DNA of 64,000 nt, from sequence record MH355584.1; one strand, written 5' to 3'. Below are positions 1 through 64,000 of this stretch, in pieces (positions within the stretch are counted from its first letter, which is position 1; each line of letters begins with the position of its first letter). The position numbers and the translations under genes were made by a program. Under the pieces are notes generated by a model that saw only the letters and a list, made by a program, of their open reading frames with translations, was not told where the DNA came from and did not search any database. Source of the DNA: Escherichia phage vB_EcoM_JB75.

Positions 1-61
1 CTTCACCTTCCAGTAATGGCTTCCATTTGTTCAAAAGTTCAGCTTTAGTTTTGATAGTCAT
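1..61 (-). CDS. 23: major capsid protein gp23, N-terminal codons only (gene runs off window edge)
   Basis: Reverse complement of 1-61 reads MTIKTKAELLNKWKPLLEGE, the T4-type gp23 N-terminus; lies directly downstream of gene 22. Confidence 0.8.
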   Translation of the reverse strand, partial: MTIKTKAELLNKWKPLLEGE

Positions 62-79
62 TTGTGTTAACCTTTAAAA

Positions 80-889
80 TTAGAAACGAGATGCGACTTT
101 CGCATATACACTTACAATATCTTCTGCACCTTGTGCAGATTTATCTTCTACAGCTTCAGTGACGAAATTCAGTCCGGCTGCTTCAGTATCAGGAGTATTT
201 ATACTCTCAGTAATAGTGCTTTCATCTTTATTAGATTTCTTCACCATTTCTACGATTGCACTCAATTTACTTGAGAATGCATCTGAATAATCCATACCTT
301 CGACCAGAGCAGAGACTTTTTCTTTTTGAGACTCAGTCAGATCTTTAGTACTTTCGCTCAATGCCACTTCACGCTGCACATAATTGATATATGCGTCACG
401 CTTATTGAGTTCTTCGAACAGACGAGCTGATTCTTCTTTATGTTCTTGCAGTTCTTCTTCCATTTCAGCTACAACATCAACTGATTCTTCTGGAACAACA
501 ACGTTGTGTTCAACGAAGAGCTCTTTCAATCCACCAAGCATGGATTCAAACAGTTCGGCTTTGATACCTTTATCTACTGCTAATTTATTTTCAGTGAGCC
601 ATTCTTTTGCAAGATGGTCAAGGAATTTAGAAGCTTGCTCAGCGATTTTCTTCTCAGCTTTTTCTTCTGCTTCTTCTTTATTTTTTTCTACTTCTTCTTC
701 TGCTTTTTCAGCAATTTTAGCGATATGAGATTCAGCTAATTTAACGGCGTGCTGCTTGACGGTAGCTTCGAATACAGTGCCGAAAGTTTCTTTTGCTTCC
801 GGAGAAATATTAACTGATTCGAAAATACTATCAAGAGCAACGGAAGCATCAATTTTTTGCGCTTCAGCAATCAGTTGTTCTTTAAGCAT
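80..889 (-). CDS. 22: prohead core scaffold protein gp22
   Basis: 269 aa acidic, helical, Glu/Lys-rich protein; size and position between 21 and 23 as in T4. Confidence 0.85.
   Translation of the reverse strand: MLKEQLIAEAQKIDASVALDSIFESVNISPEAKETFGTVFEATVKQHAVKLAESHIAKIAEKAEEEVEKNKEEAEEKAEKKIAEQASKFLDHLAKEWLTENKLAVDKGIKAELFESMLGGLKELFVEHNVVVPEESVDVVAEMEEELQEHKEESARLFEELNKRDAYINYVQREVALSESTKDLTESQKEKVSALVEGMDYSDAFSSKLSAIVEMVKKSNKDESTITESINTPDTEAAGLNFVTEAVEDKSAQGAEDIVSVYAKVASRF
196..203 (-). promoter_or_regulatory. possible late promoter TATAAATA inside gene 22, upstream of gene 23
   Basis: Exact motif about 135 nt upstream of gene 23 start; could be chance. Confidence 0.35.
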
Positions 890-916
890 TTTGTAGTCCT
901 GTTGTTTAGATAATAA

Positions 917-924
917 TATTTATA
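917..924 (-). promoter_or_regulatory. late promoter TATAAATA upstream of gene 22
   Basis: Exact motif about 30 nt upstream of gene 22 start, overlapping gene 21 stop. Confidence 0.5.
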
Positions 925-1558
925 ACGCTTTTTTCATGGCCTCTGCGAGAGCCATATAGGCGTCATCGGCACTTGTATCGGCTTCCGCCGTCTGTGATTC
1001 GGTAATTTCCTTAGGAGTTACCCATGCATCTGGAGCACTTGGACCCCATACTGCATCAACACCTACAGTTAATTTGAATCCTTCGTTTACGATACGATAA
1101 CCTTTATTTGTGTCAGTCAATGAACCTAATCCACGAGAAGAAACTCCTGGAATCCATCCGGCACGAATATTAGCTGCTAATTTATCTCCAGGACCGTGGT
1201 CACCTTCAATAACACGAGCTCGTCCGTATACGTCATTTCCTTTCCACCACATATCTTCTATAATGATAGCGGCTTGCATCGGGTCAACATTAGCGCGTGG
1301 AGGATGATTTAATTCTCCGAGAGCTTGTTTAGTTAAAACTTGCTCATTAATATAGTCTTTTACCGCTTTTTCTAATATACGTTTTGGATAAAGACGTTTA
1401 TTTCTATTGACGACTTCCGCTTGCATGAATATTCCTTCGATGTATAAACCCGGTTTTAAACCTAAGTCTTTTCCATCATGAGATTCAAGCATTGGTACGC
1501 CATCAATAATTTCGCCAGGTTGACCCCAAGTTTCAATTAGTAATTGGGGTTCATTCAT
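920..1558 (-). CDS. 21: prohead core protein and maturation protease gp21
   Basis: 212 aa, matches T4 gp21 length and position; shares 1558 with the gene 68 stop. Confidence 0.85.
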   Translation of the reverse strand: MNEPQLLIETWGQPGEIIDGVPMLESHDGKDLGLKPGLYIEGIFMQAEVVNRNKRLYPKRILEKAVKDYINEQVLTKQALGELNHPPRANVDPMQAAIIIEDMWWKGNDVYGRARVIEGDHGPGDKLAANIRAGWIPGVSSRGLGSLTDTNKGYRIVNEGFKLTVGVDAVWGPSAPDAWVTPKEITESQTAEADTSADDAYMALAEAMKKAL

Positions 1559-1983
1559 TAGCTTAATCCTAATGCTTTACGGCGTTTAAGAGCTTTTTTA
1601 CGCTTACGCTGAGCACGAGATTGACCTGCTGGATTGGCAATCTTCGTTTTGGTAGCTTTACGAGCAATTTGTCTACGTTTTGCTTTAGACAACCCGGTAG
1701 TTTGAAATGCATTACGTTCGCGGGTTTTGCGATCTTTAGTGCGAGTAATTTCACCACGGGCAGAAACATGTTTAACGATAAATTCATTTAACGGCATATT
1801 TTCATTAATAGAAGCTAATGCAACCGCTAAATCAGTTTCATCATCAAGCATATTCTCGACAATTGTATTTATATCGTCTTTATTTAAAGCAGAAGACAAT
1901 TCGTCAAAGCGACCCTGTGCTTCAGGAATAAGTGCTTCGACATTCTCGAGAACTAATTCATGAGTTTCAGGGATCAGAAGCAT
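1558..1983 (-). CDS. 68: prohead core protein gp68
   Basis: 141 aa with basic C-terminus; T4 gene order 67-68-21. Confidence 0.8.
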
Positions 1984-2221
1984 TATTCATCATCCTCGTC
2001 TTCGTCAGAGTCTTTGTCTTTTTTGTCGTCTTTATCATCACTATCTTCGTCTTCGTCATCATCCTCGTCATCAGGTTCTTCACCTTCGATTAAGAAATTA
2101 CGAGCGATAGCGATTTTTTCTTCTTTAATTAAATCAGTCGTTCTTGCAGCCATGGCTTCAGCAAATAATTTACGAGCGGCTACGAGGTCGTTTGATTTAA
2201 TAGCTTCAATTAAACCTTCCA

Positions 2222-2222
<1 letters not shown>
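1983..2222 (-). CDS. 67: prohead core protein gp67 (acidic)
   Basis: 79 aa with poly-Asp/Glu tail; T4 position between 20 and 68. Confidence 0.8.
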
Positions 2223-3847
<1,625 letters not shown>

Positions 3848-3879
3848 TTAAGCAGGATGGGGATTTCTCCCCATTCATT

Positions 3880-4371
3880 TTATTCCCAATAATCGAGAGC
3901 AAGAGTTACTTCAAAGGTTTGGATTTCATTGTTTGAATCCCAATCTAATTGAAGTTCACCCACGTTAGTAGGCCACAGACCTTTAATTTCAATTTCTTTT
4001 GTTACTGTTTTAGCATCACGAGCATATTGACGAACAATAGCGCTCTTTTTATACTCTGCAGGTTTTCCACCAGTAATTTCGTTTCCTTGACCAGCAGCAA
4101 TGCTTTGCCAATCAACAAACTTCTGGCGAGCATCATGAGCTTCATCGTTCATTACTGTAACAGTCCAGTCATCGAATGTACGATCGCCTGCTACGTTAAT
4201 TTTACGGTTCATAAATCCGACTGGAATTTTTTCTACAATACCAGCTGGTAAAGCAGTGGCTTTACATTGGAATGTAAAATTTTGTCCAAGATAAGAAATT
4301 TCTACTTGGAATAAGTTAGGTCGAGCAAAATCACCAGATTCAAACGCTCGTGTTACATCATCTACAAACAT
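3880..4371 (-). CDS. 19: tail tube protein gp19
   Basis: 163 aa, T4 gp19 length and position. Confidence 0.9.
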   Translation of the reverse strand: MFVDDVTRAFESGDFARPNLFQVEISYLGQNFTFQCKATALPAGIVEKIPVGFMNRKINVAGDRTFDDWTVTVMNDEAHDARQKFVDWQSIAAGQGNEITGGKPAEYKKSAIVRQYARDAKTVTKEIEIKGLWPTNVGELQLDWDSNNEIQTFEVTLALDYWE

Positions 4372-4385
4372 ATTAGCCTCTGTAG

Positions 4386-4393
4386 TATTTATA
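4386..4393 (-). promoter_or_regulatory. late promoter TATAAATA upstream of gene 19
   Basis: Exact motif about 15-20 nt upstream of gene 19 start; a second copy at 4445-4452. Confidence 0.55.
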
Positions 4394-4453
4394 TCCCTAT
4401 GTTTAACCTAGGGCATATAGAATTAAAGAATTAAGGATATAGTGTATTTATAT

Positions 4454-4471
4454 GGCCTGCCGAAACAGGCC
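4454..4471 (-). terminator. GC hairpin after gene 18 (attenuator/terminator candidate)
   Basis: GGCCTGCCGAAACAGGCC stem-loop between gene 18 stop and the late promoter motifs; no clean U-run. Confidence 0.35.
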
Positions 4472-4487
4472 TTTAGAATGCACCGTA

Positions 4488-6467
4488 TTAACCAGCAAGA
4501 CCAGTTAACTCATCGAAATCTGCACCAGTAGCAGTTGCTACGAAGTTCAAGGTAATGTAGTTAATGCTTCTAGCCGGTTGAATGTAGAATGTTGCAACAA
4601 ACTCATTTCTATCAATTACTGACGGAGTGTTATTTGTTGTATCGCAAACTACACGATATTCATAAATTCCACCGAGAGCTTTAATTCCCTGTAAGTATTG
4701 GGCAGTTTCTGTGCGGAATGATGAACGAGTAAACGCGTTGTTTAATTCGAACAAACGATATTTTGAACTACGTCCGATATTCGTTTTCAACATATTAAAC
4801 AGACGACGAACGTTAATACGATCAAATGGAGAAGGAACAGAAGTAGCTGTTTTATCACCATACAATACGTAACCATCACCACCTGTACCAGTTACTGGGT
4901 TGATAGCTTCTTGATATAAACGGTCGCGCTGAGCTTGGCGAGTTTCAATAGCAAGTTTAATAACGTTAAGAATCTGACCACGATTATAACCAGCTGGAGA
5001 CATCCAAGTCTGAGAAACGTTATCAGTTCTCGCGCATAAACCAGCAATGTCAGCTGCTAATGGAACCCAACGATTTACATCATTATATTTGTCATACTGA
5101 TATTTGTAGTTACCATCAATTGCTGCGTAGGTTGAACTAATATTAAAGTTATTATCAGTATATGAACCTGCCGCAGTTCTCCAGTTAACTAAATTATCTA
5201 CTGCACGAGTTACAGGAATTCCAACCACAGTTTCACGCGGAGGAGAGCACAATACTAAGCAATCTTGGCGAGCATCCCCAATTGAAACGACGTGTTTTTG
5301 GACAGTAGATGCTGTTTCTAAAGATTCACCGGCACAAGAACCCGCAATAAACAGTTGAACATCAACAGATTCACGGTCAGCAAAGAAGTCCCAAGCTTCC
5401 ATTAAATCTCCTGCTGTTACTTCAGCATTTGATGATAATCCACCAGACAGAGTTAAAATTCCAGAGAAGCCTTCTGGCCAGTTTTGTGCAGTTGCAAAAA
5501 TATATTCTGAGCCGCCTTTTGCGAAAAAGTCATCGATATAGATGTTACTATCGTAAATATCTTTTTCACCACGCTTAGTTGAAAGAACAACGCTTTGAAC
5601 AATAGCATCATTGCGACGAACTATAATAGCGTACTGTGAATCAGTTTGCGGTCCATATCCAAACACTGCTTTGGCAGTAGATGCACGAGTACCACCACCT
5701 GGATAAATTGGGAGTAATGCAGAAGCTCCTTTTGCATAGTCAGCTTTAGATACGATTTCAATTTCAATTTTATCGCCTAATTCGCCTGGATAGAGAGCTA
5801 CTACTCCTGGAATTCCATATTTTTCAAGATTTGCCTGAAAATCAACTGCTGTCATAGCAGTTTCAGCGCTCTCGATTTCAGCTAATAAAATACCGGAATC
5901 AGTAATAATTTTTCCAAGAGTTATTACTGCAGCTAAACCGGAAGAAGATGAAGAAATTTCTGCAGTCCAGTTAGAACCTAATGTTGGGTATTCGCCAACT
6001 TCTTTAGCTTTAGCAATAATTTTTGCAGTAGGAATATTAATTTTCTTAATTTTTCCATCAGCATCTACTTCGGTAATTTTACCTTCTGTTTCAACATCTT
6101 CTGAAACATATTTGACCGTGATTTTATCTCCAACCGCGTAGTTACTACCTGGGGTAGAAATTGTGTATTCAATATTACCAGCAATCGGAGATGAGTTTTT
6201 AGCGGTATCTCTATCGACAGCGCGCACAACTCGCAAATCATTTCCATATTGTAAGAAATTCATTGCAGACATAAAATAGTCAGCAGTTTCAGCTGTAGGT
6301 TGACCAAAAGTATTAACTAAATCTACTTCGTTTGTAACCTGTTTAATCTGAAAAGCAGGACCCCACTGGAATTTACCGGCCAAAGCTGCTGTACCAGTAG
6401 AGTTATTAACCACGGTGCTTTGAACCGTAGTTTCTTTGAGCTCAATGCCCGGAGATAATAAAGTCAT
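4488..6467 (-). CDS. 18: tail sheath protein gp18
   Basis: 659 aa, T4 gp18 length and position. Confidence 0.9.
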   Translation of the reverse strand: MTLLSPGIELKETTVQSTVVNNSTGTAALAGKFQWGPAFQIKQVTNEVDLVNTFGQPTAETADYFMSAMNFLQYGNDLRVVRAVDRDTAKNSSPIAGNIEYTISTPGSNYAVGDKITVKYVSEDVETEGKITEVDADGKIKKINIPTAKIIAKAKEVGEYPTLGSNWTAEISSSSSGLAAVITLGKIITDSGILLAEIESAETAMTAVDFQANLEKYGIPGVVALYPGELGDKIEIEIVSKADYAKGASALLPIYPGGGTRASTAKAVFGYGPQTDSQYAIIVRRNDAIVQSVVLSTKRGEKDIYDSNIYIDDFFAKGGSEYIFATAQNWPEGFSGILTLSGGLSSNAEVTAGDLMEAWDFFADRESVDVQLFIAGSCAGESLETASTVQKHVVSIGDARQDCLVLCSPPRETVVGIPVTRAVDNLVNWRTAAGSYTDNNFNISSTYAAIDGNYKYQYDKYNDVNRWVPLAADIAGLCARTDNVSQTWMSPAGYNRGQILNVIKLAIETRQAQRDRLYQEAINPVTGTGGDGYVLYGDKTATSVPSPFDRINVRRLFNMLKTNIGRSSKYRLFELNNAFTRSSFRTETAQYLQGIKALGGIYEYRVVCDTTNNTPSVIDRNEFVATFYIQPARSINYITLNFVATATGADFDELTGLAG

Positions 6468-6495
6468 TTTTAATCCTCTTTAATATGCTTTAATA

Positions 6496-9636
<3,141 letters not shown>

Positions 9637-9677
9637 GATTTCTCCTAATCTGGGCTTTAATTAGTTTATAATATTTA

Positions 9678-11379
<1,702 letters not shown>

Positions 11380-11385
11380 TTAAAA

Positions 11386-11401
11386 TCCTTTGGGGCCTTG
11401 C
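11386..11401 (-). promoter_or_regulatory. GC hairpin between wac and gene 13
   Basis: GGGGCCTTGCGGCCCC immediately upstream of the gene 13 SD; possible expression modulator. Confidence 0.3.
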
Positions 11402-11410
11402 GGCCCCATG

Positions 11411-12877
<1,467 letters not shown>

Positions 12878-14428
12878 TTAGTAATGAACTTTAATAATAT
12901 AGTTTAATGATATATTCCATGGTCTAGTTTCATAACCAATTAATCCTTCACGATTAAGTGTACCATGAGCATCTCTCGGTCCACCTAATTCAAATCCATC
13001 ATTAGTGAAGTATGAAGCATTATCCCAGTCGGAATATTTTCTAGTTCCAAGATATCCTTGATAAACTGACGCGCCAAATGGGCCTTCACTTCTGTTATAT
13101 TCACCCCAACCACCAGCATGTTTATGGTATGACATTTGTTGTGCCTGAACACCACCAACATGCATTCCGTCACATCCTACGCCCAGTCTATCCTTTCCAT
13201 AGCCATCTTGTCCACGTTGATTTAAAATATGACCGCCTGTGCCGGCTCCTCTGACGAAAAGACCCCGCATATCAGGAACGCCAGGATTATTCCAATCGCC
13301 ACCAAATCTTGTTCCAACTACGTTTCTATAATCAGGAAATTGGTCACCTGACACGGTTCCACCATGACACATAATCCAACCTGGAGGTGCTGAATCACCC
13401 GCAAACATCATAATAGTTCCAACCGGAACTCGTTCGGACGCATATCTTTCAGTGGCAACAGGTTGATCGCCATTTTTCCACATTCCACCGCGTGACCAAA
13501 TTCCATTTGCTGTAAGATGGTCTAAATTTAAAGAACCATTAATAGTTTGTCCACCACGAGTATTAATTACATCTGCGTTCCATGCTAATGCTCCAGAGCT
13601 ATCACCTTCAGGGGCAATACCGGCTTGCGTCGTTAATTTAACTACTCCACGCATAGAACCGGTAGCTCCTCGACCATTTAGTGTTTCACCTGTTACTGCA
13701 ACACCACCCAAATTATTATTAATTTCAGTCTGCGTTCCTAGGCGTATAACACCCTTATATTCATGTGTTGCAACAGAATTCATAAAGGTATACGGGGAAA
13801 TTGCATATCCTTCGCGGAGAGTTCCTTGACGAATTTGTGCAACAGTAGATAATTGAACTACTCCTCTCACCGATTCTGTTGCAGTGTCTTCTGAAGGAGC
13901 TATTTGCGAAATTAATTTTATTGCAAGTTTTTGGGTTTTTAGCGGAGTCATCGCAGTAGTATCATCAACTCCAGCCAAAGCTGCAGGTGTAGATGATATT
14001 TTAATAACCCCGTTTGATGACTCAGACGAATATCTATTTTTGAACACATCGTCAGTGTGGTATTTCAGTTTTTGTGGTGTTATTGATGAATTATTATCTG
14101 AGCCTTTTAATGTTTCTTCATTTGTTGAATAACGCGTTAAACCATATTTAGTTTCAGTAGCATTTGGATACAATAATCTTGTTGCTAATGTAGCTGGTGT
14201 AACGATTTTAGAATTATTAGTTCCATCTAAAACCTCTTGTTCTGACGCAATCATTGCTATTCCTTTAACTTCCATAGTTGCATCAGGAATACCATTTACG
14301 CCGATATTACTTATTTTTGATAATGCAGACTGTACTGTCGTAACAGTGCCAGGAAAATTCGATCCTACTGGATCGAATTTAACATATTTTGATTCATTTG
14401 ATACGTGCTGATATGTATTGTTACTCAT
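12878..14428 (-). CDS. 12: short tail fiber protein gp12
   Basis: 516 aa; N-terminus [13 protein letters not shown] as T4 gp12; C-terminal domain differs from the T4 sequence I recall. Confidence 0.85.
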
Positions 14429-15084
14429 GCTACTCTCTCAAAATAATAAAATACTGTAGGTTGTGTGTGACTATCTAGCGTAACAGTTTGCGCACCTAAT
14501 AATTGCCAAGTTCCATACCCAGGTTTAGAAGGAGAAATTATTTCCTGTTTGAAAGTAATTCCTTTATCAGAGTATTGTTCTAAGATATGTTCTTGGTTAT
14601 CTAAATACTTAACTTGTATTTTATTTCCTATGGTAGGATGGTCTTCAAATGAATCAATTGCAATAAATTTTACAACCATTTCCTGTAGAGCTATTCTAAC
14701 GGCACTAGTAAATTCAATTGAAGTCATTCCATTAGTAGCTTTAACTGGAATACCAAACATGTTAACAATAACTGGGTCACCTGATTTGACTGAAGTATCA
14801 GTAACGGTTCCTTCAAATGACCAATAGTCGGTCTGTTGCACGCCAGTAGGAGATACGCCGCTTATATTAACTAATACAGCTCCAACCGGTTGCTCTGCCA
14901 TATTTCTAACGTCATTGATAGCAGATTCTACATTTGAATCATAAAAACCTTTTGATATTTGTGAAATTGTTACAGCGCCTACTGGCTGATTATTCATAAT
15001 CGAAATATCATTTTTCTTAGTTCTAAAACCAAGAAAATCCGCTAAGCGGGAAATAACTCCCGCTTTATTATTAAGTAAACTCAT
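14425..15084 (-). CDS. 11: baseplate wedge / tail pin protein gp11
   Basis: Track ORF is 225 aa from TTG; the internal ATG gives 219 aa starting [10 protein letters not shown] (T4 gp11) and overlaps the gene 10 stop as TAATG. Confidence 0.85.
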
Positions 15085-16889
15085 TATGCAATCCTTATCC
15101 AACGGTATACAGTAATAGACGGTTGAATATTACTAATATTAGTAGGAGGAGTATGTGAAGAGTTTGTTGTTGCATAGTCTTCACGATATTTTGTATATAT
15201 AGGACCAGTTTCATCTGGGTCATATTGACAACCTCCAATAATAACTGATCCATTTTCATCTTCAATTAAAACTCTTTCGTCAGTTTTAGTCGCAGGAAGA
15301 TTTGCATTTTCAAGCGTTACTGACGTTGTTCCAACTGTTCCACCGGCAGTGTGTGAAGGATTTCCGCTAGAATCTAAATCATTATTGTTTAATGCAAAGT
15401 TTGGATCTGTAACATCATCGTTCCATCCTACTAAAACTTGTCCTTTACCAAATAATTTCCACGAACCAAACCCCATATAAGTCACCGGATTATTTGGGTT
15501 TATAGCATTTTCATAAATTGAACCTACAGGATAAATGCTATCGAAAATAGATGATATTGAATTATACGTTCTAGTATAAGAATCAACTTTTTCAACATTT
15601 GGCCAACCGATTTTATCAAAATCTGTTAAGGCTACATCCCCAGTAACTTCAGTAGATGATCCTTTACTAACATAACGGTCATCAGTTAATTCAATAATGT
15701 CATCTTTTTCTAAAAGAGTTCCTAAATCATTATTAAACCATGTTATAACGATTATATCACCTGATTCAAATTTTCTATCAAATAAAAGACTGACAGGTTT
15801 TCCATCTTCATATTCTATAGAATAATCTGTGTTAGATTCTTTCCATTCACCACCAAGAGATATACATCCTGCTTGCGTATCTGAGTTAGCACCTTCACAC
15901 AAAAACAGAGGATATCCTGCTGTTCCAGCTTGTTGTTGTAAAATTCCATTAAAACGAACTTCAAGAGAATTAGGATTAATAGGTTCTCCAGGAATTAATC
16001 CAAATGCAGAGAATGGAATTGATTTCATTGTTGATAAATCAGTAACGTAAATACTTCCTTCTAAAGAAGTTTTTGACGTTAATTTTGAATCTAATACTTT
16101 TATTTGGCGTCTTGTATATGAACTTCTCCATTGTGATACACCATCCATAAATGTTTCAATTTGAACAGTGTCACCAACATTACAAGGCTGTCTTAATCTA
16201 ATATTAAATCCATCAAGAGGAACCAATTCTCCTTCATTTTCCCCAGGAGATCCAAAGTCACTGTTTTCACTAAATACATCGCCATAATATAATTCATTAC
16301 CGCGGTGTTTTACTCGGATGTTATTAACATTATAGCTAGTTCCGCGGAAAACATCTAAAAAGTCTGTTTGTCCTTGAACTTCGACTAAAAATTCTTTACG
16401 TGCTACATTACTAATATCTGAACTAATAATTTTGTCAATTTGTTTGTTTTTGACATATTCCCAACGTCCTGGAGCACAATAAACGAGCTCTAAATCACTA
16501 AATTGAATATTAATTTCAACTGACGATGACGACCCTTTAATTGTATCCCCAGAAGCAGCTACTAAAGTAACTGGATTAATGTTCCATGTTGCAAATACAT
16601 CCCTAGCTCTAATTACTTTATTATAATCATTAACAGTTCCTTTAGGAAGTTGTAAAGTTACTCTTCCAGAAGAGGTATTAATAGCGTATGATTTTCCCCA
16701 CTTAGCTTTTAATGTTTGACCGGATGAAGCATTATAAGTTTTCCAGGCACCGGCTGAATATGGAACATCTCCATCGCCAAGTTCATAATAAAGTTCATCA
16801 AAGTTTTCATTTATTTTTATACCACCTTTACGCAGGTAGTCACCGGTACCATCATCAACAACATTACCGATATTAATATTTTGTTTCAT
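15084..16889 (-). CDS. 10: baseplate wedge / tail pin protein gp10
   Basis: 601 aa, T4 length and position. Confidence 0.85.
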
Positions 16890-17755
16890 TATTGAGCCAC
16901 CCCGATTTTCTGCGTAGCGATAACTTTAACTGCTGCTCTCATACCGACAGTTGAAGAACTTATAGTTGCCGTTACATAATTTTCTTTAATACTAAATGCA
17001 ATATTAGCGATTTCGTCTTCTTCTGTTTCATTTCCAACCCGCATGACAGCATATTCAGAAGAAATGACCGCTGAATTAACAGTATCTACAAGAATATTTA
17101 TTTCTGCCGTTTTAATTTTTCTTCCATCTACTGATTGGCATGTAACTAACAATTTAGCCATGTTATATTCAGTACGATGAAATAGTGGAATATCAACTGA
17201 TCCAGATGTAGAAATATTCCATGTACCTTCAGCCGGTGATTCCTTTTGACCAAACATACTTTCAATAGAATAATTCCAAACCGACGTAGAATTATCAGAT
17301 GAAATACAACGTAAAGTAACTTTACTATATGGACTAGTTACTACTAAATTACCTGAAACGCCTTTAATTGAATCAATAGCCTGAATCGTTAAAGGATTAG
17401 TAACTGATATTGATCCATTAGAGTTAATGAATTCAACACAATCGCCAAGTTCTCCTCTTTCAATAATAACTTTAACACCTACAGTAGAGGTATCAATATC
17501 ATGTCTAGTGCCAACTTTCACTGGAGTTGCGTACTCCGCGATAGAGTGCTTTTGATAATATCCAGTAGCATGGATAATTTGACCATCTGCTCCAGTGCCA
17601 TTTGCTACTGCCATTTTACGCTGATCGCCAAACGCATTATAAATTGCGTTAAAATCACTATTAATTTTATTACCACCGTCGAATAAGATATCACCAGTAG
17701 AAGCGTTACCAATTTCGCCGGTATCAATCAATTTCTTTGGTTCTTGAATGAACAT
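16889..17755 (-). CDS. 9: baseplate wedge protein gp9 (long tail fiber socket)
   Basis: 288 aa, T4 length and position. Confidence 0.85.
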   Translation of the reverse strand: MFIQEPKKLIDTGEIGNASTGDILFDGGNKINSDFNAIYNAFGDQRKMAVANGTGADGQIIHATGYYQKHSIAEYATPVKVGTRHDIDTSTVGVKVIIERGELGDCVEFINSNGSISVTNPLTIQAIDSIKGVSGNLVVTSPYSKVTLRCISSDNSTSVWNYSIESMFGQKESPAEGTWNISTSGSVDIPLFHRTEYNMAKLLVTCQSVDGRKIKTAEINILVDTVNSAVISSEYAVMRVGNETEEDEIANIAFSIKENYVTATISSSTVGMRAAVKVIATQKIGVAQ

Positions 17756-17779
17756 AGCGGTTTCCTTATGAGTTTATAG

Positions 17780-17787
17780 TATTTATA
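17780..17787 (-). promoter_or_regulatory. late promoter TATAAATA upstream of gene 9
   Basis: Exact motif on minus strand between the gene 8 terminator and gene 9 start. Confidence 0.6.
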
Positions 17788-17790
17788 AAG

Positions 17791-17813
17791 AAAAAGGGAG
17801 CCCATGGGCTCCC
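17791..17813 (-). terminator. rho-independent terminator after gene 8 (palindromic)
   Basis: GGGAGCCC-AT-GGGCTCCC palindrome followed on the minus strand by TTTTT; late promoter just downstream. Confidence 0.6.
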
Positions 17814-17818
17814 TTAAT

Positions 17819-18823
17819 TTAAAATGTAAACAGAATATTGATTTCTTCTGTCTGATCCATTGCCATGATAATAGGTGGCCTATTTTCCATATAAATCATT
17901 TCGCCCGAATGCCTCATTAAATCTTCTGGATCATAATAATCCTTTTCAGCTTTAACGTTTGGATCATTTGGATGAACTTTAGCTTCAAGAGGATTCGTGA
18001 TTATTGATATTTGTCTAAATCCTTTATTTCCCGGCAATGCAGCTTCAGGAAAATAAACTGAATCTAAATATGCTTTAAAACGAATTGTATTAGCTTTAAC
18101 ACGATAAATTAACCCAAAATCATCTTGCTGCCAAGTGAGATTATCTTCATACCCCCATCTAGTTGGGTCTTCTTTTAATTCCTCAGGCCAAGGAACTACG
18201 ATATATTCATTTGTGCATCTATTTATAGATACATCGGGCGGAATCTCAAAAAGATATTCCCAAACATATCCGTCTCCAGGTTCGATTGTTCCTTCCGCAT
18301 CTCCTCGACCTTCAGGAGGAGTCATTGACCTAACAGAAGGAGTCCATTTTCCGCCTAATTTGAGGCATTCATCCTTATTAGTTAAAGATGCTATTGAACA
18401 CATTCCGGTATCAGGAACATCTAAACAACGATATACTAACCAGCCTGCGCCTGATTCAGTAGCGTTGTAAGGAGCTGAGTTACACACTACAATATCGTTA
18501 ATTCTAAATGTGTATGGATCCGGATATCTAGTATCTCCCCAATCTCTGCGAGGAATAACAGCATCAAGCATTGATGGAAGAACTTTTACTGTTCCCATCA
18601 TATGCGTCCACATGTCAGTTACGCCTAATACAGAATCGGTTGGATAAGGTGGGGCAAAGCCCACCTCATTTTCATTTGATGACCACGGTTCTGATCTTCC
18701 AAATGTAATAAAGATAGTGTTTTTATCCGGACCACTTCCAATTGAATTATAAAAATTCAACATTTTTTCTGTTCTAAATTTTGAAGTAACTATCGCACGA
18801 TAGATAACACTTGAATCATTCAT
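17819..18823 (-). CDS. 8: baseplate wedge protein gp8
   Basis: 334 aa, T4 length and position. Confidence 0.85.
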   Translation of the reverse strand: MNDSSVIYRAIVTSKFRTEKMLNFYNSIGSGPDKNTIFITFGRSEPWSSNENEVGFAPPYPTDSVLGVTDMWTHMMGTVKVLPSMLDAVIPRRDWGDTRYPDPYTFRINDIVVCNSAPYNATESGAGWLVYRCLDVPDTGMCSIASLTNKDECLKLGGKWTPSVRSMTPPEGRGDAEGTIEPGDGYVWEYLFEIPPDVSINRCTNEYIVVPWPEELKEDPTRWGYEDNLTWQQDDFGLIYRVKANTIRFKAYLDSVYFPEAALPGNKGFRQISIITNPLEAKVHPNDPNVKAEKDYYDPEDLMRHSGEMIYMENRPPIIMAMDQTEEINILFTF

Positions 18824-21800
18824 CTATTTTAACCTGTGTTGGATTTTCAGGGTCTCTTGGATTTCCTATATTATCTTTTAGACGTTTATTAACTAAATCC
18901 CTAAATTGTGCAAATGTTGTTCCAGATGCATCAAATAGAGGACTCATTAATTTACGTCGTTCAGATGGCAATTGACCTTGAAATATTGAATTATTATTTT
19001 CAGCATTGTAGTCATCAGGAAGAGGATATTTTACACCAGCCATTGGGCCAGGTTCATAAATTGCTTCTCCTGTTACTGAATCATGTTCAATTTCGCCAGT
19101 TGGAGTTAATTTAGCTACTCTATCAGCATATTCAGTAGGCAATCCAGAATCCCATTTGTAGTTTTTATATTTATTAATTATTGTCTCTGTGTGTTTAAGA
19201 GTTAAACCGACATTAATAAACATAGTTAAAAGCGTGATTGCTATAAATCCAAATCCTACTGGATGAACAAAACGAATAACGTCAGATTTCCAACGAGAAG
19301 AAGGTAAATTGGATTTAATTTTCATTACATAATATGATCGACTTCTATTAATATAGTCTATATTATTTTGAAGCAAATCCTTTCCTTTAACCCCACGAAT
19401 AATTTCGCCTTCAAAACTAGGAAGTCTTTCTGCTTTAACTTCTTGCCCTGCTATTAAACGCCCCAAAAGATTATGTATAGTCACGGTCCATTGCAATTTA
19501 CCATTAGAATAACTTCTTTCTATATAAGTAACATTACATCTTCCTGTAGCTGTATAAATCGTTTGTCCTACTAAATCCTCAGTCAAAGAATCAGATTGAA
19601 CGATTATATCATATTCAGTACCAGCTCCAGATTCAATTTCAATTTCAACTTCTTCATTATAAAGAACTTTAAAAAGAAATTTGTATGATGCTTCAATTCC
19701 TTTAGTAGAATAAAAATCATAACTACGTGATTCAAAAAATCTTGCAACAGCATCACGTTTGTCAGCATTTAAATAAATGTTTCTTTTATATATCTCTGAC
19801 CACAAATATTCCCACGCATGCTCTTCTCGTGGATACTGATTACGAATTAAATTTCGTAAATTATTATACTGAGTTCCGTATCCGTCAGAAAGATATTGAA
19901 TATATGCTTCACAAAATGCCTCAAAATTCGAATCCTGCAACAAATAAGAATCAGGCATCATTGTGCCAATTAATGGTCTTAAATCAGGGTCAGCTAATCC
20001 ATGCTCTTCTTCTGGCGACCAAGGAGTCTCATGCTCTTGGTTTTGTAAAAATGCTTTTAAAAATACTCCAGTCGGCTTCCAAATAATTTCTACTGTATCT
20101 CTCACACGATAGTTAAAATCATAATAAGAAATTATTTCACCAGAAGATTTATAAAAAAGCATCCCAGACGCATATTTTTTAAATCCCGTGAATTTAACAT
20201 TTGGCATTACTATCGTGCAATCACCATCATCCCAGTATTCATGAACTAATCTATCTGGTGATGTTTCCGGAATATTTTCTATAACTTTAGTGTATTTTAA
20301 ATCAGCATAAACTACTACAGCTCTATCAGAATTGTTTATCCAACAGCGTGTGTTAGATTTTTTAGACCAGTTAAAGAACGGTTCTGCGTAGTATTTCATT
20401 GGTTGAGGAGTAAAAGTCTCCCAATCAGATTTTTCATCCGCTATAAATGCCATCATATGATAATGCTTATCAGCTAACCATTCACGAGGAAATTCATATT
20501 TAACAGCACCGATTAACTGATATTTTGCTGCAGTTTCAGGGTCATTAACAATGTTATCACTTAAAAATTTAAAATTACTCGAAGATAGAGAAACTAATTT
20601 ACCGTCAGTTGACATATTCGCATATCCAGGTTGAATACGTCTTCTTTCTTCTTCGGTATTACCGAAAACTCTTTTCCATGTTTTCGTGTCTTGATTCAAA
20701 ACATATATTCCTTTATCAGCAGAATCAATTATTTTTGATGTTCTAGGATTAGCATTTAATGTTTCAACTTCACCAATAATAAGAGCAAAAACTTTATCAC
20801 CGATAGAATCCATTTTATAGCATACTGCTTTAGGATTTCCGGTTATAGTCATTGTATCAGGTTCAAAAAGTCTTTCCGAATATGTTGGAGATAATGGATC
20901 AGAATCTATAGGTGCATTACTCGTTTTTATGTATCTAACTTTGTCTCTGGCGACAACGTAAATGTAATCATCGGTGCAAGTAATAGCTTCAGCTATACGA
21001 TACACATTTGCAGGTAATGTAGCATAAGTACCAAAGATTTCAACATCAAATCCTAAATGAAGTTGGTCTCCTAATTTAGCAAATGTTATATCCTGCGAAC
21101 TGAATCTGACATCATCTGCTGACCATCTAACGTCAGTCGATTTACGGCCATAGAAAATCTTATCGTATCCTAGAACGTATGTTGTGTTTGCAGATTGGTA
21201 ATATACAGTCTTAGATAAAGGATATCCTACACGGTCATTGAAGAGCTTTACAGCTTTCCAAGTTTGTCCTTTATCATTTGATACTTTAACTACGGGTTGA
21301 TAACGCTCAAAAAGATATAGAATCCCTTCTGATTCCATCAAATAAACTCGGTTAATATCCTTACATATTTGCTGAATAGAACCTTGTATTTCATGATACT
21401 CGTTTTCACCAATAATAAAATTACTAATTGATGAGACATCAGCATACGATGGGCTGAACTGAAATGATTCATTCATCAACGCAGCCATTATTGTGTCATT
21501 ATTAAAATTAACATAATCAGAATTATTAAGAGTAAATTTTTCCTGAATGAATTTATTGGCTAATTGCATTTCAATCATGTTTTGAAATGTATAAGCGTTT
21601 GTAGCAAAAGTTTCAAACTCTTCGGTATAAATCCAATCAGACTGCTCAAAATCTTGCGCAGCTGTAGCTACTCTGATAATGTATGATGTCAATGGATTAG
21701 CATCATCAAAAAAGAAGCTGTTATTTGCAGTATATCCTAAGTTAATCCATCTGTATTGATTACTCGGGAGATTTTCCCCCGAGTTTGTTTTTGTCTCAGC

Positions 21801-21914
21801 GATTTCTACAAAATAGTAGAAATTAGCACCAACGTCATCCCAGCGTACTTGCACCTGATTTGCGGATAACTTGGAAATTCTGAGACTAGTGACTGAAGGT
21901 GCTTTTACTGTCAT
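18816..21914 (-). CDS. 7: baseplate wedge initiator gp7
   Basis: 1032 aa, T4 length and position. Confidence 0.85.
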   Translation of the reverse strand: MTVKAPSVTSLRISKLSANQVQVRWDDVGANFYYFVEIAETKTNSGENLPSNQYRWINLGYTANNSFFFDDANPLTSYIIRVATAAQDFEQSDWIYTEEFETFATNAYTFQNMIEMQLANKFIQEKFTLNNSDYVNFNNDTIMAALMNESFQFSPSYADVSSISNFIIGENEYHEIQGSIQQICKDINRVYLMESEGILYLFERYQPVVKVSNDKGQTWKAVKLFNDRVGYPLSKTVYYQSANTTYVLGYDKIFYGRKSTDVRWSADDVRFSSQDITFAKLGDQLHLGFDVEIFGTYATLPANVYRIAEAITCTDDYIYVVARDKVRYIKTSNAPIDSDPLSPTYSERLFEPDTMTITGNPKAVCYKMDSIGDKVFALIIGEVETLNANPRTSKIIDSADKGIYVLNQDTKTWKRVFGNTEEERRRIQPGYANMSTDGKLVSLSSSNFKFLSDNIVNDPETAAKYQLIGAVKYEFPREWLADKHYHMMAFIADEKSDWETFTPQPMKYYAEPFFNWSKKSNTRCWINNSDRAVVVYADLKYTKVIENIPETSPDRLVHEYWDDGDCTIVMPNVKFTGFKKYASGMLFYKSSGEIISYYDFNYRVRDTVEIIWKPTGVFLKAFLQNQEHETPWSPEEEHGLADPDLRPLIGTMMPDSYLLQDSNFEAFCEAYIQYLSDGYGTQYNNLRNLIRNQYPREEHAWEYLWSEIYKRNIYLNADKRDAVARFFESRSYDFYSTKGIEASYKFLFKVLYNEEVEIEIESGAGTEYDIIVQSDSLTEDLVGQTIYTATGRCNVTYIERSYSNGKLQWTVTIHNLLGRLIAGQEVKAERLPSFEGEIIRGVKGKDLLQNNIDYINRSRSYYVMKIKSNLPSSRWKSDVIRFVHPVGFGFIAITLLTMFINVGLTLKHTETIINKYKNYKWDSGLPTEYADRVAKLTPTGEIEHDSVTGEAIYEPGPMAGVKYPLPDDYNAENNNSIFQGQLPSERRKLMSPLFDASGTTFAQFRDLVNKRLKDNIGNPRDPENPTQVKIDE

Positions 21915-23893
21915 TGTGATATAGGCTCCAAATCGATAGTTAAGTATTGTGGACGTAAGTCATTTTCAAATACAATCAGTGAACCATCGCGAGTAAAGAT
22001 AACATCATCGGTTGGGTCAGAATATAATTCAATAGTCTGAACTTCAAATTTTTCAGATGTTAAATTAATTTTAGCGATATTCCAATAAATCATGTCAGCT
22101 GGATAATTTATTTCACCGATAACATAGTATTTGTCGCGTCCATCAGAATTTGCTAATTTGTTAAAATCGTTGCCCGTATACGGCTGAATGTTTTCATTTT
22201 CTGTAACATCGCCAGAATCAAATGGACCAATAATAACTTTACCAATTCCTTTAGAATCTCGGTCTGTTGATACTATACGAACGTCATATAATACATCTTC
22301 TTCTAAACCAGTATCAGGATTTACAACCTTTCGTCCAGAATTAAATGAAAACGTATTAGATTCCATAGAACGATCTTTTATTTGATTATTGTATTTAATA
22401 CCTGCTTCAGGCGTTTTATAGAAGTTTTGTACTTCACGAACAATTTGAATTGTCGCTGATGAGCCAATGATAGAATGATCTGCATCATCTACATATGTCA
22501 ACATCTTAGATTTAGCGAAAGATGAATTAAAAATTTCTACGTCTTCGGTATAATAACGATCAATTTTATCAATTATTTGACCTTCGAGCCACTGTTCGGA
22601 TTCTTGCAGCTTATTTAAAGCATATGTGACTTTTAAATTAGTCTTAATAAAAAGATAATTAGGAGAAATAATTGATGGCGTAATAGGAGCTAAATTATAG
22701 TCTTTGAGATAATTTTTAATATCTTCACGCTGTACGGTAGTTAAATACAGACCTGATTTAGGTTTAGCAGCAATAAATGCATACCCAGGTTTAGTAGAAT
22801 CAGTGAAAGTTTGAACTGCCTGAATAATAGAACCAAATCTCTCTGAAACGAATGTATCATAGTCAGTCGCAGTTACGCAGCGTTGCTGGGTTTCGCGTTT
22901 AATAGTACCCAATTCGCGAATACGCTCAATATCTTCTGGATCACCGCCGCCGTCTGCTCCAACAAAATCTGGGTCATCATTTGGGTTTTCATTAATGTTG
23001 ATGACAGTTATATTTGTCAATGTATCTGCATATGAAAATCCGACTGCGCCATTCGCATCTGCACCGTTAGTACTGATGTACTCAATAACAATCGTAGAGT
23101 TCTGAGTAGGTTTAAGACCTCCAATATAATTAGCAGTCAATGCTCCTTCTGCCGCATTAACGGAAATCTCACCTTCACCAAAATAAAATTCAGTATTTCC
23201 ATCAATAGTTTCACGCATGTAGTAAATTGTTGATGTAGAACCAGCATGAACCATTGACTTTCTTGTCCAGTTAATCCATTCTGCTCCATCAACATACAGC
23301 TTAACTTGGTTTCTATCTATATTTTTGTCATAAATGATAATAGGTGTTAATTTATCATAAATGATTTCAGTTCTTACTATACGTCCCTGGGCCAATTTTA
23401 AACGTGGAAAATATTGGTTATTTTTATCACGAATAGCAATAACGTCTTCGGTAGAAACGAAGTTATATGGATTAACAGAAGTATCTTTTGCATATGCTAA
23501 AAAGCGAGTTCCGCGAGGAATTGTAATGTAATTCCTATTCAATGCGTCGGTGCATGTTAACATAATTTCGGTTTGCGCAGCGGATTTTGAAGTAGGTAAA
23601 TATCCGTTATCTTGTGCAGCTTGAACAACTGAGCTTCGTAAGTTAGCAGTACGCATAAAGCTTTCATATACAGCAGCATTACCAAACTGCTGAATGTACA
23701 GCGTATTATAAGCCAAAAGGTCACACAGAACGTTTAATCTTGAGCCTTCAAAATCATAATCCAAAAATTCATTTTGGCCATTAAGCCATTCAATGAGGTT
23801 TTGTTTTATTTCAGCAAACGTACCCCCGACGAATATCTCGGGAATAGCATTTGCTGTTCTTGTTAATTGATAATTTACAGGGGTATTTGCCAT
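21911..23893 (-). CDS. 6: baseplate wedge protein gp6
   Basis: 660 aa, T4 length and position. Confidence 0.85.
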   Translation of the reverse strand: MANTPVNYQLTRTANAIPEIFVGGTFAEIKQNLIEWLNGQNEFLDYDFEGSRLNVLCDLLAYNTLYIQQFGNAAVYESFMRTANLRSSVVQAAQDNGYLPTSKSAAQTEIMLTCTDALNRNYITIPRGTRFLAYAKDTSVNPYNFVSTEDVIAIRDKNNQYFPRLKLAQGRIVRTEIIYDKLTPIIIYDKNIDRNQVKLYVDGAEWINWTRKSMVHAGSTSTIYYMRETIDGNTEFYFGEGEISVNAAEGALTANYIGGLKPTQNSTIVIEYISTNGADANGAVGFSYADTLTNITVININENPNDDPDFVGADGGGDPEDIERIRELGTIKRETQQRCVTATDYDTFVSERFGSIIQAVQTFTDSTKPGYAFIAAKPKSGLYLTTVQREDIKNYLKDYNLAPITPSIISPNYLFIKTNLKVTYALNKLQESEQWLEGQIIDKIDRYYTEDVEIFNSSFAKSKMLTYVDDADHSIIGSSATIQIVREVQNFYKTPEAGIKYNNQIKDRSMESNTFSFNSGRKVVNPDTGLEEDVLYDVRIVSTDRDSKGIGKVIIGPFDSGDVTENENIQPYTGNDFNKLANSDGRDKYYVIGEINYPADMIYWNIAKINLTSEKFEVQTIELYSDPTDDVIFTRDGSLIVFENDLRPQYLTIDLEPISQ

Positions 23894-23901
23894 TTTAAAT
23901 C

Positions 23902-24195
23902 CTATTTAATGAATACTTTAGATGATGCCTGAGCCACAGTATCACCGCATGATATTGGATCAGCCATTTGAACAGCTTTCTTTCCAGTGACATATACCTT
24001 AGAAGTTCTAGGTTGTGTCACTCCGCCATGTGTTTCATATGGCTTTTTAATTTCTGTATGTTCTGTAATTGGATCGCCTGCTACTAGAACAGCAATTCCT
24101 CCAGTGAATACTTTACTTTGCGTAGCATTCACAACTGTTGGAGGCCACGCTTCATGGCCAGCAGTAACACACTTATCATAACTCAATCCTGACAT
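23902..24195 (-). CDS. 5.4: PAAR-repeat baseplate spike tip protein gp5.4
   Basis: 97 aa small beta-rich protein immediately after gene 5/5.1; T4 gp5.4 length. Confidence 0.8.
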
Positions 24196-24753
24196 TTATG
24201 ACCTCTCATATACATAGCTTCTTAATTTATTAGCCCAACGACTCCAATTTCCAACTATAGTTTTTGTGTAATTTTTAACTAGAGTTTTTCTTACTGGAGC
24301 AGGAGGATCAGTCGGTTCAGTAGTATCAGAAGATGACCTAGAATTACTGCCAGAACCTCCAGATTCACTTTGTTCTTGGTAGTCATATATTAATGTTACT
24401 TCGTAAGTGAATGTCTTCTGGAGATTTTGAGGAGCTTTCCACAAATACAACTGAGTATCAGAATCAGTAGGAAGTTCTTCCCATGAAGCAGCAGTTTTAA
24501 ATTCATCGCCTAAACGATATTTCAACGCGTCATTTCCAAATCCAAACACAGATTCATATGTTCCATATAAGCGATTTTCTTCTACTAAAACCCCAGGAGT
24601 TTCTTCGTAACTAGTTATATTTATAGATACTAACGTTTCACCTGTTTCTAATTGAGCGGTAAAGGTGACGTCGATAGAAGAACCTTCCATGGATTCTCCT
24701 AAATCAGCGCTCATTGGAAGTATATTAGCCAATGTCAATCCTCGATCCATCAA
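24196..24753 (-). CDS. 5.1: hypothetical protein gp5.1
   Basis: 185 aa ORF overlapping the 3' end of gene 5, as T4 5.1. Confidence 0.65.
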
Positions 24754-26452
24754 TTGTGTATTGACCGGATGAAATAGAACTCATAGATGCCATTTTTTCT
24801 GTCCAATCACCACCAACGTCCCAATCAACTGTCCCAGCAACTTTCCAAGAAAGATTTCCATTTACTGTATTAGTTTGATTACCTTCAACTAAAGTGGTAG
24901 CATCTCCTTTAACTGTGATGTCAGCATTACCTTCAACTACAATAGTAACATTACCTTTAACTAGGATAGTTCCATTGCCTTCAACAGTTTTCGTTTCGTC
25001 GCCACGTACAAATATTGTATTGCTTCCATCTATCTGGTGAAGACGATTATCCATGTTGTAATAAATTTCTGATCCACCGACGTTAGTCTTTTTATCACCG
25101 GCTACCAAAAAATTACCATCAGCGTTGGTTATATCATACAAATTATCAACAGTTTTTCTTGTTCTTCTTCCTGACGGTGATACTTCTTCATAAGTTCCAG
25201 TTGGATGAACTAATCTGTATCGTTCTTGCCCAGGGGTATCATCAAATTCCTGAATATGTCCACTTTCAGTTTCCATTGTATGCACATAAGGATATTCACC
25301 TTTATATGAAGAAACTGGTTCTTTGAATAAAATTCTCGAGTCATTTGGAATAGGAGGGTCAGCAGGGTCAGAAGATTTAGCTACAGTAGCAGCCATTGCT
25401 GATAGAGACCTAGCTGGGGTTTTCACTTCAACGCCATATGATTCTAAATTTCCCGTAAGAATAATCATGGTAACACGGGATGCACGGCCTTTTGTTTGTT
25501 GATACCACAATGAATCACGACCGGCTTTATATGCTTTTTCCCAATCTCCTGCTAACATAGCAGTTAACATTGTGTTAAATTTAGCTACACCGCCAACACC
25601 CATCTGAAACGCCATATTTTCTAATGCCATTTGACGAGAACGGTTGACAGCTTGCCAGACTGGTCCTACTTTAGAATGTGATTTAATATCCCTTTGCATA
25701 TCAGCCAAATCACGTTCAAATAAAGTCGTCGCTTCTTCCATTGTAATAGAACCTGGGTTTCCAGTAATTTCACGACCAACTTGTTTCGATAAAACTTTAT
25801 TAATTTGAGCCATATCACGAACTGGCTGCTTCATGATAAGATGACCAATACCAATTGTCGGATATCCTTCTGTATCCCAATAGACTTTTAGTCTTAATCC
25901 TTCATCACGGCGAAGCATTTCAGCCATTGACATATTTGGATTATCATCAGTTGGAATCTCTGATAGCGGTCTATCATCAGGATTTATCGCAGTGTCTAGA
26001 TTGCTATCTTGGATAATATTAGAAGACGAATCATATCCTACTTCTCCGCCTTGGTTTAATACATTAGTATCATTTCCTAAACGTCTAGGATATTGCCCAG
26101 TTGGGTCAGAAAATCCTTCAAGTCTATTCGGTTTTTCGCGAACTATTCCACCATACGTGCCAAGGACAATTCCGTTAGTTTTCCATTTGTCTAAAAAATG
26201 ACCATAAACTCTAGTTCCTTCTACCGGTCCAGTAACAGAACCTCCAATTCCAGACATTGCTGCAGAAGTTATAGGTTGAATAACTGACATCCATGGTAAT
26301 TTTTCAGTTGGAATACCCATTACATCGCCTTGTGCTCTTTGAGGTGGATGCAGACCAACCACACGAACACGAACACGACCTAATTTTAATGGGTCCATTC
26401 TATCTTCAACAACACCAACAAACCAATTAAGGTTATTACTTATCATTTCCAT
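24725..26452 (-). CDS. 5: baseplate hub / cell-puncturing device with lysozyme domain gp5
   Basis: 575 aa; contains T4-lysozyme-like segment MAEMLRRDEGLRLKVYWDTEGYPTIGIGHL; T4 gp5 length. Confidence 0.9.
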   Translation of the reverse strand: MEMISNNLNWFVGVVEDRMDPLKLGRVRVRVVGLHPPQRAQGDVMGIPTEKLPWMSVIQPITSAAMSGIGGSVTGPVEGTRVYGHFLDKWKTNGIVLGTYGGIVREKPNRLEGFSDPTGQYPRRLGNDTNVLNQGGEVGYDSSSNIIQDSNLDTAINPDDRPLSEIPTDDNPNMSMAEMLRRDEGLRLKVYWDTEGYPTIGIGHLIMKQPVRDMAQINKVLSKQVGREITGNPGSITMEEATTLFERDLADMQRDIKSHSKVGPVWQAVNRSRQMALENMAFQMGVGGVAKFNTMLTAMLAGDWEKAYKAGRDSLWYQQTKGRASRVTMIILTGNLESYGVEVKTPARSLSAMAATVAKSSDPADPPIPNDSRILFKEPVSSYKGEYPYVHTMETESGHIQEFDDTPGQERYRLVHPTGTYEEVSPSGRRTRKTVDNLYDITNADGNFLVAGDKKTNVGGSEIYYNMDNRLHQIDGSNTIFVRGDETKTVEGNGTILVKGNVTIVVEGNADITVKGDATTLVEGNQTNTVNGNLSWKVAGTVDWDVGGDWTEKMASMSSISSGQYTIDGSRIDIG

Positions 26453-27026
26453 AAGATTTCTCCATTATACGTATAAGGTCGTTCATAAATGAATTAATGT
26501 CTGATTTTGCTATTATTTTTATTTGACGAAGTTTTTCATTTTCAAGAACAGCATCTTCATACGTATTAACAGCAGCAAGTGCTCCTTCATATTGAGGATA
26601 TTTTCTAGCTTTATCACCTTTATCATACCAAACATATGGATTATCATCGTATGATATTAAATTATAAAATTTTTCACCGTTCTCATTCACATGATATACT
26701 ATTTGGTCTCCACCTACATTTTTGTATTTTTGTATAGATGCTTGATAAGCTGCTTCTTGTGAAGTAATCCATCCATAATACGGGTCATAATTATCATTAC
26801 ACATCAATAAAACCCAATACAACTGTGGATTTCCATATATAGTATTTGCTAATTCTTCCGGGCGTGGTGAACCTTTGATATAATAAGTACGTAAGCGGTA
26901 TCCCGCAAGAGCGCGTTTAAAATAGTCTTTATAGTTTCTAAAAATATCTGTCATAGGAATAGTCGGCGCGTTTTTATTCACCGTTTTGGCCGCATATTCA
27001 ATCGGATCAAAAAATGTAAAGAGCAT
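26436..27026 (-). CDS. 53: baseplate wedge protein gp53
   Basis: 196 aa, first gene of the late baseplate block, divergent from gene 4. Confidence 0.85.
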   Translation of the reverse strand: MLFTFFDPIEYAAKTVNKNAPTIPMTDIFRNYKDYFKRALAGYRLRTYYIKGSPRPEELANTIYGNPQLYWVLLMCNDNYDPYYGWITSQEAAYQASIQKYKNVGGDQIVYHVNENGEKFYNLISYDDNPYVWYDKGDKARKYPQYEGALAAVNTYEDAVLENEKLRQIKIIAKSDINSFMNDLIRIMEKSYGNDK

Positions 27027-27039
27027 GGGCCCTCCTGTT

Positions 27040-27047
27040 TATAAATA
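27040..27047 (+). promoter_or_regulatory. T4-type late promoter (TATAAATA) for gene 4
   Basis: Exact TATAAATA about 27 nt upstream of the gene 4 ATG. Confidence 0.55.
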
Positions 27048-27054
27048 TATTATC

Positions 27055-27062
27055 TATTTATA
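27055..27062 (-). promoter_or_regulatory. T4-type late promoter (TATAAATA) for gene 53
   Basis: Top-strand TATTTATA, i.e. TATAAATA on minus strand, about 30 nt upstream of gene 53. Confidence 0.55.
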
Positions 27063-27073
27063 AGGAGAATCCA

Positions 27074-27526
27074 ATGGCATATTCTGGAAAATGGGTTCCT
27101 AAAAATATATCAAAGTATAGAGGTGACCCTAAAAAAATTACGTATAGATCAAATTGGGAAAAATTCTTTTTTGAATGGTTAGATAAAAATCCAGAAATTA
27201 TTGCATGGGGTAGTGAAACAGCAGTAATTCCTTATTTTTGTAATGCAGAAGGGAAAAAACGTAGATACTTCATGGATATTTGGATGAAAGATTCTTCTGG
27301 ACAAGAATTTTTTATTGAAATAAAACCTAAAAAAGAAACACAACCACCAGTTAAACCAGCACATCTAACAACCGCAGCGAAGAAAAGATTTATGAATGAA
27401 ATTTATACATATTCTGTTAATACCGACAAATGGAAAGCAGCGCAAGCTTTAGCTGAAAAGCGTGGAATAAAATTTAGAATTCTGACAGAAGATGGATTAC
27501 GAGCTCTTGGCTTTAAGGGGGCATAA
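27074..27526 (+). CDS. 4: head completion protein gp4
   Basis: 150 aa, T4 length; divergently transcribed from 53. Confidence 0.85.
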
Positions 27527-28350
27527 TGGCTATTTTTCAAATAATTAATGAAAGCACTCCCCAAGTTCCAAAGGTTAAGCAATCATTAAACGAAAAGAAA
27601 TGGATTCAGATAGGTCTTGAATATAAAAAGGCCAAAGCAAAAGGAATGACAGGAAAGCAATTTGCTGAAGAAAGAGGAATCAAATACTCTACGTTTACTT
27701 CAGCAATGTCAAAATATGCTTCAGGAATTAAAACGGCTGAAAAGATTCAAAAGCTTGAATCAAAACCAATGAATAAACTCAATAAGCAAGAAAGACAACT
27801 GCTTATGATAAATTCATTCAGACAAACATTGCGTGATAAAATTCGTAATGAAGGTGCAGCAATTAATAATAAAACCAGAAAGTGGTTTGCTGAAACTATT
27901 AAGCAAGTAAAAGGACATAAAGTTGTTCGCCCGCAGCCGGGACGAATATATGCTTTTGCTTATGATGCTAAACACAAGGAAACTCTTCCTTACTGGGATA
28001 AATTTCCTTTAATAATTTACCTTGGTTTAGGTAAGCATAATTTAATGTATGGATTAAACTTGCACTATATTCCACCTAAAGCTCGTCAACAGTTTCTAGA
28101 AGAGCTTTTAAAGCAATATGCAAATACACCTACTATTACTAATAAAACGAAATTAAAAATTGATTGGAGTCAAGTGAAAGGATTTAGGGGCGCAGACCAA
28201 ATGATTAAGGCATATATACCTGGTAATATTATGGGTAGCCTTGTTGAAATCGCCCCGAAAGACTGGGCGAACGTTGTGTTGATGCCACTTCAGCAGTTCG
28301 TTTCAAAAGGAAAACGTTTCTCTGCAAACAAAGTCTGGTCAAATATCTAA
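27526..28350 (+). CDS. 2: DNA end protector protein gp2
   Basis: 274 aa, T4 length and order 4-2-3. Confidence 0.85.
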
Positions 28351-28456
28351 TTCTATTATCTTCCATTCTTTTCTGTTGTTTGTTCTAAATGGAATTGAAT
28401 GGAAGGGACTTAGACCCATTATACCACCAACAGTTATAAAGCATTATGAGGAATAT

Positions 28457-28987
28457 ATGTCGCAAGCTCTGCAACAAATTTTTAACCAAGCAAATACAAC
28501 TAACTTTGTAGTATCAATACCACATAGTAATACTACATCTGCTTTTACTTTAAATGCTCAGTCAGTTCCTATTCCAGGAATTAGAATACCTGTTACTGAT
28601 ACCGTGACTGGGCCGTTTGGACTGGGCCGAGCACAACGTCCAGGTGCTACATTTGAGTACGATCCACTCATCGTGAGATTTATAGTTGACGAAGAGCTTA
28701 AGTCGTGGATAGGAATGTATGAATGGATGCTAGGAACTAGTAACTATCTTACAGGCGAAAATACTGCCCAAAAAACAGGTCCTGAATACATTACGCTTTA
28801 CATTTTAGATAATAGTAAAACTGAAATCGTGATGTCAATAAATTTTTATAAGCCCTGGGTTTCTGACCTGTCTGAAGTAGAATTTAGCTACACGGAAGAT
28901 TCAGACCCGGCTTTAGTATGCACAGCAACGATTCCTTATACGTATTTTCAAGTAGAAAAAGATGGCAAAATTATAGCAGAAGTTTAA
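28457..28987 (+). CDS. 3: tail completion / sheath stabiliser gp3
   Basis: Track ORF 28376-28987; ATG at 28457 behind GAGGAA gives 176 aa starting MSQALQQIFNQ (T4 gp3). Confidence 0.8.
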   Translation: MSQALQQIFNQANTTNFVVSIPHSNTTSAFTLNAQSVPIPGIRIPVTDTVTGPFGLGRAQRPGATFEYDPLIVRFIVDEELKSWIGMYEWMLGTSNYLTGENTAQKTGPEYITLYILDNSKTEIVMSINFYKPWVSDLSEVEFSYTEDSDPALVCTATIPYTYFQVEKDGKIIAEV

Positions 28988-29036
28988 TGCTTCAGTTTCA
29001 TGTGTTATAATCTTAACTAAATTTGAGGAGAAACAT

Positions 29037-29761
29037 ATGAAACTAATCTTTTTAAGCGGTGTAAAGCGTAGTGGAAAAGATACTACTGCTGATTTTATCA
29101 TGAGCAATTATTCTGCAGTTAAATACCAACTTGCTGGTCCTATTAAGGATGCATTGGCTTATGCATGGGGAGTATTTGCAGCAAATACCGACTATCCTTG
29201 CTTAACTCGTAAAGAGTTTGAAGGAATTGACTATGATCGTGAGACTAATTTAAATCTAACTAAATTAGAAGTAATCACGATTATGGAACAAGCATTTTGC
29301 TATCTTAATGGTAAAAGCCCAATTAAAGGTGTGTTTGTTTTTGATGACGAAGGACAAGAATCAGTTAATTCCGTAGCATTTAACAAGATTATTGACGTTA
29401 TAAATAATATTGAAGATCAATGGTCAGTCCGTCGTCTGATGCAAGCCCTAGGTACGGATTTGATTGTTAATAACTTCGACCGCATGTACTGGGTAAAATT
29501 ATTTGCTTTAGATTATCTTGATAAATTTAACTCAGGTTATGATTATTATATCGTTCCTGATACCCGTCAAGATCATGAAATGGATGCGGCTAGGGCGATG
29601 GGTGCTACAGTAATTCATGTAGTTCGTCCTGGTCAAAAATCCAATGATACACATATTACAGAAGCTGGATTGCCAATTCGTGATGGCGATTTAGTAATTA
29701 CAAACGATGGTTCTCTTGAAGAACTTTTTTCTAAAATTAAAAATACACTAAAGGTACTATA

Positions 29762-29762
<1 letters not shown>
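29037..29762 (+). CDS. 1: deoxynucleoside monophosphate kinase gp1
   Basis: 241 aa; P-loop GVKRSGKDT; T4 gp1 length and position. Confidence 0.9.
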
Positions 29763-30447
<685 letters not shown>

Positions 30448-30456
30448 TTTCACAAA

Positions 30457-30498
30457 GTTGTTTACATACTGATGAGGTAGTGATACTATTACCTCATC
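30457..30498 (+). promoter_or_regulatory. T4-type early promoter with dyad-embedded -10
   Basis: TTTCACAAAGTTGTTTACAT with -35-like GTTTAC, then GATGAGGTA-gtgatactat-TACCTCATC (perfect 9-bp inverted repeat around the -10). Confidence 0.6.
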
Positions 30499-30520
30499 AA
30501 AATTAATTAGGAAAATAAAA

Positions 30521-30778
30521 ATGAAAACTTTCAAAGAGTTTGCTACAAAAACTACTATCACTGAATCTTCCCATGGTATGGAAGTAAAGCTTGGAATGGC
30601 TTTAGCTGAAGCTGAGCGTCTTTTCTCTCGTATTAAAGAACTTGCTGCTGCGGTCGATCCTTCATCTTTTAAAGGAGACCAAACTAAAGTTAAAGCACTT
30701 TTAGCATTATGCTCCGATGCAGGAGAAATTGCTAAAAATGGTTCTAAGATGAAGAAACGATTAGAAGATTTAAAATAA
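30521..30778 (+). CDS. internal-protein-like small protein with capsid-targeting-like N-terminus
   Basis: 85 aa; N-terminus MKTFKEFATKTTITE resembles the T-even IP capsid targeting sequence with a gp21-type ITE cleavage site; own early promoter. Confidence 0.6.
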   Translation: MKTFKEFATKTTITESSHGMEVKLGMALAEAERLFSRIKELAAAVDPSSFKGDQTKVKALLALCSDAGEIAKNGSKMKKRLEDLK

Positions 30779-30787
30779 TTTCACAAA

Positions 30788-30828
30788 GTTGTTTACATAG
30801 GGTTTTAGTTGTGATACTATTACCCTAT
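30788..30828 (+). promoter_or_regulatory. T4-type early promoter with dyad-embedded -10
   Basis: Same TTTCACAAAGTTGTTTACAT block; ATAGGGT ... gtgatactatt ACCCTAT. Confidence 0.6.
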
Positions 30829-30854
30829 CAAAACAAAACCAAATGGAAATCAAA

Positions 30855-31088
30855 ATGAAAACTTACCAAGAATTTATTGCTGAAACTGCTGATGTAAAAG
30901 TTGAGTTTATTTACTCTGGCAAGAAAGATAAAATGGGTGAAATGCCTCATGGAGTTCTTCGTGATGCATTAGATAATTTCGGTCAACTCGCCGCAGAAGA
31001 TTACGGTGATAAAATTGTTGTTACTGGTCCTGCTGCAGTTATTGAAAAATGGGCAGCAGAAAATAAATCAATTTTTCGTAAAAAATAA
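30855..31088 (+). CDS. internal protein (CTS MKTYQEFIAE)
   Basis: Track ORF from 30843; the ATG at 30855 gives MKTYQEFIAE, the canonical T4 IP capsid targeting sequence; own promoter and SD. Confidence 0.7.
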   Translation: MKTYQEFIAETADVKVEFIYSGKKDKMGEMPHGVLRDALDNFGQLAAEDYGDKIVVTGPAAVIEKWAAENKSIFRKK

Positions 31089-31128
31089 GTTTACTTTTAG
31101 ATAGGGTAGTGATACTATTACCCTATCT
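31086..31128 (+). promoter_or_regulatory. T4-type early promoter with dyad-embedded -10
   Basis: GTTTAC then AGATAGGGTA-gtgatactat-TACCCTATCT (perfect 10-bp inverted repeat). Confidence 0.6.
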
Positions 31129-31146
31129 ACTACTGAGGAGAATAAA

Positions 31147-31332
31147 ATGAAACGTTGTGAATTAATTCGAAATGTTGCTATTGCAATTTCTGCTTCCGCT
31201 TTCAGTTTTTCAATGTTTGTTGGATTTATATGCGGATTATTGACTACGGCAGAAAATGTTTTTTCACTTGTAGTAGCATTTTTAATTGGTTTAATTGCTA
31301 TTGTTATGGATAAAATTTCTAAAGGTGAATAA
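31147..31332 (+). CDS. small hydrophobic (membrane) protein
   Basis: 61 aa, two hydrophobic stretches; SD GAGGAG upstream. Confidence 0.5.
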   Translation: MKRCELIRNVAIAISASAFSFSMFVGFICGLLTTAENVFSLVVAFLIGLIAIVMDKISKGE

Positions 31333-31730
31333 TGAACGTTGAATATTATGTATATGCGGATTACGAAAATAATCCGTCTAAAGATGAAGATAATCGTTTA
31401 GGTGTAGATGCTTTCGATTCCCCTGCGGCGGCATGGCAATGGGTTGAAAGAACCGATATTCCTTACCGTTATATTGAAGTGGTTGACCACGCAGGAAACA
31501 AGTATCCTAAGGAAGCATATGTTGCTTCCGGGAAGGTAAATTTCCTTTTGTTTGCAGGTGATAATTATTATCCCCGTGGTGGGTATACCGATTTAATTGC
31601 TAAAGCATTCTCTGAAGATGAACTCCGTGACATTATCAAAGAAAATGAAAACAAACCGATGGATTCTAATCGCTTTGATTGGTGGCAAATCGTAAATGCT
31701 AATACTCACACTATTGTTGATGAAGGCTGA
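31332..31730 (+). CDS. hypothetical protein
   Basis: 132 aa ORF, ATGA overlap with upstream gene. Confidence 0.5.
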   Translation: MNVEYYVYADYENNPSKDEDNRLGVDAFDSPAAAWQWVERTDIPYRYIEVVDHAGNKYPKEAYVASGKVNFLLFAGDNYYPRGGYTDLIAKAFSEDELRDIIKENENKPMDSNRFDWWQIVNANTHTIVDEG

Positions 31731-31732
31731 TA

Positions 31733-32020
31733 ATGATTCTTTATGCGAAAGTATCATCCATTGAAAATGGATATAAATATGATCAAGACGCGGCTAAAGC
31801 TTTGATTGATGATTATGGCATTTTAACCTGTTTTGAAGTTGAAAAGGTTTACATTGACCGTTCATCTTCTCAAGTTAAATTAGTGAAGGAAGACCGCAAA
31901 TTTAATACAGTAAATTTTGATTTCTTTATTGAAACAGAAAAAGGTCCTCTTGAATATGATATTTTCAAGAATCCTTTGGGTCTTGAATGTATCGTAAATA
32001 CGTATTATCATAAATGGTAA
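31733..32020 (+). CDS. hypothetical protein
   Basis: 95 aa ORF in operon context. Confidence 0.5.
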   Translation: MILYAKVSSIENGYKYDQDAAKALIDDYGILTCFEVEKVYIDRSSSQVKLVKEDRKFNTVNFDFFIETEKGPLEYDIFKNPLGLECIVNTYYHKW

Positions 32021-32117
32021 ATATGCTTTAAGAATTATTTGTTATTATTAACTCATACCGCACTGATTAATACCCTCTATCATTAGGGGTTCTTGTTAGA
32101 GAGCCTTTGTTAATAAT

Positions 32118-32190
32118 TGGGAATTAGCCAAGTTGGTAAGGCATAGCACTTTGACTGCTAGATGCAAAGGTTCGAGTCCTTTATTCCCAG
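32118..32190 (+). tRNA. tRNA-Gln (anticodon UUG)
   Basis: Cloverleaf by eye: acceptor TGGGAAT/ATTCCCA, anticodon arm TAGCA-CTTTGAC-TGCTA, T-loop GGTTCGAGTCC. Confidence 0.8.
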
Positions 32191-32191
32191 C

Positions 32192-32278
32192 GCGAGAATG
32201 GTCAAATTGGTAAAGGCACAGCACTTAAAATGCTGCGGAATGATTTCCTTGTGGGTTCGAGTCCCACTTCTCGCACCA
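32192..32278 (+). tRNA. tRNA-Leu (anticodon UAA)
   Basis: Acceptor GCGAGAA/TTCTCGC, anticodon loop CTTAAAA, long variable arm, encoded CCA. Confidence 0.8.
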
Positions 32279-32283
32279 AATTT

Positions 32284-32357
<74 letters not shown>

Positions 32358-32367
32358 ATTTAATTTA

Positions 32368-32441
32368 CTCCGTGTAGCTCAGTTTGGTAGAGCGTCTGCT
32401 TTGGGAGCAGAATGTCGTAGGTTCAAATCCTGCCACGGAGA
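32368..32441 (+). tRNA. tRNA-Pro (anticodon UGG)
   Basis: Acceptor CTCCGTG/CACGGAG, anticodon arm TCTGC-TTTGGGA-GCAGA, T-loop GGTTCAAATCC. Confidence 0.8.
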
Positions 32442-32443
32442 CT

Positions 32444-32533
32444 GGAGGCGTGGCAGAGTGGTTTAATGCACCGGTCTTGAAAACCGGCAGTCGCTCCGGC
32501 GACTCATAGGTTCAAATCCTATCGCCTCCGCCA
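32444..32533 (+). tRNA. tRNA-Ser (anticodon UGA)
   Basis: Acceptor GGAGGCG/CGCCTCC, anticodon loop CTTGAAA, long variable arm, encoded CCA. Confidence 0.8.
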
Positions 32534-32538
32534 GTTTT

Positions 32539-32614
32539 GCTGATTTAGCTCAGTAGGTAGAGCACCTCACTTGTAATGAGGACGTCGGCGGTTCGATTCC
32601 GTCAATCAGCACCA
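32539..32614 (+). tRNA. tRNA-Thr (anticodon UGU)
   Basis: Acceptor GCTGATT/AATCAGC, anticodon arm CCTCA-CTTGTAA-TGAGG, encoded CCA. Confidence 0.8.
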
Positions 32615-32615
32615 A

Positions 32616-32690
32616 GGCCCTGTAGCTGGAAGGTTCAAGCAAGCGACTCATAATCGCCAGATGGTGGTTCAATTCCACCCAGGGCCACCA
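32616..32690 (+). tRNA. tRNA-Ile/Met (anticodon CAU; T4-type tRNA-Ile reads AUA after modification)
   Basis: Acceptor GGCCCTG/CAGGGCC, anticodon loop CTCATAA, T-loop GGTTCAATTCC, encoded CCA. Confidence 0.7.
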
Positions 32691-32703
32691 AATTAAGAAT
32701 TAA

Positions 32704-32790
32704 GGGGAGTTATCCCGTAGAGGTAGCGGTGTGGACTGTAAATCCATTGTCATTGCGACTCGGGTGGTTCGACTCCATCACTCCCCACCA
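32704..32790 (+). tRNA. tRNA-Tyr-like (anticodon GUA), long-variable-arm type
   Basis: Acceptor GGGGAGT/ACTCCCC, anticodon arm GTGGA-CTGTAAA-TCCAT, variable arm, T-arm GGTGG-TTCGACT-CCATC, CCA; D-arm is weak so it could be a variant or pseudo-tRNA. Confidence 0.55.
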
Positions 32791-32794
32791 ATTT

Positions 32795-32869
32795 GGATGT
32801 GTAGCTCAGTGGTAGAGCAGTTGACTGTTAATCAATTGGTCCATGGTTCGAATCCATGCATGTCCGCCA
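32795..32869 (+). tRNA. tRNA-Asn (anticodon GUU)
   Basis: Acceptor GGATGTG/CATGTCC (two GU pairs), D-arm GCTC-AGTGGT-AGAGC, anticodon loop CTGTTAA, T-arm CATGG-TTCGAAT-CCATG, CCA. Confidence 0.7.
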
Positions 32870-32873
32870 AATA

Positions 32874-32949
32874 CGAGGCATAGCTCAGAAGGAAGAGCAA
32901 GGACCTTCTAAGTCCTGGGTCGTAGGTTCGATCCCTACTGCCTCGACCA
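32874..32949 (+). tRNA. tRNA-Arg (anticodon UCU)
   Basis: Acceptor CGAGGCA/TGCCTCG, anticodon arm AGGAC-CTTCTAA-GTCCT, T-arm GTAGG-TTCGATC-CCTAC, CCA. Confidence 0.8.
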
Positions 32950-33049
32950 GACAAGAAGCCGGGTCGCTACCGGCAAGTCGTCGGACTGATGTTCCCTGTT
33001 TAAGGACTGGTATTAATAAATCTTTATGTTTTGTTAATGTCCCCTTATA

Positions 33050-33225
33050 TCACAGCAGAAACGGCGCACCGAATTATCGATTCGAGGAAATATCTTTGCC
33101 GTAAGCCGAGTAGCGTTTTTGACGGAACGTTCGGATATGGTCGAGATATGGCCTTTTAAAAATATTGAGTAGCGTCAACTGCTTAATAACCGGGTTCGAA
33201 TCCCGGCGTTTCGTACAAACACTTG
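33050..33225 (+). ncRNA. candidate small stable RNA with tRNA-like T-arm (possible counterpart of T4 species 1/2 RNAs)
   Basis: Non-coding stretch after tRNA-Arg containing CCGGG-TTCGAAT-CCCGG with flanking AGAAACG/CGTTTCG complementarity about 150 nt apart; ends at a terminator. Confidence 0.35.
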
Positions 33226-33265
33226 CCTTAGCAGGTGGAACCCCGACAAGGTTGCCGCAAGGCTT

Positions 33266-33293
33266 AGCCCCGACCGAAAGGTTGGGGCTTTTT
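33266..33293 (+). terminator. rho-independent terminator (copy 1 of a duplicated element)
   Basis: AGCCCCGACC-GAAA-GGTTGGGGCT followed by TTTTT. Confidence 0.7.
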
Positions 33294-33339
33294 AGTATAA
33301 ATAAGTATATTAAAACCCCGAATTAAAACAGGAAATAAG

Positions 33340-33813
33340 ATGAAATCATATGCTCAATTTTTAAATGAAGCGGTGTTAAATGAAGCATCTAGCACCGAAA
33401 TTCAAGCTGTCGCAAAAGCAGCCATTGCAGCGGGTAAATATTCCTATAAAGATGCTTCTGACGAATCACGATTCCAATTTGCTCGCGACATGAAAGCAGA
33501 AGGATTTACGGGAAATGCAGTTAGTATGGCCTGGAAAAGTCTAGTTGCTACTGGCGCTGCTTTTGCAAAGGCTTCGGGTAAACCTGCTCCTAAAGCAGAT
33601 CCTAAAGCGGCACAAGAAAAAAATATCGTTAAAGGAATTATCGCTAAATATGAAGCTATCCTTAAAGAGCTTTTAGTAATCAAAACCGAAGGCCAAAAGT
33701 TAGCCCGTGCTTATAGTTTCAAAGATAATCCACATGTTCACTCTCTTGAGTATGTTGAAGACATCCAAAAAATTATTAAAGACCGCATTTGGTCTGCTAA
33801 ACAAATCAAATGA
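33340..33813 (+). CDS. internal-protein-like protein (CTS-like MKSYAQFLNEA)
   Basis: 157 aa, Ala/Lys-rich; CTS-like N-terminus with LNE cleavage motif; flanked by identical terminators. Confidence 0.6.
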   Translation: MKSYAQFLNEAVLNEASSTEIQAVAKAAIAAGKYSYKDASDESRFQFARDMKAEGFTGNAVSMAWKSLVATGAAFAKASGKPAPKADPKAAQEKNIVKGIIAKYEAILKELLVIKTEGQKLARAYSFKDNPHVHSLEYVEDIQKIIKDRIWSAKQIK

Positions 33814-33820
33814 CATTCTT

Positions 33821-33848
33821 AGCCCCGACCGAAAGGTTGGGGCTTTTT
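33821..33848 (+). terminator. rho-independent terminator (copy 2, identical)
   Basis: Same hairpin and T-run immediately after the 33340-33813 gene. Confidence 0.7.
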
Positions 33849-33938
33849 AGTTTGAATCACATAGAGAATGCTGCTACGGATAGTAACAAAGTAATAAATA
33901 ATTAATAACCAACCGATAAATTATTTCAAGGATTTTAA

Positions 33939-34502
33939 ATGAAAACCTATGCCGAATTTTTAACCGAAGCAGCAAAATTACCATCTGAAGCAGATCTTAC
34001 TAAAGTATTCTTCCAATTGGACCCAAAAGACCGCGGCGATTTTCTTAAGTGGAAAGCTAAAGCTATTGAAATGTACAACATCGATAATAGTTCTTTTACA
34101 ATGAGTCAAGAAAATAAATTCAATAAAGCATTTTTCAAAATTTCTAAGAAATTGGCATCTGGCGCTCAGGTTCCTAAATCTGTGTTAGCTACTCCTGAAC
34201 GCGCACCTGTTAAAATTTCTAAGAATATGTTCGACACTAAAAAATACGTTAATGCTTTGAATAAAGCTCTTGATGCATTGGATGATGCAAAGAAGGCAGC
34301 CCGCGATCTTCAAGACGTGTACACCGATTTTGACCGCAAAACTAAAGGTTCTATTTCAAATAGCGAACGCAATAGTGTAAGTGTTTATTCTGATAGCCTT
34401 GATGTTCTTGGCGATGCGTATACTGAAATTAAAAATCGTATTAACACTGCATCTAAGCTAAAAGCTGCTGCAGAAGCTATAATAACTAAACTAGGTAAAT
34501 AA
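33939..34502 (+). CDS. internal-protein-like protein (CTS-like MKTYAEFLTEA)
   Basis: 187 aa; CTS-like N-terminus with LTE cleavage motif; terminator follows. Confidence 0.6.
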   Translation: MKTYAEFLTEAAKLPSEADLTKVFFQLDPKDRGDFLKWKAKAIEMYNIDNSSFTMSQENKFNKAFFKISKKLASGAQVPKSVLATPERAPVKISKNMFDTKKYVNALNKALDALDDAKKAARDLQDVYTDFDRKTKGSISNSERNSVSVYSDSLDVLGDAYTEIKNRINTASKLKAAAEAIITKLGK

Positions 34503-34510
34503 TTTTAAAT

Positions 34511-34536
34511 CCCTATCTAAATGATAGGGCTTTTTG
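34511..34536 (+). terminator. rho-independent terminator
   Basis: CCCTATC-TAAAT-GATAGGG followed by CTTTTT. Confidence 0.6.
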
Positions 34537-34663
34537 GTATCTAGGCCTTTCTGGACCTCTCTAGGCATCATTTAGTTTATACCCTTTATAATATATTATC
34601 CTATCCTTTAATTGCCCATCCCTGCCCTAGAATTCCCTAAAAATTTTTTCACAAAACTGTTTA

Positions 34664-34692
34664 CATCTCTGTTCTTCCATGGTACTATACAA
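34664..34692 (+). promoter_or_regulatory. T4-type early promoter
   Basis: TTTTTTCACAAAACTGTTTACAT ... TGGTACTATACAACTATC. Confidence 0.55.
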
Positions 34693-34731
34693 CTATCAAC
34701 TACTGATACAGAAAACAACTTGGAGAATGAA

Positions 34732-34995
34732 ATGGATAATTACGGCGAACTGTTCAACTTCTTTATGAAATGCGTTTCAGAAGATTTCGGTCGTACAGTG
34801 AATGATATTAAAGTTATCGGTCCTGAACATCCGATGTTTGAAACTTACGCAGTAATGGGTAATGAAGACGGTCAGTGGTATACTGTAAAGGTTGTGATTA
34901 ACATGTTCACTGCTGAAAGTTATGTTAAACTGTCTTCTAAAGTTTACCATGATAACGACGAAATCGCTGAAGAATATTTCAATAATATGAAATAA
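34732..34995 (+). CDS. hypothetical protein
   Basis: Track ORF 34612-34995 runs through the promoter; ATG at 34732 behind GGAGAA gives 87 aa. Confidence 0.5.
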   Translation: MDNYGELFNFFMKCVSEDFGRTVNDIKVIGPEHPMFETYAVMGNEDGQWYTVKVVINMFTAESYVKLSSKVYHDNDEIAEEYFNNMK

Positions 34996-35027
34996 GTTTA
35001 CATAGGTTCATGATTGAGATATTATGA
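34994..35027 (+). promoter_or_regulatory. T4-type early promoter
   Basis: AAGTTTACATAGG ... GAGATATTATGA. Confidence 0.5.
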
Positions 35028-35051
35028 GCCTATACAAATGAGGAAAACATT

Positions 35052-35387
35052 ATGAAACGTAACTTTAGTAAAGCTTTTTGTAATAGAAATAATTATCCTG
35101 AAGAGCTTTTTGAATCTAAGGACTTTAAAGAGTTTAACGAACGTTCTCAAAACATGCCTGTACAATGGGTGTTAGATTATGCCAAACGTATCTTTGAAGG
35201 CGTGCGGGATATTTGTCCTGATGATGAAGCTCCTTATTTTAAAAAGGCTTGGGAACTCGCCAACCAAGCATATATCAATGCTTTAGAATCTTCTAAAGGT
35301 ACTGACGATGATTTTATTTTATTGGCTATCAATGATGCCGTTATCGAGGCCATTGACGTCTTTATCGATGAGCTAGACGAAGAATAA
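35052..35387 (+). CDS. hypothetical acidic protein
   Basis: 111 aa; early promoter and SD upstream. Confidence 0.5.
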   Translation: MKRNFSKAFCNRNNYPEELFESKDFKEFNERSQNMPVQWVLDYAKRIFEGVRDICPDDEAPYFKKAWELANQAYINALESSKGTDDDFILLAINDAVIEAIDVFIDELDEE

Positions 35388-35418
35388 GTTTACAATCTAT
35401 TAAAACGTGATATTATCT
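35387..35418 (+). promoter_or_regulatory. T4-type early promoter
   Basis: AAGTTTACAATC ... GTGATATTATCT. Confidence 0.5.
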
Positions 35419-35443
35419 AATTATACCAACCTAAGGAAATACT

Positions 35444-36037
35444 ATGAACACACTGAAGAAAATTGTTGAGTTTATTCGCACTAAACTTGGTTCTGCTATG
35501 GCTAAAAATCTATCTGTTGAAGAACAGTATACTGCTGCAGCAGCAAAACTGCTTGATAAAATTAAAGACCTAAAAACTGCTTCTGTTAAATCTATTAATG
35601 AAGAAAAACGTATTCGTGAACTTATTGTTGAAAAGAATAAGCAGGCCGAATCAAAAGAGCGTGAAATTCGCAAGCTTCTTTCTGAAGGTCAAGATGTAAC
35701 AATGCATGCTAAACTCGGTTTACTATATCGTCGAACAGCTGAGCAGTTGACTACTAAGGCTGACGGTTATGCTGAAATGCGAATTGAAATCGCCAAGAAA
35801 GTAGTTGAGTTAGATGATGCTCGTCAAGAACTTGCAGTTAAATTGGAATATATCCGTGAAACTCGTGCGGCAAATGCCCTTGGAATTAGTACTGCCGATG
35901 ATGTAGTTGAAATTGCAGCACTGACTAAGGTTGATATTGAAGATACCCTTGCTCGAGTTGAAACCTTTAATGGTAATATTTCTGGGGTTGAAACTACCTC
36001 TGCCGATGTTCAGGAATACATTAATTCTCTGAAATAA
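35444..36037 (+). CDS. predicted helical coiled-coil protein
   Basis: 197 aa with heptad-like Glu/Lys/Leu periodicity; early promoter upstream. Confidence 0.5.
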
Positions 36038-36078
36038 TGATAAGGGGTTTCGGCCCCTTATACTTGGAGTAAATAGGA

Positions 36079-36693
36079 ATGAAAATGAAAATGCAAAGTG
36101 ATTTCAATTCAATGTTTGAAGAGTTCCAAAGACAGGTTGATGTTCCAGACCAATTACTAAATGCTCTTAAACGCATGGCAGAAGGACGTAATTACTATTG
36201 GGGGTCTTCATATGAAACTGATGAAAGCCTTTCCGGAAGATTTTCTAGAGGTAAAAAGTCTTTAATACGTCCTGGAATACTCATTAACAGTATTGAATCA
36301 ATTCATTCATTGACATGCGATTTTGATGTTGAATTTACTGATTTCATTTCTCCTGAATGGACGGTATGTTATTTAAACGACGATTTTGATTATCTCGGTG
36401 TTTATAGTTTAAGTGACGCATGGTTTAAACGTAATTTACAAAAGTCAAATTTATTCTATATTGATACTACAGTAAAATTTCAGGGAAAGAAATATTTCTT
36501 TACTCTTATAGTTGATTCTGAAACGAAGCATGAAAATAAACGTATTCTTAGTAAAAGAAATATCTTGAATATTGTTGATGATCTTTTTGATAAATTAGTG
36601 GAAAATCCTAATTTTGAAAGTGATTTATTACTAGAAAAATTTGTTAAGGAATGTAGAGAATATGTCAAAACCATCACTATACCTTCCAAGTAA
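36079..36693 (+). CDS. hypothetical protein
   Basis: 204 aa; C-terminus EKFVKECREYVK resembles the C-termini of the next three genes. Confidence 0.5.
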   Translation: MKMKMQSDFNSMFEEFQRQVDVPDQLLNALKRMAEGRNYYWGSSYETDESLSGRFSRGKKSLIRPGILINSIESIHSLTCDFDVEFTDFISPEWTVCYLNDDFDYLGVYSLSDAWFKRNLQKSNLFYIDTTVKFQGKKYFFTLIVDSETKHENKRILSKRNILNIVDDLFDKLVENPNFESDLLLEKFVKECREYVKTITIPSK

Positions 36694-37054
36694 ACCGTTG
36701 AAGTATGAATTAAAGCGTCAGATAATTTCTACTGATGTGTTAATAGGTCCTGTTATACTCATATCATTTGTAATTCTATTGATTATTGGAGGTGTTTTAG
36801 ATGTTATGACTGATATTGATTCTGGCGAAATACTTGTGTTAATGCTAATTCTTCCATTAATAGTTCCACTTTTATTAGTACCCGTAAATTGGGTAGGATA
36901 CTGGTATCAAGGAAGGCATTATCGTAAACGCGTACGTGATTGGAAAGCACAGTGTAAAAAGATTAAAAAGGAACATCAGCTTAAACTTGCTGCGCATGAA
37001 TTTGATGAAATTATGAAATTTGTTAAGGAATCACGATGCAAAAGCCAAAACTAA
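36662..37054 (+). CDS. small membrane protein, paralogue 1
   Basis: Track ORF from 36641; ATG at 36662; two predicted TM helices; ends EIMKFVKESRCK. Confidence 0.5.
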   Translation: MSKPSLYLPSKPLKYELKRQIISTDVLIGPVILISFVILLIIGGVLDVMTDIDSGEILVLMLILPLIVPLLLVPVNWVGYWYQGRHYRKRVRDWKAQCKKIKKEHQLKLAAHEFDEIMKFVKESRCKSQN

Positions 37055-37398
37055 ATAAAGTCAAATATTCGTTTCCAGAGGCACTATTAATTCTTGCCGT
37101 ATCAGCATTTGCAGCTCTTGCAGGTAGTCTTATTGGATTGTTAATTGATTGTTTTATTTTAAACATCGACGGCACAGTAATTATAACAGAGGTTTGGAGT
37201 GAACTTCGTTTTACTATAGCGATTTCATTATTTTCATTCTTTGGTACCATGTTATATTTTCATTATGATAATTTTAAAATAAATTGGCAAAGAAAAAAGG
37301 ATTACAAAATACAATTAAAAGAATATAATAGCTACATGTCTTATATTGAAAATGAGTCAATGAAAGAGTTTGTGAGTGATTGTAGGAAAATTAAATGA
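37036..37398 (+). CDS. small membrane protein, paralogue 2
   Basis: 120 aa, two hydrophobic helices; ends EFVSDCRKIK. Confidence 0.5.
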   Translation: MQKPKLNKVKYSFPEALLILAVSAFAALAGSLIGLLIDCFILNIDGTVIITEVWSELRFTIAISLFSFFGTMLYFHYDNFKINWQRKKDYKIQLKEYNSYMSYIENESMKEFVSDCRKIK

Positions 37399-37513
37399 TT
37401 TTAAAAACTCGCTGGTATGATTTAGATGATGGGGATGATGGCATTTCAGTTGATAGAGTTGACTGGAATGGTTGTTCCGAAGATATGAAAATTTGTTGAT
37501 TAGGGAGTTTAGA

Positions 37514-37863
37514 ATGGGATATCAAGCAGCTAAGCCATTTACTGTAACAGATGATAAGTTCGTATGTATTCAAAACGGTCGCGCTAAGTTAACGAATGCT
37601 GATTGGTTCACAGATAAGAAGGTTCTTCTGTGGTATATCATTAGTCTTCCTATATCATCGTTCGTATTTTACTTTTTTATAAAAAATCCAATGGACAGAA
37701 TAGGAGATTGGGTTCTTTTAACTATACTTGTTAATATTTTTACAGCAGCAGTATTATCAGGAATATGGCGTATGTTCATTGAAATGCCATGGCGTTTACG
37801 CAGACAACAAAAGATTTTTGATGAAAAGAAATATACTCAAAATTTAAATAACTTTATCACTGA

Positions 37864-37882
<19 letters not shown>
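37514..37882 (+). CDS. small membrane protein, paralogue 3
   Basis: Track ORF from 37472; ATG at 37514 behind GGGAG; hydrophobic helices; ends NFITECRKLK. Confidence 0.5.
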
Positions 37883-38851
<969 letters not shown>

Positions 38852-38886
38852 AGTTGTTTACTTTCTCCTAGAATTGTGATAGTATA
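38852..38886 (+). promoter_or_regulatory. T4-type early promoter
   Basis: AGTTGTTTACTTT ... TGTGATAGTATATT. Confidence 0.5.
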
Positions 38887-38939
38887 TTCACAGTTGCTTG
38901 AAGAGACAAATTACTAATTAAAATATTTAAAGGAAACAT

Positions 38940-39413
38940 ATGAAAACATATCAAGAATTTATCACTGAAGCAGCTATTAATTCTCAAATTATTGCTGAAT
39001 CTTTTACTGATCTTTTGAAATTTAAAAAAGGTCAAAAAATTACTGCTGTATTGGATGATGGTACAGAAGTTGAGATGGATGTACAGGGATATAATTATGC
39101 AGTAGATGGAAAACTGTATAATAAATCTCATGCTAAATTTGATTCATTTGACGACTTTGTTAATACAGTTGAAGATGAAAAAACTCGTCGATCCATTGCA
39201 ACTGGTGATGCTAAGGTTCTTATGGCACATGGTCATGAACGCATTCGCGCTAAACAGAATAAAATGGGTGAAGATAATTTTGCATTAGTTGGTTATCAAT
39301 CTGGTAAACAAACTTATGGCTATCAACGTACTGCTACAATGTATAATAAAAATGGTAAAATTGCCTTTGTAAATAGTAAAGGTTCTATTCAGTACGTTAA
39401 ATCGTTCAAATAA
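38940..39413 (+). CDS. internal protein (CTS MKTYQEFITEA), in the ipIII position
   Basis: 157 aa; canonical CTS with ITE cleavage site; early promoter upstream. Confidence 0.7.
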   Translation: MKTYQEFITEAAINSQIIAESFTDLLKFKKGQKITAVLDDGTEVEMDVQGYNYAVDGKLYNKSHAKFDSFDDFVNTVEDEKTRRSIATGDAKVLMAHGHERIRAKQNKMGEDNFALVGYQSGKQTYGYQRTATMYNKNGKIAFVNSKGSIQYVKSFK

Positions 39414-39566
39414 GCAAATAAGAAATATGGGAACAAACTGGACCTCATGATTCTATGAGGGATTCCCGCCAACCTGTAATAAGGTCGAGCCTGAGTGCGG
39501 TAATGGGTAAATACAGAAATGGACAATTCATGCGCCATGGAATGGCCCAAATTTAGAGAGAATAAA

Positions 39567-40106
39567 ATGAGAACATTTTTAACTGGTCCTTATCTATCCC
39601 TGATGAATGCTTTTACACACCATTCTGATGCTAGAGTAGAAGAAATTTGTAAAAACGATTATATCCCACCATTTGAAGACTTACTTAAACAGTATTGCAC
39701 ACTTCGACTAGATGGTGGACGTCAATCCGGTAAATCAATTGCTGTGACTAACTTCGCTGCTAATTGGTTGTATGATGGCGGAACAGTTATTGTTCTTTCT
39801 AATACTTCAGCTTACGCTAAAATTTCTGCAAATAACATTAAAAAGGAATTTTCGCGTTATTCTAATGATGATATACGTTTTCGTTTATTTACTGATTCTG
39901 TGCGCAGTTTTATTGGTAATAAAGGAAGCAAGTTCAGAGGTTTATCGCTTTCACGAATTTTGTATATAATTGATGAGCCTGTTAAATCTCCTGATATGGA
40001 TAAAATTTACGATATTCATATTGAAACTGTGCAACACTGCTGCAATAGTAAATGTTGCATTGGTGGTATTACTCGTCCACAGTTTTTCGTAATCGGAATG
40101 CAATGA
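39567..40106 (+). CDS. small P-loop NTPase with C-terminal Cys cluster
   Basis: Walker A GGRQSGKS, Walker B ILYIIDEP, C-terminal HCCNSKCC; start taken at ATG 39567 behind GAGAG. Confidence 0.55.
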   Translation: MRTFLTGPYLSLMNAFTHHSDARVEEICKNDYIPPFEDLLKQYCTLRLDGGRQSGKSIAVTNFAANWLYDGGTVIVLSNTSAYAKISANNIKKEFSRYSNDDIRFRLFTDSVRSFIGNKGSKFRGLSLSRILYIIDEPVKSPDMDKIYDIHIETVQHCCNSKCCIGGITRPQFFVIGMQ

Positions 40107-40432
40107 TGACAGACACTCAGCTTTTCGAATATCTTTATTTTTCGCCAAAAACTATTAAAAATAAATTGGTGAATCATTTTGAAATTTTAGCAAATAATAA
40201 CATTTTGAGCGAATTTTATCCCAAGCAATACAAATTACAAAAAGGTGTATTCAAAGGATGCAGAGTTTTGTGCACTGCTCCTAATGCAAGATTAATGAAT
40301 AAAATTCCGTATTTTACCATGGAATTTATTGATGGACCTTTTAAAGGATTAATTACGCAAAGTTTAATGGCATATGATTCTGAGCCGTTTTTAATTAAAG
40401 AACAATCTTGGATAAATTTATTTTCTAATTGA
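40103..40432 (+). CDS. hypothetical protein, translationally coupled to the P-loop NTPase
   Basis: ATGA overlap with upstream stop; 109 aa. Confidence 0.5.
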
Positions 40433-40439
40433 GGTTTAT

Positions 40440-40802
40440 ATGAAAGCATATCAAATTCTTGAAGGCACACACAAAGGCACTATTTATTTTGAAGATGGTA
40501 TTCAAGCACGAATTATCGTTTCTAAAACCTTTAAAGAGGACTCTTTTGTAGACCCAGAAATTTTCTATGGTTTGCATGCCCGTGAAATTGAAATTGAGCA
40601 ACAGCCTACAGTTAAAATTGAAGGTGGTCAACACCTGAACGTTAACGTTCTGCGTCGTGAAACTCTGGAAGATGCAGTTAAGCATCCGGAAAAATATCCG
40701 CAGCTGACCATCCGTGTATCCGGTTATGCAGTTCGCTTTAACTCTCTGACTCCGGAACAGCAGCGCGACGTTATCGCTCGTACCTTTACCGAGAGTTTGT
40801 AA
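40440..40802 (+). CDS. autonomous glycyl radical cofactor (GrcA/YfiD-like; T4 Y06I-type)
   Basis: 120 aa; C-terminal ~60 residues match E. coli YfiD/GrcA as I recall it, including the radical glycine in RVSGYAVRF. Confidence 0.85.
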
Positions 40803-41023
40803 TGGCAAAGATAATTATTGAAGGTTCTGAAGATGTGCTAAATGCTTTCGCCGAGTGGTTTAGTAATTCAGGCGAACAGCAATTTAATGAAGCCTGGAAT
40901 ATGGGTGATATTGATGGAATTTATCCTACGACAGAAATTTCTGTTCAGGGATATGGCATTCATGAACCTATTCGTTTAGTTGAATACGATTTATGCACTG
41001 GTGAGGAAGTCAAATATGATTGA
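40802..41023 (+). CDS. hypothetical protein
   Basis: 73 aa ORF, start overlaps upstream stop. Confidence 0.5.
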   Translation: MAKIIIEGSEDVLNAFAEWFSNSGEQQFNEAWNMGDIDGIYPTTEISVQGYGIHEPIRLVEYDLCTGEEVKYD

Positions 41024-41282
41024 AGATATTAAGGGTTATAAACCACATACCGACGAAAAAATCGGTAAAGTAAATGCTATTAAAGACGCTGAAGTTCGTT
41101 TAGGACTTATCTTTGATGCTTTATATGATGAATTCTGGGAAGCGTGGGACGATTGCGAAGACTTTGAACTCGCGAAGAATTATGCTGAAAGCCTCGATCA
41201 GTTAGCTATTGCTAAAACGAAACTCAAAGAAGCCAGTATGTGGGCTTGTCGTGCTGTGTTCCAACCAGAGGAAAAATACTAA
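41016..41282 (+). CDS. hypothetical protein
   Basis: ATG at 41016 overlaps upstream stop (ATGA); 88 aa. Confidence 0.5.
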
Positions 41283-41560
41283 TGGCTCAATTAAGCGCAG
41301 GGTTTGGTTATGAGTATTATACTGCCCCTCGTCGTGTGTCTGCTGCTCCTAAGAAAATTCAAAGTCTTGATGACTTCCAGGAAGTAGTCCGTAACGCTTT
41401 CCAGGACTATGCACGGTATCTTAAAGAAGATTCACAGGACTGTCTCGAAGAAGATGAAATTGCTTACTATACGCAGCGTCTTGAACAGCTCAAAAATCTA
41501 CATGAGGTTCGTGCAGAAGTTTCAAAGTCTATGAATAAATTGATTAGATTTAAAGAATAA
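41282..41560 (+). CDS. hypothetical protein
   Basis: TAATG overlap start at 41282; 92 aa. Confidence 0.5.
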
Positions 41561-41561
41561 C

Positions 41562-41594
41562 TGTTTACTTTTCCTCTTGACTGTGGTATAATTT
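41562..41594 (+). promoter_or_regulatory. T4-type early promoter (upstream of regB)
   Basis: CTGTTTACTTTT ... TGTGGTATAATTT. Confidence 0.55.
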
Positions 41595-41619
41595 TTCTAT
41601 CAGTTAAGAGGAGAACAAC

Positions 41620-42081
41620 ATGACTATCAATACAGAAGTTTTTATCCGTCGAAATAAGCTTCGTCGTCACTTTGAGTCGGAGTTTCGTCAAATTAACAAT
41701 GAGATTCGTGAGGCATCAAAAGCAGCAGGAGTCTCATCGTTTCATCTAAAATATTCTCAACATCTTCTTGATCGTGCAATTCAACGGGAGATTGATGAGA
41801 CATATGTTTTTGAATTATTCCATAAAATAAAAGACCATGTTTTAGAAGTTAATGAATTCCTGAGTATGCCTCCGCGTCCTGACATTGACGAGGATTTTAT
41901 TGATGGGGTTGAATATCGTCCTGGACGTTTAGAAATCACAGATGGAAATCTTTGGCTTGGATTTACGGTTTGTAAGCCTAATGAGAAGTTCAAAAACCCG
42001 TCACTTCAATGCAGGATGGCAATTATCAACAGTCGTCGTTTACCAGGAAAGGCTTCTAAAGCAGTAATTAAAACTCAATGA
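41620..42081 (+). CDS. regB: site-specific endoribonuclease RegB
   Basis: 153 aa; length and position match T4 regB; own promoter and SD. Confidence 0.8.
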   Translation: MTINTEVFIRRNKLRRHFESEFRQINNEIREASKAAGVSSFHLKYSQHLLDRAIQREIDETYVFELFHKIKDHVLEVNEFLSMPPRPDIDEDFIDGVEYRPGRLEITDGNLWLGFTVCKPNEKFKNPSLQCRMAIINSRRLPGKASKAVIKTQ

Positions 42082-42088
42082 GGTAAGC

Positions 42089-42634
42089 ATGAGAAAAGCA
42101 CTACTCGCTGGTCTATTGGCCATTTCAATGATGGCACATAGCTCCGAGCATACTTTCAGTAATGTCCAACTCGATAACATGCGTTACGCGTATCAATTCG
42201 GGGAACAATTTTCTAAGGATGGAAAATATAAAACACACAAAAATATCCACAAGAGCGGATTAGGTCATATAATGGCTGCTATTTTATGGCAAGAAAGCTC
42301 TGGCGGAGTTAATTTAAAATCTAAACCAAAGCATCACGCTTATGGAATGTTCCAAAATTATTTGCCTACTATGCGAGCAAGAGTTAAGGAACTTGGTTAT
42401 AATATGACCGATGCTGAAATAAAAAGAATGTTGAATAAACGATCCAATTCAGCTTCCTGGGCGTACATTGAACTTTCTTATTGGTTAAATATACATAAGG
42501 GCGATATAAGAAAAGCAATATCATCTTATAATTCGGGATGGAATGTTAAAGCAGGTTCTAAATATGCTTCTGAAGTCCTAGAAAAGGCTAATTACCTTAA
42601 AAATAATAAACTTTTGGAAATAGTAAATGACTAA
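42089..42634 (+). CDS. secreted lytic-transglycosylase-like protein (T4 vs.1 position)
   Basis: N-terminal signal peptide MRKALLAGLLAISMMAHS; SLT-type motifs LWQESSGG and YNSGWN. Confidence 0.6.
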   Translation: MRKALLAGLLAISMMAHSSEHTFSNVQLDNMRYAYQFGEQFSKDGKYKTHKNIHKSGLGHIMAAILWQESSGGVNLKSKPKHHAYGMFQNYLPTMRARVKELGYNMTDAEIKRMLNKRSNSASWAYIELSYWLNIHKGDIRKAISSYNSGWNVKAGSKYASEVLEKANYLKNNKLLEIVND

Positions 42635-42974
42635 AATTTTGGTTTTATGTATAGGATTAATTTCATTTTCTGCTTCTGCGTCAGCAGATACATCATATAC
42701 TGAAATTAGAGAATATGTAAATCGCACTGCGGCAGATTATTGTGGGAAAAATAAAGCATGCCAAGCTGAATTTGCGCAGAAATTAATATATGCATATAAA
42801 GACGGAGAAAGAGATAAATCAAGCAGATACAAAAACGATACATTATTAAAACGATATGCTAAAAAGTGGAATACCTTAGAATGTTCAGTTGCGGAGGAGA
42901 AAGATAAAGCCGCTTGTCATTCAATGGTTGACCGTTTGGTAGATTCTTATAATCGAGGATTGAGTACTAGATGA
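42627..42974 (+). CDS. vs: valyl-tRNA synthetase modifier-like protein (T4 vs position), signal peptide
   Basis: 115 aa as T4 Vs; N-terminal signal sequence and four Cys. Confidence 0.55.
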   Translation: MTKILVLCIGLISFSASASADTSYTEIREYVNRTAADYCGKNKACQAEFAQKLIYAYKDGERDKSSRYKNDTLLKRYAKKWNTLECSVAEEKDKAACHSMVDRLVDSYNRGLSTR

Positions 42975-43438
42975 TTGTAAAATATATCAAGGGCGATATT
43001 GTCGCCCTTTTCGCTGAAGGTAAAAATATTGCGCATGGATGCAATTGTTTTCATACTATGGGTTCAGGCGTAGCGGGTCAATTAACCAAAGCTTTCCCTA
43101 AAATTTTGGAAGCTGATAAATTACAGACTGAATGGGGTGATGTAACTAAACTCGGTTCTTACTCAGTCTATGAAAAATACTTTAGGACTCATAAAGCGTA
43201 TTGCTTCAACCTTTATACTCAATTTCAACCAGGGCCAAATTTTGAGTATTCCGCTTTAATGAATTGTATGTTAGAATTAAATGAGTTTGGTGAAAATAAA
43301 CTGATTAAACCTACAATCTATATGCCTAGGATTGGTGCAGGCATAGGTAAAGGGAACTGGGATATTATTGAGGGGATTTTAGATACATATTCCTCTAAAT
43401 TAGAAATTGTGATTGTTGATTGGGAACCGTTATTATGA
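42971..43438 (+). CDS. macro-domain protein
   Basis: 155 aa; macro-domain glycine-rich motifs HGCNCFHTMGSGVAGQ and IGAGIGKGNW. Confidence 0.6.
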   Translation: MIVKYIKGDIVALFAEGKNIAHGCNCFHTMGSGVAGQLTKAFPKILEADKLQTEWGDVTKLGSYSVYEKYFRTHKAYCFNLYTQFQPGPNFEYSALMNCMLELNEFGENKLIKPTIYMPRIGAGIGKGNWDIIEGILDTYSSKLEIVIVDWEPLL

Positions 43439-43647
43439 ATATACATTATCCACATCCATATGACCCAAAGAATAAGGCAGTAATTATTCGTCAATGGGAA
43501 CGCATTTGCCGTACTAAATGTCCAATTAATAGTCCGCATGATGTAGATAAAGACTACATTGGAACATTCGTTGAATATACCTTTATTGATAAGAAAGGTC
43601 GTAAACAGCATGTAGAAGAATACTGCTTAAAGGTTACATGGTTATGA
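43435..43647 (+). CDS. hypothetical protein
   Basis: Track ORF from 43420; ATG at 43435 overlaps upstream stop; 70 aa. Confidence 0.45.
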   Translation: MNIHYPHPYDPKNKAVIIRQWERICRTKCPINSPHDVDKDYIGTFVEYTFIDKKGRKQHVEEYCLKVTWL

Positions 43648-43850
43648 GCCAAACTAGTATTCTTAAAAATGCCCATTGTGAAAGGTGTAAATGGCCAGTT
43701 GTTTTTGCTTTATGCAACGATGAAATGGCTTGTGATTTCGATTATTGGTGCTATTGTTCTAATAAAGGATGCATCAATCATAAAGGTGAAGGATTTTATT
43801 CGGGATTTTATCCTTATCCAGATTTCGTTAAAGAAGGTAAACCGAAATGA
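43638..43850 (+). CDS. Cys-rich small protein (possible zinc-binding)
   Basis: 70 aa with CxxC...C...CxC...C pattern. Confidence 0.45.
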   Translation: MVMSQTSILKNAHCERCKWPVVFALCNDEMACDFDYWCYCSNKGCINHKGEGFYSGFYPYPDFVKEGKPK

Positions 43851-44020
43851 ATAGTTTTGAGTTACAGTATGAAGTGTTACGTGAGCTTGATAATTTAATT
43901 GAACTCGCTGTCAATAAAGGTTTTGCCATTGGAATCGGTCAAAAAGATACTGGTCATTTAACTATGGAAATATTTAAGCAAAAGCGAATTATTTTAAAAC
44001 TCCTGGAAATTAATATATGA
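43847..44020 (+). CDS. small hypothetical protein (not in ORF track, 57 aa)
   Basis: ATGA-coupled to the genes on both sides. Confidence 0.4.
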   Translation: MNSFELQYEVLRELDNLIELAVNKGFAIGIGQKDTGHLTMEIFKQKRIILKLLEINI

Positions 44021-44202
44021 GTCTGAGTAAAGAACAAAAAGATAAATTGTTTGAGCTTATCCATGAACTTCTAGATGAGCATACAGAAGCAAACACCTTT
44101 TATGATGAATACGGCCCGTTATCTCCCGAACAGCAGGAAGAATTTGCTGATCGGTTTGATAAGAAAGAAAATGAATTAATAGCTTATGTGAATACGCTTT
44201 AA
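44017..44202 (+). CDS. hypothetical acidic protein
   Basis: 61 aa, coupled ORF just before tk. Confidence 0.45.
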   Translation: MSLSKEQKDKLFELIHELLDEHTEANTFYDEYGPLSPEQQEEFADRFDKKENELIAYVNTL

Positions 44203-44211
44203 GAAGGTGAT

Positions 44212-44793
44212 ATGGCGAGTTTAATTTTTACTTATGCAGCAATGAATGCTGGAAAATCTGCTTCTCTTTTGACTGCCGCACATAATTATAAAGAACGTGG
44301 AATGAGTGTATTAGTTCTTAAACCCGCTATTGATACTCGCGATTCTGTCTGTGAAGTTGTTTCTCGCATTGGAATTAAACAGGAAGCGAATATTATTACA
44401 GATGATATGGATATTTTCGAGTTCTATAAATGGGCTGAAGCACAAAAAGATATTCATTGCGTATTTGTAGATGAAGCCCAGTTTTTAAAAACTGAACAGG
44501 TGCATCAATTAAGTCGAATTGTTGATACATATAATGTTCCTGTTATGGCTTATGGATTAAGGACTGATTTCGCTGGAAAATTGTTTGAAGGTTCTAAAGA
44601 ACTTTTAGCGATTGCAGATAAACTTATTGAACTAAAGGCGGTTTGTCATTGCGGTAAAAAAGCGATTATGACAGCTCGATTAACGGAAGATGGAACACCA
44701 GTTAAAGAAGGTAATCAAATCTGTATTGGTGATGAAATTTATGTTTCTTTGTGTAGAAAACATTGGAATGAATTAACTAAAAAGCTCGGTTAG
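44212..44793 (+). CDS. tk: thymidine kinase
   Basis: 193 aa; P-loop AAMNAGKSASLL, Walker B VFVDEAQF, zinc-ribbon cysteines; T4 tk length. Confidence 0.95.
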   Translation: MASLIFTYAAMNAGKSASLLTAAHNYKERGMSVLVLKPAIDTRDSVCEVVSRIGIKQEANIITDDMDIFEFYKWAEAQKDIHCVFVDEAQFLKTEQVHQLSRIVDTYNVPVMAYGLRTDFAGKLFEGSKELLAIADKLIELKAVCHCGKKAIMTARLTEDGTPVKEGNQICIGDEIYVSLCRKHWNELTKKLG

Positions 44794-44835
44794 TGCAAAA
44801 GTTATAAATAGGTTTATCTAACTAAAGGGGTATAT

Positions 44836-45048
44836 ATGCTACAATTAACTGAAAAGCAACTTCGCAATCTTACTGTTCTTCAATTAGATGAAATTCGTAG
44901 GGAAGTTGGAAATATCATTTCAGCTTTGCGTCGAGAAGTATCACTCAACCAATCTCCGGCAGACTATACTAGATTGCGAAATTTTGAAAAATACCTTGAT
45001 AAAGTTAAGGCCGTGCATCGGCATAAAGTAAATACAGGACAAAAATGA
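44836..45048 (+). CDS. hypothetical protein
   Basis: 70 aa ORF with SD AAGGGG. Confidence 0.5.
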
Positions 45049-45060
45049 TAGGAGGCCTTT

Positions 45061-45354
45061 ATGGCCTTAAAAGCAACGGCACTATTTGCCATGCTAGGAT
45101 TAGCGTTTGCTTTATCTCCACCAATTGAAGCGAATGTCGATCCTCATTTTGATAAATTTATGGAATCTGGTATTAGACACGTTTATATGCTTTTTGAAAA
45201 TAAAAGCGTAGAATCATCTGAACAGTTCTATAGTTTTATGCGAACGACTTATAAAAATGACCCGTGCTCTTCCGATTTTGAATGTATAGAGCGAGGCGCG
45301 GAGATGGCACAATCATACGCTAGAATTATGAACATTAAATTGGAGACTGAATGA
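45061..45354 (+). CDS. rI: lysis inhibition regulator RI
   Basis: 97 aa; N-terminal signal-anchor MALKATALFAMLGLAFALSPPIEA; recalled T4 RI sequence nearly identical. Confidence 0.8.
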   Translation: MALKATALFAMLGLAFALSPPIEANVDPHFDKFMESGIRHVYMLFENKSVESSEQFYSFMRTTYKNDPCSSDFECIERGAEMAQSYARIMNIKLETE

Positions 45355-45737
45355 AATTCAGCGACTTTTCACAAAGTGGAAAACCTTCAAAGGCAGATGA
45401 ATACTTAGGTTTATTAATGGCTGCACAAGCTTATTTTCATTCTGCGCATTTTGAAACTAAAAGTTATGCTAGACACAAAGCATACGATTTTATTTTCTCT
45501 GAGTTGCCAGATCTGATTGATAAATTTGGTGAGCAATATTTGGGGTATTCTGGTAGAAAATACACGCCTTCTATTCCAGATGCCAGTAAACTTCCTACCG
45601 ACACAATTAAAATGATTGATCGCATACTAGACCAATCTAACAGCATTTATAAAGAAATGCCTCCAGCCATTCAAAGCACGATAGATGATATTACTGGAAT
45701 GTTTTACCAGAGTAAGTATCTTCTTTCCCTCGAATAA
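45351..45737 (+). CDS. hypothetical protein
   Basis: 128 aa; terminator follows. Confidence 0.5.
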
Positions 45738-45740
45738 CAT

Positions 45741-45764
45741 TAGTCTCCTTCGGGAGACTTTTTT
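45741..45764 (+). terminator. rho-independent terminator
   Basis: AGTCTCC-TTCG-GGAGACT followed by TTTTTTC. Confidence 0.7.
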
Positions 45765-45772
45765 CATTTTGC

Positions 45773-45806
45773 CGGTTTACTTTCCGTTTGAGCTGTGGTA
45801 CTATAC
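45773..45806 (+). promoter_or_regulatory. T4-type early promoter
   Basis: CGGTTTACTTTC ... TGTGGTACTATACAACTATC. Confidence 0.55.
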
Positions 45807-45832
45807 AACTATCGGATAAAGAGGAGAACATC

Positions 45833-46021
45833 ATGAAAATTGAAGCACTTAATCAAGAAGGAAATATCTACGTCATCATTAATGGTGATTTTTTCGTCGA
45901 CATGGATGAAGTTACTAGTGAAGAACTTGTAGAACTTCTTAAGAAACGTTATGATATGTGTGATGAAGCTGCAACTCATATGGCGTGTGCAATATTCTCT
46001 CTTTCATATGTGGTGGAATAA
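45833..46021 (+). CDS. hypothetical protein
   Basis: Track ORF from 45788; ATG at 45833 behind promoter and SD AGAGGAG; 62 aa. Confidence 0.45.
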
Positions 46022-46224
46022 TGACTAGAATTGAACAAGCAGATAAAATTAAAGAATTGGTAGCTTTAATTCGCAAAGCAGATGAGGAACTTAGTGACTT
46101 TGCTTGGTTTTCGGCAGGCATTGCAAATAAAGGTATTGAAAAATTTGAAGCTAAAGTTGATAATGCTTTAGAAGCGTTAGATATGTTTCTTGATGAAATT
46201 ATCGATCATAATACGAGAGTGTAA
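46021..46224 (+). CDS. hypothetical protein
   Basis: TAATG-coupled start; 67 aa. Confidence 0.45.
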   Translation: MTRIEQADKIKELVALIRKADEELSDFAWFSAGIANKGIEKFEAKVDNALEALDMFLDEIIDHNTRV

Positions 46225-46226
46225 GT

Positions 46227-46421
46227 ATGCTAACACGCGAACAGTTTGAAAAAATCATTAAATTAGCACGTGATATTGAAATAGATTCATATCAATTAGC
46301 AGTTGAGCATTGTGAAGGATATTCATACGATGGTATAGAAGCAGCTAAAAAGGATTTGGATAAATCTAAAGCTAAGTTAGTTCAATATCTTGAAATGATT
46401 AGGTGGAATAATGAAAACTGA
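46227..46421 (+). CDS. hypothetical protein
   Basis: 64 aa coupled ORF. Confidence 0.45.
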   Translation: MLTREQFEKIIKLARDIEIDSYQLAVEHCEGYSYDGIEAAKKDLDKSKAKLVQYLEMIRWNNEN

Positions 46422-46584
46422 AAAGCAGATGTTTTTAATGAAGCTAATTGAAGAATATGCTAATGCAGTTTCTGACTATGAATGTTCTTCTCGTGAAAGA
46501 GGTACAGCTTTCGCTAAAGAAGAATTGAAAATCATGGTTGATGCTCATACAAAGCTTCAGAATTTTATTGAAAACGTCATTTAA
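46411..46584 (+). CDS. small hypothetical protein (not in ORF track, 57 aa)
   Basis: ATG overlapping upstream gene end; followed by an early promoter. Confidence 0.35.
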   Translation: MKTEKQMFLMKLIEEYANAVSDYECSSRERGTAFAKEELKIMVDAHTKLQNFIENVI

Positions 46585-46618
46585 TGGTTTACAAGTTGGC
46601 AAGGTTATGGTATAGTAA
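46585..46618 (+). promoter_or_regulatory. T4-type early promoter
   Basis: TGGTTTACAAGT ... TATGGTATAGTAAT. Confidence 0.5.
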
Positions 46619-46751
46619 TCTTGTCAACTGCCAAGGAGAAGAGAATGAAAATTTTGTTTGTTGTGTATGTGATGATTCAATATAATTACCCAATGTTTAC
46701 TTATAATCTAGTGAACAACATTATTGATATTATTCAAAGGAGTATGTAATT

Positions 46752-47309
46752 GTGAGTGAGTCGAAGAGAATCAATATGAAACGATTAGTATTAGAAGTTA
46801 GTCCGCTTTTTGGTGAATTGGCTATAGAAAAAGTAAATAACATGTATCGTTTGACACAAGAAGACGATATGCTGTATTTTACGCCTAGTGAAATCATTCA
46901 TTTAACCCAAATTGAATATCCTTATACTGATAAAATAGTAAGCATCAATGATGAGCACAAAATTCATTTTTATTCTTCATGCCCAGGATTTAATATTAAA
47001 AGTGAGTCAATGTGTTTATCAGTTATTCATTGGGATAGTTTTATAGCTAAGATTAAATATTTTTATTATTCTAATGAAAGAAAACATAGTTTAAAATGGC
47101 TCAAAAATTGCAATGCTATTATTACTAACGATTGCAATCAGAATGATGAAACTCTTTTAAATGTATCAAAATGTTATGAAGAGGGAGATGTCTTAACTAT
47201 TCGTCAAATTGATGATTTTCGATCACATATTGTCACATTTACCAAAGACGAAGCTATTGCGCTAAAGACTTATCTTGATTCTGTCATTCCAACTATGATT
47301 TCAAAGTGA
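46752..47309 (+). CDS. hypothetical protein, paralogue A
   Basis: 185 aa, GTG start after AAGGAG; C-terminus resembles next gene. Confidence 0.5.
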   Translation: MSESKRINMKRLVLEVSPLFGELAIEKVNNMYRLTQEDDMLYFTPSEIIHLTQIEYPYTDKIVSINDEHKIHFYSSCPGFNIKSESMCLSVIHWDSFIAKIKYFYYSNERKHSLKWLKNCNAIITNDCNQNDETLLNVSKCYEEGDVLTIRQIDDFRSHIVTFTKDEAIALKTYLDSVIPTMISK

Positions 47310-47315
47310 GGAAAT

Positions 47316-47837
47316 ATGTTTATTTCAAGTGAAAGTGGTTTAATTCGTGTTGAATTTAAAAATGACATCTTCCTTATTCAAGGAGATGATATTATTAAAA
47401 TGAGTTATGACGAAATCAAGAAAATTTGTCATGCTCTTGAAATCCGTGGAAAAGTAAATGCTACTATCGATATAGGTGATTTATGGGTGACACTTTATGA
47501 AGTATCCGAAGGATTTAACATTGAAGATGAAAACAACATCTTAGCTATTGATAAAAGAAGTGATTTGTTTGATGTGTTAAAAGTTTATGAACAGTCAAAC
47601 GGTGGAAGAAAAGCTGCATTGATTTATCAAAAACCACATTCATGTGGAACTGCTTCAATCGTTTCAAATATTGAAGATGAAACTGATACTTATATGTGTG
47701 TTTTAAAAGCTGGTGGTGACCGTCATCCGGATTTTATTTCTATTCGTCAAAACAATGGAGAAATTTCATTATCAAAATCAGAAGCTGAAGCTATGATTAA
47801 GTATTTAACAACTGTTACACCTTCAATGAAAGGATAA
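47316..47837 (+). CDS. hypothetical protein, paralogue B
   Basis: 173 aa; C-terminus SKSEAEAMIKYLTTVTPSMKG parallels TKDEAIALKTYLDSVIPTMISK of the preceding gene. Confidence 0.5.
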   Translation: MFISSESGLIRVEFKNDIFLIQGDDIIKMSYDEIKKICHALEIRGKVNATIDIGDLWVTLYEVSEGFNIEDENNILAIDKRSDLFDVLKVYEQSNGGRKAALIYQKPHSCGTASIVSNIEDETDTYMCVLKAGGDRHPDFISIRQNNGEISLSKSEAEAMIKYLTTVTPSMKG

Positions 47838-47839
47838 TT

Positions 47840-48301
47840 ATGATTATTAATGAAAGCTCTTGGCATTATAAATTATTCAAAATGTTTAACGACGAATGGA
47901 AACGACCTAAGACACTGTGTGCGTATTTTTGGTCTATTGTTATTCCTACATTTTTTGTTTCTTTTTTCGGATGTACTATACTCGCAGGTCTAACTATTAT
48001 CTGCGCAGAAATCATGCAGAAATGGCTTATTTTCGGTAGTTTATGGACTCTTATTCCATCAGCATTTATACTTGCTATTTTGCTTGTTTTACTTATTATT
48101 GGTTCATTTGTTATTCCTGCACAACTACATGAAAAATATAAAGATTATAAATGGAAAAAGGATTATGCTTTACATGTAGAAAATATTGATAGGGCGTATA
48201 AAGGTTTACCTCCTATTCAACCCAAGAAATCTATTATCGTCGAATTTTTAAAAGCGCGTAAAGCTAAAGTATGTCCTGTTATTGAATATAAGGCTGAATG
48301 A
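47840..48301 (+). CDS. integral membrane protein
   Basis: 153 aa with about three hydrophobic helices. Confidence 0.5.
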   Translation: MIINESSWHYKLFKMFNDEWKRPKTLCAYFWSIVIPTFFVSFFGCTILAGLTIICAEIMQKWLIFGSLWTLIPSAFILAILLVLLIIGSFVIPAQLHEKYKDYKWKKDYALHVENIDRAYKGLPPIQPKKSIIVEFLKARKAKVCPVIEYKAE

Positions 48302-49311
48302 TGAAAACAGTAATGAAAAGCTATTTTGGTAGTCATCTTTATGGAACTTCTACTCCAGAATCTGATGTAGATTTTAAAGAAATCTTTGTTCCTCCTGCTC
48401 GTGATATTCTTATCGGAAATGTTAAAGAGCATATGAGTAAAAACACTAACAACACATCATCTAAAAACACTAAAGATGATATTGACCACGAATTGTATAG
48501 TCTTAAATATTTCTTTAAATTAGCAGCAGATGGTGAAACTGTAGCGTTAGATATGCTTCACACTCCACCTGAGTTAGTGGTTAAATCTGATTTGCCTGAT
48601 GTGTGGAAGTTTATTCAAGACAACCGTTCTCGTTTTTATACGACTAACATGAAATCCTATTTAGGATATGTCCGTAAGCAAGCTTCTAAATACGGCGTTA
48701 AGGGTTCTCGTTTGGCTGCATTACGCGATGTATTGAAAGTAGTTAATCAAATCCCTGAGCAATGGGTTGATTACCAAGAAGATGGTTCTATTAAGCAACG
48801 TCGCACTAAAGTTGAAGATATTAAGCATCGTCTTCCAGAAAACGAGTTCTGTGAATGGGTGTTCCATAATCATGAGAAAACAGGCCCACAAACGTTCTAC
48901 ACTGTGTTGGGTCGTAAATATCAGACAACACTTTCTCTTATTGAGCTTAAGCAGTCTTTGAATAAACTTGATGCCGAATACGGTGAACGCGCTCGTAAGG
49001 CTGAAGCGAATGAGGGCATTGACTGGAAAGCTTTGAGTCATGCTTGTCGTGGTGGACTCCAACTATTGGAAATTTACAAAACTGGTGACTTAGTCTATCC
49101 ACTTCAAGACGCTCCATTTATTCTCGACGTGAAGTTGGGTAAACATCCATTTAAAACTGTTCAAGAGTTTTTGGAAGATGTGGTCGATCAAGTAGAAGCA
49201 GCATCTACTGAAGCTTCTAAGAACGGTATGCAGCAAAAAGTAGACATGGGTTTCTGGGATGACTTCCTTGAGAAGGTCTATCTCGAAAACCATCGAAGTT
49301 ATTATAAATGA
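48298..49311 (+). CDS. predicted nucleotidyltransferase (Pol-beta-like fold)
   Basis: 337 aa; N-terminal FGSHLYGTSTPESDVDF fits the GS-x(9-13)-DxD signature; terminator follows. Confidence 0.55.
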   Translation: MMKTVMKSYFGSHLYGTSTPESDVDFKEIFVPPARDILIGNVKEHMSKNTNNTSSKNTKDDIDHELYSLKYFFKLAADGETVALDMLHTPPELVVKSDLPDVWKFIQDNRSRFYTTNMKSYLGYVRKQASKYGVKGSRLAALRDVLKVVNQIPEQWVDYQEDGSIKQRRTKVEDIKHRLPENEFCEWVFHNHEKTGPQTFYTVLGRKYQTTLSLIELKQSLNKLDAEYGERARKAEANEGIDWKALSHACRGGLQLLEIYKTGDLVYPLQDAPFILDVKLGKHPFKTVQEFLEDVVDQVEAASTEASKNGMQQKVDMGFWDDFLEKVYLENHRSYYK

Positions 49312-49312
49312 T

Positions 49313-49336
49313 AGGGAGCCTTCGGGCTCCCTTTTT
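49313..49336 (+). terminator. rho-independent terminator
   Basis: GGGAGCC-TTCG-GGCTCCC followed by TTTTTT. Confidence 0.7.
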
Positions 49337-49358
49337 TATTTAAAAATTTTTTCACAAA

Positions 49359-49394
49359 ATTGTTTACAAGCATAAAGCTTTATGGTACTATACA
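49359..49394 (+). promoter_or_regulatory. T4-type early promoter
   Basis: TTTTTTCACAAAATTGTTTACAAG ... TATGGTACTATACAACTATC. Confidence 0.55.
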
Positions 49395-49428
49395 ACTATC
49401 AAAACAAACACTTAAACGGAAAAACAAA

Positions 49429-49578
49429 ATGAAAATTACACCAATTGAAGTAAAAAAGTTGATTGACACAGAAGAAATTTCAGAGTGTTTTGAAAGTTTC
49501 TTAGAAGATGCAACTGAAGATAATGCAGTTTATCTCGCTCAGAAAATTATCGAAACTTATTTGGAGAAGAATCAATGA
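49429..49578 (+). CDS. small hypothetical protein
   Basis: Track ORF 49360-49578 overlaps the promoter; plausible start at ATG 49429 (49 aa). Confidence 0.4.
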   Translation: MKITPIEVKKLIDTEEISECFESFLEDATEDNAVYLAQKIIETYLEKNQ

Positions 49579-49838
49579 CAGTTTACGTAGATGTTTTAAT
49601 GAATCATGGATGGAAACTTCGCGGTCATCCAACTAAAAATTGTCATATGTTCACTGATGGAGATATTGAAGAGCTTCATGAAATGGCAGAAGCAATAGGA
49701 ATGAAACGTTTTTGGTTTCAAGATAAACGCATTAAACATTATGACTTACACGCTCGCCGACGCCAAAAAGCTGTAGAACTTGGAGCTGTAGAAGTATCTC
49801 GCCGTGAAGCGGTAAAAATTTGGCGAACGTTAAAATAA
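49575..49838 (+). CDS. hypothetical protein
   Basis: 87 aa coupled ORF. Confidence 0.5.
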   Translation: MTVYVDVLMNHGWKLRGHPTKNCHMFTDGDIEELHEMAEAIGMKRFWFQDKRIKHYDLHARRRQKAVELGAVEVSRREAVKIWRTLK

Positions 49839-49880
49839 ATTGTTTACAGAAGGGTAGTAGTGTGATACTATTACCCTATC
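49838..49880 (+). promoter_or_regulatory. T4-type early promoter with dyad-embedded -10 (upstream of P-loop ATPase)
   Basis: ATTGTTTACAGAAGGGTAGTAGTGTGATACTATTACCCTATC; GGGTA ... TACCC dyad as in the IP-gene promoters. Confidence 0.55.
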
Positions 49881-49907
49881 AAAACAAATGTGAGATTGGA
49901 GAATAAA

Positions 49908-50876
49908 ATGAAAACTGTAACTATCAATAAGGGTATCTACTTCGGTAAAGAAATCTCTGGAACTTTTGAGCTCTTAGGTGAATGGTTCCCAGATAATGCT
50001 CCGGTAGATGCACAAGGAGATGGTAAAGTTTTTGTTGAAATTGACGGTAAGCGTCGCGGTGTTTGGGTTTACAAATCAGACATTTCATATGATGGTGTAA
50101 AAGTTGAAGAAGTTAAAGAATCATATGAAGATATGAAAACCCGCATTAATAAAAGATTTAATGTTATGGGAATGATGACGAATGGTATTATTAACGGAAA
50201 CATTCGTTCATTAATTATCTCGGGAGCAGCAGGTATTGGTAAAACGTATTCTTTAGATAAAGCTTTAAATAAAGCAAATGATATTGGATACATTGAATAT
50301 AAAAGCATTAACGGTAAAATCTCTGGTATCGGTCTTTATGAACAGCTCTGGAATAATCGTGAAGAGAATTCTGTCCTTTTGATTGATGATGTGGATGTTT
50401 TCTCTGATATGGACATTCTTAATCTTCTGAAAGCTGCTCTGGACACTGGAGAGACCCGTAAAGTCTGCTGGAGCACTGCATCTTCTTACTTAGAAGAAAA
50501 AGGCATTGAGCGTGAGTTTGAATTTAAAGGAACGATTGTTTTTATCACAAACGTTGATATTGACCGCGAATTAGACCGTGGTACTAAACTTGCTCCACAT
50601 TTACAAGCATTAGTGTCCCGCTCAGTTTATTTAGATTTGGGTGTTCACACTAATGAAGAAATTATGGTCAGGGTTGAAGATGTTATTCTTTCAACCGACA
50701 TGATGCAAAAGCGCGGTCTTTCTGATGAAGAAACTTATAAAGCATTATCATGGATGAAAGTTAATGTTAATCGTTTACGCAATGTTTCACTGCGTACTGC
50801 TCTTTATCTTGCTGACTTTATTATGACCGACAAAAACGGTTGGGAAGAAATCGCTGAGGTTACTCTTCTGAAATAA
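49908..50876 (+). CDS. P-loop ATPase
   Basis: Walker A SGAAGIGKTYS, Walker B LLIDDVD; start taken at ATG 49908 behind GGAGAA. Confidence 0.6.
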   Translation: MKTVTINKGIYFGKEISGTFELLGEWFPDNAPVDAQGDGKVFVEIDGKRRGVWVYKSDISYDGVKVEEVKESYEDMKTRINKRFNVMGMMTNGIINGNIRSLIISGAAGIGKTYSLDKALNKANDIGYIEYKSINGKISGIGLYEQLWNNREENSVLLIDDVDVFSDMDILNLLKAALDTGETRKVCWSTASSYLEEKGIEREFEFKGTIVFITNVDIDRELDRGTKLAPHLQALVSRSVYLDLGVHTNEEIMVRVEDVILSTDMMQKRGLSDEETYKALSWMKVNVNRLRNVSLRTALYLADFIMTDKNGWEEIAEVTLLK

Positions 50877-50975
50877 ATTCATAAGAGGACTTCTATGACA
50901 AAAAGGCAGTTCAGAAATAGATTATATGGACTGCCATTAAAAAGATGACTAGAATTAAACTGGTGAATGGAGGTA

Positions 50976-51281
50976 ATGATGTTATACTCAAAGGCTCGTG
51001 AAATTTACGAAACTAAAATTAAAGAAGCAGTATTTAAGTTCGCAACGACAATGCGATGGACAAATGACTGGGAGTATTCAAAAAATCATAAGAAGCCCAT
51101 GGTGACAAGAAAGGCTCATATGTTAGTGTTAATAGACCGTGAGCAGATTAAAGCCCGAGAAGCCCTCCAGAATCATAAAAAGGCTGCCTTTGAATGGTTT
51201 ATGGATAACACTGCTCCTGAGACTAAGAAAGCGGTAAGCGCATGGTTCAGTGGAAAAAATTGTGAAAGAAGTTTCTTTTAG
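50976..51281 (+). CDS. hypothetical protein
   Basis: Track ORF from 50967; start ambiguous between adjacent ATGs behind GGAGG. Confidence 0.45.
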   Translation: MMLYSKAREIYETKIKEAVFKFATTMRWTNDWEYSKNHKKPMVTRKAHMLVLIDREQIKAREALQNHKKAAFEWFMDNTAPETKKAVSAWFSGKNCERSFF

Positions 51282-51316
51282 TGGTTTACAAGACTGTTCC
51301 TCTGTGGTACTATACA
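51282..51316 (+). promoter_or_regulatory. T4-type early promoter
   Basis: GTGGTTTACAAG ... TGTGGTACTATACAACTATC. Confidence 0.55.
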
Positions 51317-51340
51317 ACTATCAACTACGGAGGAACAAAA

Positions 51341-51868
51341 ATGAATGCTAAAGATATTTTCAACTTGGTAAACTACAATGATGGTAAATTTAAATCTGAA
51401 GCTCAAAGCAAGTTCTTTAATGATGTCTCAATCGGTGGTGAAATCACGGTTGATGGAGGACAAATTTACAAATCCCGTTGGAATTGGATCGTTATTATTG
51501 ATGAGATTGGTATTGTAGAAATTTACAAGAATACGAATAAAAATCGTACATTACACTGGTCTCGTGATACTAACGAACAGTACAAAAAGGATAAAGCATC
51601 TAAATTATCTCGTGTAACTCAAGAAGATATTGAGTTCATCAAGAAAGATATTTTGATGTATGATAACTTAATTGCTGAAGAGCAAGCTGTTATTGATAAA
51701 TTTGATGAGATTAAAGCTTCTCGTGAAATTCCTGATTTTATGAAAGAATCAGTAAATGAACGATACACTCTCATTTCAGAGCGTATTGAAACTTACAAAA
51801 AGCAAAGAGCTGAACGCCAGAATACTCTTCGGAAGTTTGAAGAACGGTTAAAGACGGTACTCGCATAA
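51341..51868 (+). CDS. hypothetical protein
   Basis: Track ORF from 51281 overlaps promoter; ATG at 51341 behind GGAGGAA; 175 aa. Confidence 0.5.
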   Translation: MNAKDIFNLVNYNDGKFKSEAQSKFFNDVSIGGEITVDGGQIYKSRWNWIVIIDEIGIVEIYKNTNKNRTLHWSRDTNEQYKKDKASKLSRVTQEDIEFIKKDILMYDNLIAEEQAVIDKFDEIKASREIPDFMKESVNERYTLISERIETYKKQRAERQNTLRKFEERLKTVLA

Positions 51869-51923
51869 CCGCTTTATACCAAGGATGGTATAATGGTTCT
51901 AAGCCCTTTTAATTGAGATTATT

Positions 51924-52328
51924 ATGAAACAGTTGATAATTAAAAGATTGAATTTATTGATATGTTGTTTATGTGTAGTAGTTGCATATGGTTATTATGC
52001 AATTAATGATTATATGCATTATAAAGATTATGATGTTACTGTAGTTAATACCCTTACAGGAACTCAAGGAAAGGGGTCTAGTTTATCGTTTATTGCCGTA
52101 TATGAACTCAAAGACGGTTATAGATTTAGTGAATATATTTCACCAGAGATGTATTCATCAATAGAAAAAGGCGATAATATTACTGTAAGTTTACGTCCTT
52201 TCGACGTAAAACAGACATTGTTTGATAATATTGTTTGGTTCTTTGGAATGGTATTAGTTCAATCTGTATGCGGTGCTTATATAGTCTTTTCCATCATATT
52301 CTGTGTATTTAGTAAAATTGAAAATTGA
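51924..52328 (+). CDS. membrane protein
   Basis: 134 aa with N- and C-terminal hydrophobic helices. Confidence 0.5.
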   Translation: MKQLIIKRLNLLICCLCVVVAYGYYAINDYMHYKDYDVTVVNTLTGTQGKGSSLSFIAVYELKDGYRFSEYISPEMYSSIEKGDNITVSLRPFDVKQTLFDNIVWFFGMVLVQSVCGAYIVFSIIFCVFSKIEN

Positions 52329-52339
52329 GTGAGGAAAAT

Positions 52340-53230
52340 ATGTCAGTAGTAATTAATAATGTCAATGCAGTAATTAAATCTTTAGTTAATAAAAAAATGA
52401 TGAATGAATGGACTGTACTTCGTCGTGGAGAGCCAGATAAATTTTTTCATAGATTTAACCCAACTTTGGATTTGAATGTTATTGACAGAGATGTTCATGC
52501 CAAAATTTTAGATAAATTTAAAGTTGATATTGGATTTGGATTAGAAAAACATTTACAGCGAACAAACGGGTCTGGAATGAGTTTATCTAATCGCATCATG
52601 AAAGCCCTTAATAAAATTGGAGCGTTGTCTCGTATTAACGCGAGTGAAATCCTTCGCAATTATAATAAAGGATATGACCTTTATGGTCGACTAATGCCGA
52701 AATTATCATTTGACCAAATGATTGCGGATTTGTGGGAAAATCAACGACGATTATTAGCATTAGGCGCTCGATTAGCTAAAGGTCTAGATAAACAAATGAT
52801 TTTTAAGACCAATAATACAGAAGACCTTAAATGCTTTAAATTTAGTACTCGTGGAGATGATTATTACATCAGAGCTCACTCTACAGATTATGTCAATATG
52901 GGGCATCATCTCTGTTTAGCTTTTGAAGTTTTAAAAGAAGCTGGAACATTAGAATATTCATCTGGTGCTAAATGTCCGATTGGTTCAAGTTGTATTTTAA
53001 TTTATCGCCCGGATGAATCCAGTTCATCTAAATTACCTACAAAACCTGTACCAGTTCGCAGTAATGAAAAACATTCTGAACAAATTGCTTATTTTAATAA
53101 GCAGATTGAAGAGCTAAATATTTCTATTCAGCAATATGATGATGAAATTTTCAGACTATCTGGATTGAGTAGTAAAGCTAAATCTGAGCGTGAAAAATTA
53201 ATTAAAATCGTTGATTTACTTAAATCTTAA
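52340..53230 (+). CDS. paralogous family protein 1 (C-terminal coiled coil)
   Basis: Track ORF from TTG 52325; ATG 52340 behind GAGGAA; about 296 aa. Confidence 0.55.
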   Translation: MSVVINNVNAVIKSLVNKKMMNEWTVLRRGEPDKFFHRFNPTLDLNVIDRDVHAKILDKFKVDIGFGLEKHLQRTNGSGMSLSNRIMKALNKIGALSRINASEILRNYNKGYDLYGRLMPKLSFDQMIADLWENQRRLLALGARLAKGLDKQMIFKTNNTEDLKCFKFSTRGDDYYIRAHSTDYVNMGHHLCLAFEVLKEAGTLEYSSGAKCPIGSSCILIYRPDESSSSKLPTKPVPVRSNEKHSEQIAYFNKQIEELNISIQQYDDEIFRLSGLSSKAKSEREKLIKIVDLLKS

Positions 53231-53238
53231 GGAACACC

Positions 53239-54267
53239 ATGAAAACTCGTTCTCAAATTGAAGATATGGTTCGTAATGCCAGCTATACTCGTGATGTTAT
53301 GACATTTTTGTGTGAAAATAATTTAGACCCTGATAAAGTTAATCGTGTTATTCATCACTTTAAGTATACGAATAGCAGTGAATGGGTGCGTAATTTTAGT
53401 AAAGCAGGGTATATTACACAAATGACTGCTCGTGAACAGCTCACCGATTTCTGTAAAACTATTGATTATAAAAATCCTTTGATTGTTCAAGGCGTTGGTC
53501 AAAGTAAGGTCGATTTATCATCTGGATTTTTCAATCCAAATCATTATCGAATTGAATGGAGATTTATTGCTCTGTTCCGTAGACAATTAAAGCAAATTTT
53601 GTCGACGGCTAGTCGATTAAAAGGTTCTGACATTAACTTAAAGAACCTGAAATTTGATGGTTATACTCTTCAGATGGAAGTAAGACCGTTAAAAGAAAAT
53701 AATAGAACTGCACGAATTAGCTTTAAGCCTAATACTAAAAATTCTCTTTCAATTTGTGAATGTCTTAAATCACAGCTGACAGAAGCATTTAAGTATATGG
53801 ATGTTGTTGCTGCTGTTCAATCTAAGATTTTACCTCGTTTTGAGCGAAATTGGGAACATACAACAACATATGAACTTGATATGATCGTTTCATTTAAATA
53901 TGAATTTTTGAGAAAGGATGAAATTGTTCAAGAGAAAAAGCAGGAAGTGCAAGATACCTTAAATTTAAATTTATCCAATTACTTATCAAACGATCCTAAA
54001 TGTTGGATGTACAGTTCAAGTAACATAGATGCATGTAAACTTAATAAAGTGAGTTTTCTTCCTACTGAAAATTCAAATTTTAAACCTGTAGAAAAATGGC
54101 ACGCTGATGCGATTGAAAAGTCTCTTAAGGCAGTAGATGATGAACTCGTTAAAGCGACCAATGAAATGCTAGAAGCTGAAAAGGCGTTAGAACAAGCTCA
54201 GTCAAGGGTTCAAAATCTGGCAAAGCAACGTTCTAAACTGAACAATGCACTAAATGCACTGAACTAG
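53239..54267 (+). CDS. paralogous family protein 2 (C-terminal coiled coil)
   Basis: 342 aa; internal RFIALFRRQLKQILSTASRL motif shared with neighbours. Confidence 0.55.
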   Translation: MKTRSQIEDMVRNASYTRDVMTFLCENNLDPDKVNRVIHHFKYTNSSEWVRNFSKAGYITQMTAREQLTDFCKTIDYKNPLIVQGVGQSKVDLSSGFFNPNHYRIEWRFIALFRRQLKQILSTASRLKGSDINLKNLKFDGYTLQMEVRPLKENNRTARISFKPNTKNSLSICECLKSQLTEAFKYMDVVAAVQSKILPRFERNWEHTTTYELDMIVSFKYEFLRKDEIVQEKKQEVQDTLNLNLSNYLSNDPKCWMYSSSNIDACKLNKVSFLPTENSNFKPVEKWHADAIEKSLKAVDDELVKATNEMLEAEKALEQAQSRVQNLAKQRSKLNNALNALN

Positions 54268-54298
54268 TTTACTTTGCCACAAGGATGTGGTATAATGT
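54265..54298 (+). promoter_or_regulatory. T4-type early promoter (inside the paralogue array)
   Basis: TAGTTTACTTTG ... TGTGGTATAATGT. Confidence 0.55.
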
Positions 54299-54321
54299 TT
54301 TTACTTTCTACTGAGGAGATT

Positions 54322-55326
54322 ATTATGACTCGTAACGAATATATCAAATCATTCAATAGCGTTATTGATGATAAAGCTATACCGATGTTTGGCCAAAATA
54401 GCGTTCTTTCTATTATCAATCAATGGCTCAATAGTGTTGATGCAAGTATTGTTTCTTCTACTAAATTTATTCATGAAATTCGTAAAATTTCTAGCCGTGT
54501 AGATAAAGATGTTATCAAGAAAACCTTTAAAGAGTCTCGTCTTCTTTCATATTTGGTTAATCGGGATATTCTTGGTAATTTTGGGAAAGAAATTAAACGA
54601 ACTAAAGATGTAGTAGGATACAATTGGTTCGGTGATGTTAATTCTTATCATCTTAATATTAAAGAAGACCCTGAGAATATTTTTACTCGTCGTTGGATCA
54701 GTAATTTCAGACTTTTTAAGAAACAAATTCTAAAATCAGCTTCTAAATTATGTTATGGCGATTATCGTCAAATTCATCCTTTGGCTTCTGATATGATTAT
54801 CATAAAAGAATATGAACTTGATAAAAATAAAGTATCTATTTTTGTGAATTATGGATTTTTTACACCAGAAACTAACCAAAAGAATATTAATAAATTTTTC
54901 TCAATTGCTAGCACTATAACTCGTCAATTAGAGACCGCATTACTTTGTATGGAAACAGTAGAAAATATTCATACATATCCTTTTAAGAATATATGCGGTT
55001 GGGAAGGATATAAACTCGTAATTAGCCTTCGTGAAGTGAAATGTGCTTATTCACCTACTGATAAAGAAATTTACCAACAAAAATGTGATGAAATTGTGAA
55101 TACTCCTAAAGAAGAAACTACCCTTGAGGAACTAATGGAATGTCTTGATGATTCACCTGAACCGATAGAAATTCGTCCAGAAGTTATTGCACTAGAAAAA
55201 GCTTATAAAGAAGTTCTAGAAATTTCTAATAAAGCGCAGAAAGAATATGAGCAGGCTAAAAGGATTTGGGAAGAATCTGTTAATCGTCTTGATCGTCTGG
55301 AACAAGCTTTACAGTTAATTAAGTAA
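54322..55326 (+). CDS. paralogous family protein 3 (C-terminal coiled coil)
   Basis: Track ORF from 54274 overlaps promoter; ATG 54322 behind GAGGAG; about 334 aa. Confidence 0.55.
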   Translation: MMTRNEYIKSFNSVIDDKAIPMFGQNSVLSIINQWLNSVDASIVSSTKFIHEIRKISSRVDKDVIKKTFKESRLLSYLVNRDILGNFGKEIKRTKDVVGYNWFGDVNSYHLNIKEDPENIFTRRWISNFRLFKKQILKSASKLCYGDYRQIHPLASDMIIIKEYELDKNKVSIFVNYGFFTPETNQKNINKFFSIASTITRQLETALLCMETVENIHTYPFKNICGWEGYKLVISLREVKCAYSPTDKEIYQQKCDEIVNTPKEETTLEELMECLDDSPEPIEIRPEVIALEKAYKEVLEISNKAQKEYEQAKRIWEESVNRLDRLEQALQLIK

Positions 55327-55378
55327 TTTAAAGCCAAGGATGGCTCGGAGTATAAATCATTAACCAAGTGAGAAGAAC

Positions 55379-56305
55379 ATGAAAACTCGTAAACATTATA
55401 TTGATTATTTTGACAGTCTTATTACTAAACATCGTAATTATCAGATAGGACACAGAGCAGTAATCAATAATATTCTTCGTGATTTTTTAGACTATATTGG
55501 ATGGGAAAACCATATTTGTAAAGATACACAAAATGCGTATTCACATTCTCTTGGTTCTTTGCTCGAGTGGTTCAAACGTTCCCGATTACTATCTTCTGTG
55601 ATAGCTGTTAATAATGTTAAAAAATTTATGTATCCAAGCTACATTGAGACTAATGTATCAAATGCTAGTGTTGTTACATTTAATATTATTAACGACGTGA
55701 AAAGAACTTATTTAGAAGAATGGTTTTCTAAAGATAGTAAAGAAAAATTTGCTAGTGAATTTTCACACGAATTCAATAATAACGTGAATATGCTTTTTAA
55801 GCATTCTCGTAGACTGTTTTGTCATGGTGATAACCGTACTATTAATGTGAATGTAAAAGACTGGGTTACGGCTAAATTCACTCCATCGTCCCAGAATGGG
55901 CAATTTGAATTGTCAATTATCATTTGTGCTCCGCACGAGATATATAAAAATCTTCCGTATATGAAACCACGCGAAGCTAATAAACACAATGAAACTATTA
56001 GTTCTTTGGCTTATAATTTACGCGTGTTATTATCTGATATGGATGTAGTCAAATCCTTTGATGATAATACGAATTATGGTCTTTCGCTGTTTGAAACTAA
56101 ATTTGTTATTAAATTAAAGGACCCTAGTGAATTTAAACCTACCCCAAAATCCAATCATGGAAATGATACTATGAAAGAAGAACGCGAATATCTCAGTGCC
56201 CGTTTGATTGAAGTTGAAAAACAGATTGAAGAGCATACTAAAGTTCTTAAGGCTTTAACCGCCAAAGCAAATGGTTTACGTAATGCTATTGAGGTATTGA
56301 AATGA
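55379..56305 (+). CDS. paralogous family protein 4 (C-terminal coiled coil)
   Basis: 308 aa; N-terminus MKTRKHYIDYFDSLI parallels MKTRSQIEDMVRN of protein 2. Confidence 0.55.
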   Translation: MKTRKHYIDYFDSLITKHRNYQIGHRAVINNILRDFLDYIGWENHICKDTQNAYSHSLGSLLEWFKRSRLLSSVIAVNNVKKFMYPSYIETNVSNASVVTFNIINDVKRTYLEEWFSKDSKEKFASEFSHEFNNNVNMLFKHSRRLFCHGDNRTINVNVKDWVTAKFTPSSQNGQFELSIIICAPHEIYKNLPYMKPREANKHNETISSLAYNLRVLLSDMDVVKSFDDNTNYGLSLFETKFVIKLKDPSEFKPTPKSNHGNDTMKEEREYLSARLIEVEKQIEEHTKVLKALTAKANGLRNAIEVLK

Positions 56306-56691
56306 AAAAGCGTTTATTAGAAGACATTGCAGCTTCAAGTAATTCCAGTTTAATTAAAATTATTATGGCTGGTGAGGAAGATGATATGGAAATGCGTGGA
56401 AAGATTCACGGCTGCGACGATTTAGATTTTAAACCTCCAGCATGGGATGCTATTATGGCTATGGTTGAACGACGTGAAAGAGCTTCTAAAAACGTTCCTA
56501 ATTGCCCTGAATGCGGTACTGAACAAGTTCAATTGATTAACTGGCGTAAACCAGAGCTTGAATATAAATGCCGTCAATGTAAACATAAATTCAGTAAGCA
56601 TGCTCCGGAAATGGTTAAATTGCCTGACTCTACTGAGTTCTTTAAAGAACTTGTGAGTGTTCAACCAATGCCTAATAATATTTTGGATTAA
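56302..56691 (+). CDS. zinc-ribbon protein
   Basis: 129 aa; CPECG...CRQC pattern. Confidence 0.5.
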
Positions 56692-56693
56692 AA

Positions 56694-56936
56694 ATGACCA
56701 AGCGTAAAGAATATATGGAGGCTGCTGAAAAGGCAGTCCGTGAATTAGCAATAGCTTATTATAATGAACATGGTAAATTTCCTGATAGATACAGCGTGCT
56801 TAAATCTGCTTTAACTCGTTCATATAAAAATATGCTATCAGAAGTAAGTGATATTATATACAAACATAAAGAACAAACGGGCCAAAGTCTTGATTACGAC
56901 GAGACTTTTAAACAAGTACTAGGAATTAAGGAATAA
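56694..56936 (+). CDS. hypothetical protein
   Basis: 80 aa coupled ORF. Confidence 0.5.
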
Positions 56937-56937
56937 T

Positions 56938-57201
56938 ATGTTTAAAGTATATGGTTATGATAGCAACATTCATAAATGTGTGTATTGCGATAATGCAAAA
57001 CGTCTTTTGACCGTGAAGAAACAGCCGTTTGAATTTATCAACATTATGCCGGAAAAAGGTGTTTTTGATGATGAGAAAATTGCTGAGCTTCTGACTAAAC
57101 TAGGTCGTGATACTCAAATCGGCTTGACAATGCCCCAGGTATTTGCTCCTGATGGAAGTCATATTGGTGGATTTGACCAACTGCGAGAATATTTTAAATG
57201 A
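56938..57201 (+). CDS. nrdC: glutaredoxin/thioredoxin NrdC
   Basis: 87 aa; active site CVYC; matches recalled T4 NrdC. Confidence 0.9.
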   Translation: MFKVYGYDSNIHKCVYCDNAKRLLTVKKQPFEFINIMPEKGVFDDEKIAELLTKLGRDTQIGLTMPQVFAPDGSHIGGFDQLREYFK

Positions 57202-57413
57202 TGCTCGAAGGAACTGACTATATTCATGATTACCGCGGAAGCGCGGTATATGTAGGTGATGAAGTTGCAGTTTATTATGGGTATGGAACTTTGATGACAG
57301 CCAAGGTTATTCAAATTAAAAATAATCGTGCTAAACTCGAAGTTTATTATTCTAATGGTGAAAAGTCTATTTCTAAGTGGAAATACGGCGATTGTATGGT
57401 TAAATTGGGGTAA
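57198..57413 (+). CDS. hypothetical protein
   Basis: 71 aa coupled ORF. Confidence 0.5.
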   Translation: MMLEGTDYIHDYRGSAVYVGDEVAVYYGYGTLMTAKVIQIKNNRAKLEVYYSNGEKSISKWKYGDCMVKLG

Positions 57414-57415
57414 AT

Positions 57416-57586
57416 ATGATTTACGATATTAATGTATCAAGAACTCCGTCAATGGTTACTATTCCAGCCGAAGAACTAGATCGTCTTCAGAAAATTGAAG
57501 AGCTTCTTTGGGAAATTGAATCTGATTTGCCATCAGGATTAGAATCCTGGATTGATTATGAAGAACTTAATAAGCTTCGGGGTTAA
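57416..57586 (+). CDS. small hypothetical protein (not in ORF track, 56 aa)
   Basis: ATG at 57416 right after upstream stop. Confidence 0.35.
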   Translation: MIYDINVSRTPSMVTIPAEELDRLQKIEELLWEIESDLPSGLESWIDYEELNKLRG

Positions 57587-57708
57587 ACCTTGGTGGGCGG
57601 CTAGATGGGAAACTGTAGAGCCAGAGCCGGAAGAACCGGTTTACACTGATGAAGAAACAGTATATAATGAACCAACGATAAATGACTTAATTGATATGGA
57701 GATGGGAC

Positions 57709-58194
57709 ATGATTACAGTAGATAAGTGGTTTAGAATTAATCGTGTTGATACAGGGCTATGTAATTACTGGCCGGAACTTAGTGCAGGTACTGTCTTTAA
57801 AGTTCGTGAACTTGCAAAAGAATGTGAAGATGATATAGAACCTGATACTGGAATTATTGAAATTGAACTTTCCGACGGAAAGATTATTAACATCTATGAT
57901 AAGCCAATTACATACTGGTGTTTGTGGAATACTGAATCCGTTGAAAATGGCGAAATTGAAGAAGTTGTAGAGAGAACTAGCCAAGATGTTCAGAAGCCTA
58001 AAGCCGCTTTTCAAGGTGAACGTATTTCATACGCATTAGCTAAATTAGCTGCGCAAGAAAATAATGATGGCTATGAAGGTAACCTGATGCAAGCTGCCGC
58101 AGAGTACATTGAATGGCTTGAAACTCAAATTTCTTTTTCTGACCAAAAGATTCGGCAATATAAGCGATTGCATCAAATGTTTTACAATACTTGA
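57709..58194 (+). CDS. hypothetical protein (start uncertain)
   Basis: Track ORF from TTG 57691; ATG 57709 behind GGAGATGGG gives 161 aa. Confidence 0.5.
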   Translation: MITVDKWFRINRVDTGLCNYWPELSAGTVFKVRELAKECEDDIEPDTGIIEIELSDGKIINIYDKPITYWCLWNTESVENGEIEEVVERTSQDVQKPKAAFQGERISYALAKLAAQENNDGYEGNLMQAAAEYIEWLETQISFSDQKIRQYKRLHQMFYNT

Positions 58195-58407
58195 AAAAAC
58201 TCAAAATTCTTTTTCTGACAGGACATTTTAATGAAAACCGAATTGGTTTATACTGAAAAGTTAAATGGCGGTAAGGTTTGGAAACTTTTTATTAAAGGAC
58301 ATTCTACGGACCCTCATATGACCACTTGCGTAGGAACCTATTCTCGTCCTACTAAAAAGATGATTCGACAGTATAAACGATTGCATCGAATGTTTTACAA
58401 TACTTAA
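58124..58407 (+). repeat. local direct repeats (about 20 and 34 bp, two copies each) around the end of the 57709-58194 gene
   Basis: CTCAAATTTCTTTTTCTGAC (58124) vs CTCAAAATTCTTTTTCTGAC (58199); TATAAGCGATTGCATCAAATGTTTTACAATACTT (58160) vs TATAAACGATTGCATCGAATGTTTTACAATACTT (58374). Confidence 0.6.
58231..58407 (+). CDS. small ORF sharing a duplicated C-terminus with the preceding gene (not in ORF track, 58 aa)
   Basis: Ends KMIRQYKRLHRMFYNT, near-duplicate of KIRQYKRLHQMFYNT at 58150-58194. Confidence 0.35.
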   Translation: MKTELVYTEKLNGGKVWKLFIKGHSTDPHMTTCVGTYSRPTKKMIRQYKRLHRMFYNT

Positions 58408-58449
58408 AAATAATAAATACCCTTATCTATTTAAGGTAAGGGTTTTATT

Positions 58450-58923
58450 ATGTTATTGACTGGCAAATTATACAAAGAAGAAAAACAGAAATTTTATAAT
58501 GCACAAAACGGTAAATGCTTAATTTGCCAACGAGAACTAAATCCTGATGTTCAAGCTAATCACCTCGACCATGACCATGAATTAAATGGACCAAAAGCAG
58601 GAAAGATACGTGGATTGCTTTGTAATCTCTGCAATGCCGCAGAAGGTCAAATGAAGCATAAATTTAATCGTTCTGGCTTAAAGGGACAAGGTGTTGATTA
58701 TCTTGAATGGTTAGAAAATTTACTTACTTATTTAAAATCCGATTACACCCAAAATAATATTCACCCTAACTTTGTTGGAGATAAATCAAAGGAATTTTCT
58801 CGTTTAGGAAAAGAGGAAATGATGGCCGAGATGCTTCAAAGAGGATTTGAATATAATGAATCTGACACCAAAACACAGTTAATAGCTTCATTTAAGAAGC
58901 AGCTTAGAAAGAGTTTAAAATGA
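58450..58923 (+). CDS. 49: recombination endonuclease VII (Holliday junction resolvase)
   Basis: 157 aa; zinc-binding cysteines CLICQ...CNLC and HLDHDHELNG; matches recalled T4 gp49. Confidence 0.9.
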   Translation: MLLTGKLYKEEKQKFYNAQNGKCLICQRELNPDVQANHLDHDHELNGPKAGKIRGLLCNLCNAAEGQMKHKFNRSGLKGQGVDYLEWLENLLTYLKSDYTQNNIHPNFVGDKSKEFSRLGKEEMMAEMLQRGFEYNESDTKTQLIASFKKQLRKSLK

Positions 58924-59457
58924 CAATTGAAAAAGAAATTGAAGGATTGATTCATAAAACTAATAAAGACCTTTTAAACGAGAATGCTAATAAAGATTCT
59001 CGTGTTTTTCCAACTCAACGGGACCTTATGGCTGGTATTGTGTCTAAACACATTGCCAAAAATATGGTCCCGTCTTTTATTATGAAAGCGCATGAAAGCG
59101 GAATTATTCATTTCCATGATATTGATTATTCCCCTGCTCTTCCATTTACTAATTGCTGTTTAGTAGATTTAAAAGGAATGCTTGAGAACGGATTTAAGCT
59201 TGGTAATGCACAGATTGAAACTCCTAAATCAATTGGCGTTGCTACTGCAATTATGGCACAAATTACTGCACAGGTTGCTTCTCACCAATACGGCGGAACT
59301 ACATTTGCTAATGTCGATAAAGTACTTTCTCCTTATGTTAAACGCACCTACGCAAAACATATTGAGGATGCAGAAAAATGGCAAATCGCTGATGCGTTGA
59401 ATTATGCTCAATCTAAAACAGAAAAAGACGTATACGATGCATTCCAAGCTTATGAGT
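58920..59457 (+). CDS. nrdD: anaerobic ribonucleotide reductase NrdD, exon 1
   Basis: In-frame stop 59463-59465 lies just inside the predicted intron; exon end placed at the U of UAUGAGU that can pair with intron GCUCAU. Confidence 0.75.
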
Positions 59458-60481
59458 TAATTTAATTCAGGCTCATGTAAAACCGGTCTAAACGGGGAAC
59501 CTCTCTAGTAGACAATCCCGTGCTAAATGTTCTTTTGAACTAAATGCCTAACGACTAACCGTGATGAATGTAGCGGTGTAGAATAGAAGCTAATGCTATT
59601 CGAAACGGCCGGCATCGAAAGATGAAGATATAGTCTAATCTGCATGGCGACATGCAGCAGTCATCTTGTATAAATAAGATTATCTTATGAATACGAGGTG
59701 AAACAATGAAATGGATAAAAAGACGTTGTACTAAAATAAAAGATAAAGACGCATTTACATACTTAGTTAAGTTTTCTAATGGCGACATTTATATCGGTTA
59801 TAAAAAATTTAGAACAATTAAAAACAAGCCCACAAACTGGAAAACTTACACAACGTCATCTAAGTATATAAATGAACGCTTAAAAACTGATACACCTACT
59901 AAATGGATAATTTTAAAAACATTTGATAGTTATAAAGATGCATTAAAACATGAAGAAGAGGTCATACGTAAGTATTTTTATAGCAAAAAATGTTTAAATA
60001 AATCCATAGGCGGTAAAAAGTTTTATAAGCATCCGGATACTGAAGAACATATTCAAAAATTAAGAGATGCTCATAAGGGTAAAGTGTTATCCGAATCTCA
60101 TAAAAACAATATAAAATCTTCTGTAGCTGAATATTATGCTAAAAACGGAAGATCTAAGGAACATGTGCAAAATAATATCAATAGTCGAAAAAGTAAAAAA
60201 CAAGTATCGATAAAGCTTAAAAATAAAACTTTTAGAAGTTTTAAAAAAGCAGCGGAATATTTAAATTGCACTGAAAGTGAAGTCGAAACTCATCCTCTTG
60301 TTTTGAGTATTAAGACTACTATTCATAAAGTTCCTGAATATGTGGTTGTTGACGGTATTAAGTATACGTCTTATATAGAAGCAGCTAAAGCGCTAAATTT
60401 TCATCCTAGCACTATAAAAGAACGTTGCATATCTATGGACTATCCAAATTTTGTTGTTTCATATAAACGGGCATGAATTTG
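59458..60481 (+). mobile_element. group I self-splicing intron in nrdD (sunY-type) carrying a homing endonuclease ORF
   Basis: Interrupts the NrdD frame; 5' core 59470-59700 has P7-like GACUA/UAGUC; ORF occupies the 3' part; splice sites inferred from P1 pairing, terminal G and frame, +/- a few nt. Confidence 0.7.
59706..60476 (+). CDS. GIY-YIG homing endonuclease (I-TevII-like)
   Basis: 256 aa; GIY-YIG motifs GDIYIGYKK and second YxG block; lies inside the nrdD intron. Confidence 0.8.
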   Translation: MKWIKRRCTKIKDKDAFTYLVKFSNGDIYIGYKKFRTIKNKPTNWKTYTTSSKYINERLKTDTPTKWIILKTFDSYKDALKHEEEVIRKYFYSKKCLNKSIGGKKFYKHPDTEEHIQKLRDAHKGKVLSESHKNNIKSSVAEYYAKNGRSKEHVQNNINSRKSKKQVSIKLKNKTFRSFKKAAEYLNCTESEVETHPLVLSIKTTIHKVPEYVVVDGIKYTSYIEAAKALNFHPSTIKERCISMDYPNFVVSYKRA

Positions 60482-61782
60482 CGACTCATGCTGAATATAA
60501 TGATGAAGTAAATACACTTTTCAGCTCTAATGGACAAACGCCTTTTGTAACAATTACATTTGGTACGGGAACTGACTGGACTGAACGAATGATTCAGAAA
60601 GCAATTCTGAAAAATCGTATTAAAGGTCTTGGTCGTGATGGGATAACTCCTATTTTCCCTAAGCTTGTTATGTTTGTTGAAGAAGGTGTTAATCTTTATA
60701 AAGACGATCCGAACTATGATATTAAGCAGCTTGCTCTAGAGTGCGCAAGCAAAAGAATGTATCCTGATATTATTTCAGCTAAGAACAATAAAGCTATCAC
60801 CGGCTCATCTATTCCTGTTTCTCCAATGGGTTGCCGCAGTTTCTTGAGTGTGTGGAAAGATTCAACCGGTAATGAAATTCTTGATGGACGTAATAATCTT
60901 GGTGTTGTAACACTGAATCTTCCTCGTATCGCATTAGATTCTTATATTGGAACACAGTTCAATGAACAGAAATTTATCGAATTGTTCAATGAGCGAATGG
61001 ATTTATGTTTTGAAGCTTTGATGTGTAGAATTAGTTCCTTAAAAGGAGTTAAAGCTACTGTTGCTCCTATTCTTTATCAAGAAGGTGCATTCGGGGTTCG
61101 TCTTAAACCTGATGACGATATAATTGAGTTATTTAAAAACGGCAGAAGTTCAGTGTCTTTAGGATACATTGGTATTCACGAATTGAATATTCTTGTCGGT
61201 CGTGATATTGGACGAGAAATTTTAACTAAAATGAATGCTCATCTTAAACAGTGGACTGAAAGAACCGGATTTGCTTTTAGTTTATATTCGACTCCTGCTG
61301 AAAACCTTTGTTATCGCTTCTGTAAACTTGATACAGAAAAATATGGAAGTGTAAAAGATGTTACCGATAAAGGCTGGTACACTAACAGTTTCCATGTTTC
61401 AGTAGAAGAAAATATTACTCCGTTTGAAAAGATTTCTCGTGAAGCGCCATATCATTTCATTGCGACAGGTGGTCACATTTCTTATGTTGAACTTCCTGAT
61501 ATGAAAAATAACTTGAAAGGTCTTGAGGCCGTATGGGATTATGCTGCACAACATTTAGATTATTTTGGTGTTAACATGCCGGTAGATAAATGTTTTACAT
61601 GCGGAAGTACCCATGAAATGACTCCTACTGAAAACGGATTTGTTTGTTCTATTTGTGGAGAAACTGATCCTAAAAAGATGAATACCATAAGAAGAACGTG
61701 TGGTTATTTGGGAAATCCTAACGAACGCGGATTTAATCTCGGTAAAAATAAAGAAATCATGCATAGGGTTAAACACCAATGA
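60482..61782 (+). CDS. nrdD: anaerobic ribonucleotide reductase NrdD, exon 2
   Basis: Glycyl-radical motif RRTCGYLG near C-terminus; Cys-rich zinc site CFTCGS...CSICG. Confidence 0.8.
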
Positions 61783-62249
61783 ATTATGATAGATTTTATC
61801 CTTGCGATTTTGTGAATGGCCCTGGTTGCAGGGTCGTTCTTTTCGTTACAGGTTGTTTGCATAAATGCGAAGGGTGTTATAATAAATCAACATGGAATGC
61901 TAGAAATGGTATTCCATTCACTGGTGAAACACTAGAACAATTAATTGAATGTTTGAATAATGATTATATAGAAGGATTAACTATAACTGGAGGAGACCCT
62001 CTCTATCCTGATAATCGAGATGTTATTCATTGCATCGTTCAAACAGTAAAAAATCTTTATCCCAATAAAAGCATTTGGTTGTGGACAGGATATAAGTTTG
62101 AAGATATTAAACAACTAGAAATGCTTAAATATGTTGATGTTATTATTGATGGGAAGTATGAGAAAAATCTTCCGACTAAAAAGCTATGGAGAGGATCAGA
62201 TAATCAGCGGCTTTGGTCAAATACCGATGGGGTGTGGAAACATGATTAA
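61779..62249 (+). CDS. nrdG: anaerobic RNR activating enzyme NrdG (radical SAM)
   Basis: 156 aa; radical-SAM cysteine triad CLHKCEGC; overlaps nrdD stop. Confidence 0.85.
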   Translation: MNYDRFYPCDFVNGPGCRVVLFVTGCLHKCEGCYNKSTWNARNGIPFTGETLEQLIECLNNDYIEGLTITGGDPLYPDNRDVIHCIVQTVKNLYPNKSIWLWTGYKFEDIKQLEMLKYVDVIIDGKYEKNLPTKKLWRGSDNQRLWSNTDGVWKHD

Positions 62250-62364
62250 ATTGAATTACATTATGGATACTATAAATGATATGATTTTTCATTTTGGTCC
62301 AGAATTTTATTCGCAGTATAGTTTAGTGCTTATCAATGCTTGGTTAATTAATTAAGGGTAAAAT

Positions 62365-62580
62365 ATGTATAAATTTCGTAAAGGTTTAGCTGATTTTCTT
62401 ACAACTGTAACATTCTTTCTGTTTATGGCAGTTGGAGCTATTTTCCTTATTCCTTTTATTGCTATATTTTTCGTGATTAGTTTGATTTCTCCAGAAAAGG
62501 GCTTATCTTCTAGTGAGTTCAATGAGCGTCTGGATAAAATTACTAACAAGCTGAATTCTGTTCTTGATAAAAAGGCTTAA
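62365..62580 (+). CDS. small membrane protein
   Basis: 71 aa with one long hydrophobic segment. Confidence 0.45.
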   Translation: MYKFRKGLADFLTTVTFFLFMAVGAIFLIPFIAIFFVISLISPEKGLSSSEFNERLDKITNKLNSVLDKKA

Positions 62581-62582
62581 TT

Positions 62583-62894
62583 ATGATTAGTTTTGAGCGG
62601 TATGTGGTAGAGAGTTGGAAGGGTTTTGACATGTTCGGTAATGACTATTATTTTTACGAATGTAGTCTAAATCCTAGTTTTTGGGCTGGACGTGAACGAG
62701 ATCTCGAAGAAATTAATGCTCGTGCCGAATTGTTAGGTGAACTGCCTACGGTTTATTTTACCTTTGATGCGTCTGGATTTGTTATCCAGGTTTATTTTCC
62801 TGAAGAAAACTCTGGTGAGGATTCTGTTAATCCTCCTTATTGGGCTTACCAAGGAATTATTTCTCGTGGAACAAAACTCGAACTTAAAGAATAA
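62583..62894 (+). CDS. hypothetical protein
   Basis: 103 aa coupled ORF. Confidence 0.5.
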   Translation: MISFERYVVESWKGFDMFGNDYYFYECSLNPSFWAGRERDLEEINARAELLGELPTVYFTFDASGFVIQVYFPEENSGEDSVNPPYWAYQGIISRGTKLELKE

Positions 62895-62895
62895 G

Positions 62896-63189
62896 ATTGA
62901 AGTCTATGGAATTCCAGATGAAGTAGGTCGTTGTCCTGGATGTCAATCAGTTACAAAACTTCTAAAGGAGCTCAATGCTCCTTTTACTTTCTATAAAGTT
63001 CTTACAAATAACGGTAAGATTGAGTATGATCGTCCACTGATTGTATCTCTTGCTAAACGCGCTGGATTCACATCTCTTAACATTCGTTATCCAGTCATTT
63101 TCATTAATGATTCTAGACAAAAGAACATTAAACACTTCAAAGAAACTCTCATTTCACTTGGATATGATAGAGATATCATAGAAGACTAA
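62896..63189 (+). CDS. nrdH: glutaredoxin-like protein NrdH (start codon unresolved)
   Basis: CPGC redox motif; no in-frame ATG, so initiation must use GTG near 62866 or AUU at 62896; terminator follows. Confidence 0.6.
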   Translation: MEVYGIPDEVGRCPGCQSVTKLLKELNAPFTFYKVLTNNGKIEYDRPLIVSLAKRAGFTSLNIRYPVIFINDSRQKNIKHFKETLISLGYDRDIIED

Positions 63190-63192
63190 GAC

Positions 63193-63215
63193 AGGCCCTC
63201 TGGGCCTTTCTTTCT
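63193..63215 (+). terminator. rho-independent terminator after nrdH
   Basis: AGGCCC-TCT-GGGCCT followed by TTCTTTCT. Confidence 0.6.
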
Positions 63216-63283
63216 CACATTCTGTATATTACCATTCTAAGCTATCGTTCCTTTCTTATCATTCCCTAAAATAATTTTCACAA

Positions 63284-63320
63284 AGTTGTTTACAAGAAGT
63301 TCAAACTGTGGTATTATTAA
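63284..63320 (+). promoter_or_regulatory. T4-type early promoter
   Basis: ATTTTCACAAAGTTGTTTACAAG ... TGTGGTATTATTAA. Confidence 0.55.
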
Positions 63321-63347
63321 CATATGAATTACCTTTGAGGATTTGAT

Positions 63348-63530
63348 ATGGTTATGATTGATAAAGAAATTAAAAAGGGACAGTATTATCTTATTAATGG
63401 TAATGCTGTTCGCGTTACTTACGTAAATGGTTATGATGTTTATTATCTTATACTTAAGTTACATAAACACATGATTTGCGATCGTGCTGCATTTAGTTCA
63501 GTTGCTAAGGAAATTAAACTCCATGGGTAA
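63348..63530 (+). CDS. hypothetical protein
   Basis: 60 aa ORF behind early promoter and SD GAGGA. Confidence 0.45.
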   Translation: MVMIDKEIKKGQYYLINGNAVRVTYVNGYDVYYLILKLHKHMICDRAAFSSVAKEIKLHG

Positions 63531-63816
63531 AACGTATCGTCGTAAAGACTTGAAAGTTCGTGATTATGACTATTTCGGAAAGCGTAAAGCTCCTGATGGT
63601 GTAAGTCATAAAGATATGGTTGAAAACATTTTTCGCTCAGATAAATGGCGTAGAATGAAAGGTATTGATTCAGAAGTTAAAGATGAGTTAAATCGTCAAT
63701 TACGCGGTGAAGTAAGAAAGTTGAAAAAATCAGTTTACATTGACGATGATTTTGATTATAATACTTCTCAACGAGTTGCTAAACGTAAATCAAACGAGTG
63801 TTATCGTTATAGCTGA
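63523..63816 (+). CDS. hypothetical basic protein
   Basis: Track ORF from 63484; internal ATG about 63523; Lys/Arg-rich. Confidence 0.4.
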   Translation: MGKTYRRKDLKVRDYDYFGKRKAPDGVSHKDMVENIFRSDKWRRMKGIDSEVKDELNRQLRGEVRKLKKSVYIDDDFDYNTSQRVAKRKSNECYRYS

Positions 63817-63956
63817 GGAAAATATGAATATCAAACGAATGCTTTTTAAGCAGGGGTTATATACTTTAAATGTTACTCCAAAAGGCGATACAACTAAGTG
63901 GTCAGTAAATGACTGGATTAAATTTATTGATGAAAATGGCAATTGGGAAATTTAAA

Positions 63957-64000
63957 TGAATCCTGAATCTAAATTATCGCAGCGAATTGCTGAAGAACGC
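63957..64000 (+). CDS. 5' end of a gene continuing beyond the window
   Basis: ATG at 63957 opens a frame to the window edge (MNPESKLSQRIAEER). Confidence 0.3.

Follow-up and report, generated by a model that had tools for sequence, protein, structure and literature searches.

Capsid targeting leaders in a Tequatrovirus genome segment: three known internal protein genes and two likely new members at a third genomic site

Five genes in the 64 kb window (the whole stretch of DNA analysed here, a segment of a Tequatrovirus genome) begin with leaders of the capsid targeting sequence (CTS) type and probably encode T-even internal proteins (IPs), carried in exchangeable cassettes and likely to be injected as inhibitors of defence nucleases; we place the probability of this reading at about 0.65. 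The general IP principle and three of the five genes, those of Ip4, Ip5 and Ip6, are already known and belong to textbook T-even biology, and the other two, referred to here as P3 and P4, are on sequence grounds likely new members of the group located at a third site in the genome. Both the polymorphism of IP cassettes and their proposed anti-defence role were already published (Repoila 1994, as presented by papers citing that work). A first-pass annotation of the window had proposed capsid-targeted, IP-like cassettes as candidate injected anti-defence effectors, a proposal that fits both the sequence and the literature. By analogy with the T4 internal proteins, we infer that P4 would be packaged and cleaved, that all five proteins would be injected and that they would act against host defence.

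Identification of the CTS leaders

Six-frame translation of the window yielded exactly five matches to the pattern MK[ST][YF]..F, where 200 shuffles gave 0.095 on average, and all five matches are the starts of the open reading frames (ORFs) at 30521, 30855, 33340, 33939 and 38940 (Table 1). A looser CTS pattern (M, 1-2 residues, Y/F, 2 residues, F, followed by [LIV]xE), applied to ORFs of at least 50 aa, retrieved only the same five ORFs (0.03 in shuffles). The IP-like ORFs listed in the first-pass annotation, four of them together and the fifth at 38940, were thereby all recovered on the plus strand with CTS starts, and the gp21-type (L/I)xE motif that it had placed at the end of each leader is present in five of five, as IAE, LNE, LTE or ITE at residues 8-10 and, in Ip5, as ITE at residues 13-15. 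P3 carries a second LNE at residues 13-15. Experiments have assigned targeting to CTS residues 4 and 7 and gp21 processing to residues 8 and 10 (Mullaney and Black, reviewed in PMC9026906); all five leaders have Y or F as residue 4 and F as residue 7, and residues 8 and 10 are also kept.

Table 1. Positions of the five genes and of the elements flanking them in the window
Feature	Position	Strand	Description
71-nt repeat, copy 1	30432..30502	+	Early promoter GTTTACA-17-TACTAT and overlapping 13-bp stem-loop, upstream of ip5
ip5	30521..30778	+	85 aa; IPI-type long leader MKTFKEFATKTTITE, then S; mature 70 aa; pI 9.2
71-nt repeat, copy 2	30763..30833	+	86% identical to copy 1; early promoter and stem-loop at the ip5/ip6 junction
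ip6	30855..31088	+	77 aa; leader MKTYQEFIAE, then T; mature 67 aa; pI 6.5
71-nt repeat, copy 3	31061..31131	+	63%; early promoter and 14-bp stem-loop; ends the ip6 cassette and drives trna.4
Terminator hairpin, copy 1	33263..33303, including late promoter	+	Homologue of the T4 rnaC terminator; repeat family D5
P3	33340..33813	+	157 aa; leader MKSYAQFLNE, then A; mature ~147 aa; pI 9.5
Terminator hairpin, copy 2	33818..33857	+	95% identical to 33263-33302; between P3 and P4
P4	33939..34502	+	187 aa; leader MKTYAEFLTE, then A; mature 177 aa; pI 9.5
Terminator hairpin, copy 3	34505..34544	+	65%; after P4
Early-promoter-like element	38850..38885	+	GTTTACT...TGTGATAGTAT, upstream of ip4; repeat family D3
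ip4	38940..39413	+	157 aa; leader MKTYQEFITE, then A; Pfam DUF7412

The leaders are of the same type as those of T4 IPI, IPII and IPIII: that of Ip6 is identical to the IPII/IPIII leader, and that of Ip5 resembles the 19-residue IPI leader, including its ITE site. The gp21 site, the small size of the products and, for ip5/ip6 and ip4, the same two loci are further features shared with the T4 proteins. The mature domains, unlike the leaders, have no detectable sequence similarity (no E < 0.1) to T4 IPI*, IPII or IPIII; pairwise BLASTP of the mature bodies among themselves and against T4 IPI, IPII and IPIII returned E > 0.1 throughout. Homology of the bodies to housekeeping proteins, which the first-pass annotation had named as evidence that would speak against it, was looked for by sequence, family and structure searches and none was found. 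These searches detected neither an enzymatic domain nor an informative family match in the five bodies, and comparison with the PDB gave neither a sequence nor a fold match. The mature pI is 9.1-9.5 in four of the five proteins and 6.5 in Ip6, with 9.0-9.7 in T4 IPI-III; basic mature bodies in four of five are a likeness to IPII and IPIII in particular. The non-basic mature Ip6 and the modest to poor structure models of P3 and P4 count against the main reading.

Genes at the two recognised IP loci

The genes ip5 and ip6 lie in the classical ipI locus (57B to trna.4). The ORF at 30521 is identified as Ip5 by its cluster name ('Ip5', Q38630_BPT6), by the annotation ip5 in JK08 and by its match to phrog_3499 (internal head protein, E 1e-49), and that at 30855 as Ip6 by the ip6 annotations in JK08 and VR7, by concordant cluster names and by its match to phrog_8111 (internal virion protein, E 5e-52). 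Three copies of a 71-nt repeat (grouped as repeat family D1) flank the two genes; in copy 1 the promoter scan matched positions 30461-30489, and the fold has an energy of -17.4 kcal/mol (z -4.25). The 1994 abstract of Repoila and co-workers reportedly agrees with a flanking repeat of about 70 bp comprising an early promoter and an inverted repeat.

At the ipII/ipIII site (e to denV), synteny indicates that ip4 stands in place of ipIII, ipII and denV, as in T2. The product of the ORF at 38940 bears the cluster names 'IpIV internal head protein' and 'Ip4' and matches DUF7412 (E 6e-96) and phrog_3155 (internal virion protein). The element upstream of ip4 is homologous to the upstream regions of T4 ipII/ipIII (alignment with T4 65805-65687) and, as a weak promoter homologue, scores below the threshold of the consensus scan. 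The claim that each of the five genes has its own early promoter therefore stands for ip5, ip6 and ip4, the last with an early-type element, and falls for the genes at 33340 and 33939. Own terminators, earlier attributed to most of the genes, were found as a hairpin plus T-run after 33340 and 33939 only, whereas the boundaries of ip5 and ip6 are stem-loops that overlap promoters and lack a T-run.

By name, ip5, ip6 and ip4 are members of the polymorphic T-even IP cassettes (Ip4-Ip13 and more; Repoila 1994, Comeau 2007), and the repeat of about 70 bp with an early promoter and overlapping inverted repeat, described for these cassettes by papers citing Repoila 1994, is found at 30432, 30763 and 31061. 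P3 and P4 differ from them in their third site, their terminator-hairpin repeats and their late or late-like promoter. A further likeness is to the PeSL cassettes (Arbiol 2010; Comeau 2014), in which non-essential ORFs are enclosed by short, conserved repeats of regulatory sequence that delimit insertions, deletions and replacements; however, the T-even IP repeats are analogues and not homologues of PeSLs (Arbiol et al.), and the repeated unit at the P3/P4 locus is the terminator alone.

P3 and P4 at a third site

P3 and P4 belong to neither of the recognised IP loci; their site extends from the rnaC terminator to e.8, and collinearity with T4 resumes at 34511 (T4 position 70854). T4 and T2 have no cassette at this site, which holds 0, 1 or 2 cassettes depending on the phage, and the copies in other phages are often truncated or frameshifted. 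A perfect T4 late promoter, TATAAATA, is present at 33296-33303, directly 3' of the rnaC-type terminator hairpin and 37 nt before the start codon of P3, and neither the consensus scan nor the upstream sequence revealed an early promoter there. Upstream of 33939 the scan gave no consensus early promoter and only a late-like AATAAATA matching at 7/8 positions, and a repeat search of the window found the early-promoter repeats typical of IP loci to be absent at both genes. The layout of terminator followed by TATAAATA also occurs in fPS-90, where the annotators marked the site 'predicted late promoter', in G3G7 and in Klebsiella phage K5, and is conserved in Tequatrovirus and Jiaodavirus. Published accounts restrict IP genes to two loci and state that they are absent elsewhere. 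This location is shared by the known members and is not a mechanistic requirement.

Both proteins belong to one PHROG of unknown function (phrog_2280), although they are only ~25% identical to each other. Their mature forms, with net charges of +7 (P3) and +9 (P4), resemble T4 IPII and IPIII; P3 is predicted to be all-helical (model pLDDT 70, modest), and the P4 model is poor (pLDDT 51). The family is represented in more than 500 sequenced phages, with taxonomy confirming at least three genera (Tequatrovirus, Mosigvirus and Jiaodavirus). The motif M..[YF]..FL.E is kept in relatives down to 24-30% identity, and the only invariant columns of the family alignment are M1, F7 and K89, with L8 nearly invariant. 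In the P3 family the N-terminal domain shows good conservation across four genera, a feature not usually expected of an arms-race effector and one that counts against the main reading.

Virion data are available from phage fD1, in which g140 (97% identical to P3) and g129 (100% identical to Ip4) were particle-associated in published LC-MS/MS of purified virions, while the homologues of the neighbours e.8 and e.2-e.4 were not listed as such; the specificity of this dataset is low, since 113-137 of 277 gene products were called particle-associated, among them enzymes such as NudE, DenV and dNMP kinase.

P3 and P4 could instead be ordinary accessory proteins that stay in the cytoplasm and are not packaged, the CTS-like N-terminus being a relic of recombination with the 5' ends of ip genes, a product of chance or a feature related to translation. 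This would accord with their annotation as hypothetical in all database records examined, none of which names them as IPs, and with the unspecific fD1 proteome, as well as with their position outside the two IP loci without early-promoter repeats, which is counted against the main reading. Against it, conservation within the family is highest in the leader, the bodies dropping to 24% identity, all four functional CTS positions are kept, a late promoter suits a head component, and the P3 homologue was detected in virions when its immediate neighbours were not. Moreover, the leader DNA of P4 is only 67% identical to that of ip6 over 36 nt, and the ribosome-binding regions and leader codons of P3 and P4 are unlike those of the ip genes, so that no recent exchange with them took place. 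For the same reason, a shared translation-initiation region, raised in the first-pass annotation as an alternative source of the N-terminal similarity, does not account for 33340 and 33939, where upstream regions and leader codons differ and the peptide pattern is kept. A cytoplasmic role is, on balance, unlikely.

Proposed mechanism and probable functions

If the five genes encode internal proteins, their N-terminal CTS of 10-15 residues would bind the prohead scaffolding core, and the prohead protease gp21 would cut after (L/I)xE to free the mature protein inside the head. The mature protein, basic in four of the five, would remain with the packaged DNA and be injected along with it. By analogy with T4 Ip1-3, the mature proteins would most likely inhibit host defence nucleases stoichiometrically within the first seconds of infection, each body with its own narrow specificity, and the likeliest targets would be GmrSD type IV restriction subtypes, which attack glucosyl-hydroxymethylcytosine DNA. 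The putative cassettes would be distributed as ip5/ip6 in the ipI locus, ip4 in the ipII/ipIII locus and P3/P4 in a third locus, where at least P3 may be driven by a late promoter, fitting synthesis during head assembly.

GmrSD type IV restriction is inhibited by Ip1, Ip2 and Ip3, each of which acts on a different enzyme of this kind (Silas 2025). The proteins described here resemble the GmrSD inhibitors Ip1*, Ip2 and Ip3 (Bair 2007; Rifat 2008; Silas 2025) in their presumed packaging and injection ahead of or with the DNA and in having the same genomic contexts, but ip4-10, unlike those inhibitors, gave no reproducible inhibition on a panel of GmrSD systems (Silas 2025), which leaves an anti-GmrSD role of Ip4, Ip5 and Ip6 putative; the names ip4-10 do not include P3 and P4.

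The packaged proteins may alternatively serve the virion itself, by neutralising DNA charge, by assisting head assembly or packaging, or by protecting DNA ends, with no part in counter-defence. Basic, lysine-rich sequences predominate among the mature forms, T4 IPIII mutants assemble heads more slowly and have a smaller burst (PMC9026906), and both the conserved N-terminal domain of the P3 family and the missing GmrSD phenotype of ip4-10 are compatible with such a service. The polymorphism of 0, 1 or 2 cassettes, together with the frequency of truncated or frameshifted copies, opposes a core structural role, and all three T4 IPs with known targets are defence inhibitors. IPIII works in the cytoplasm without its CTS, since a host-specific plating defect of deletion mutants was shown to be rescued by leaderless IPIII expressed in the host. 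Service to the virion is accordingly judged unlikely.

A further alternative, which we hold to be possible though on the unlikely side, is that the five proteins are injected effectors aimed elsewhere than at GmrSD-type restriction, either at other defence systems or at targets of host takeover. The negative results for ip4-10 and the lack of relatedness of the bodies in fold and sequence are in its favour, and Alt, a packaged ADP-ribosyltransferase, provides a precedent for a packaged effector other than an antirestriction protein (PMC9026906). It is weakened by the lack of any enzymatic domain or family match, by the fact that every IP with a known target acts on GmrSD, and by the partial coverage of the vast GmrSD family in the panel. 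A related suggestion, tentative and somewhat short of even odds, is that phrog_2280 marks a third, hitherto unrecognised IP locus of the Tevenvirinae, transcribed from a late promoter directly after the terminator of the tRNA operon, whose processed and injected products would block a host defence outside the GmrSD panel used to date.

Implications

Injected internal proteins form the first-response counter-defence of the phage and decide the host range of T4-like therapy phages. Hundreds of genomes carry genes of the P3/P4 type under the label 'hypothetical', at a position not included in the two loci targeted by earlier surveys, and their likely membership in the group would lengthen the list of candidates. 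P3 and P4 would also indicate that IP cassettes can move by means of terminator repeats and use late promoters, and a third IP locus, if true, would contradict published statements restricting such genes to two loci.

Capsid targeting leaders of the five genes

All five open reading frames at which the first-pass annotation had noticed a capsid targeting sequence (CTS) were found where it had placed them, with the N-termini quoted, and in each the leader closes with an (L/I)xE motif, the site after which the prohead protease gp21 cuts. Six-frame translation of the 64 kb gave exactly five matches to the pattern MK[ST][YF]..F, one at the start of each gene, against a mean of 0.095 in shuffled sequence; a much looser leader pattern, for which 0.03 matches are expected, retrieved the same five genes and no others. 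The leaderless bodies show no significant pairwise similarity among the five or to T4 internal proteins (IPs) IPI, IPII and IPIII. The pattern counts against shuffled sequence rule out chance as the source of the leader likeness and, together with the (L/I)xE ends and the unrelated bodies, make the observation of five leaders real and far beyond chance. A shared translation-initiation region was also ruled out as the source, since P3 and P4, the two genes without an established name, have ribosome-binding regions unlike those of the ip genes and leader codons that depart from theirs at synonymous positions; in these comparisons the likeness of the P3 and P4 leaders to those of the ip genes is at the level of the peptide.

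P3 (LNE at residues 8-10 and 13-15, consecutive) and Ip4 (ITE at 8-10 and IAE at 18-20) each carry two gp21-type sites, and with such pairs their mature N-termini may be ragged or doubly trimmed.

Coordinates of the features in the window (the five ORFs, the 71-nt repeats, the terminator hairpins and the late promoter are on the + strand)
Feature	Position	Description
71-nt repeat	30432, 30763, 31061	three copies, bracketing ip5 and ip6
ip5	30521-30778	encodes Ip5
ip6	30855-31088	encodes Ip6
tRNA genes	32118-32949	Gln, Leu, Gly, Pro, Ser, Thr, Met, Tyr, Asn, Arg
rnaD/rnaC homologue	32950-33262	89% identity to T4
T-arm repeat	33193	tRNA-like, GGTTCGAATCC
rnaC terminator hairpin	33263, 33818, 34505	three copies; one in T4
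Late promoter	33296-33303	TATAAATA
Insertion relative to T4	33299-34510	1.2 kb, two genes (P3, P4)
P3	33340-33813	157 aa, leader MKSYAQFLNE
P3 gp21-type sites	33340-33387	two sites
P4	33939-34502	187 aa, leader MKTYAEFLTE
Early-promoter element	34660-34688	upstream of e.8
Early-promoter element	34996-35038	upstream of ORF at e.7 position
e-proximal region	38852-39520	e, ip4, vs.8
ip4	38940-39413	encodes Ip4
Ip4 gp21-type sites	38940-39002	two sites

Known internal proteins and their loci

The product of the first gene is Ip5: its cluster bears the UniRef name 'Ip5' (Q38630_BPT6), it is annotated as ip5 in phage JK08 and it matches phrog_3499, 'internal head protein'. Its leader, MKTFKEFATKTTITE, is of the IPI type, the T4 IPI leader being MKTFKEFTSTTTPVSTITE, removal of which yields the known 76-residue IPI*. 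The second gene is ip6 (so annotated in JK08 and VR7; match to phrog_8111) and the e-proximal one encodes Ip4/IpIV, as identified by cluster names, phrog_3155 and Pfam DUF7412. The 20 nt upstream of ip4 and ip5 are exactly those of T4 ipIII and ipI.

ip5 and ip6 sit in the classical ipI locus, where in each copy of the 71-nt repeat a stable stem-loop (-17 to -18 kcal/mol, z about -4.5) overlaps a T4 early promoter (GTTTACA-17-TACTAT); papers citing Repoila et al. (1994) describe such a repeat around ip cassettes, and the 1994 abstract reportedly agrees. A further early-promoter element, which precedes the e.7-position ORF, shows 74% identity to the promoter/stem-loop repeat of ip6. The Gaprivervirus VR7 has, between ip9 and ip6 of its ipI locus, an ORF153c (L006:561-839; 92 aa, 'hypothetical') that starts with MKTYQEFINE and looks like another unannotated CTS-bearing gene.

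Genome setting

The window is from a T4-like (Tequatrovirus) genome, and its + strand corresponds to the T4 minus strand in BLAST against T4. The segment 30457-34540 is 98.8% identical to Tequatrovirus LF73P1 and is matched by 1155 phage records, 93 of which cover at least 80% of it. According to BLAST and the T4 annotation, the gene order is gene 1, 57A, 57B and two small genes replacing ipI; trna.4, trna.3, trna.2, the ten tRNAs and the rnaD/rnaC region; the 1.2-kb insertion, e.8 to e.2, nudE and e; and finally one gene replacing ipIII, ipII and denV, followed by vs.8.

Compared with the eight tRNA genes of T4, the cluster lacks tRNA-Ile and the homing endonuclease segB and includes Met, Tyr and Asn. 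The ten tRNAs are the only Rfam matches in 30000-40000, with no family matched in the rnaC/rnaD region, part of which is labelled 'tRNA-OTHER' in the annotation of one genome (G9062). Downstream of e, denV, ipII and ipIII are all missing, an arrangement also present in T2, RB33 and OE5505 (100% identical here); many relatives have instead denV directly after e, or ip4 followed by denV. A phage lacking denV would be expected to be UV-sensitive in the manner of T2.

The P3/P4 locus

P3 and P4 occupy an insertion bounded by copies of the rnaC terminator hairpin. The site lacks the cassette in T4, T2, RB10 and PST, holds P3 alone in AR1, HY01, RB18 and Yersinia phage fD1 (phiD1), and holds both genes in 127 records. 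There are 511 phage records with P3 and 164 with P4; among the records listed and the named cluster members, both are always hypothetical or uncharacterised.

The proposed array around the tRNA cluster resolves into two separate loci with unlike boundary elements and an e-proximal locus. An early promoter, claimed for each gene, was found by promoter scan and sequence for ip5, ip6 and, weakly, ip4, and not for P3 and P4; a terminator of its own, claimed for most, is a true downstream hairpin-plus-T-run for P3 and P4 and for none of the others. Upstream of P3, directly after the terminator T-run, stands a perfect T4 late promoter, of which the + strand has just nine copies in 64 kb. This layout recurs in fPS-90, whose annotators likewise labelled a late promoter, in G3G7 and in a Klebsiella Jiaodavirus. 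Late expression falls at the time when proheads are assembled and was counted toward P3 being an internal protein. Upstream of P4, no consensus early promoter was found, only a 7/8 late-like AATAAATA.

In RB69 (L004:1932-2494, ORF149c/148c) P4 is shortened to 146 aa with an overlapping ORF, and in OE5505 and G4500 the copy is split in two. Truncated or frameshifted copies of P3 and P4 occur in several phages (P0036, P0058, P0083), which suggests that these dispensable genes decay often. Metagenome-contig proteins (P0088, P0097, P0098) join P3 or P4 fragments to neighbouring genes, as predicted chimeras with a trna.3-like N-terminus and a P3 C-terminus or a P4 fragment with NudE attached; the chimeras are deletion/recombination products of a hyperplastic region or else assembly artefacts.

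P3 and P4 as a protein family

In direct BLASTP, P3 and P4 match in the leader alone; their kinship is based on a common profile, phrog_2280 ('unknown function'), and on the family alignment. No hidden large family emerged from an exhaustive HMM search: it gave only 16 representatives, among which several were chimeras or truncated forms. Distant members (24-50% identity) start with MLKFNEFLAE, MINFSDFLNE, MKSFSSFLNE and MISFNEFVDGNLITE, and the only invariant columns of the alignment are M1, F7 and K89, with L8 nearly so, and hence of all features of the family the leader is the best conserved. Mutational work, as summarised in review, assigns CTS residues 4 and 7 to capsid targeting and 8 and 10 to processing, and both proteins keep all four determinants (Y4, F7, L8, E10).

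Mature P3 and P4 are lysine-rich (pI 9.5, net charge +7 and +9), a basic character common to IPII and IPIII. The P3 structure model (pLDDT 70) is all-helical, its small N-terminal domain being followed by a linker of Pro, Lys and Ala and then by a helical hairpin at the C-terminus, and Foldseek against PDB and BFVD returned its own homologue and no other fold match; the P4 model (pLDDT 51) is unreliable and too poor for a fold search. For the protein bodies, Pfam gave sub-threshold noise except DUF7412 for Ip4, NCBIfam nothing meaningful and the PDB sequence search no match; on these searches and the Foldseek result for P3, homology of the bodies to known families was rejected, bar that of Ip4 to DUF7412.

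Probable packaging and possible biological roles

CTS-directed packaging and gp21 processing are very likely for Ip4, Ip5 and Ip6, likely for P3 and somewhat favoured for P4. The fD1 protein g140, 97% identical to P3, is listed as particle-associated in the published virion proteome; g136 and g137 were detected as well, unlike the e.8 homologue next to it and several further neighbours in the e region (g133-g135, g138, g139). This proteome is supportive only, since it counts 113-137 of the 277 gene products, among them enzymes, as particle-associated. The literature searched for virion proteomes of Tequatrovirus contained none of relevance, and no proteomic data were found for P4. That P3 and P4 stay outside the capsid is improbable.

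The suggestion that such proteins are injected anti-defence effectors is the working model of the field. Reviews describe T-even IPs as varied defence-countering proteins with nothing but the CTS in common. IPI* inhibits the GmrS/GmrD enzyme, and IPIII is required on strain ECOR17 and is active without its CTS if expressed in the host. Ip1, Ip2 and Ip3 inhibit three different subtypes of the type IV restriction enzyme GmrSD, one each and without cross-protection, and ip4-10 were assayed in the same study with no reproducible inhibition found (Silas et al. 2025), so that the idea has been tried once already, without result, for Ip4, Ip5 and Ip6. A literature search on ip7-ip10 returned irrelevant papers only. 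An injected anti-defence function for any one of the five proteins is given a probability of about 0.5, and by analogy the putative targets would most likely be GmrSD-family enzymes; a target other than GmrSD, which overlaps with the anti-defence reading, is a lesser possibility. Members of the P3 family from different genera share a conserved N-terminal domain (AGKYSYKD...SRFQF...AWKS), which is more conservation than would be expected of a fast arms-race effector and leaves room for packaged proteins that serve the virion itself, an unlikely alternative overall.

The observation of the five leaders is correct; the phenomenon has been known since 1994 and its function was partly solved between 2007 and 2025. 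Three of the five genes were known before, and P3 and P4 are CTS genes of an already known kind. What is new is probably two unannotated internal proteins, and if P3 and P4 are indeed IPs, their site is a third IP locus.

Follow-up and report, generated by a model that had tools for sequence, protein, structure and literature searches.

A 64,000-nt stretch of Escherichia phage vB_EcoM_JB75 (MH355584.1; hereafter the window, in whose positions all coordinates are given) contains four T4-type early promoters in which an inverted repeat brackets the -10 box, and the arms of these repeats differ from copy to copy while their complementarity is kept. This design is present at about a third of T4-type early promoters, beyond those of internal-protein (IP)-like genes, and the data support selection for pairing and not for one particular sequence. 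The elements are probably early promoters with a built-in hairpin that forms in read-through RNA and serves as a boundary mark, and would represent the T-even form of the promoter-early stem-loop (PeSL). The combination of promoter and hairpin is real and it is not new, as it has already been described for the T4 internal-protein loci and for the PeSLs.

The four promoters, whose -35 boxes begin at 30460, 30791, 31089, and 49842, share GTTTAC, a 14-nt spacer, and GTGA directly before TACTAT, with TG preceding the -10 box. All four display the features of a T4-type early promoter, namely a -35 GTTTAC(A/T), a spacer of 17-18 nt, an extended -10 TGn, and a -10 TAnnnT, and they agree with the TTTACW-N17-TAYWAT consensus for T4 and PST (Comeau 2014, PMC4122927). 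An A/T-rich, UP-like region is found 5' of the -35 box (TTAAAATAATTTCACAAAGTT, CGTAAAAAATAA, and GTTAAAATAAATT occupy this position), and in each dyad the extended -10 GTGATACTAT lies between the arms. The elements and the genes that follow them are:

30448-30467, plus strand: upstream A/T-rich block and -35 box (GTTTAC, 30460-30465) of promoter 1, located after a 57B-like ORF and identical to the T4 ipI promoter.
30470-30499, plus strand: dyad 1, TGATGAGGTA (30470-30479) and TACCTCATCA (30490-30499), 10-bp arms around GTGATACTAT; -10 TACTAT at 30484-30489.
30521-30778, plus strand: internal head protein gene, 85 aa (MKTFKEF...), driven by promoter 1.
30779-30828, plus strand: promoter 2, with block, -35 box at 30791-30796, arms ATAGGGT (30797-30803) and ACCCTAT (30822-30828), and -10 box at 30815-30820.
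30855-31088, plus strand: internal virion protein gene, 77 aa, with an MKTYQEFIAE leader, driven by promoter 2; this cassette is missing in T4.
31089-31129, plus strand: promoter 3, with -35 box at 31089-31094, 11-bp arms TAGATAGGGTA (31098-31108) and TACCCTATCTA (31119-31129), and -10 box at 31113-31118.
31147-31332, plus strand: trna.4-like small membrane ORF, not an internal protein, driven by promoter 3.
49842-49877, plus strand: promoter 4, with -35 box at 49842-49847, arms AGGGTA (49851-49856) and TACCCT (49872-49877), and -10 box at 49866-49871.
49908-50876, plus strand: P-loop ORF, 322 aa, driven by promoter 4.

The dyads reported in a preliminary description of this DNA are confirmed by inspection of the sequence, dyad 1 having arms of 10 bp, one more than had been given. 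Folded as sense RNA, dyad 1 yields a 13-bp stem with an AUAC loop (-17.4 kcal/mol, z -5.1), promoter 2 reaches -16.5 kcal/mol (z -4.4), and promoters 3 and 4 reach -18.5 and -17.1 kcal/mol; a stable stem-loop overlaps each of these early promoters, with energies between -16.5 and -18.5 kcal/mol and z-scores between -3.0 and -5.1. Copies 1 and 3 differ at two neighbouring arm positions, on both sides, and still pair there (GA/TC versus AG/CT), in agreement with the earlier remark that the arms vary yet stay complementary. Two other statements, that a shared block precedes the dyads and that the promoters are those of IP-like genes, hold for only part of the set. Block TTTCACAAAGTTGTTTACAT occurs exactly at 30448 and 30779 only and is absent from the dyad promoters 31089 and 49842, and its near-matches at 34647, 49350, and 63276 belong to promoters without the flagged type of dyad. 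Similarly, IP genes follow two of the four promoters (ORFs 30521 and 30855), while the other two precede the trna.4-like membrane ORF and the 322-aa P-loop ORF. Each unit occupies the interval between the stop codon of one ORF and the ATG of its successor, and together they flank two IP genes as well as small ORFs, in line with PeSL intergenic units, which end in a Shine-Dalgarno sequence and a start codon and border small variable ORFs of hyperplastic regions.

Related structures are present at other early promoters of the window:

35002-35033, plus strand: hairpin bracketing the -10 box of the early promoter with its -35 at 34996, ATAGGTTC.../...GAGCCTAT, one G·U pair included.
38870-38895, plus strand: weaker dyad around the -10 TAGTAT of an ipIII-type early promoter (-35 at 38856).
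41569-41615, plus strand: early promoter (-35 at 41563); its spacer is paired to a 3' arm in which the Shine-Dalgarno sequence lies.
46594-46629, plus strand: early promoter (-35 at 46587) with a 14-bp hairpin, AGTTGGCAAGGTTA/TAATCTTGTCAACT, including two G·U pairs.
51295-51337, plus strand: early promoter (-35 at 51284), likewise with pairing between its spacer and a 3' arm that holds the Shine-Dalgarno sequence (GGAGGAAC).
54275-54292, plus strand: hairpin between the -35 and -10 boxes of an early promoter (-35 at 54267), followed by a T-run.

The last of these is the sole terminator-like overlapping hairpin in the window. The T4 counterpart of the ipIII-type promoter carries AATTGTGA/TCACAATT, and a metagenome relative (L220) has a perfect version of the 46594-46629 hairpin.

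In a wider set, 203 distinct T4-type early promoters from related contigs were compared with chimeras of their spacer and downstream regions. A helix of at least 8 Watson-Crick base pairs between spacer and downstream region was found in 68 of the 203 promoters (33%) versus 6.5% of the chimeras, and helices of at least 10 pairs in 21% versus 0.7%. Of 120 JGI metagenome matches, most had hit the 16-base anchor by chance and served as a negative control: a helix is present in 6 of 17 T4-like contigs versus 2 of 70 such chance matches in unrelated contigs. No 6-mer is shared between the 24 groups into which the 54 distinct 5' arms can be sorted, and every arm is complementary to its own 3' arm; within this set, the position of the symmetry centre with respect to the -10 box ranges between -6 and +10, and the loops measure 5 to 28 nt. 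Covariation in a fixed register across the whole promoter family, a check that had been proposed at the outset, exceeded 500 of 500 shuffles and all slid registers, a positive signal that is diluted because the promoters use several registers; in a second register, the signal was not clearly above that of the slid controls. The claim that selection acts on pairing over sequence is supported by these arm groups, by the enrichment over both chimeras and chance anchors, and by the covariation. Perfect inverted repeats of at least 10 bp show no general excess across the whole window (5 observed versus a Markov-1 mean of 4.2), and their non-random feature is their position. The structure is dispensable, since a helix of this type is missing from about two thirds of T4-type early promoters, promoter 35388 of the window lacks both a hairpin and an upstream terminator, and natural chimeras have partly broken stems.

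The mismatches tolerated in the stems provide an indication of the strand concerned. Outside the promoter core, the non-Watson-Crick stem positions read on the sense strand comprise 29 G·U and 10 A·C in a set of partly related sequences, where composition predicts a G·U:A·C ratio of 0.8 (p about 3e-4); the same count in the JGI metagenome gave 4 G·U versus 3 A·C in a small sample. One-sided changes between orthologous stems all lead to G·U (C to T in L030, A to G in L042, and the window arm at 46594 versus the perfect L220). Furthermore, sense RNA was more stable than antisense RNA in all eight promoters folded, for example -16.0 versus -9.1 kcal/mol at promoter 34996 and -22.4 versus -12.2 kcal/mol at promoter 41563. 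Seven of the eight gave sense hairpins of -16 to -22 kcal/mol with z-scores of -3 to -5 (promoter 51284 folds at -20.5 kcal/mol), the exception being promoter 38856 (-10.7 kcal/mol, z -2.1), and the conserved GUGAUACUAU contributes extra G·U, U·A, and G·U pairs to the folds. Given the bias towards G·U over A·C and the advantage of sense over antisense folds, a hairpin in sense-strand RNA is favoured among the three mechanisms offered initially (the other two being a DNA cruciform and a dimeric regulator), although the tolerance of G·T fits a hairpin in the sense DNA strand equally well. An Rfam covariance-model scan of 29800-35200 returned tRNAs only, with no match at the dyads.

These properties suggest the following mode of action. 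Host sigma-70 RNA polymerase would use each element through its A/T-rich block, -35 GTTTAC, TGn, and -10 TACTAT, while two stretches that are free in sequence, the spacer (about -30 to -16) and the segment from -6 to +5, have probably been shaped into complementarity. From standard sigma-70 spacing, we infer that the promoter's own transcript starts some 7 nt after the -10 box, within the 3' arm. With such a start, the hairpin would be impossible in the promoter's own RNA and could form only in read-through sense RNA arriving from upstream promoters, where it would arise right after the stop codon of the preceding gene. It would represent an RNA boundary mark between cassettes, most likely acting as a pause or attenuation signal that also protects the 3' end of the upstream message. 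The repeated unit of ~70 bp may in addition supply the homology for insertion, deletion, and swapping of IP and other small cassettes. If so, the element illustrates how T4-like phages combine a strong promoter with an RNA boundary signal within ~70 bp, such that internal-protein (anti-defence) cassettes might be swapped with their expression intact.

As regards transcription termination, a scan of 29800-32000 yielded no terminator-like sites, and none of the four flagged dyads scored as a terminator; in wider scans, the spacer hairpin at 54275-54292 (promoter 54267) was the only one to do so. Among 79 stems the tail was T-rich (5 or more T among the 9 nt that follow) in one and A-rich in 42. 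A canonical intrinsic terminator was rejected on the grounds of the empty scan at the dyads, the A-rich tails, and the lack of a U-tract. However, the two kinds of structure are distributed in a complementary fashion: four of the five early promoters without an overlapping hairpin have a canonical hairpin and T-run terminator 30-130 nt upstream (34511, 45742, 49313, and 63193), as opposed to none of the ten hairpin-bearing promoters of the window, with promoter 35388 being the exception to this terminator-or-hairpin rule. This complementary distribution points to a role in RNA and lends indirect support to a possible termination or attenuation of upstream transcription, against which the missing U-tract speaks. 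A more specific reading, that hairpins without a U-tract are a distinct strand-specific RNA device which replaces intrinsic terminators where a promoter abuts the preceding stop codon, and through which transcripts from upstream would be ended, paused, or stabilised at the 3' end independently of a U-tract, perhaps with the help of a phage or host factor, appears rather doubtful; were it correct, each shuffled cassette would constitute an expression unit of its own.

The window is a Tequatrovirus sequence, 99% identical to Tequatrovirus genomes, some 900 of which match the locus. The copy upstream of ipI in T4 is identical to window 30448-30520, with the dyad conserved base for base, and analogous dyads are present in T4 at the trna.4, ipIII, ipII (13-bp arms), and denV promoters. 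The T4 trna.4 promoter consists of the left half of window promoter 2 joined to the right half of promoter 3, with the loss of one IP cassette and a crossover located inside GTGATACTATTACCCTATC. Two relatives (L045 and L077) possess chimeric arms and a tandem slippage duplication. These junctions within the element, seen between close relatives, match the association of PeSLs with insertion, deletion, or replacement of cassettes, and the elements mark the cassette exchange between the window and T4.

This raises the question as to whether the dyad acts at the level of DNA, as a hairpin, a cruciform, or plain homology targeting recombination (PeSL mini-circles, cassette shuffling), with RNA structure being incidental. 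The crossover, the chimeric arms, and the duplication described above are all compatible with such a role, and a recombination junction has been mapped in the loop of a PeSL stem-loop, for which a structure-specific protein was speculated (Arbiol 2010, PMC2839356). However, the shared promoter sequence would suffice for recombination and leaves the complementarity of each copy's own arms unexplained, while the complementary distribution with RNA terminators speaks for RNA; we consider a purely DNA-level function unlikely. The cruciform proposed earlier is disfavoured in particular, as both strands of a cruciform must pair, yet the mismatches favour G·T on the sense strand, and loops of 6-10 nt with A/T-rich arms of 7-11 bp extrude poorly.

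It is less probable still that a hairpin in the non-template (sense) DNA strand tunes its own promoter by affecting the open complex, promoter escape, or early shut-off. The promoter does contain the arms, and its melted region includes the 3' arm; G·T pairs would be accommodated there as in RNA, and the mechanism by which T4 early promoters are shut off is stated in the literature to be unknown. Nevertheless, the 5' arm (about -30 to -16) is double-stranded in the open complex and could not pair with the 3' arm, long-range variants, in which the spacer and a Shine-Dalgarno region located 20-30 nt downstream are paired, are sensible only in RNA, and the two thirds of early promoters that are free of a helix are all shut off nonetheless.

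Alternatively, the complementarity might be a neutral by-product of template switching during replication, which corrects quasi-palindromes and would introduce both members of a paired change at once, with no need for selection. Templated quasi-palindrome mutation was first described in T4, the classic system for it, and paired double changes between paralogous copies could arise in this way. Template switching would, however, predict perfect Watson-Crick pairing with no strand bias, as opposed to the observed excess of G·U, and it requires a pre-existing palindrome; neither the 24 unrelated arm groups located precisely at promoters nor the anti-correlation with terminators is explained, and this origin seems very unlikely. 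Finally, an operator for a dimeric DNA-binding regulator of early promoters, as once suggested, would fit a twofold symmetry centred near the -10 box, a classic operator position; it is most improbable, since the 54 arms in 24 unrelated groups have no conserved half-site or fixed spacing, the symmetry centre and loop size vary with several registers relative to the -10 box, and a G·U-type asymmetry is meaningless for a duplex operator.

The preferred reading, an early promoter with a read-through RNA hairpin, has clear antecedents. In T-even phages, Repoila et al. reportedly described in 1994 an early promoter with an "overlapping inverted repeat" flanking internal-protein genes, to our knowledge with no covariation or strand-bias analysis. 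As relayed by Arbiol 2010 (PMC2839356), the 1994 element is an early promoter with a stem-loop that flanks IP genes. It reportedly has the same loci (57B-ipI-tRNA and e-ipIII-ipII), promoter type, and ~70 bp unit on both sides of IP cassettes, with a proposed role in the shuffling of IP genes, and does not differ materially from the window copies. PeSL-like elements at T-even IP loci, built on T4 early promoters and forming weaker, A/T-rich stem-loops, were noted with reference to Repoila 1994 and were termed analogues, not homologues, of PeSLs (Arbiol 2010, PMC2839356), and the PeSL description was later extended to T4 and PST (Comeau 2014, PMC4122927). According to a figure legend of the latter report, the stem-loops in PST and T4 lie just upstream of the promoter, whereas the window copies enclose the -10 box. 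The RB49 PeSL211/210 stem-loop displayed terminator activity in a reporter assay (Arbiol 2010, PMC2839356). The PeSLs of RB49 and phi1 have stems of G-runs and C-runs, one of them terminating like rrnB T1, while those of the window are A/T-rich, variable, and without U-tracts; since T-even stems lack the U-tract, the activity of the G/C-rich RB49 stem-loop is not simply transferable. Rho-independent terminators likewise place a stable hairpin in nascent RNA at the end of a cistron, but the window-type stems have an A-rich tail and only 3-5 G-C pairs. The promoters are not addressed in a 2025 paper on injected proteins, and a literature search on T4 transcript-end mapping gave nothing usable. 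Our additions to the published description are modest: pairing persists in at least 24 families of unrelated arms, the mismatches that the stems tolerate implicate the sense RNA strand, and stems without a U-tract are distributed complementarily with canonical terminators, a point that could, if followed up, sharpen the proposal that T-even elements may terminate transcription.

In T4 genes e, soc, 49, and I-TevI, a hairpin hides the ribosome-binding site (RBS) in long transcripts, and a promoter inside the hairpin gives rise to translatable RNA; mobE is a further cited T4 case of such an RBS-hiding hairpin. The logic is the same as that proposed here, in that only RNA from upstream can fold, but the promoters concerned are late in those cases and early in the window. 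Furthermore, the four flagged hairpins end 10-20 nt 5' of the Shine-Dalgarno sequence and leave it uncovered. Where the 3' arm includes the Shine-Dalgarno sequence, translation from read-through RNA would be silenced and the downstream gene would rely on its own promoter. Such RBS-sequestering arms are present at window promoters 41563 and 51284, and in 16 of the 68 helices of the relatives.

The window belongs to a Tequatrovirus, and many T4-like coliphage genomes match its segment 29500-32500 at 99% identity. On the strand shown, which corresponds to the minus strand of T4, the genes run in the order gene 1, 57A, 57B, two internal-protein (IP) genes, a trna.4-like ORF and a tRNA cluster. About ten tRNA genes are clustered at 32118-32946, compared to eight annotated in T4. 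For the second IP ORF, the mechanical start is 30843 (MEIKMKTYQEF); the conserved IP leader MKTYQEFIAE and a PHROG match indicate a start at 30855. Four intergenic early promoters (promoters 1-4; -35 boxes at 30460, 30791, 31089 and 49842) precede ORFs starting at 30521, 30855, 31147 and 49908. Their layout comprises an A/T-rich block, the -35 box GTTTAC, a 14-nt spacer, GTGA directly adjoining the -10 box TACTAT (an extended -10), and then a Shine-Dalgarno sequence and ATG. The -10 boxes are bracketed by the following inverted repeats:

30470-30499, window strand: dyad 1, TGATGAGGTA/TACCTCATCA
30797-30828, window strand: dyad 2, ATAGGGT/ACCCTAT
31098-31129, window strand: dyad 3, TAGATAGGGTA/TACCCTATCTA
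49851-49877, window strand: dyad 4, AGGGTA/TACCCT

All four dyads of the preliminary description are present, two of them slightly longer than described. The 20-mer block it considered common to these promoters is exact in two of the four, but also occurs, at one to two mismatches, in three promoters without this dyad; likewise, two of the four promoters drive IP genes, as proposed, but the other two do not.

The element had already been described, and the preliminary description rediscovered it correctly. Units of ~70 bp, in which a T4 early promoter overlaps an inverted repeat, reportedly flank most IP ORFs on both sides. The T4 ipI promoter carries the first element base for base, and analogous dyads occur in T4 at the promoters of ipIII (8 bp), ipII (13 bp) and denV (where the arm contains the Shine-Dalgarno sequence). 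Terminator and promoter activity of promoter-early stem-loops (PeSLs) has been shown for examples from RB49, as has recombination between neighbouring elements (Arbiol et al. 2010, PMC2839356). As related in Arbiol et al. (PMC2839356), Repoila et al. 1994 had already noticed PeSL-like sequences at both T-even IP loci, built on T4 early promoters whose stem-loops are weaker and A/T-rich, and PeSLs were extended to T4 and PST by Comeau et al. 2014 (PMC4122927).

A general excess of inverted repeats is ruled out: the window holds five perfect repeats of at least 10 bp against a first-order Markov mean of 4.2, so that a single repeat is unremarkable and the position of the repeats is the remarkable part. 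An IMG/VR scan with the pattern GTTTAC-N14-GTGATACTAT, which constrains the -35 and extended -10 but neither arm, returned 112 loci with 89 distinct promoters; in many of these, perfect dyads of 8-11 bp are made of wholly different words (e.g., GTTGATAGGGT, TGGTAGAAGAC, TGGTAGGAGC, GTGTAGGAGC and CCGGAAGT). When the set was widened to every GTTTAC-N13-15-TGn-TAnnnT promoter in the IMG/VR loci (203 distinct sequences), a spacer-downstream helix of at least 8 Watson-Crick pairs was present in 68 (33%), compared to 6.5% of chimeras that combine spacer and downstream region from different promoters; for at least 10 pairs, the values were 21% and 0.7%. In a later metagenome scan, most matches were chance occurrences of the 16-base anchor in unrelated DNA and served as a natural control, with helices of at least 8 bp in 2 of 70 chance matches, as against 6 of 17 promoters newly obtained from T4-like contigs. 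Covariation was checked in an ungapped alignment of the 89 promoters, where the fixed register 10-23/28-41 was paired in 58% of cells, above all 500 shuffles (53.9%) and slid registers (31-54%), and its covariation score of 0.200 was the highest among all registers; the use of several registers dilutes this signal. The enrichment over chimeras, the covariation and the diversity of the arms make selection for pairing, rather than for one sequence, a sound inference.

As to which molecule pairs, the conserved core GUGAUACUAU contributes G·U, U·A and G·U pairs in the sense RNA, so that the stems of copies 1 and 3 reach 13-14 bp and enclose an AUAC loop. Of eight window promoters folded, seven gave -16 to -22 kcal/mol (z -3 to -5), with the ipIII-type promoter 38856 being weaker (-10.7, z -2.1), and in all eight the antisense fold was weaker than the sense fold. 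Transition mismatches were counted in stems of at least 8 Watson-Crick pairs, with the promoter core excluded and both kinds scored equally; read on the sense strand, they comprise 29 distinct G·U positions and 10 A·C positions (composition-expected ratio 0.8, p ~3e-4), the events being partly related by descent. Single-side changes between orthologues take the G·U direction (TACCTCATCA to TATCTCATCA in locus L030, GATAGGGTA to GATGGGGTA in L042), as does the window's AGTTGGCAAGGTTA relative to the perfectly paired AGTTGACAAGATTA of L220, and the family TCTTGTTCTCCAGT, ...TTCGGT and ...TTTGGT, all facing an invariant Shine-Dalgarno arm, behaves in the same manner. Given the kinship of the events and a small replicate set (4 G·U versus 3 A·C), the bias is suggestive. 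It points to a structure formed by the sense strand alone, and the hairpin in read-through RNA is therefore the best supported of the options in the preliminary description, in line with the stronger sense folds. A hairpin in the sense DNA strand is compatible with the one-strand bias, yet less likely. The same bias speaks against a cruciform and against a duplex operator. A site for a dimeric regulator is also unsupported by the arms themselves, since the 54 distinct ones on the 5' side form 24 groups without any common 6-mer and the symmetry centre and loop size vary between promoters, which excludes a conserved half-site.

The geometry bears on when such an RNA hairpin could form. Its 5' arm precedes the -10 box, and standard sigma-70 spacing would place the start site ~7 nt past TACTAT, within the 3' arm. 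The promoter's own RNA would thus open with an unstructured A-rich leader, and the hairpin would be possible only in RNA arriving from upstream promoters. The hairpins lie 10-22 nt past the stop codon of the preceding ORF, and for promoters 1-4 end 10-20 nt before the Shine-Dalgarno sequence. The 3' arm takes in the Shine-Dalgarno sequence at window promoters 41563 and 51284 (-35 positions) and in 16 of the 68 helices from relatives, an arrangement resembling the hairpins that hide ribosome binding sites in T4. There, long transcripts are translationally silenced, and a promoter inside the hairpin yields active mRNA. Read-through RNA at 41563 and 51284 should similarly be masked for translation, and own-promoter RNA should not. 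The spacer is predicted to pair with the downstream gene's Shine-Dalgarno region at 41569-41615 (-22.4 kcal/mol) and 51295-51337 (-20.5 kcal/mol).

A canonical terminator identity is ruled out, as a terminator scan found none at the four dyads and the tails of 79 stems were T-rich in one case and A-rich in 42. Among the 15 early promoters on the window + strand, ten have an overlapping hairpin, and the 130 nt preceding each of these hold no canonical terminator; the other five lack such a hairpin, and four of them follow a hairpin-plus-T-run terminator at a distance of 30-130 nt (34511, 45742, 49313 and 63193). This split (exact probability ~0.004) suggests that the embedded hairpin performs a job akin to that of a terminator hairpin where the gap between stop codon and promoter leaves no room; it could act in attenuation, in pausing or in protecting the 3' end of the upstream message. 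The sole exception is promoter 35388 (35388-35416), which has neither structure and directly abuts a stop codon. The canonical terminator at 34511-34529 (CCCTATC-taaat-GATAGGG) uses the promoter-dyad arm words GATAGGG/CCCTATC in swapped order. A terminator-like hairpin, AGCCCCGACCGAAAGGTTGGGGCT and then TTTT, occurs twice in identical form downstream of the tRNA cluster (33266-33289 and 33821-33844, 555 bp apart), which suggests a duplicated segment. Pyrimidine-rich non-coding stretches of ~80-130 nt run from terminator to next early promoter at 34530-34658 and 63208-63287; at the end of both, a few A/T bases separate ATTCCCTAAAA from a following TTTTCACAAA (AATTTTTTCACAAAA at 34647; TAATTTTCACAAAG at 63276), and the stretches may represent a longer repeated unit than the 20-mer.

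Four points were not found stated in the papers compared, among them Arbiol et al. 2010 and Comeau et al. 2014: how widely the arms turn over, the bias to G·U on the sense strand, the missing U-tracts and the distribution complementary to canonical terminators. They refine the known picture and do not change it.

Exchange of cassettes is apparent from a comparison of window 30779-31146 with T4 (L114, 11500-11620, minus strand). The T4 trna.4 promoter matches window promoter 2 on its left, through GTGATACTATTACCCTATC, and promoter 3 on its right; window and T4 therefore differ by one IP cassette (the window's extra ORF, 30855-31088), the junction falling within the element. Divergence between the first IP gene of the window and T4 ipI begins directly behind the MKTFKEF leader that they have in common. 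Chimeric, mismatched arm pairs, ATAGGGTA with TACCTCAT, occur in the related loci L045 (3490-3870) and L077 (2036-2100, minus strand); natural variants with partly broken stems thus exist, and the structure is dispensable. Another L045 copy, ATGGGGT/ACCTCAT, differs from ATAGGGT/ACCCTAT by one compensatory and one G·U change, and in L077 GATACTATTACCTCATCAA is duplicated in tandem, apparently by recombination or slippage within the element's loop.

Follow-up and report, generated by a model that had tools for sequence, protein, structure and literature searches.

What is encoded in the roughly 300 nt that follow the last tRNA gene, tRNA-Arg, in the tRNA region of Escherichia phage vB_EcoM_JB75 (sequence record MH355584.1)? 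We examined this interval within a window of 64,000 nt, the whole stretch of DNA analysed here, to which all positions refer unless stated. An earlier reading of the letters made without database searches (the sequence-only reading) had treated 32950–33260 as one candidate stable RNA with a tRNA-like T-arm, and had suggested either a counterpart of the two small stable RNAs of T4 or a split or intron-containing tRNA. A BLAST search with 32940–33310 matched 805 records of phage genomes, nearly all of which were T4-like phages of enterobacteria. One record was 100% identical over this interval (MZ234027, Escherichia phage vB_EcoM-CHD2BS1, Tequatrovirus) and T4 was about 93% identical; the source phage is of the T4 type (Tequatrovirus). 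In the T4 genome (NC_000866), rnaD (71053–71171, "small, stable RNA; species 2 RNA", 119 nt) lies directly after tRNA-Arg, and rnaC (70908–71046, "species 1 RNA", 139 nt) is on the same strand as tRNA-Arg. Pairwise mapping placed tRNA-Arg, rnaD, and rnaC of the window in the order, strand, and position of NC_000866. The rnaC of the window was identical to T4 70908–71046 at 137 of 139 bases, and it showed 100% identity to a sequence from RB3 that was deposited under the name "rnaC: species I RNA". In regards to rnaD, the sequence starts 1 nt past the CCA of tRNA-Arg and aligned to positions 4–119 of T4 rnaD with about 85% identity (84.7% to AF158101). The suggested correspondence with the two small stable RNAs of T4 therefore held base for base, and the 300 nt taken as a single element proved to be two independent RNAs and a 3′ trailer. 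These results indicate, with little room for doubt, that the interval after tRNA-Arg carries the rnaD and rnaC orthologues, which would form the tail of a ten-tRNA polycistronic transcript ending at the terminator at 33266–33294.

The element is not new, being the already known species 1 and species 2 RNAs of T4. Both have been known since the 1970s and were sequenced decades ago. Both RNAs derive from the T4 tRNA region and their roles were given as unknown in 2010 (PMC3014915); northern blotting confirmed both in 2022, and they were classed as late RNAs "of yet unknown functions" (PMC9697503). The features of the interval are summarized in Table 1, in which the 5′ and 3′ ends of rnaC and rnaD were adopted, as were the processing steps discussed below, from the T4 annotation and literature.

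Table 1. Features of the interval downstream of the JB75 tRNA cluster (window positions).
Feature	Position	Strand	Evidence
tRNA-Arg (UCU), last gene of the 10-tRNA cluster	32874..32949	+	ARAGORN; Rfam RF00005, 65.8 bits
rnaD orthologue (T4 species 2 RNA, about 120 nt)	32951..33070	+	Alignment to T4; consensus fold
Spacer GAATTA, 6 nt, between rnaD and rnaC	33071..33076	+	Mapping to T4
rnaC orthologue (T4 species 1 RNA, 139 nt), tRNA-shaped	33077..33215	+	T4 identity; covariance model; fold z-score
rnaC acceptor stem, 5′ strand CGAUUCG, pairing with 33207–33213 with two central U.U mismatches	33078..33084	+	Compensatory changes
3-bp helix AGG/CCU (33085–33087/33152–33154) closing an irregular hairpin (33090–33149) at the place of a D-arm; apical loop UUGACG (33119–33124)	33085..33154	+	Covariation
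10-bp hairpin with 6-nt loop CGUCAA (33173–33178)	33163..33188	+	Two-sided changes in 9 of 10 stem pairs
rnaC T-arm, 5-bp stem CCGGG/CCCGG, 7-nt loop UUCGAAU	33190..33206	+	Middle pair G-C, U-A, A-U, or U.G among homologues
rnaC acceptor stem, 3′ strand CGUUUCG (33207–33213), discriminator-like U (33214), and A (33215)	33207..33215	+	Alignment
3′ trailer of the tRNA-operon transcript, 50 nt	33216..33265	+	Conserved with T4; fold
Intrinsic terminator of the tRNA/rnaD/rnaC operon	33266..33294	+	10-bp stem with 7 G-C pairs; T-run

ARAGORN and Rfam identified ten tRNA genes at 32118–32949 (Gln, Leu, Gly, Pro, Ser, Thr, a tRNA with a CAU anticodon, Tyr, Asn, and Arg), and the gene order of the tRNA region is of the T2L/RB1/RB3 type, without segB (type according to PMC2330249). 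The element had been said to end at a terminator, and an intrinsic terminator was found there (33266–33289 followed by a T-run). In T4, transcription crosses the whole tRNA cluster and stops once the gene for species I RNA has been read; the tRNAs and the two small RNAs, species I and II, all derive from this primary transcript (PMC2330249). The trailer contains a small hairpin at 33220–33237, and the fold of 33210–33300 had a z-score of −4.63. This trailer was found only in operons that end with rnaC; in other genera, a tRNA follows rnaC directly. Upstream of rnaC, the spacer has the form CCA-A-A-N-N-A in all of the genera examined. The published northern probe for T4 RNAC (PMC9697503) is identical to window 33077–33134.

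Four observations were made on the surroundings of the interval. The tRNA at 32616–32690, called Met(CAT) by ARAGORN, occupies the slot of the T4 tRNA-Ile, has the same anticodon loop (CTCATAA), and is identical to the T4 gene at 47 of 75 positions; it is probably an AUA-reading Ile tRNA and not a Met tRNA. The tRNA-Tyr at 32704–32790 scored 30.2 bits against an Rfam tRNA gathering score of 29, and its apparent counterparts in relatives are labelled "tRNA-Pseudo-GTA". An identical 28-nt terminator, AGCCCCGACCGAAAGGTTGGGGCTTTTT, is present twice, at 33266–33293 (after rnaC) and at 33821–33848 (after the next gene, 33340–33813), a repeat that may serve as a substrate for recombination or may represent a duplicated module. 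Furthermore, the small ORFs 30855–31088, 33340–33813, and 33939–34502 around the tRNA cluster have a common N-terminus, MK(T/S)Y(A/Q)(E/Q)F(L/I)xEA, and are otherwise little alike; they may belong to a small phage protein family with a common leader.

The T-arm CCGGG-TTCGAAT-CCCGG noticed in the sequence-only reading is present at 33190–33206 and belongs to rnaC. The 64-kb window contains 11 copies of its core, GGTTCRANNCC, versus 0.37 expected; nine are located in annotated tRNAs, one at 33193–33203, and one stray match at 7403. The fold of rnaC alone (139 nt) had a free energy of −50.2 kcal/mol and a z-score of −4.55. The covariance model R1 scored the rnaC of the window at 152 bits and found a single copy in the window, the other weak matches being ordinary tRNAs aligned via their acceptor and T-arms. 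In rnaC numbering (add 33076 to obtain window positions), the acceptor stem comprises 2–8 and 131–137, the 3-bp helix 9–11 and 76–78, and the long irregular hairpin 14–73, and these are completed by the single-stranded joiner UUUUAAAAAUA, the 10-bp hairpin (87–112), A113, the T-arm (114–130), the discriminator-like U138, and A139.

The covariation check in related phages that had been suggested for this interval was performed with informative rnaC homologues from Karamvirus, Kanagawavirus, Winklervirus, Gelderlandvirus, Mosugukvirus, Marfavirus, Moonvirus, an unclassified Citrobacter phage, and IMG/VR and metagenome contigs. The RNAalifold consensus on a structure-blind MAFFT alignment of 11 sequences from 7 genera (A3) contained 43 pairs, 30 of which showed compensatory changes. 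When the specified structure was imposed on the same alignment, 91.4% of the cells were paired and 31 of the 50 pairs had changed on both sides, compared with 38–48% and 5–8 pairs after the partners were slid by 1–3 columns. The 29 homologues of a larger alignment (A8, at least 9 T4-like genera) back the same cloverleaf-like fold, with 92.1% of the cells paired and 32 of 50 pairs changed on both sides (slid controls, 37–49% and 6–9 pairs); A8 was fitted to the structure of the covariance model, so its pair counts lean toward that structure, and the structure-blind A3 agrees. All 19 pairs of the 60-nt hairpin (33090–33149) vary, 18 of them with two-sided changes. In the acceptor stem, the third pair is A4-U135 in the T4 type and G4-C135 elsewhere, and in phage PM2 C2-G137 is replaced by A2-U137 and both U.U mismatches by U-A. 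The length of rnaC is nearly constant (138–142 nt across homologues). These results support a cloverleaf-like architecture for rnaC, in which the two ends pair into an acceptor stem of 7 bp that stacks on a canonical T-arm.

The 3′ end and the T-loop differ among lineages. U138 is followed by ACA in T4-like lineages including JB75 (A at 33215, after which the genome continues with CA), and U-CCA is encoded in Marfavirus and PM2, so that the resemblance of this end to a tRNA extends as far as the CCA in some phages. In the rnaC of some Kanagawavirus (IME523) and Winklervirus (Virsaitis27) phages, the T-loop is UGCAUGC or UGCAUC, not UUCGAAU, and the T-stem is retained. Judging from these sequences, a canonical T-loop is not universally required, and its loss in these copies weakens any mechanism that strictly needs recognition of the T-loop. 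Two candidate elements were rejected. The 5′ acceptor strand is complementary to the T-loop (GATTCGA/TCGAATC), but this match is not retained in IME523 or other genera and reflects the common palindromic TCGA, and the tRNA-Lys-like CUUUUAA, considered as an anticodon-loop decoy, is limited to the T4 type and varies elsewhere.

The sequence-only reading had also described flanking complementarity that could form an acceptor-like stem about 150 nt apart. The complementarity is real, since 33058–33066 (GAAACGGCG) and 33204–33212 (CGGCGTTTC), most likely the segments meant, match over 9 nt at 89%; its role as an acceptor-like stem was not upheld. This stem overlaps the T-stem, has its 5′ arm inside rnaD, and would bridge two RNAs, and it is absent from phages that possess rnaC without rnaD. 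The acceptor stem backed by covariation is instead formed by 33078–33084 and 33207–33213, 129 nt apart.

The apical loops of the two hairpins of rnaC, UUGACG (33119–33124) and CGUCAA (33173–33178), are complementary at 6 of 6 positions in 28 of the 29 homologues, with stems that vary. The loops of Marfavirus are UUGGCG and CGCCAA, which represents a joint change from A-U to G-C, and PM2 keeps 4 of the 6 pairs. The sequences thus point to a candidate intramolecular kissing loop that would compact the body of rnaC. We put its chance only slightly above even, because the joint change represents a single evolutionary event (Marfavirus).

We compared the conservation and distribution of the two RNAs. 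Of 745 phage records, 490 had rnaC at 99% identity or more and 680 at 95% or more, and rnaD was at least 99% identical in 43 of 735 records, with a range from 75% to 100%. Karamvirus, Kanagawavirus, Winklervirus, Gelderlandvirus, Mosugukvirus, and Marfavirus carry rnaC without rnaD within tRNA arrays, with tRNA-Trp and tRNA-Gly as its neighbours in one example, and with the short spacers that also separate the tRNAs. Conversely, Dhakavirus and Providencia phage PSTCR6 were found to have rnaD but not rnaC. In Dhakavirus, rnaC is cleanly deleted from a region that retains tRNA-Arg, rnaD, the trailer, and the terminator; this loss indicates that rnaC is non-essential and that any function it has is dispensable or host-dependent. 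In Dhakavirus CLBP2 (fetched locus, 800–1000), a natural knockout of rnaC, the sequence runs from rnaD via ...GCGCACCGAA into the trailer, CACTTGCC..., and on to the terminator. PSTCR6 carries a 933-bp segB-tRNA-Arg-rnaD cassette (fetched locus, 696–1628) with 94.7% identity to T4, which stops exactly where rnaD ends on its 3′ side; tRNA-Ile comes next. The occurrence of this cassette, with its homing endonuclease gene segB, in a distant Straboviridae phage and its exact end suggest that it may have been transferred by homing. rnaC and rnaD are independent modules.

To survey rnaC more widely, a 21-base degenerate pattern was used, which matched all 13 of the rnaC-containing loci fetched by that stage. 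The pattern gave 8 matches in 185,579 bacterial and archaeal genomes, and none of these scored with the covariance model. In IMG/VR and metagenomes, all of the pattern matches confirmed by the model were phage types already met; a first, stricter IMG/VR pattern had given one match, which was unrelated.

In regards to rnaD, the 5′ hairpin GCCGG-GUCGCUA-CCGGC is located at 32958–32974, and the RNA ends in ...GGCGCACC. Across 11 diverse copies (A6), approximately 45 nt at the 5′ end and 25 nt at the 3′ end were almost invariant and the central hairpin was hypervariable. Pairing at the base of the central hairpin was kept through two-sided changes, and the closing pair of the 5′ hairpin CCGG-GUCGCUA-CCGG alternated between A-U and G-C; since the flanks vary too little, this closing pair and the central hairpin are the informative positions for covariation in rnaD. 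Its own fold was unexceptional (z-score, −1.47). Since no T-arm adjoins its 3′ end, rnaD is not tRNA-like; its structure is that of an irregular hairpin whose flanks are invariant. When a T4-like phage was adapted to E. coli ECOR34, 3 of 3 lines were reported to carry an identical single SNP in rnaD (PMC12685909, 2025).

Several explanations of the interval other than a structured, non-decoding RNA were weighed. The sequence-only reading had raised a split or intron-containing tRNA, and a permuted one belongs to the same group; the 3′ 94 nt of rnaC would then be the tRNA, with an acceptor stem of 33122–33129 and 33207–33214. T4-type sequences indeed contain an 8-bp complement, ACGGAACG/CGUUUCGU (rnaC 46–53 and 131–138), which underlies a weak tRNA-Sec match (16.6 bits) and the GenBank calls "tRNA-Met" (PG7) and "tRNA-Lys(ttt)" (G4507). 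However, this tRNA-Sec match, the best in the Rfam tRNA clan, compares with a gathering score of 47, ARAGORN called no tRNA at 32950–33260, and the sole tRNA hit of Rfam within the interval comes from the end of tRNA-Arg. The alternative stem has one pair broken in 7 of 11 homologues, shows a single two-sided change, and competes with the hairpin and loop pairs that covary. Moreover, the supposed UUU anticodon sits in a joining region that varies (CUUUUAA, CUCUUAA, CUUUGAA, and CUUACAA), and the 60-nt hairpin replaces the D-arm and the 10-bp stem with its 6-nt loop replaces the anticodon arm. We consider a tRNA of this kind extremely improbable, and the same holds for two small protein-coding genes, a 42-aa ORF (33031–33159) and a 53-aa ORF (33165–33326). 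Both ORFs exist in the window, MZ234027 annotates CHD2BS1_247 and CHD2BS1_248, and many records give "hypothetical protein", but the first ORF has an in-frame stop in T4 and several stops and net indels of 1–2 nt in divergent homologues, and the second has its start replaced by a stop in several lineages and would elsewhere run into tRNA-Gly. The substitutions in rnaC keep base pairs, not codons. The earlier statement that the interval holds no convincing ORF is in agreement with these data: none is conserved in 32950–33330, and both the 42-aa and the 53-aa ORFs are stopped or frameshifted in homologues including T4.

The tRNA-like ends of rnaC and its loss in one genus would also fit a decaying tRNA relic, a pseudogene carried as a functionless passenger in the tRNA cluster. 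This explanation is very unlikely in view of the extreme conservation of rnaC (at least 99% identity in 490 of 745 records) next to an rnaD that drifts to 75%, the pairing upheld by compensatory changes across at least 9 genera, and the constant length of 138–142 nt. Finally, the RNAs could be a purely cis-acting module that guides maturation or shields the 3′ end of the operon transcript and has no function in trans. Their position in Tequatrovirus, at the 3′ end of the operon and beside the terminator, agrees with such a module; a tRNA-like end would recruit RNase P as tRNAs do, and Dhakavirus manages without rnaC. In at least six other genera, however, rnaC is located in the middle of the array and not at its 3′ end, both apical loops and the joining region are invariant though distant from any cleavage site, and rnaC accumulates as a stable species in T4 (PMC9697503), which leaves the cis-acting module an unlikely explanation. 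We rank a tRNA mimic as the most likely reading and cis-acting processing next, with the relic, the coding genes, and the split tRNA each given a very small probability.

The fold of rnaC leads to the following scheme of its processing. Through the helix of its acceptor stem and T-arm, rnaC would become a substrate for the host enzymes that mature tRNAs. A cut by RNase P would generate the 5′ end of rnaC and at the same time free rnaD at its 3′ end. The trailer would then be removed by exonucleases down to the stem, which would leave a nuclease-resistant, discrete, and stable rnaC of 139 nt. The scheme is based on this fold, on the literature on T4 tRNA precursors (PMC2330249), and on work from the 1970s–80s, and release of rnaC by the maturation enzymes along these three steps is very probable.

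We propose more tentatively, as a model with a less than even chance of being right, that rnaC may be a non-decoding, trans-acting tRNA mimic that binds a protein recognizing the tRNA shape; an enzyme of processing or modification, or a host defence factor directed at tRNAs, would be an example. A more specific version is rather doubtful as a whole: a compact, non-decoding mimic locked by the kissing loop might act as a decoy or competitor for a tRNA-recognizing host factor (a defence nuclease, or a processing, modification, or CCA-adding enzyme) or, in the U-CCA lineages, might be charged for a non-ribosomal or tmRNA-like reaction, and rnaD might tune host-specific fitness. The last part is hinted at by the SNP fixed in 3 of 3 ECOR34-evolved lines (PMC12685909). 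tRNA-directed phage defence is an active field, and a conserved tRNA mimic in phage tRNA arrays is a reasonable candidate for a counter-measure. The covariation-backed fold, the candidate kissing loop, the CCA-encoding lineages, and the natural rnaC deletion of Dhakavirus provide handles for experiments.

The annotation of the stretch is also affected. In most GenBank records for T4-like phages, the 100% identical record among them, it is labelled "hypothetical proteins" or given as a spurious tRNA. MZ234027 (fetched locus, 1598–1887) has hypothetical proteins, and PG7 (1546–1640) and G4507 (346–439) have tRNA-Met and tRNA-Lys(ttt), respectively, both placed on the 3′ 94 nt of rnaC; among the listed records, only a handful bear rnaC or rnaD labels. 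The Rfam scan that had been suggested for the interval was run, and no family in Rfam 15 matched either RNA; beyond the tRNAs, the matches over the interval at gathering and permissive thresholds were at chance level. With Rfam having no family for either RNA, a covariance model like R1 would correct hundreds of annotations.

We compared rnaC with the known classes of RNA that it resembles. Like a canonical tRNA (RF00005), it has a 7-bp acceptor stem followed directly by a 5-bp T-stem with the loop UUCGAAU and one discriminator-like base, and it is embedded in a tRNA array with spacers of 5–6 nt. Unlike a canonical tRNA, it has neither a D-arm nor a 7-nt anticodon loop, about 105 nt separate the 5′ acceptor strand from the T-arm, the acceptor stem contains two U.U mismatches, ACA stands in place of CCA in JB75, and tRNA finders and models do not detect it. 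In tmRNA (SsrA), which is an RNase P substrate, the paired ends form an acceptor stem stacked on a T-arm and enclose a large non-tRNA insert, and rnaC likewise has acceptor and T-arm ends around a non-tRNA body. It differs from tmRNA in having no tag reading frame and no series of pseudoknots, in having G3-C where tmRNA has the alanine-identity pair G3.U70, and in its size (about 140 versus about 360 nt). No tmRNA was called in the interval by ARAGORN or by Rfam at gathering and permissive thresholds, and no conserved ORF was found there. rnaC is neither a tRNA, whole or split, nor a tmRNA, nor a gene that encodes a protein. The tRNA-mimicking non-coding RNAs, such as the bacterial Y-RNA-like YrlA, are stable RNAs with a tRNA-like module and are thought to bind proteins rather than to decode. 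The Ro-binding stem of YrlA is made by its ends, with the tRNA-like part lying inside, whereas the ends of rnaC form the acceptor stem, and the two show no sequence or Rfam similarity. In T4 and JB75, the genes, their order, strand, and place after tRNA-Arg, and the terminator are the same. The two rnaC sequences differ by two substitutions, both of which are in stems, and the two rnaD sequences differ in the central hairpin; the spacer after rnaD is AAATTA in T4 and GAATTA in JB75, by which the CCA encoded at the rnaD end of T4 becomes CCG in JB75.

Follow-up and report, generated by a model that had tools for sequence, protein, structure and literature searches.

The window analysed here, a stretch of 64,000 nucleotides from Escherichia phage vB_EcoM_JB75 (MH355584.1), belongs to a Tequatrovirus (T4-like) genome. 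At one place in it, a single gene is enclosed by two identical copies of a terminator-like sequence. The question raised by this locus is whether such flanks mark a cassette that is exchanged by homologous recombination, as the preliminary description had proposed by reference to the plasticity of the internal protein (IP) loci of T-even phages, or whether the repeats arose and persisted in another way.

Two identical terminator copies enclose gene 1

The 64-kb window contains two exact occurrences of the 34-nt element CTTAGCCCCGACCGAAAGGTTGGGGCTTTTTAGT, both on the + strand, with 0 mismatches and at a spacing of 555 bp. One ORF lies between the copies:

33263-33296, + strand: repeat copy 1, predicted intrinsic terminator of the tRNA/rnaD/rnaC operon (exact 34-mer, terminator scan, fold), with stem 33266-33275/33280-33289, GAAA loop 33276-33279 and T-run 33289-33293
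33340-33813, + strand: gene 1, the bracketed cassette gene, 157 aa (ORF)
33818-33851, + strand: repeat copy 2, predicted gene-1 terminator (exact 34-mer, terminator scan), with stem-loop 33821-33844 and T-run 33844-33848

Copy 1 and gene 1 had been placed correctly in the preliminary description, while its position for copy 2 (33825-33858) was 7 nt too far right. Its claim of identity held: an exact comparison gave 34/34 matching positions, and no mismatch, which had been set beforehand as the refutation, was found. On the left the identity ends abruptly (aagg|CTT vs catt|CTT), and on the right the likeness extends to 38/40 positions (AGTATAAAT vs AGTTTGAAT). The distance from the end of copy 1 to the ATG of gene 1 is 43 nt, and copy 2 starts 4 nt after the stop codon of this gene. 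A third match with ≤3 mismatches was not present in the 64-kb window, and 100 dinucleotide-preserving shuffles gave 0 matches.

According to the terminator scan and folding, both copies fold into a stem of 10 bp closed by a GAAA loop, with T5 directly after it (-20.3 kcal/mol, z = -5.2). With a GC-rich hairpin, a following U-run and a location at the end of a transcription unit, both copies are intrinsic terminators in their anatomy, with predicted activity. An assembly artefact as the source of the two-copy layout was rejected, because hundreds of independently sequenced phages share it.

Organisation of the rnaC-e.8 slot

The two copies are located in a variable interval, hereafter called the slot, between the rnaC gene on the left and e.8 on the right. 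Its further features and those of its borders are the following:

32118-32949, + strand: ten tRNA genes (Gln, Leu, Gly, Pro, Ser, Thr, Met, Tyr, Asn, Arg; ARAGORN, Rfam, T4 annotation)
32951-33215, + strand: homologues of the T4 small stable RNAs rnaD (species 2) and rnaC (species 1), collinear with T4 and 95-100% identical
33296-33303, + strand: T4-type late promoter TATAAATA upstream of gene 1 (exact motif)
33330-33335, + strand: Shine-Dalgarno sequence AGGAAA of gene 1
33893-33900, + strand: AATAAATA, a 7/8 match to the late-promoter consensus upstream of gene 2 (read from sequence)
33939-34502, + strand: gene 2, the second cassette gene, 187 aa (phrog_2280 at 2e-53)
34511-34535, + strand: terminator B, CCCTATCTAAATGATAGGGCTTTTT, 3' of gene 2
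34660-34995, + strand: right conserved anchor, with an early promoter (TTTACA-N17-TACTAT, 34660-34688) and e.8 (34732-34995; promoter scan, T4 identity)

The tRNA cluster makes up the 5' portion of the transcription unit ended by copy 1, which follows the rnaC trailer as it does in T4. The 3' end of rnaC was placed at about 33215, where the anchor GGGTTCGAATCCCGGCGTTTCGTA ends, and the internal boundary between rnaD and rnaC is approximate. In an Rfam search over 31500-35000 only the tRNAs reached the gathering score, the sub-threshold matches resembled noise, and no family covered rnaD/rnaC or the terminator. This phage carries no segB gene. In T4 the interval from rnaC to e.8 measures 284 nt and is gene-free.

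The late promoter upstream of gene 1 overlaps the final base of copy 1, lies 36 nt 5' of the ATG and is kept after copy 1 in most gene-1-bearing relatives. Copy 2 is followed by TTTGAATC, a 5/8 match to the same box, which looks like a decayed late promoter. Upstream of gene 2, neither an exact TATAAATA nor a sigma-70-like site was found, and the promoter scan detected no sigma-70-like promoter (-35/-10) on the + strand between 33000 and 34600. The imperfect box AATAAATA, which lies in a stretch conserved in relatives 5' of gene 2, would be the sole candidate promoter for this gene. Terminator B has only GGGCTTTTT(G)GTAT in common with the 34-nt repeat and is the third member of repeat family D3, at 65% identity. 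It is followed by GGTATCTAGG..., the same sequence as found after the single terminator of T4.

Products of gene 1 and gene 2

The leaders of gene 1 (MKSYAQFLNE|A) and gene 2 (MKTYAEFLTE|A) both resemble the capsid-targeting T4 leader MKTYQEFIAE and display the (L/I)-x-E cleavage motif followed by Ala; that of gene 2 matches the T4 IPIII leader at 8/12 residues. A start of the form MK[ST][YF]xxF was present in 5/162 window ORFs, the three besides genes 1 and 2 being located at the two known IP loci. BLASTP comparison of the mature parts of both products with T4 IPI/II/III, PST IpIV and the other IPs of the window returned leader similarity only. The description of gene 1 as internal-protein-like was thus upheld solely by the N-terminal leader, from which the product appears as a candidate internal (injected) head protein. 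Both genes are labelled hypothetical protein even in phages where IPs are named (IME08, PST). A movement of the cassette between IP loci, suggested by the 157 aa of PST IpIV, was rejected, as this protein had no BLASTP similarity to gene 1; it is a homologue of the window ORF 38940-39413.

Gene 1 was assigned to phrog_2280 at 1.7e-60, a family of the category 'unknown function', and its search against Pfam gave nothing but sub-threshold noise. Its homologues are limited to T4-like phages. AlphaFold2 modelled its product as an all-helical protein, with moderate quality (pLDDT 74, pTM 0.44), and a Foldseek search of the PDB gave no match below E = 1.

When gene 1 and gene 2 were compared directly by BLASTP and hhalign, only the leader was detected. 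They retain about 25% amino-acid identity, and a 205-aa protein of locus L008 bridges them (E = 3e-10 and 2e-8). By the shared PHROG and this bridging homologue, gene 2 is classified as a distant paralogue of gene 1. The locus could accordingly be read as the relic of an ancient tandem duplication, with genes 1 and 2 as diverged duplicates that inherited their terminators: the genes are adjacent, in the same orientation, each followed by a terminator, and linked within one PHROG through the intermediate. The terminator after gene 2 is, however, a different hairpin. Moreover, the genes are remote paralogues but the terminators are 100% identical; the terminator identity is therefore recent and younger than the genes. 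A tandem duplication may explain the origin of the array, but not the identical repeats or the four states reported below, and as sole explanation it is disfavoured and very improbable.

Four states of the slot in relatives

Because a scan of IMG/VR with e.8 gave only 10 loci, the survey of relatives was built on GenBank phage records. All four combinations of gene 1 and gene 2 were read in sequenced relatives, with every breakpoint at a terminator. Neither gene was present in 5 loci; T4, T2, T6, PST and BCPShso_001 are in this state, with one terminator copy. Gene 1 alone was carried by another 5 loci, where two terminator copies are followed by T4-like downstream DNA, and gene 2 alone, with one terminator copy, by 6 loci, a state shown by Shfl2, LF73P3, P922, Killian, HY03 and CHD94UKE2. 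Both genes were found in 8 loci. Gene 2 is gained or lost independently of gene 1. The comparison with relatives suggested in the preliminary description did not refute its interpretation, the bracketed gene being absent from the same context in T4, T2, T6, PST, BCPShso_001, Shfl2 and others.

A synthetic junction lacking gene 1 was made by removing one repeat unit from the window sequence. It matched the gene-2-only phages in one piece with 96-99% identity and was recovered from 59 records at ≥80% coverage; among the matches listed, 15/15 were single pieces. The synthetic junction of the empty site had a 100% match in one piece (H198). Searches with 100-nt junctions join pieces up to ~550 nt apart, and their record counts are approximate: those at ≥80% coverage for the empty site (250) and for gene 1 followed by T4 downstream DNA (~276) mix single-piece and joined matches. 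Reasonably clean counts are only the 59 records above and those per gene, with gene 1 in ~494 records and gene 2 in ~164. A second, tandem copy of gene 1, as an unequal exchange should yield reciprocally, was seen in none of the 494 records.

The very precise breakpoints could also point to a dispersed mobile element (MITE- or REP-like) or to the att site of a dedicated site-specific recombinase, and Krisch and colleagues speculated on a specific protein that binds GGGG...CCCC stem-loops. The element is, however, confined to the slot: besides its two matches in the 64-kb window, even with 3 mismatches, it occupies 694 places in 583 records (~1.2 per record), and no recombinase gene is linked to the rnaC-e.8 slot. 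The idea of a dispersed element was rejected on the finding that the window contains the repeat at no other place, and this explanation as a whole is barely credible.

The conserved flanks are 96-100% identical among phages. The states are scattered across nearly identical left-flank haplotypes, and all four were found on a single one of them (0-1% divergence). In mixed infections, ordinary recombination in the flanks (rnaC, e.8) could move cassettes without the repeats; the scatter of states alone therefore does not implicate the terminators. It is conceivable that the repeats are irrelevant to mobility, an optimal hairpin having been selected twice while flank recombination between co-infecting phages moves the cassettes, possibly aided by co-conversion through the homing endonuclease SegB in the adjacent tRNA cluster. 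In many relatives segB is located ~1 kb upstream, and PMC4122927 cites the finding that SegB drives a preferential inheritance of the tRNA region. Flank recombination redistributes existing states, but it cannot create gene-1-deleted and empty junctions that end exactly on the repeats. In addition, the 34/34 identity extends to unpaired flanking bases (CTT, AGT), and the presence of segB showed no association with the state of the slot among the sampled loci. Irrelevance of the repeats is for these reasons quite improbable, and the variation described next adds to the case against it.

Allele replacement and variants of the copies

Divergent alleles of gene 1 (~77% nucleotide identity) sit between conserved terminator copies. 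When the window was aligned with the loci L005, L028 and L007, identity up to copy 1 was 90-100%, mostly 97-100%. It fell to 43-57% directly past copy 1, and near copy 2 it was again 83-97%, for the most part above 90%. The replaced segment is bounded by copy 1.

Stem and loop variants occur in nature (GACC/AGCC, GAAA/AAAA, TTCC), and the same AGCC variant is found in copy 1 of some phages and in copy 2 of others; function therefore does not force the copies to be identical. The hairpin tolerates changes, yet the copies within one genome are often identical, which would not be expected if the repeats played no part.

The slot in Dhakavirus and Mosigvirus

In JS98 (Dhakavirus), a gene for a 184-aa membrane protein is located between two copies of a lineage-specific terminator with late promoter, GGCCCTTCCGAAAGGTTGGGCCTTTTT(T)GTATAAATA. 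IME08 has a single copy and no gene; its left flank is that of copy 1 and its right flank that of copy 2. Dhakavirus, as this pair of sequences indicates, repeats the bracketing pattern with its own terminator variant and a different gene. In both of its copies the same lineage-specific changes are found, among them a compensatory pair, which again argues against repeats that are irrelevant to mobility. At locus L009, identical copies of 31 nt bracket a different two-gene block, and in Mosigvirus alternative cassettes were found behind one terminator copy.

Proposed mechanism

The best explanation, to which we would give a probability of roughly three in four, is that the duplicated terminator of the RNA operon bounds insulated cassettes that are exchanged by homologous recombination at the repeats. 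The cassette exchange proposed in the preliminary description thereby gains support by genome comparison, from the four states, the predicted junctions and the allele breaks at copy 1. Copy 1 would end the RNA operon and adjoin the late promoter that drives gene 1, and copy 2 would end the gene-1 transcript. The unit of late promoter, Shine-Dalgarno sequence, leader-bearing gene and terminator would form a transcriptionally insulated cassette within 34-bp direct repeats, and the slot could hold zero, one or two such cassettes. Exchange between both terminator copies would precisely remove a single 555-bp unit, perhaps in the form of a small circle. Conversely, recombination of a resident terminator with a cassette carrying the same terminator would lead to a Campbell-type insertion in which the terminator is duplicated. 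The same exchanges, or gene conversion, may keep both copies alike within a lineage.

Replication slippage (copy-choice), in which the polymerase stalls at the hairpin and the newly made strand pairs again at the other copy so that the unit is deleted, would give the same anatomy and outcome; it differs from exchange in enzymology only. A length of 34 bp is short for efficient homologous recombination in T4. The direct repeats each carry a palindrome of -20 kcal/mol, and at the terminator T-runs that delimit the gene-2 cassette the microhomology extends over no more than 9 nt (GGGCTTTTT); not every event in the slot therefore needs long repeats. Deletion endpoints associated with GGGC are on record for T4 (Mosig, 1998, as cited in PMC2839356). 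Slippage, however, gives no account of insertion or of allele replacement between the same repeats, nor of the same lineage-specific variant at both Dhakavirus positions, and it is considered unlikely, if plausible, next to the preferred exchange at the repeats.

The products of exchanged cassettes are probably packaged into the head via the N-terminal leader, which the prohead protease would cut after L-x-E, and would be injected with the DNA. Each of the T4 proteins Ip1-3 inhibits a different GmrSD type IV restriction enzyme (PMC12373910), and the cassette products, by analogy, are likely to counter a restriction system of the host.

Comparison with known systems

The closest counterparts of the slot repeat are the promoter stem-loops of T4-like phages, PeSL (early) and PmSL (middle; Arbiol et al., 2010, PMC2839356; Comeau et al., 2014, PMC4122927). 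These too are short composite regulatory elements with a terminator stem-loop, repeated in intergenic spaces and flanking non-essential ORFs. Indel endpoints between close relatives likewise fall inside the elements of hyperplastic regions, and the proposed exchange between flanking copies leads to excision (as a mini-circle) or insertion of a cassette with its own promoter and terminator. Excision mediated by PeSLs and the resulting mini-circles are a precedent for the mechanism (PMC2839356). The promoters differ: PeSL contains an early promoter (sigma-70-like or T4-early) and PmSL a Mot-box middle promoter, whereas the slot repeat is associated with the late promoter TATAAATA and has no -35/-10. 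Neither PMC2839356 nor PMC4122927 uses the term 'late promoter'. Unlike PeSL and PmSL, the slot stem-loop is a strong GC-rich predicted terminator that also ends the tRNA operon, and it is confined to one site where PeSLs are dispersed in many copies. In the window copies only the terminator part is still identical, whereas those of JS98 have kept both terminator and late promoter. Measured against the definition of a PeSL, the slot has a predicted stem-loop of the terminator type and copies that flank variable ORFs with indel endpoints in the elements, and it lacks the early promoter and the dispersed copies. The slot repeat would work in the manner of the PeSL regulatory cassettes of Krisch and colleagues, minus the early promoter.

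Repeated regulatory sequences were described at the two classical IP loci of T-even phages (Repoila et al., 1994, as cited in PMC2839356 and PMC4122927). According to the citing papers, these elements also flank polymorphic genes of leader-bearing internal proteins and were proposed to shuffle the IP repertoire between related phages, but they consist of T4 early promoters and weak, AT-rich stem-loops. With respect to the T-even mechanism invoked at the outset, plasticity by shuffling is supported, with the qualification that the published elements are based on early promoters and the present one on a strong terminator beside a late promoter. The ipI locus of the window itself carries elements of the Repoila type, a 71-nt repeat in three copies at 30432-31131. 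The rnaC-e.8 slot, empty in T4, is neither of the two IP loci reported in the citing papers, and no description of it as an IP-like locus was found in the literature, the study of Repoila et al. being represented by those papers.

T4 IPI/II/III and Ip4-Ip13 share with genes 1 and 2 the MK(T/S)(Y/F)xxF(I/L)xE leader followed by Ala, the small size, the non-essential and polymorphic character and a late promoter, which for genes 1 and 2 is predicted. Genes 1 and 2 differ from them in having no sequence similarity beyond the leader. As in integron cassettes and lambdoid 'morons', a fixed site gains or loses single genes, each with its own expression signals, while the neighbours stay undisturbed. 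Integrons differ in that the slot has neither integrase nor attC, and the exchange proposed here would use general homology. Morons are not known to move through flanking regulatory sequences. The comparison with integrons and morons was also drawn by Arbiol et al. (PMC2839356).

Significance of the locus

The slot is a clear and fairly ordinary instance of modular gene shuffling, whose mechanism will be no surprise for specialists. A more far-reaching reading is that rnaC-e.8 is a third locus of injected proteins, where terminator and late promoter form an integron-like dock that takes up, rearranges and sheds late-expressed anti-defence cassettes in at least two genera (Tequatrovirus and Dhakavirus), and where ongoing exchange, possibly targeted at the GGGC hairpins in addition to general recombination, keeps the copies identical within each lineage; we put this forward as a tentative and rather doubtful proposal.

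With four states and both predicted junctions present in isolated phages, the slot offers a clean natural test system for the shuffling of regulatory cassettes. The repeats are short and defined. In its strong terminator and its late promoter the element departs from published PeSLs, and shuffling would by this example not be tied to early promoters. The locus, which is not annotated as an IP locus, adds two leader-bearing families (members of phrog_2280) and a third in Dhakavirus and Mosigvirus. Because T4 internal proteins specifically inhibit GmrSD type IV enzymes (PMC12373910), the new leader-bearing proteins are candidates for anti-defence functions and for host-range determinants in therapeutic T4-like phages.

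Identical terminators on both sides of gene 1

The preliminary description had placed a single gene (ORF 33340-33813, gene 1) between two identical 34-bp terminator copies. The copies were found to be identical over 34 nt without mismatch, both on the + strand, and gene 1 lies between them. The observation was correct throughout except for copy 2, which had been set 7 nt too far right (33825-33858). The 34-mer occurs exactly twice in the window, at a distance of 555 bp. No additional site was found with 3 mismatches allowed, nor any match in 100 shuffles.

Features of the slot, the interval between rnaC and e.8
33263-33296, +: copy 1 of the 34-mer CTTAGCCCCGACCGAAAGGTTGGGGCTTTTTAGT, exact, 0 mismatches
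33296-33303, +: T4 late-promoter box TATAAATA, exact, directly continuous with copy 1
33340-33813: gene 1, 157 aa
33818-33851, +: copy 2 of the 34-mer, exact, 0 mismatches
33939-34502: gene 2, 187 aa
34511-34535: terminator of different sequence

In each copy a 10-bp stem closed by a GAAA tetraloop precedes T5 (-20.3 kcal/mol, z = -5.2); both are canonical intrinsic terminators as predicted by terminator scan and folding. Their likeness extends beyond the 34-mer (38/40; copy 1 AGTATAAAT, copy 2 AGTTTGAAT), copy 1 thus leading directly into the exact late-promoter box, and the sequence downstream of copy 2 looks like a decayed form of this box. Variants of the hairpin occur in nature in the stem (GACC/AGCC) and in the loop (GAAA/AAAA), TTCC is found as well, and the AGCC variant sits in copy 1 in some phages and in copy 2 in others. 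From these variants the hairpin is judged to tolerate change.

Genomic setting

The window belongs to a Tequatrovirus, the nearest record being LF73P1 (99.5% identity across 1.7 kb). Ten tRNA genes and homologues of the T4 small stable RNAs rnaD and rnaC precede the slot, and e.8 follows it. In T4 the same hairpin (TTAGCCCCGACCGAAAGGTTGGGGCTTTTTGG) is located 3' of the rnaC trailer with e.8 about 200 nt further on, and no gene lies between them. Compared with T4, two units are inserted in the window: unit 1 comprises the late promoter, gene 1 and terminator copy 2, and unit 2 comprises gene 2 and the terminator at 34511-34535. T4-like sequence (GGTATCTAGGCC...) picks up again 3' of unit 2.

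Folding of the rnaC trailer revealed three additional small hairpins ahead of the terminator. With the threshold relaxed to E <= 1, Rfam still returned nothing for the rnaD/rnaC homologues (32950-33262), which are therefore apparently without an Rfam family. The tRNA cluster (32118-32949) is variable, with 10 tRNAs and no segB in the window and 8 tRNAs plus segB in T4 (L001); L002, L018 and L026 were also compared. Some relatives carry a His tRNA, and truncated or HNH-type endonuclease genes are found in the cluster of others. A 351-nt ORF stands between tRNA-Arg and rnaD in many relatives, including SsoM_113, Shfl2, T2, C2-3 and 4E10 (L003 1106-1456, L015 1883-2233, L027 1152-1502). It is missing from the window at about 32950, a further indel of the same region, which explains two-piece matches to relatives with about 366 nt extra.

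Products of genes 1 and 2

Gene 1 begins with MKSYAQFLNE-A and gene 2 with MKTYAEFLTE-A (MKTYQEFIAE-A in T4 IPII/IPIII); by sequence, both are assigned a T4-type capsid-targeting leader. A start of the form MK[ST][YF]xxF was found in 5 of the 162 window ORFs of at least 50 aa, and the remaining three are located at the two classical internal protein (IP) loci and match PHROGs whose annotation is internal head protein or virion protein. Past the leader, no similarity of either protein to named IPs was detected. The designation of gene 1 as internal-protein-like is upheld, the leader and the late promoter being its only two supports.

The family phrog_2280 ('unknown function') matches gene 1 (E = 1.7e-60) and gene 2 (E = 2e-53). 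Direct BLASTP and profile comparison of the two proteins detected nothing but the leader. Both are matched by a 205-aa Dhakavirus protein from the same slot (E = 3e-10 and 2e-8), which makes them remote paralogues. Since the genes that they separate are no more than distant relatives, the identity of the two terminator copies must be recent, by new insertion or conversion. Homologues of gene 1 are confined to T4-like phages; its product is modelled as an all-helical protein containing a disordered linker rich in Pro, Ala and Lys, and no PDB fold match to the model was found. Gene 2 contains a 23-nt internal direct repeat (34128-34150 and 34203-34225, 83% identity) coding for a recurring ...KISKK/KISKN... 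motif.

Gain and loss of cassettes among relatives

The slot was read in 33 loci, where all four combinations of genes 1 and 2 are present.

States of the slot
Neither gene, one terminator copy: T4, T2, T6, PST, BCPShso_001
Gene 1 only, two copies, then directly T4-like downstream DNA: 4E10, Ozark, C2-3, two IMG/VR contigs
Gene 2 only, one terminator copy: Shfl2, LF73P3, P922, Killian, HY03, CHD94UKE2
Both genes, two terminator copies: window, fPS-90, SsoM_113, TH09, phiE142, Pu-Krd-SF4, two IMG/VR contigs

The bracketed gene is thus polymorphic, and phages with neither gene or with gene 2 only have a single copy. A synthetic junction of rnaC trailer, one repeat and gene-2 upstream sequence, the product expected if the window copies recombine, was matched in nature in one piece at 96-99% identity (59 records with at least 80% coverage; all 15 matches listed were single-piece). 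A synthetic empty-site junction matched BCPShso_001 in one piece at 100%. Record counts, approximate because the search joins nearby pieces, were 494 for gene 1, 164 for gene 2 and about 276 for the junction of gene 1 with T4-like downstream sequence.

A single left-flank haplotype (0-1% divergence) carries all four states (IMGVR_b, C2-3, T2, HY03). Through the end of copy 1, three relatives with divergent gene-1 alleles (L005, L007 and L028, the last from Pu-Krd-SF4) share mostly 97-100% identity with the window (lowest 90%); directly past it the identity is only 43-57%, and at the gene-1 3' end and copy 2 it is again 83-97% (mostly >90%). From these alignments, the divergent alleles are thus judged to be mosaic, with the boundary at the repeat. 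The Pu-Krd-SF4 allele (L028 1879-2340) is frameshifted into 93-aa and 98-aa ORFs; it has kept a terminator copy on each side and resembles a pseudogene.

States, junctions and mosaic boundary, all comparative evidence, support the earlier proposal of cassette exchange by homologous recombination at conserved regulatory sequences. In the best-supported reading, the tRNA-operon terminator, originally with its adjoining late promoter, would be the repeated linker in an array of insulated cassettes. A unit would be deleted by exchange between terminator copies, and inserted by exchange of the resident copy with a cassette-borne one, leaving the terminator duplication behind. The events may come about by recombinase-mediated exchange or by hairpin-promoted slippage. 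The gene-2 unit is bounded by a mere 9 nt (GGGCTTTTT), which recalls the GGGC-associated T4 deletion endpoints described by Mosig, as summarised in PMC2839356. Flank recombination and SegB co-conversion may have helped to spread the states, but neither is able to create the repeat-bounded junctions.

Equivalent arrangements in Dhakavirus and Mosigvirus

In the Dhakavirus JS98 (L011 2570-3240), a gene for a predicted 184-aa membrane protein has on either side a copy of the element in a form specific to this lineage, late promoter included (GGCCCTTCCGAAAGGTTGGGCCTTTTT(T)GTATAAATA). IME08 (L033 1630-1700) has one copy and lacks this gene; the sequence to the left of its copy is as in JS98 copy 1, that to the right as in JS98 copy 2. 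By these junctions, the pair is judged a clean gain or loss of the 184-aa gene between terminator-plus-late-promoter copies. No capsid-targeting leader was found in the 184-aa protein, so the slot is not limited to IP-like genes. The order in which the 184-aa gene, a homologue of gene 1 and the gene for the 205-aa leader protein follow one another differs among other Dhakavirus-like loci, where they lie between copies of one same terminator (identical over 31 nt in locus L009). Mosigviruses have the same terminator followed by either a gene-1 homologue or a 206-aa protein.

Relation to known cassette elements

For PeSL (promoter-early stem-loop) elements, mini-circles and deletions were demonstrated experimentally (PMC2839356), and the same exchange logic was proposed for T-even IP loci, as described in PMC2839356 and PMC4122927. 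The linker-exchange logic proposed here is the one shown for PeSL. The terminator element is PeSL-like in working, yet it is not a PeSL: the promoter scan found no early promoter in it, it is restricted to one slot, and its stem-loop is predicted to be a strong GC-rich terminator. In contrast, the T-even IP-locus elements treated in PMC2839356 are early-promoter-based with weak AT-rich stem-loops. Neither PeSL paper (PMC2839356, PMC4122927) mentions late promoters.

A classical element of about 71 nt is present in three copies at the ipI locus (30432-30502, 30763-30833 and 31061-31131; the latter two 86% and 63% identical to the first). It consists of a T4-early-type promoter (GTTTACA-N17-GATACTAT) with a stem-loop across the -10 box. 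The copies flank two small internal-protein genes (30521-30778, phrog_3499; 30855-31088, phrog_8111), and by sequence they resemble the PeSL-type elements published for IP loci. Both kinds of linker hence coexist in one genome. A fourth, partial copy (38850-38885) precedes ORF 38940-39413, directly 3' of lysozyme gene e, which encodes a 157-aa leader-bearing protein (MKTYQEFITEAAINSQ...) matching IpIV of Yersinia phage PST. As ipII and ipIII are absent from the lysozyme-gene locus of the window, its IP repertoire is wholly unlike that of T4.

T4 IPs have been described at two loci (PMC12373910). Slot genes are annotated as hypothetical proteins even in curated genomes naming IPs (IME08, PST), and no earlier description of the slot as an IP locus was found in the literature examined, which did not include Repoila 1994. 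The slot offers no new principle and represents a variation on known modular cassette shuffling. Its value lies in candidate anti-defence proteins and in a clean natural test system.

Follow-up and report, generated by a model that had tools for sequence, protein, structure and literature searches.

An Ip4/DUF7412 family internal head protein gene in the lysozyme-to-vs.8 interval of a Tequatrovirus genome segment

Among T-even phages, cassette polymorphism has its textbook case in the internal protein (ip) loci, and denV is lacking in many T4 relatives. In T4 itself, the genes downstream of lysozyme run in the order e-ipIII-ipII-denV-vs.8-vs.7-vs.6. The stretch of DNA analysed here (64 kb in length and referred to throughout as the window) is a Tequatrovirus segment that extends from head genes to the nrd region, and an earlier note on its sequence had drawn attention to a 157-codon gene directly after lysozyme, describing it as a divergent internal protein in the ipIII position with neither ipII nor denV behind it. 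The locus thus raises the questions of what this gene encodes, whether it is a form of ipIII, and how the arrangement around it relates to that of T4. The features at the left of the interval are as follows.

38357..38851, plus strand: e, T4-type lysozyme (97% amino acid identity to T4 e; Pfam Phage_lysozyme)
38852..38939, plus strand: ip4 upstream module, an early-type promoter-like element and the ribosome-binding site (RBS) AAGGAAA
38940..39413, plus strand: ip4, the gene under study
38940..38969, plus strand: capsid targeting sequence, codons 1 to 10, MKTYQEFITE
38991..38999, plus strand: possible second gp21 cleavage motif, I18-A19-E20↓S21 (the arrow marks the cut)

The gene after lysozyme is an intact ORF of 157 amino acids that starts with ATG behind a strong RBS (AAGGAAA), 88 nt past the end of e, and the targeting sequence that the earlier note had read at its start (MKTYQEFITEA) is present as described. 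Its product is the same as RB32 Ip4 at 157/157 positions (100%) and shares 99% identity with K3 Ip4 (UniProt Q38388). The Pfam family DUF7412 (PF24183) covers residues 1 to 157 with a score of 319.4 bits against a curated cut-off of 27 (E 5.7e-96), a full-length match that places the protein in the Ip4/DUF7412 family, and PHROG 3155, annotated as "internal virion protein," matches the ORF with an E value of 6e-102. The segment 38940..39413 is therefore ip4, encoding a T-even internal head protein of the Ip4/DUF7412 family. The gene is already known, being named Ip4 in RB32, AR1, PP01, and K3 and "internal virion protein" in RefSeq, and there is no difference of substance between the proteins of RB32, T2, and K3 and that of the window. 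No paper and no experiment on the protein came up when the literature was searched for the name Ip4. A tblastn search with the mature part of Ip4 gave matches in 470 phage records, of which 291 reach at least 99% identity; among these 291 are T2, in which mature Ip4 is identical, and many RB, Shigella, and Yersinia Tequatroviruses. Some 160 further records, from Klebsiella, Salmonella, and Serratia relatives, fall at 60 to 80% identity. The family is small, forming 14 clusters in large protein collections and being confined to such phages; an exhaustive profile search brought in a further three homologues, distant ones at 34 to 36% identity.

The N terminus of Ip4 carries the hallmark of the T4 internal proteins. 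The first 11 residues, MKTYQEFITEA, equal the T4 IPIII and IPII propeptide, MKTYQEFIAEA, at 10 of 11 positions, the single substitution being A9T. With up to three substitutions allowed, a six-frame translation of the window contains the motif at three places, all of them at the first codon of an ORF, and the match is therefore not due to chance. For entry into the prohead core, IPIII needs no more than its first 10 residues (reviews PMC9026906, PMC3012670), and experiments on IPIII have shown residues 4 and 7 to be important in targeting and residues 8 and 10 in processing (PMC9026906). All four (Y4, F7, I8, and E10) are identical in Ip4, which places its N terminus among the targeting sequences; E10 is kept in at least 90% of Ip4 homologues, and even the distant homologues at 34 to 36% identity retain a targeting-like N terminus, M-NF-x-x-FLNE↓S.

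Processing of internal proteins depends on the prohead protease gp21, which cleaves C-terminal to Glu (reviews PMC9026906, PMC3012670). As is expected of a phage with internal proteins, gp21 and the scaffolding core protein gp22 are encoded by the same phage, at the other end of the window.

80..889, minus strand: gp22 scaffolding core protein (Pfam T4_CASP, E 5e-90)
920..1558, minus strand: gp21 prohead protease (Peptidase_S77, E 1.5e-111)

The retention of Y4, F7, I8, and E10 suggests that Ip4 would follow the same route as IPIII, with a predicted gp21 cut after Glu10 (I-T-E↓A). A second cut may follow Glu20. This residue is invariant in 13/13 close homologues and nearly so when the distant ones are included, and across the family it lies in a motif of I, L, or M two residues before the Glu, then any residue, and then E↓S or E↓A. 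Mature Ip4 has a computed mass of 15.5 to 16.5 kDa and a pI of 9.1 to 9.3, with 22 Lys and Arg residues in total.

An AlphaFold model of Ip4 built from 15 sequences, the three distant homologues among them, reached a mean pLDDT of 83.8 and a pTM of 0.78; a model from the 13 close homologues alone gave a pLDDT of 50 and was not used. In the model, the propeptide region is disordered or helical, and behind it comes a compact beta-rich domain into which three helices are inserted. Foldseek gave no match in the PDB at an E value of 0.001 or below, and K3 Ip4 was the sole structural match in BFVD (TM 0.96). Searches of PDB chain sequences and with PADLOC likewise returned nothing meaningful. With no informative neighbour, the model speaks neither for nor against an inhibitor role. 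The positions that never vary within the family are G31, V48, G50, K58, N61, K62, A65, L94, N107, K108, A115, Q120, G122, G127, Y128, and T131. They contain no obvious catalytic set, and for this reason they would seem to fit a binding protein better than an enzyme.

Overall, we favour, with a probability of roughly 0.8, the reading in which ip4, a member of a known family, occupies a cassette slot, and its product is packaged, injected, and, by analogy, directed against host defence. Each internal protein is present in hundreds of copies in the head and is ejected with the DNA (reviews PMC9026906, PMC3012670). From T4 head biology, the 10-residue targeting sequence would steer the Ip4 precursor into the prohead's scaffolding core of gp22, gp21 would trim the precursor after Glu10 and possibly again after Glu20, and the basic mature protein would, by analogy, stay in the head with the DNA and be injected with it. 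Once in the cell, Ip4 would act as a first-response anti-defence factor, likeliest against a variant of the Type IV (modification-dependent) nucleases.

The precedents for such a role are well documented. Ip1, Ip2, and Ip3 are inhibitors of GmrSD, each of a different variant (PMC12373910), IPIII remains active in the cytoplasm without its targeting sequence (PMC9391042), and Bas37_0260, a targeting-sequence protein, inhibits McrBC (bioRxiv 10.1101/2025.11.20.689424). T-even internal proteins have been described as diverse defence proteins with the targeting sequence alone in common (PMC3012670). T4 IPI*, a GmrSD inhibitor, and Bas37_0260 both correspond to what is proposed for Ip4, namely, packaged and injected first-response inhibitors with a targeting sequence, but they differ from it in their location (the ipI locus near 57B), in their unrelated sequences, and in having a demonstrated function. 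The proteins encoded by ip4 to ip10 showed no reproducible interaction with representatives of the GmrSD groups (PMC12373910, Supplementary Fig. 9), whereas IPIII inhibits ECOR17 GmrS1/GmrSD2 and IPII inhibits ECOR21 GmrSD/BrxU. By analogy with these proteins, we consider an anti-defence role for Ip4, most likely against a Type IV nuclease variant not yet paired with it, to be somewhat better than an even bet. The near invariance of Ip4 in Tequatrovirus (the 291 records at 99% identity or above) counts against an arms race, the rapid divergence that one might bring being absent, although the presence/absence polymorphism of the gene fits one. A narrower proposal, that Ip4 is an injected inhibitor, with a fold that has no detectable relative among solved or predicted viral structures, of a defence system not yet paired with any phage counter-measure, is tentative and falls a little short of even odds. 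The system in question might be a subtype of Type IV nuclease not represented in the GmrSD screen or a first-response system of another kind. If it is true, the approximately 300 near-identical Tequatrovirus copies of Ip4 would mark a widespread host target still to be identified. In practical terms, a confident model without known relatives makes Ip4 a reasonable candidate for a targeted anti-defence screen.

A structural function is the alternative that fares best, if still an unlikely one: Ip4 would be packaged by way of its targeting sequence but would serve to neutralise DNA charge or to assist core or head assembly, with no specific host target. The pI of 9.1 to 9.3 and the 22 Lys and Arg residues of the mature protein suit such a function, as do the contacts that lysines of internal proteins make with DNA phosphates in the head (PMC3012670), the slower head assembly and smaller burst of T4 IPIII mutants (PMC9026906), the extreme conservation of Ip4, and the negative outcome for ip4 to ip10 in the GmrSD screen (PMC12373910). 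However, all targeting-sequence proteins of known function inhibit Type IV restriction (PMC12373910, bioRxiv 10.1101/2025.11.20.689424), and the ip genes are dispensable on laboratory hosts (PMC9026906). Moreover, ip4 is present in some close relatives and absent from others, in the manner of accessory anti-defence genes, and the predicted structure is a compact, well-folded beta-rich domain and not a disordered polycation.

If Ip4 is an internal protein that probably acts like IPIII and IPII, is it simply one of them in diverged form? T4 IPIII and IPII do share with it a 10-residue targeting sequence, an upstream promoter/RBS module, a basic mature protein, and a position downstream of e, but their mature parts are unrelated to mature Ip4 in sequence. 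In BLASTP comparisons of Ip4 with T4 IPIII, only residues 1 to 13 align, and hhalign of the Ip4 family profile with IPIII gave a probability of 30% over 33 columns. The full-length identity to IPIII that would have made this gene an ordinary ipIII is thus absent, in line with the view of the earlier note that the body of the protein is unlike IPIII. The match of Ip4 to IPII has an E value of 7e-7 because of the propeptide and rises to 0.69 without it, and tblastn of the window with T4 IPII and IPIII gave matches through the propeptide only. Mature Ip4 consequently belongs to neither the IPIII nor the IPII family. The restriction of similarity to the propeptide indicates, at the level of sequence, that Ip4 is not a diverged IPIII but a distinct mature protein fitted with a shared address tag. 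The earlier description is right about the position of the gene, with the qualification that the gene belongs to a separate family, Ip4/DUF7412.

The boundaries of the difference from T4 are sharp. Features at the right of the interval are listed below.

39414..39424, plus strand: right junction, 11 nt from the ip4 stop codon to the return of T4 homology
39455..39556, plus strand: 33-codon ORF, remnant of the N-terminal extension annotated on T4 vs.8
39567..40106, plus strand: vs.8, P-loop protein (90% amino acid identity to T4 vs.8 residues 26 to 219)
40103..40432, plus strand: vs.7 (99% identical to T4 vs.7)
40440..40802, plus strand: vs.6, GrcA-like glycyl-radical cofactor (Pfam Gly_radical)

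On the left, the gene upstream of e is nudE, encoding a Nudix hydrolase, and a late-promoter core, TATAAATA, lies at 38323, upstream of e. From e into ip4, the window aligns to T4 e..ipIII at approximately 94% DNA identity up to 38971, in codon 11. On the right, T4 homology returns (96% in blastn) at 39425, one base past the position of the T4 denV stop codon, and vs.7-vs.6 (40103..40802) is collinear with T4. The block that differs is thus mature ipIII, ipII, and denV in T4 and mature ip4 in the window. Because T4 homology ends at about codon 11 and resumes after denV, the e-to-vs.8 interval can be regarded as a cassette slot, with e as its conserved left anchor and vs.8 as its conserved right anchor.

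It is very improbable that ip4 is the T4 ipIII orthologue drifted past recognition, with ipII and denV simply lost. In favour of drift, the gene lies directly after e, as T4 ipIII does, and its upstream region and targeting sequence are approximately 94% identical to those of ipIII. Against it, similarity is lacking past residue 13 (with a profile probability of 30% over 33 columns), and DNA identity, at approximately 94% up to codon 11, vanishes there over a few bases, an abrupt loss that is the signature of replacement and not of drift. In addition, ip4-like and ipIII-like genes occur together in one Jiaodavirus locus, and Ip4 homologues make up Pfam and PHROG families of their own.

The means of replacement may lie in the shared upstream module. 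A direct pattern search found a T4 early-type promoter-like motif, GTTTAC-N18-TAGTAT with a TG extension, at 38856..38885, and this element presumably functions as an early-type promoter for ip4; in a scan for generic sigma-70 promoters, sites were no more frequent than in shuffled sequence. The same upstream module and propeptide precede T4 ipII (77% identity over 122 nt). A module of promoter, RBS, and targeting sequence repeated before each ip gene would supply the homology for swap, gain, and loss of cassettes, and we infer that it is the substrate of ip cassette exchange. Such module-driven exchange would explain the presence of ip4 alone here and of ipIII-ipII-denV in T4.

The earlier note had also regarded the locus as remodelled relative to T4, with a P-loop module in place of ipII and denV. 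The P-loop itself is genuine (Walker A motif GGRQSGKS at 39714..39737) and identifies the gene as vs.8, with a match to PHROG 1488 and a weak one to PHROG 2, the terminase large-subunit ATPase, but vs.8 follows denV in T4 too and has replaced nothing. The synteny comparison contrasted e-ipIII-ipII-denV-vs.8 in T4 with e-ip4-vs.8 in the window, in RB32, in T2, and in OE5505 (the closest relative of the window's phage), and in these genomes the order continues alike through vs.7 to vs.6. With contiguity defined as at least 80% coverage in one place, the 2.2-kb e-ip4-vs.8-vs.7 stretch was contiguous in 283 phage records and the T4 ipIII-ipII-denV block in only 31, mostly T4 isolates plus RB55 and RB59. 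It follows that, with regard to ip4, T4 represents the minority or unusual state and the window the common layout, and that the cassette replacement between e and vs.8, real as it is, counts as remodelling only with T4 as the reference. Among the eight e..vs.8 layouts sampled for comparison, the slot is filled by ip10-ip4 in PP01 and Sf25, by denV-ip4 in Sf21, and by orf-denV-ip4 in a Salmonella Gelderlandvirus; in a Klebsiella Jiaodavirus, it contains three ip genes, one of them ip4-like and one ipIII-like, and a denV-like gene follows further along. Hence, ip4 lies just downstream of e in at least three genera of Tevenvirinae. Taken as a whole, the feature is real but ordinary: the gene already has a name, and its layout is the one most often met with at this familiar polymorphic locus.

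The absence of ipII and denV held up on finer inspection. T4 denV, the gene for endonuclease V (a pyrimidine-dimer glycosylase), sits at the right-hand end of the e-to-vs.8 interval, a place at which the window has no denV, and tblastn of the 64-kb window with T4 DenV gave no match at an E value of 10 or below. In Sf21 and a Gelderlandvirus, denV adjoins ip4, and DenV is otherwise widespread, with matches in 1119 phage records. A tblastn search of the complete OE5505 genome (168,756 bp) found no DenV match at an E value of 1 or below. The remainder of the window's own genome is likely to lack denV too, rather than certain to, because the genome searched in full is that of OE5505 and not that of the window's phage itself.

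That ip4 might be a non-functional relic, with a targeting sequence retained on a protein that is unexpressed or unpackaged, is as remote a prospect as drift from ipIII, given the intact ORF and strong RBS, the essential invariance of Ip4 in approximately 300 genomes and its 61 to 82% identity in other genera, and the spread of invariant residues over a domain that is predicted to fold confidently.

Between ip4 and vs.8 lies a spacer of 153 nt. T4 vs.8 is annotated with a 41-amino-acid N-terminal extension, and the corresponding DNA of the window (39455..39566) is still approximately 93% identical. In tblastn, amino acids 1 to 32 of T4 vs.8 match the 33-codon ORF of the window at 94% identity in a frame that differs from that of the rest of vs.8; an 8-nt indel and a TAG codon part the two in the window, RB32, and OE5505, and OE5505 annotates the small ORF as a separate CDS of 102 nt. 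The alignments thus equate the spacer with DNA that in T4 forms the 5' part of the annotated beginning of vs.8. It may be that the extension in T4 is not genuinely coding; otherwise, what has been conserved is a short ORF or leader upstream of vs.8. A structured RNA and a terminator were also considered for this spacer and rejected: the fold of 39414..39575 had a z score of -0.11 with no Rfam match of note, and there was no terminator-like site on the plus strand.

Several other genes in the window have the appearance of internal-protein genes. At the ipI locus, downstream of a 57B-type gene, two internal-protein genes replace T4 ipI. One (30521..30778, plus strand) encodes an 85-amino-acid Ip5-like protein with a degenerate propeptide (MKTFKEFATKTTITE↓S), and the other (30855..31088, plus strand) encodes a 77-amino-acid protein with a perfect targeting sequence, a match to PHROG 8111, and a near-neutral mature pI of 6.5. 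Between the tRNA cluster and the e.x genes, a 187-amino-acid ORF (33939..34502, plus strand) has the targeting-like start MKTYAEFLTE↓AAK and a mature pI of 9.5, and its product is a candidate unannotated internal protein. This ORF matches PHROG 2280 ("unknown function") and is found in 164 Tequatrovirus records; in all 20 of those sampled it was called "hypothetical protein" or left unannotated, and OE5505 splits the region into two CDS.

The tRNA cluster (32118..32949, plus strand) is a single uninterrupted array of ten tRNA genes, for Gln, Leu, Gly, Pro, Ser, Thr, Met/Ile-CAU, Tyr, Asn, and Arg. In OE5505, the set differs in that His is present and Gln and Thr are not annotated, and the array has an extra CDS of 483 nt inside it and an HNH endonuclease gene beside it. 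OE5505 is approximately 98% identical to the window overall and 100% identical over the 2.2 kb from e to vs.7, but it differs in the tRNA region. The phage collection held no record identical to the window as a whole and none matching 18 kb exactly. These differences from OE5505 in the tRNA region show the window's phage to be a mosaic that is absent as such from the phage collection.

Two further observations concern parts of the OE5505 genome (record L004) that lie outside the window. By the primase gene, a 54-amino-acid ORF (18779..18943, minus strand) starts with MKTYKEFIKED, thus having Asp after Glu10, and continues into a low-complexity acidic and lysine-rich tail; it matches PHROG 1823, of unknown function. 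OE5505 also carries, besides an alpha-glucosyltransferase, a gene annotated as beta-glucosyl-HMC-alpha-glucosyltransferase (23201..24043, minus strand). Its DNA glucosylation is of the T2/T6 type rather than the T4 type, a difference that may be relevant to the range of modification-dependent nucleases facing its internal proteins.
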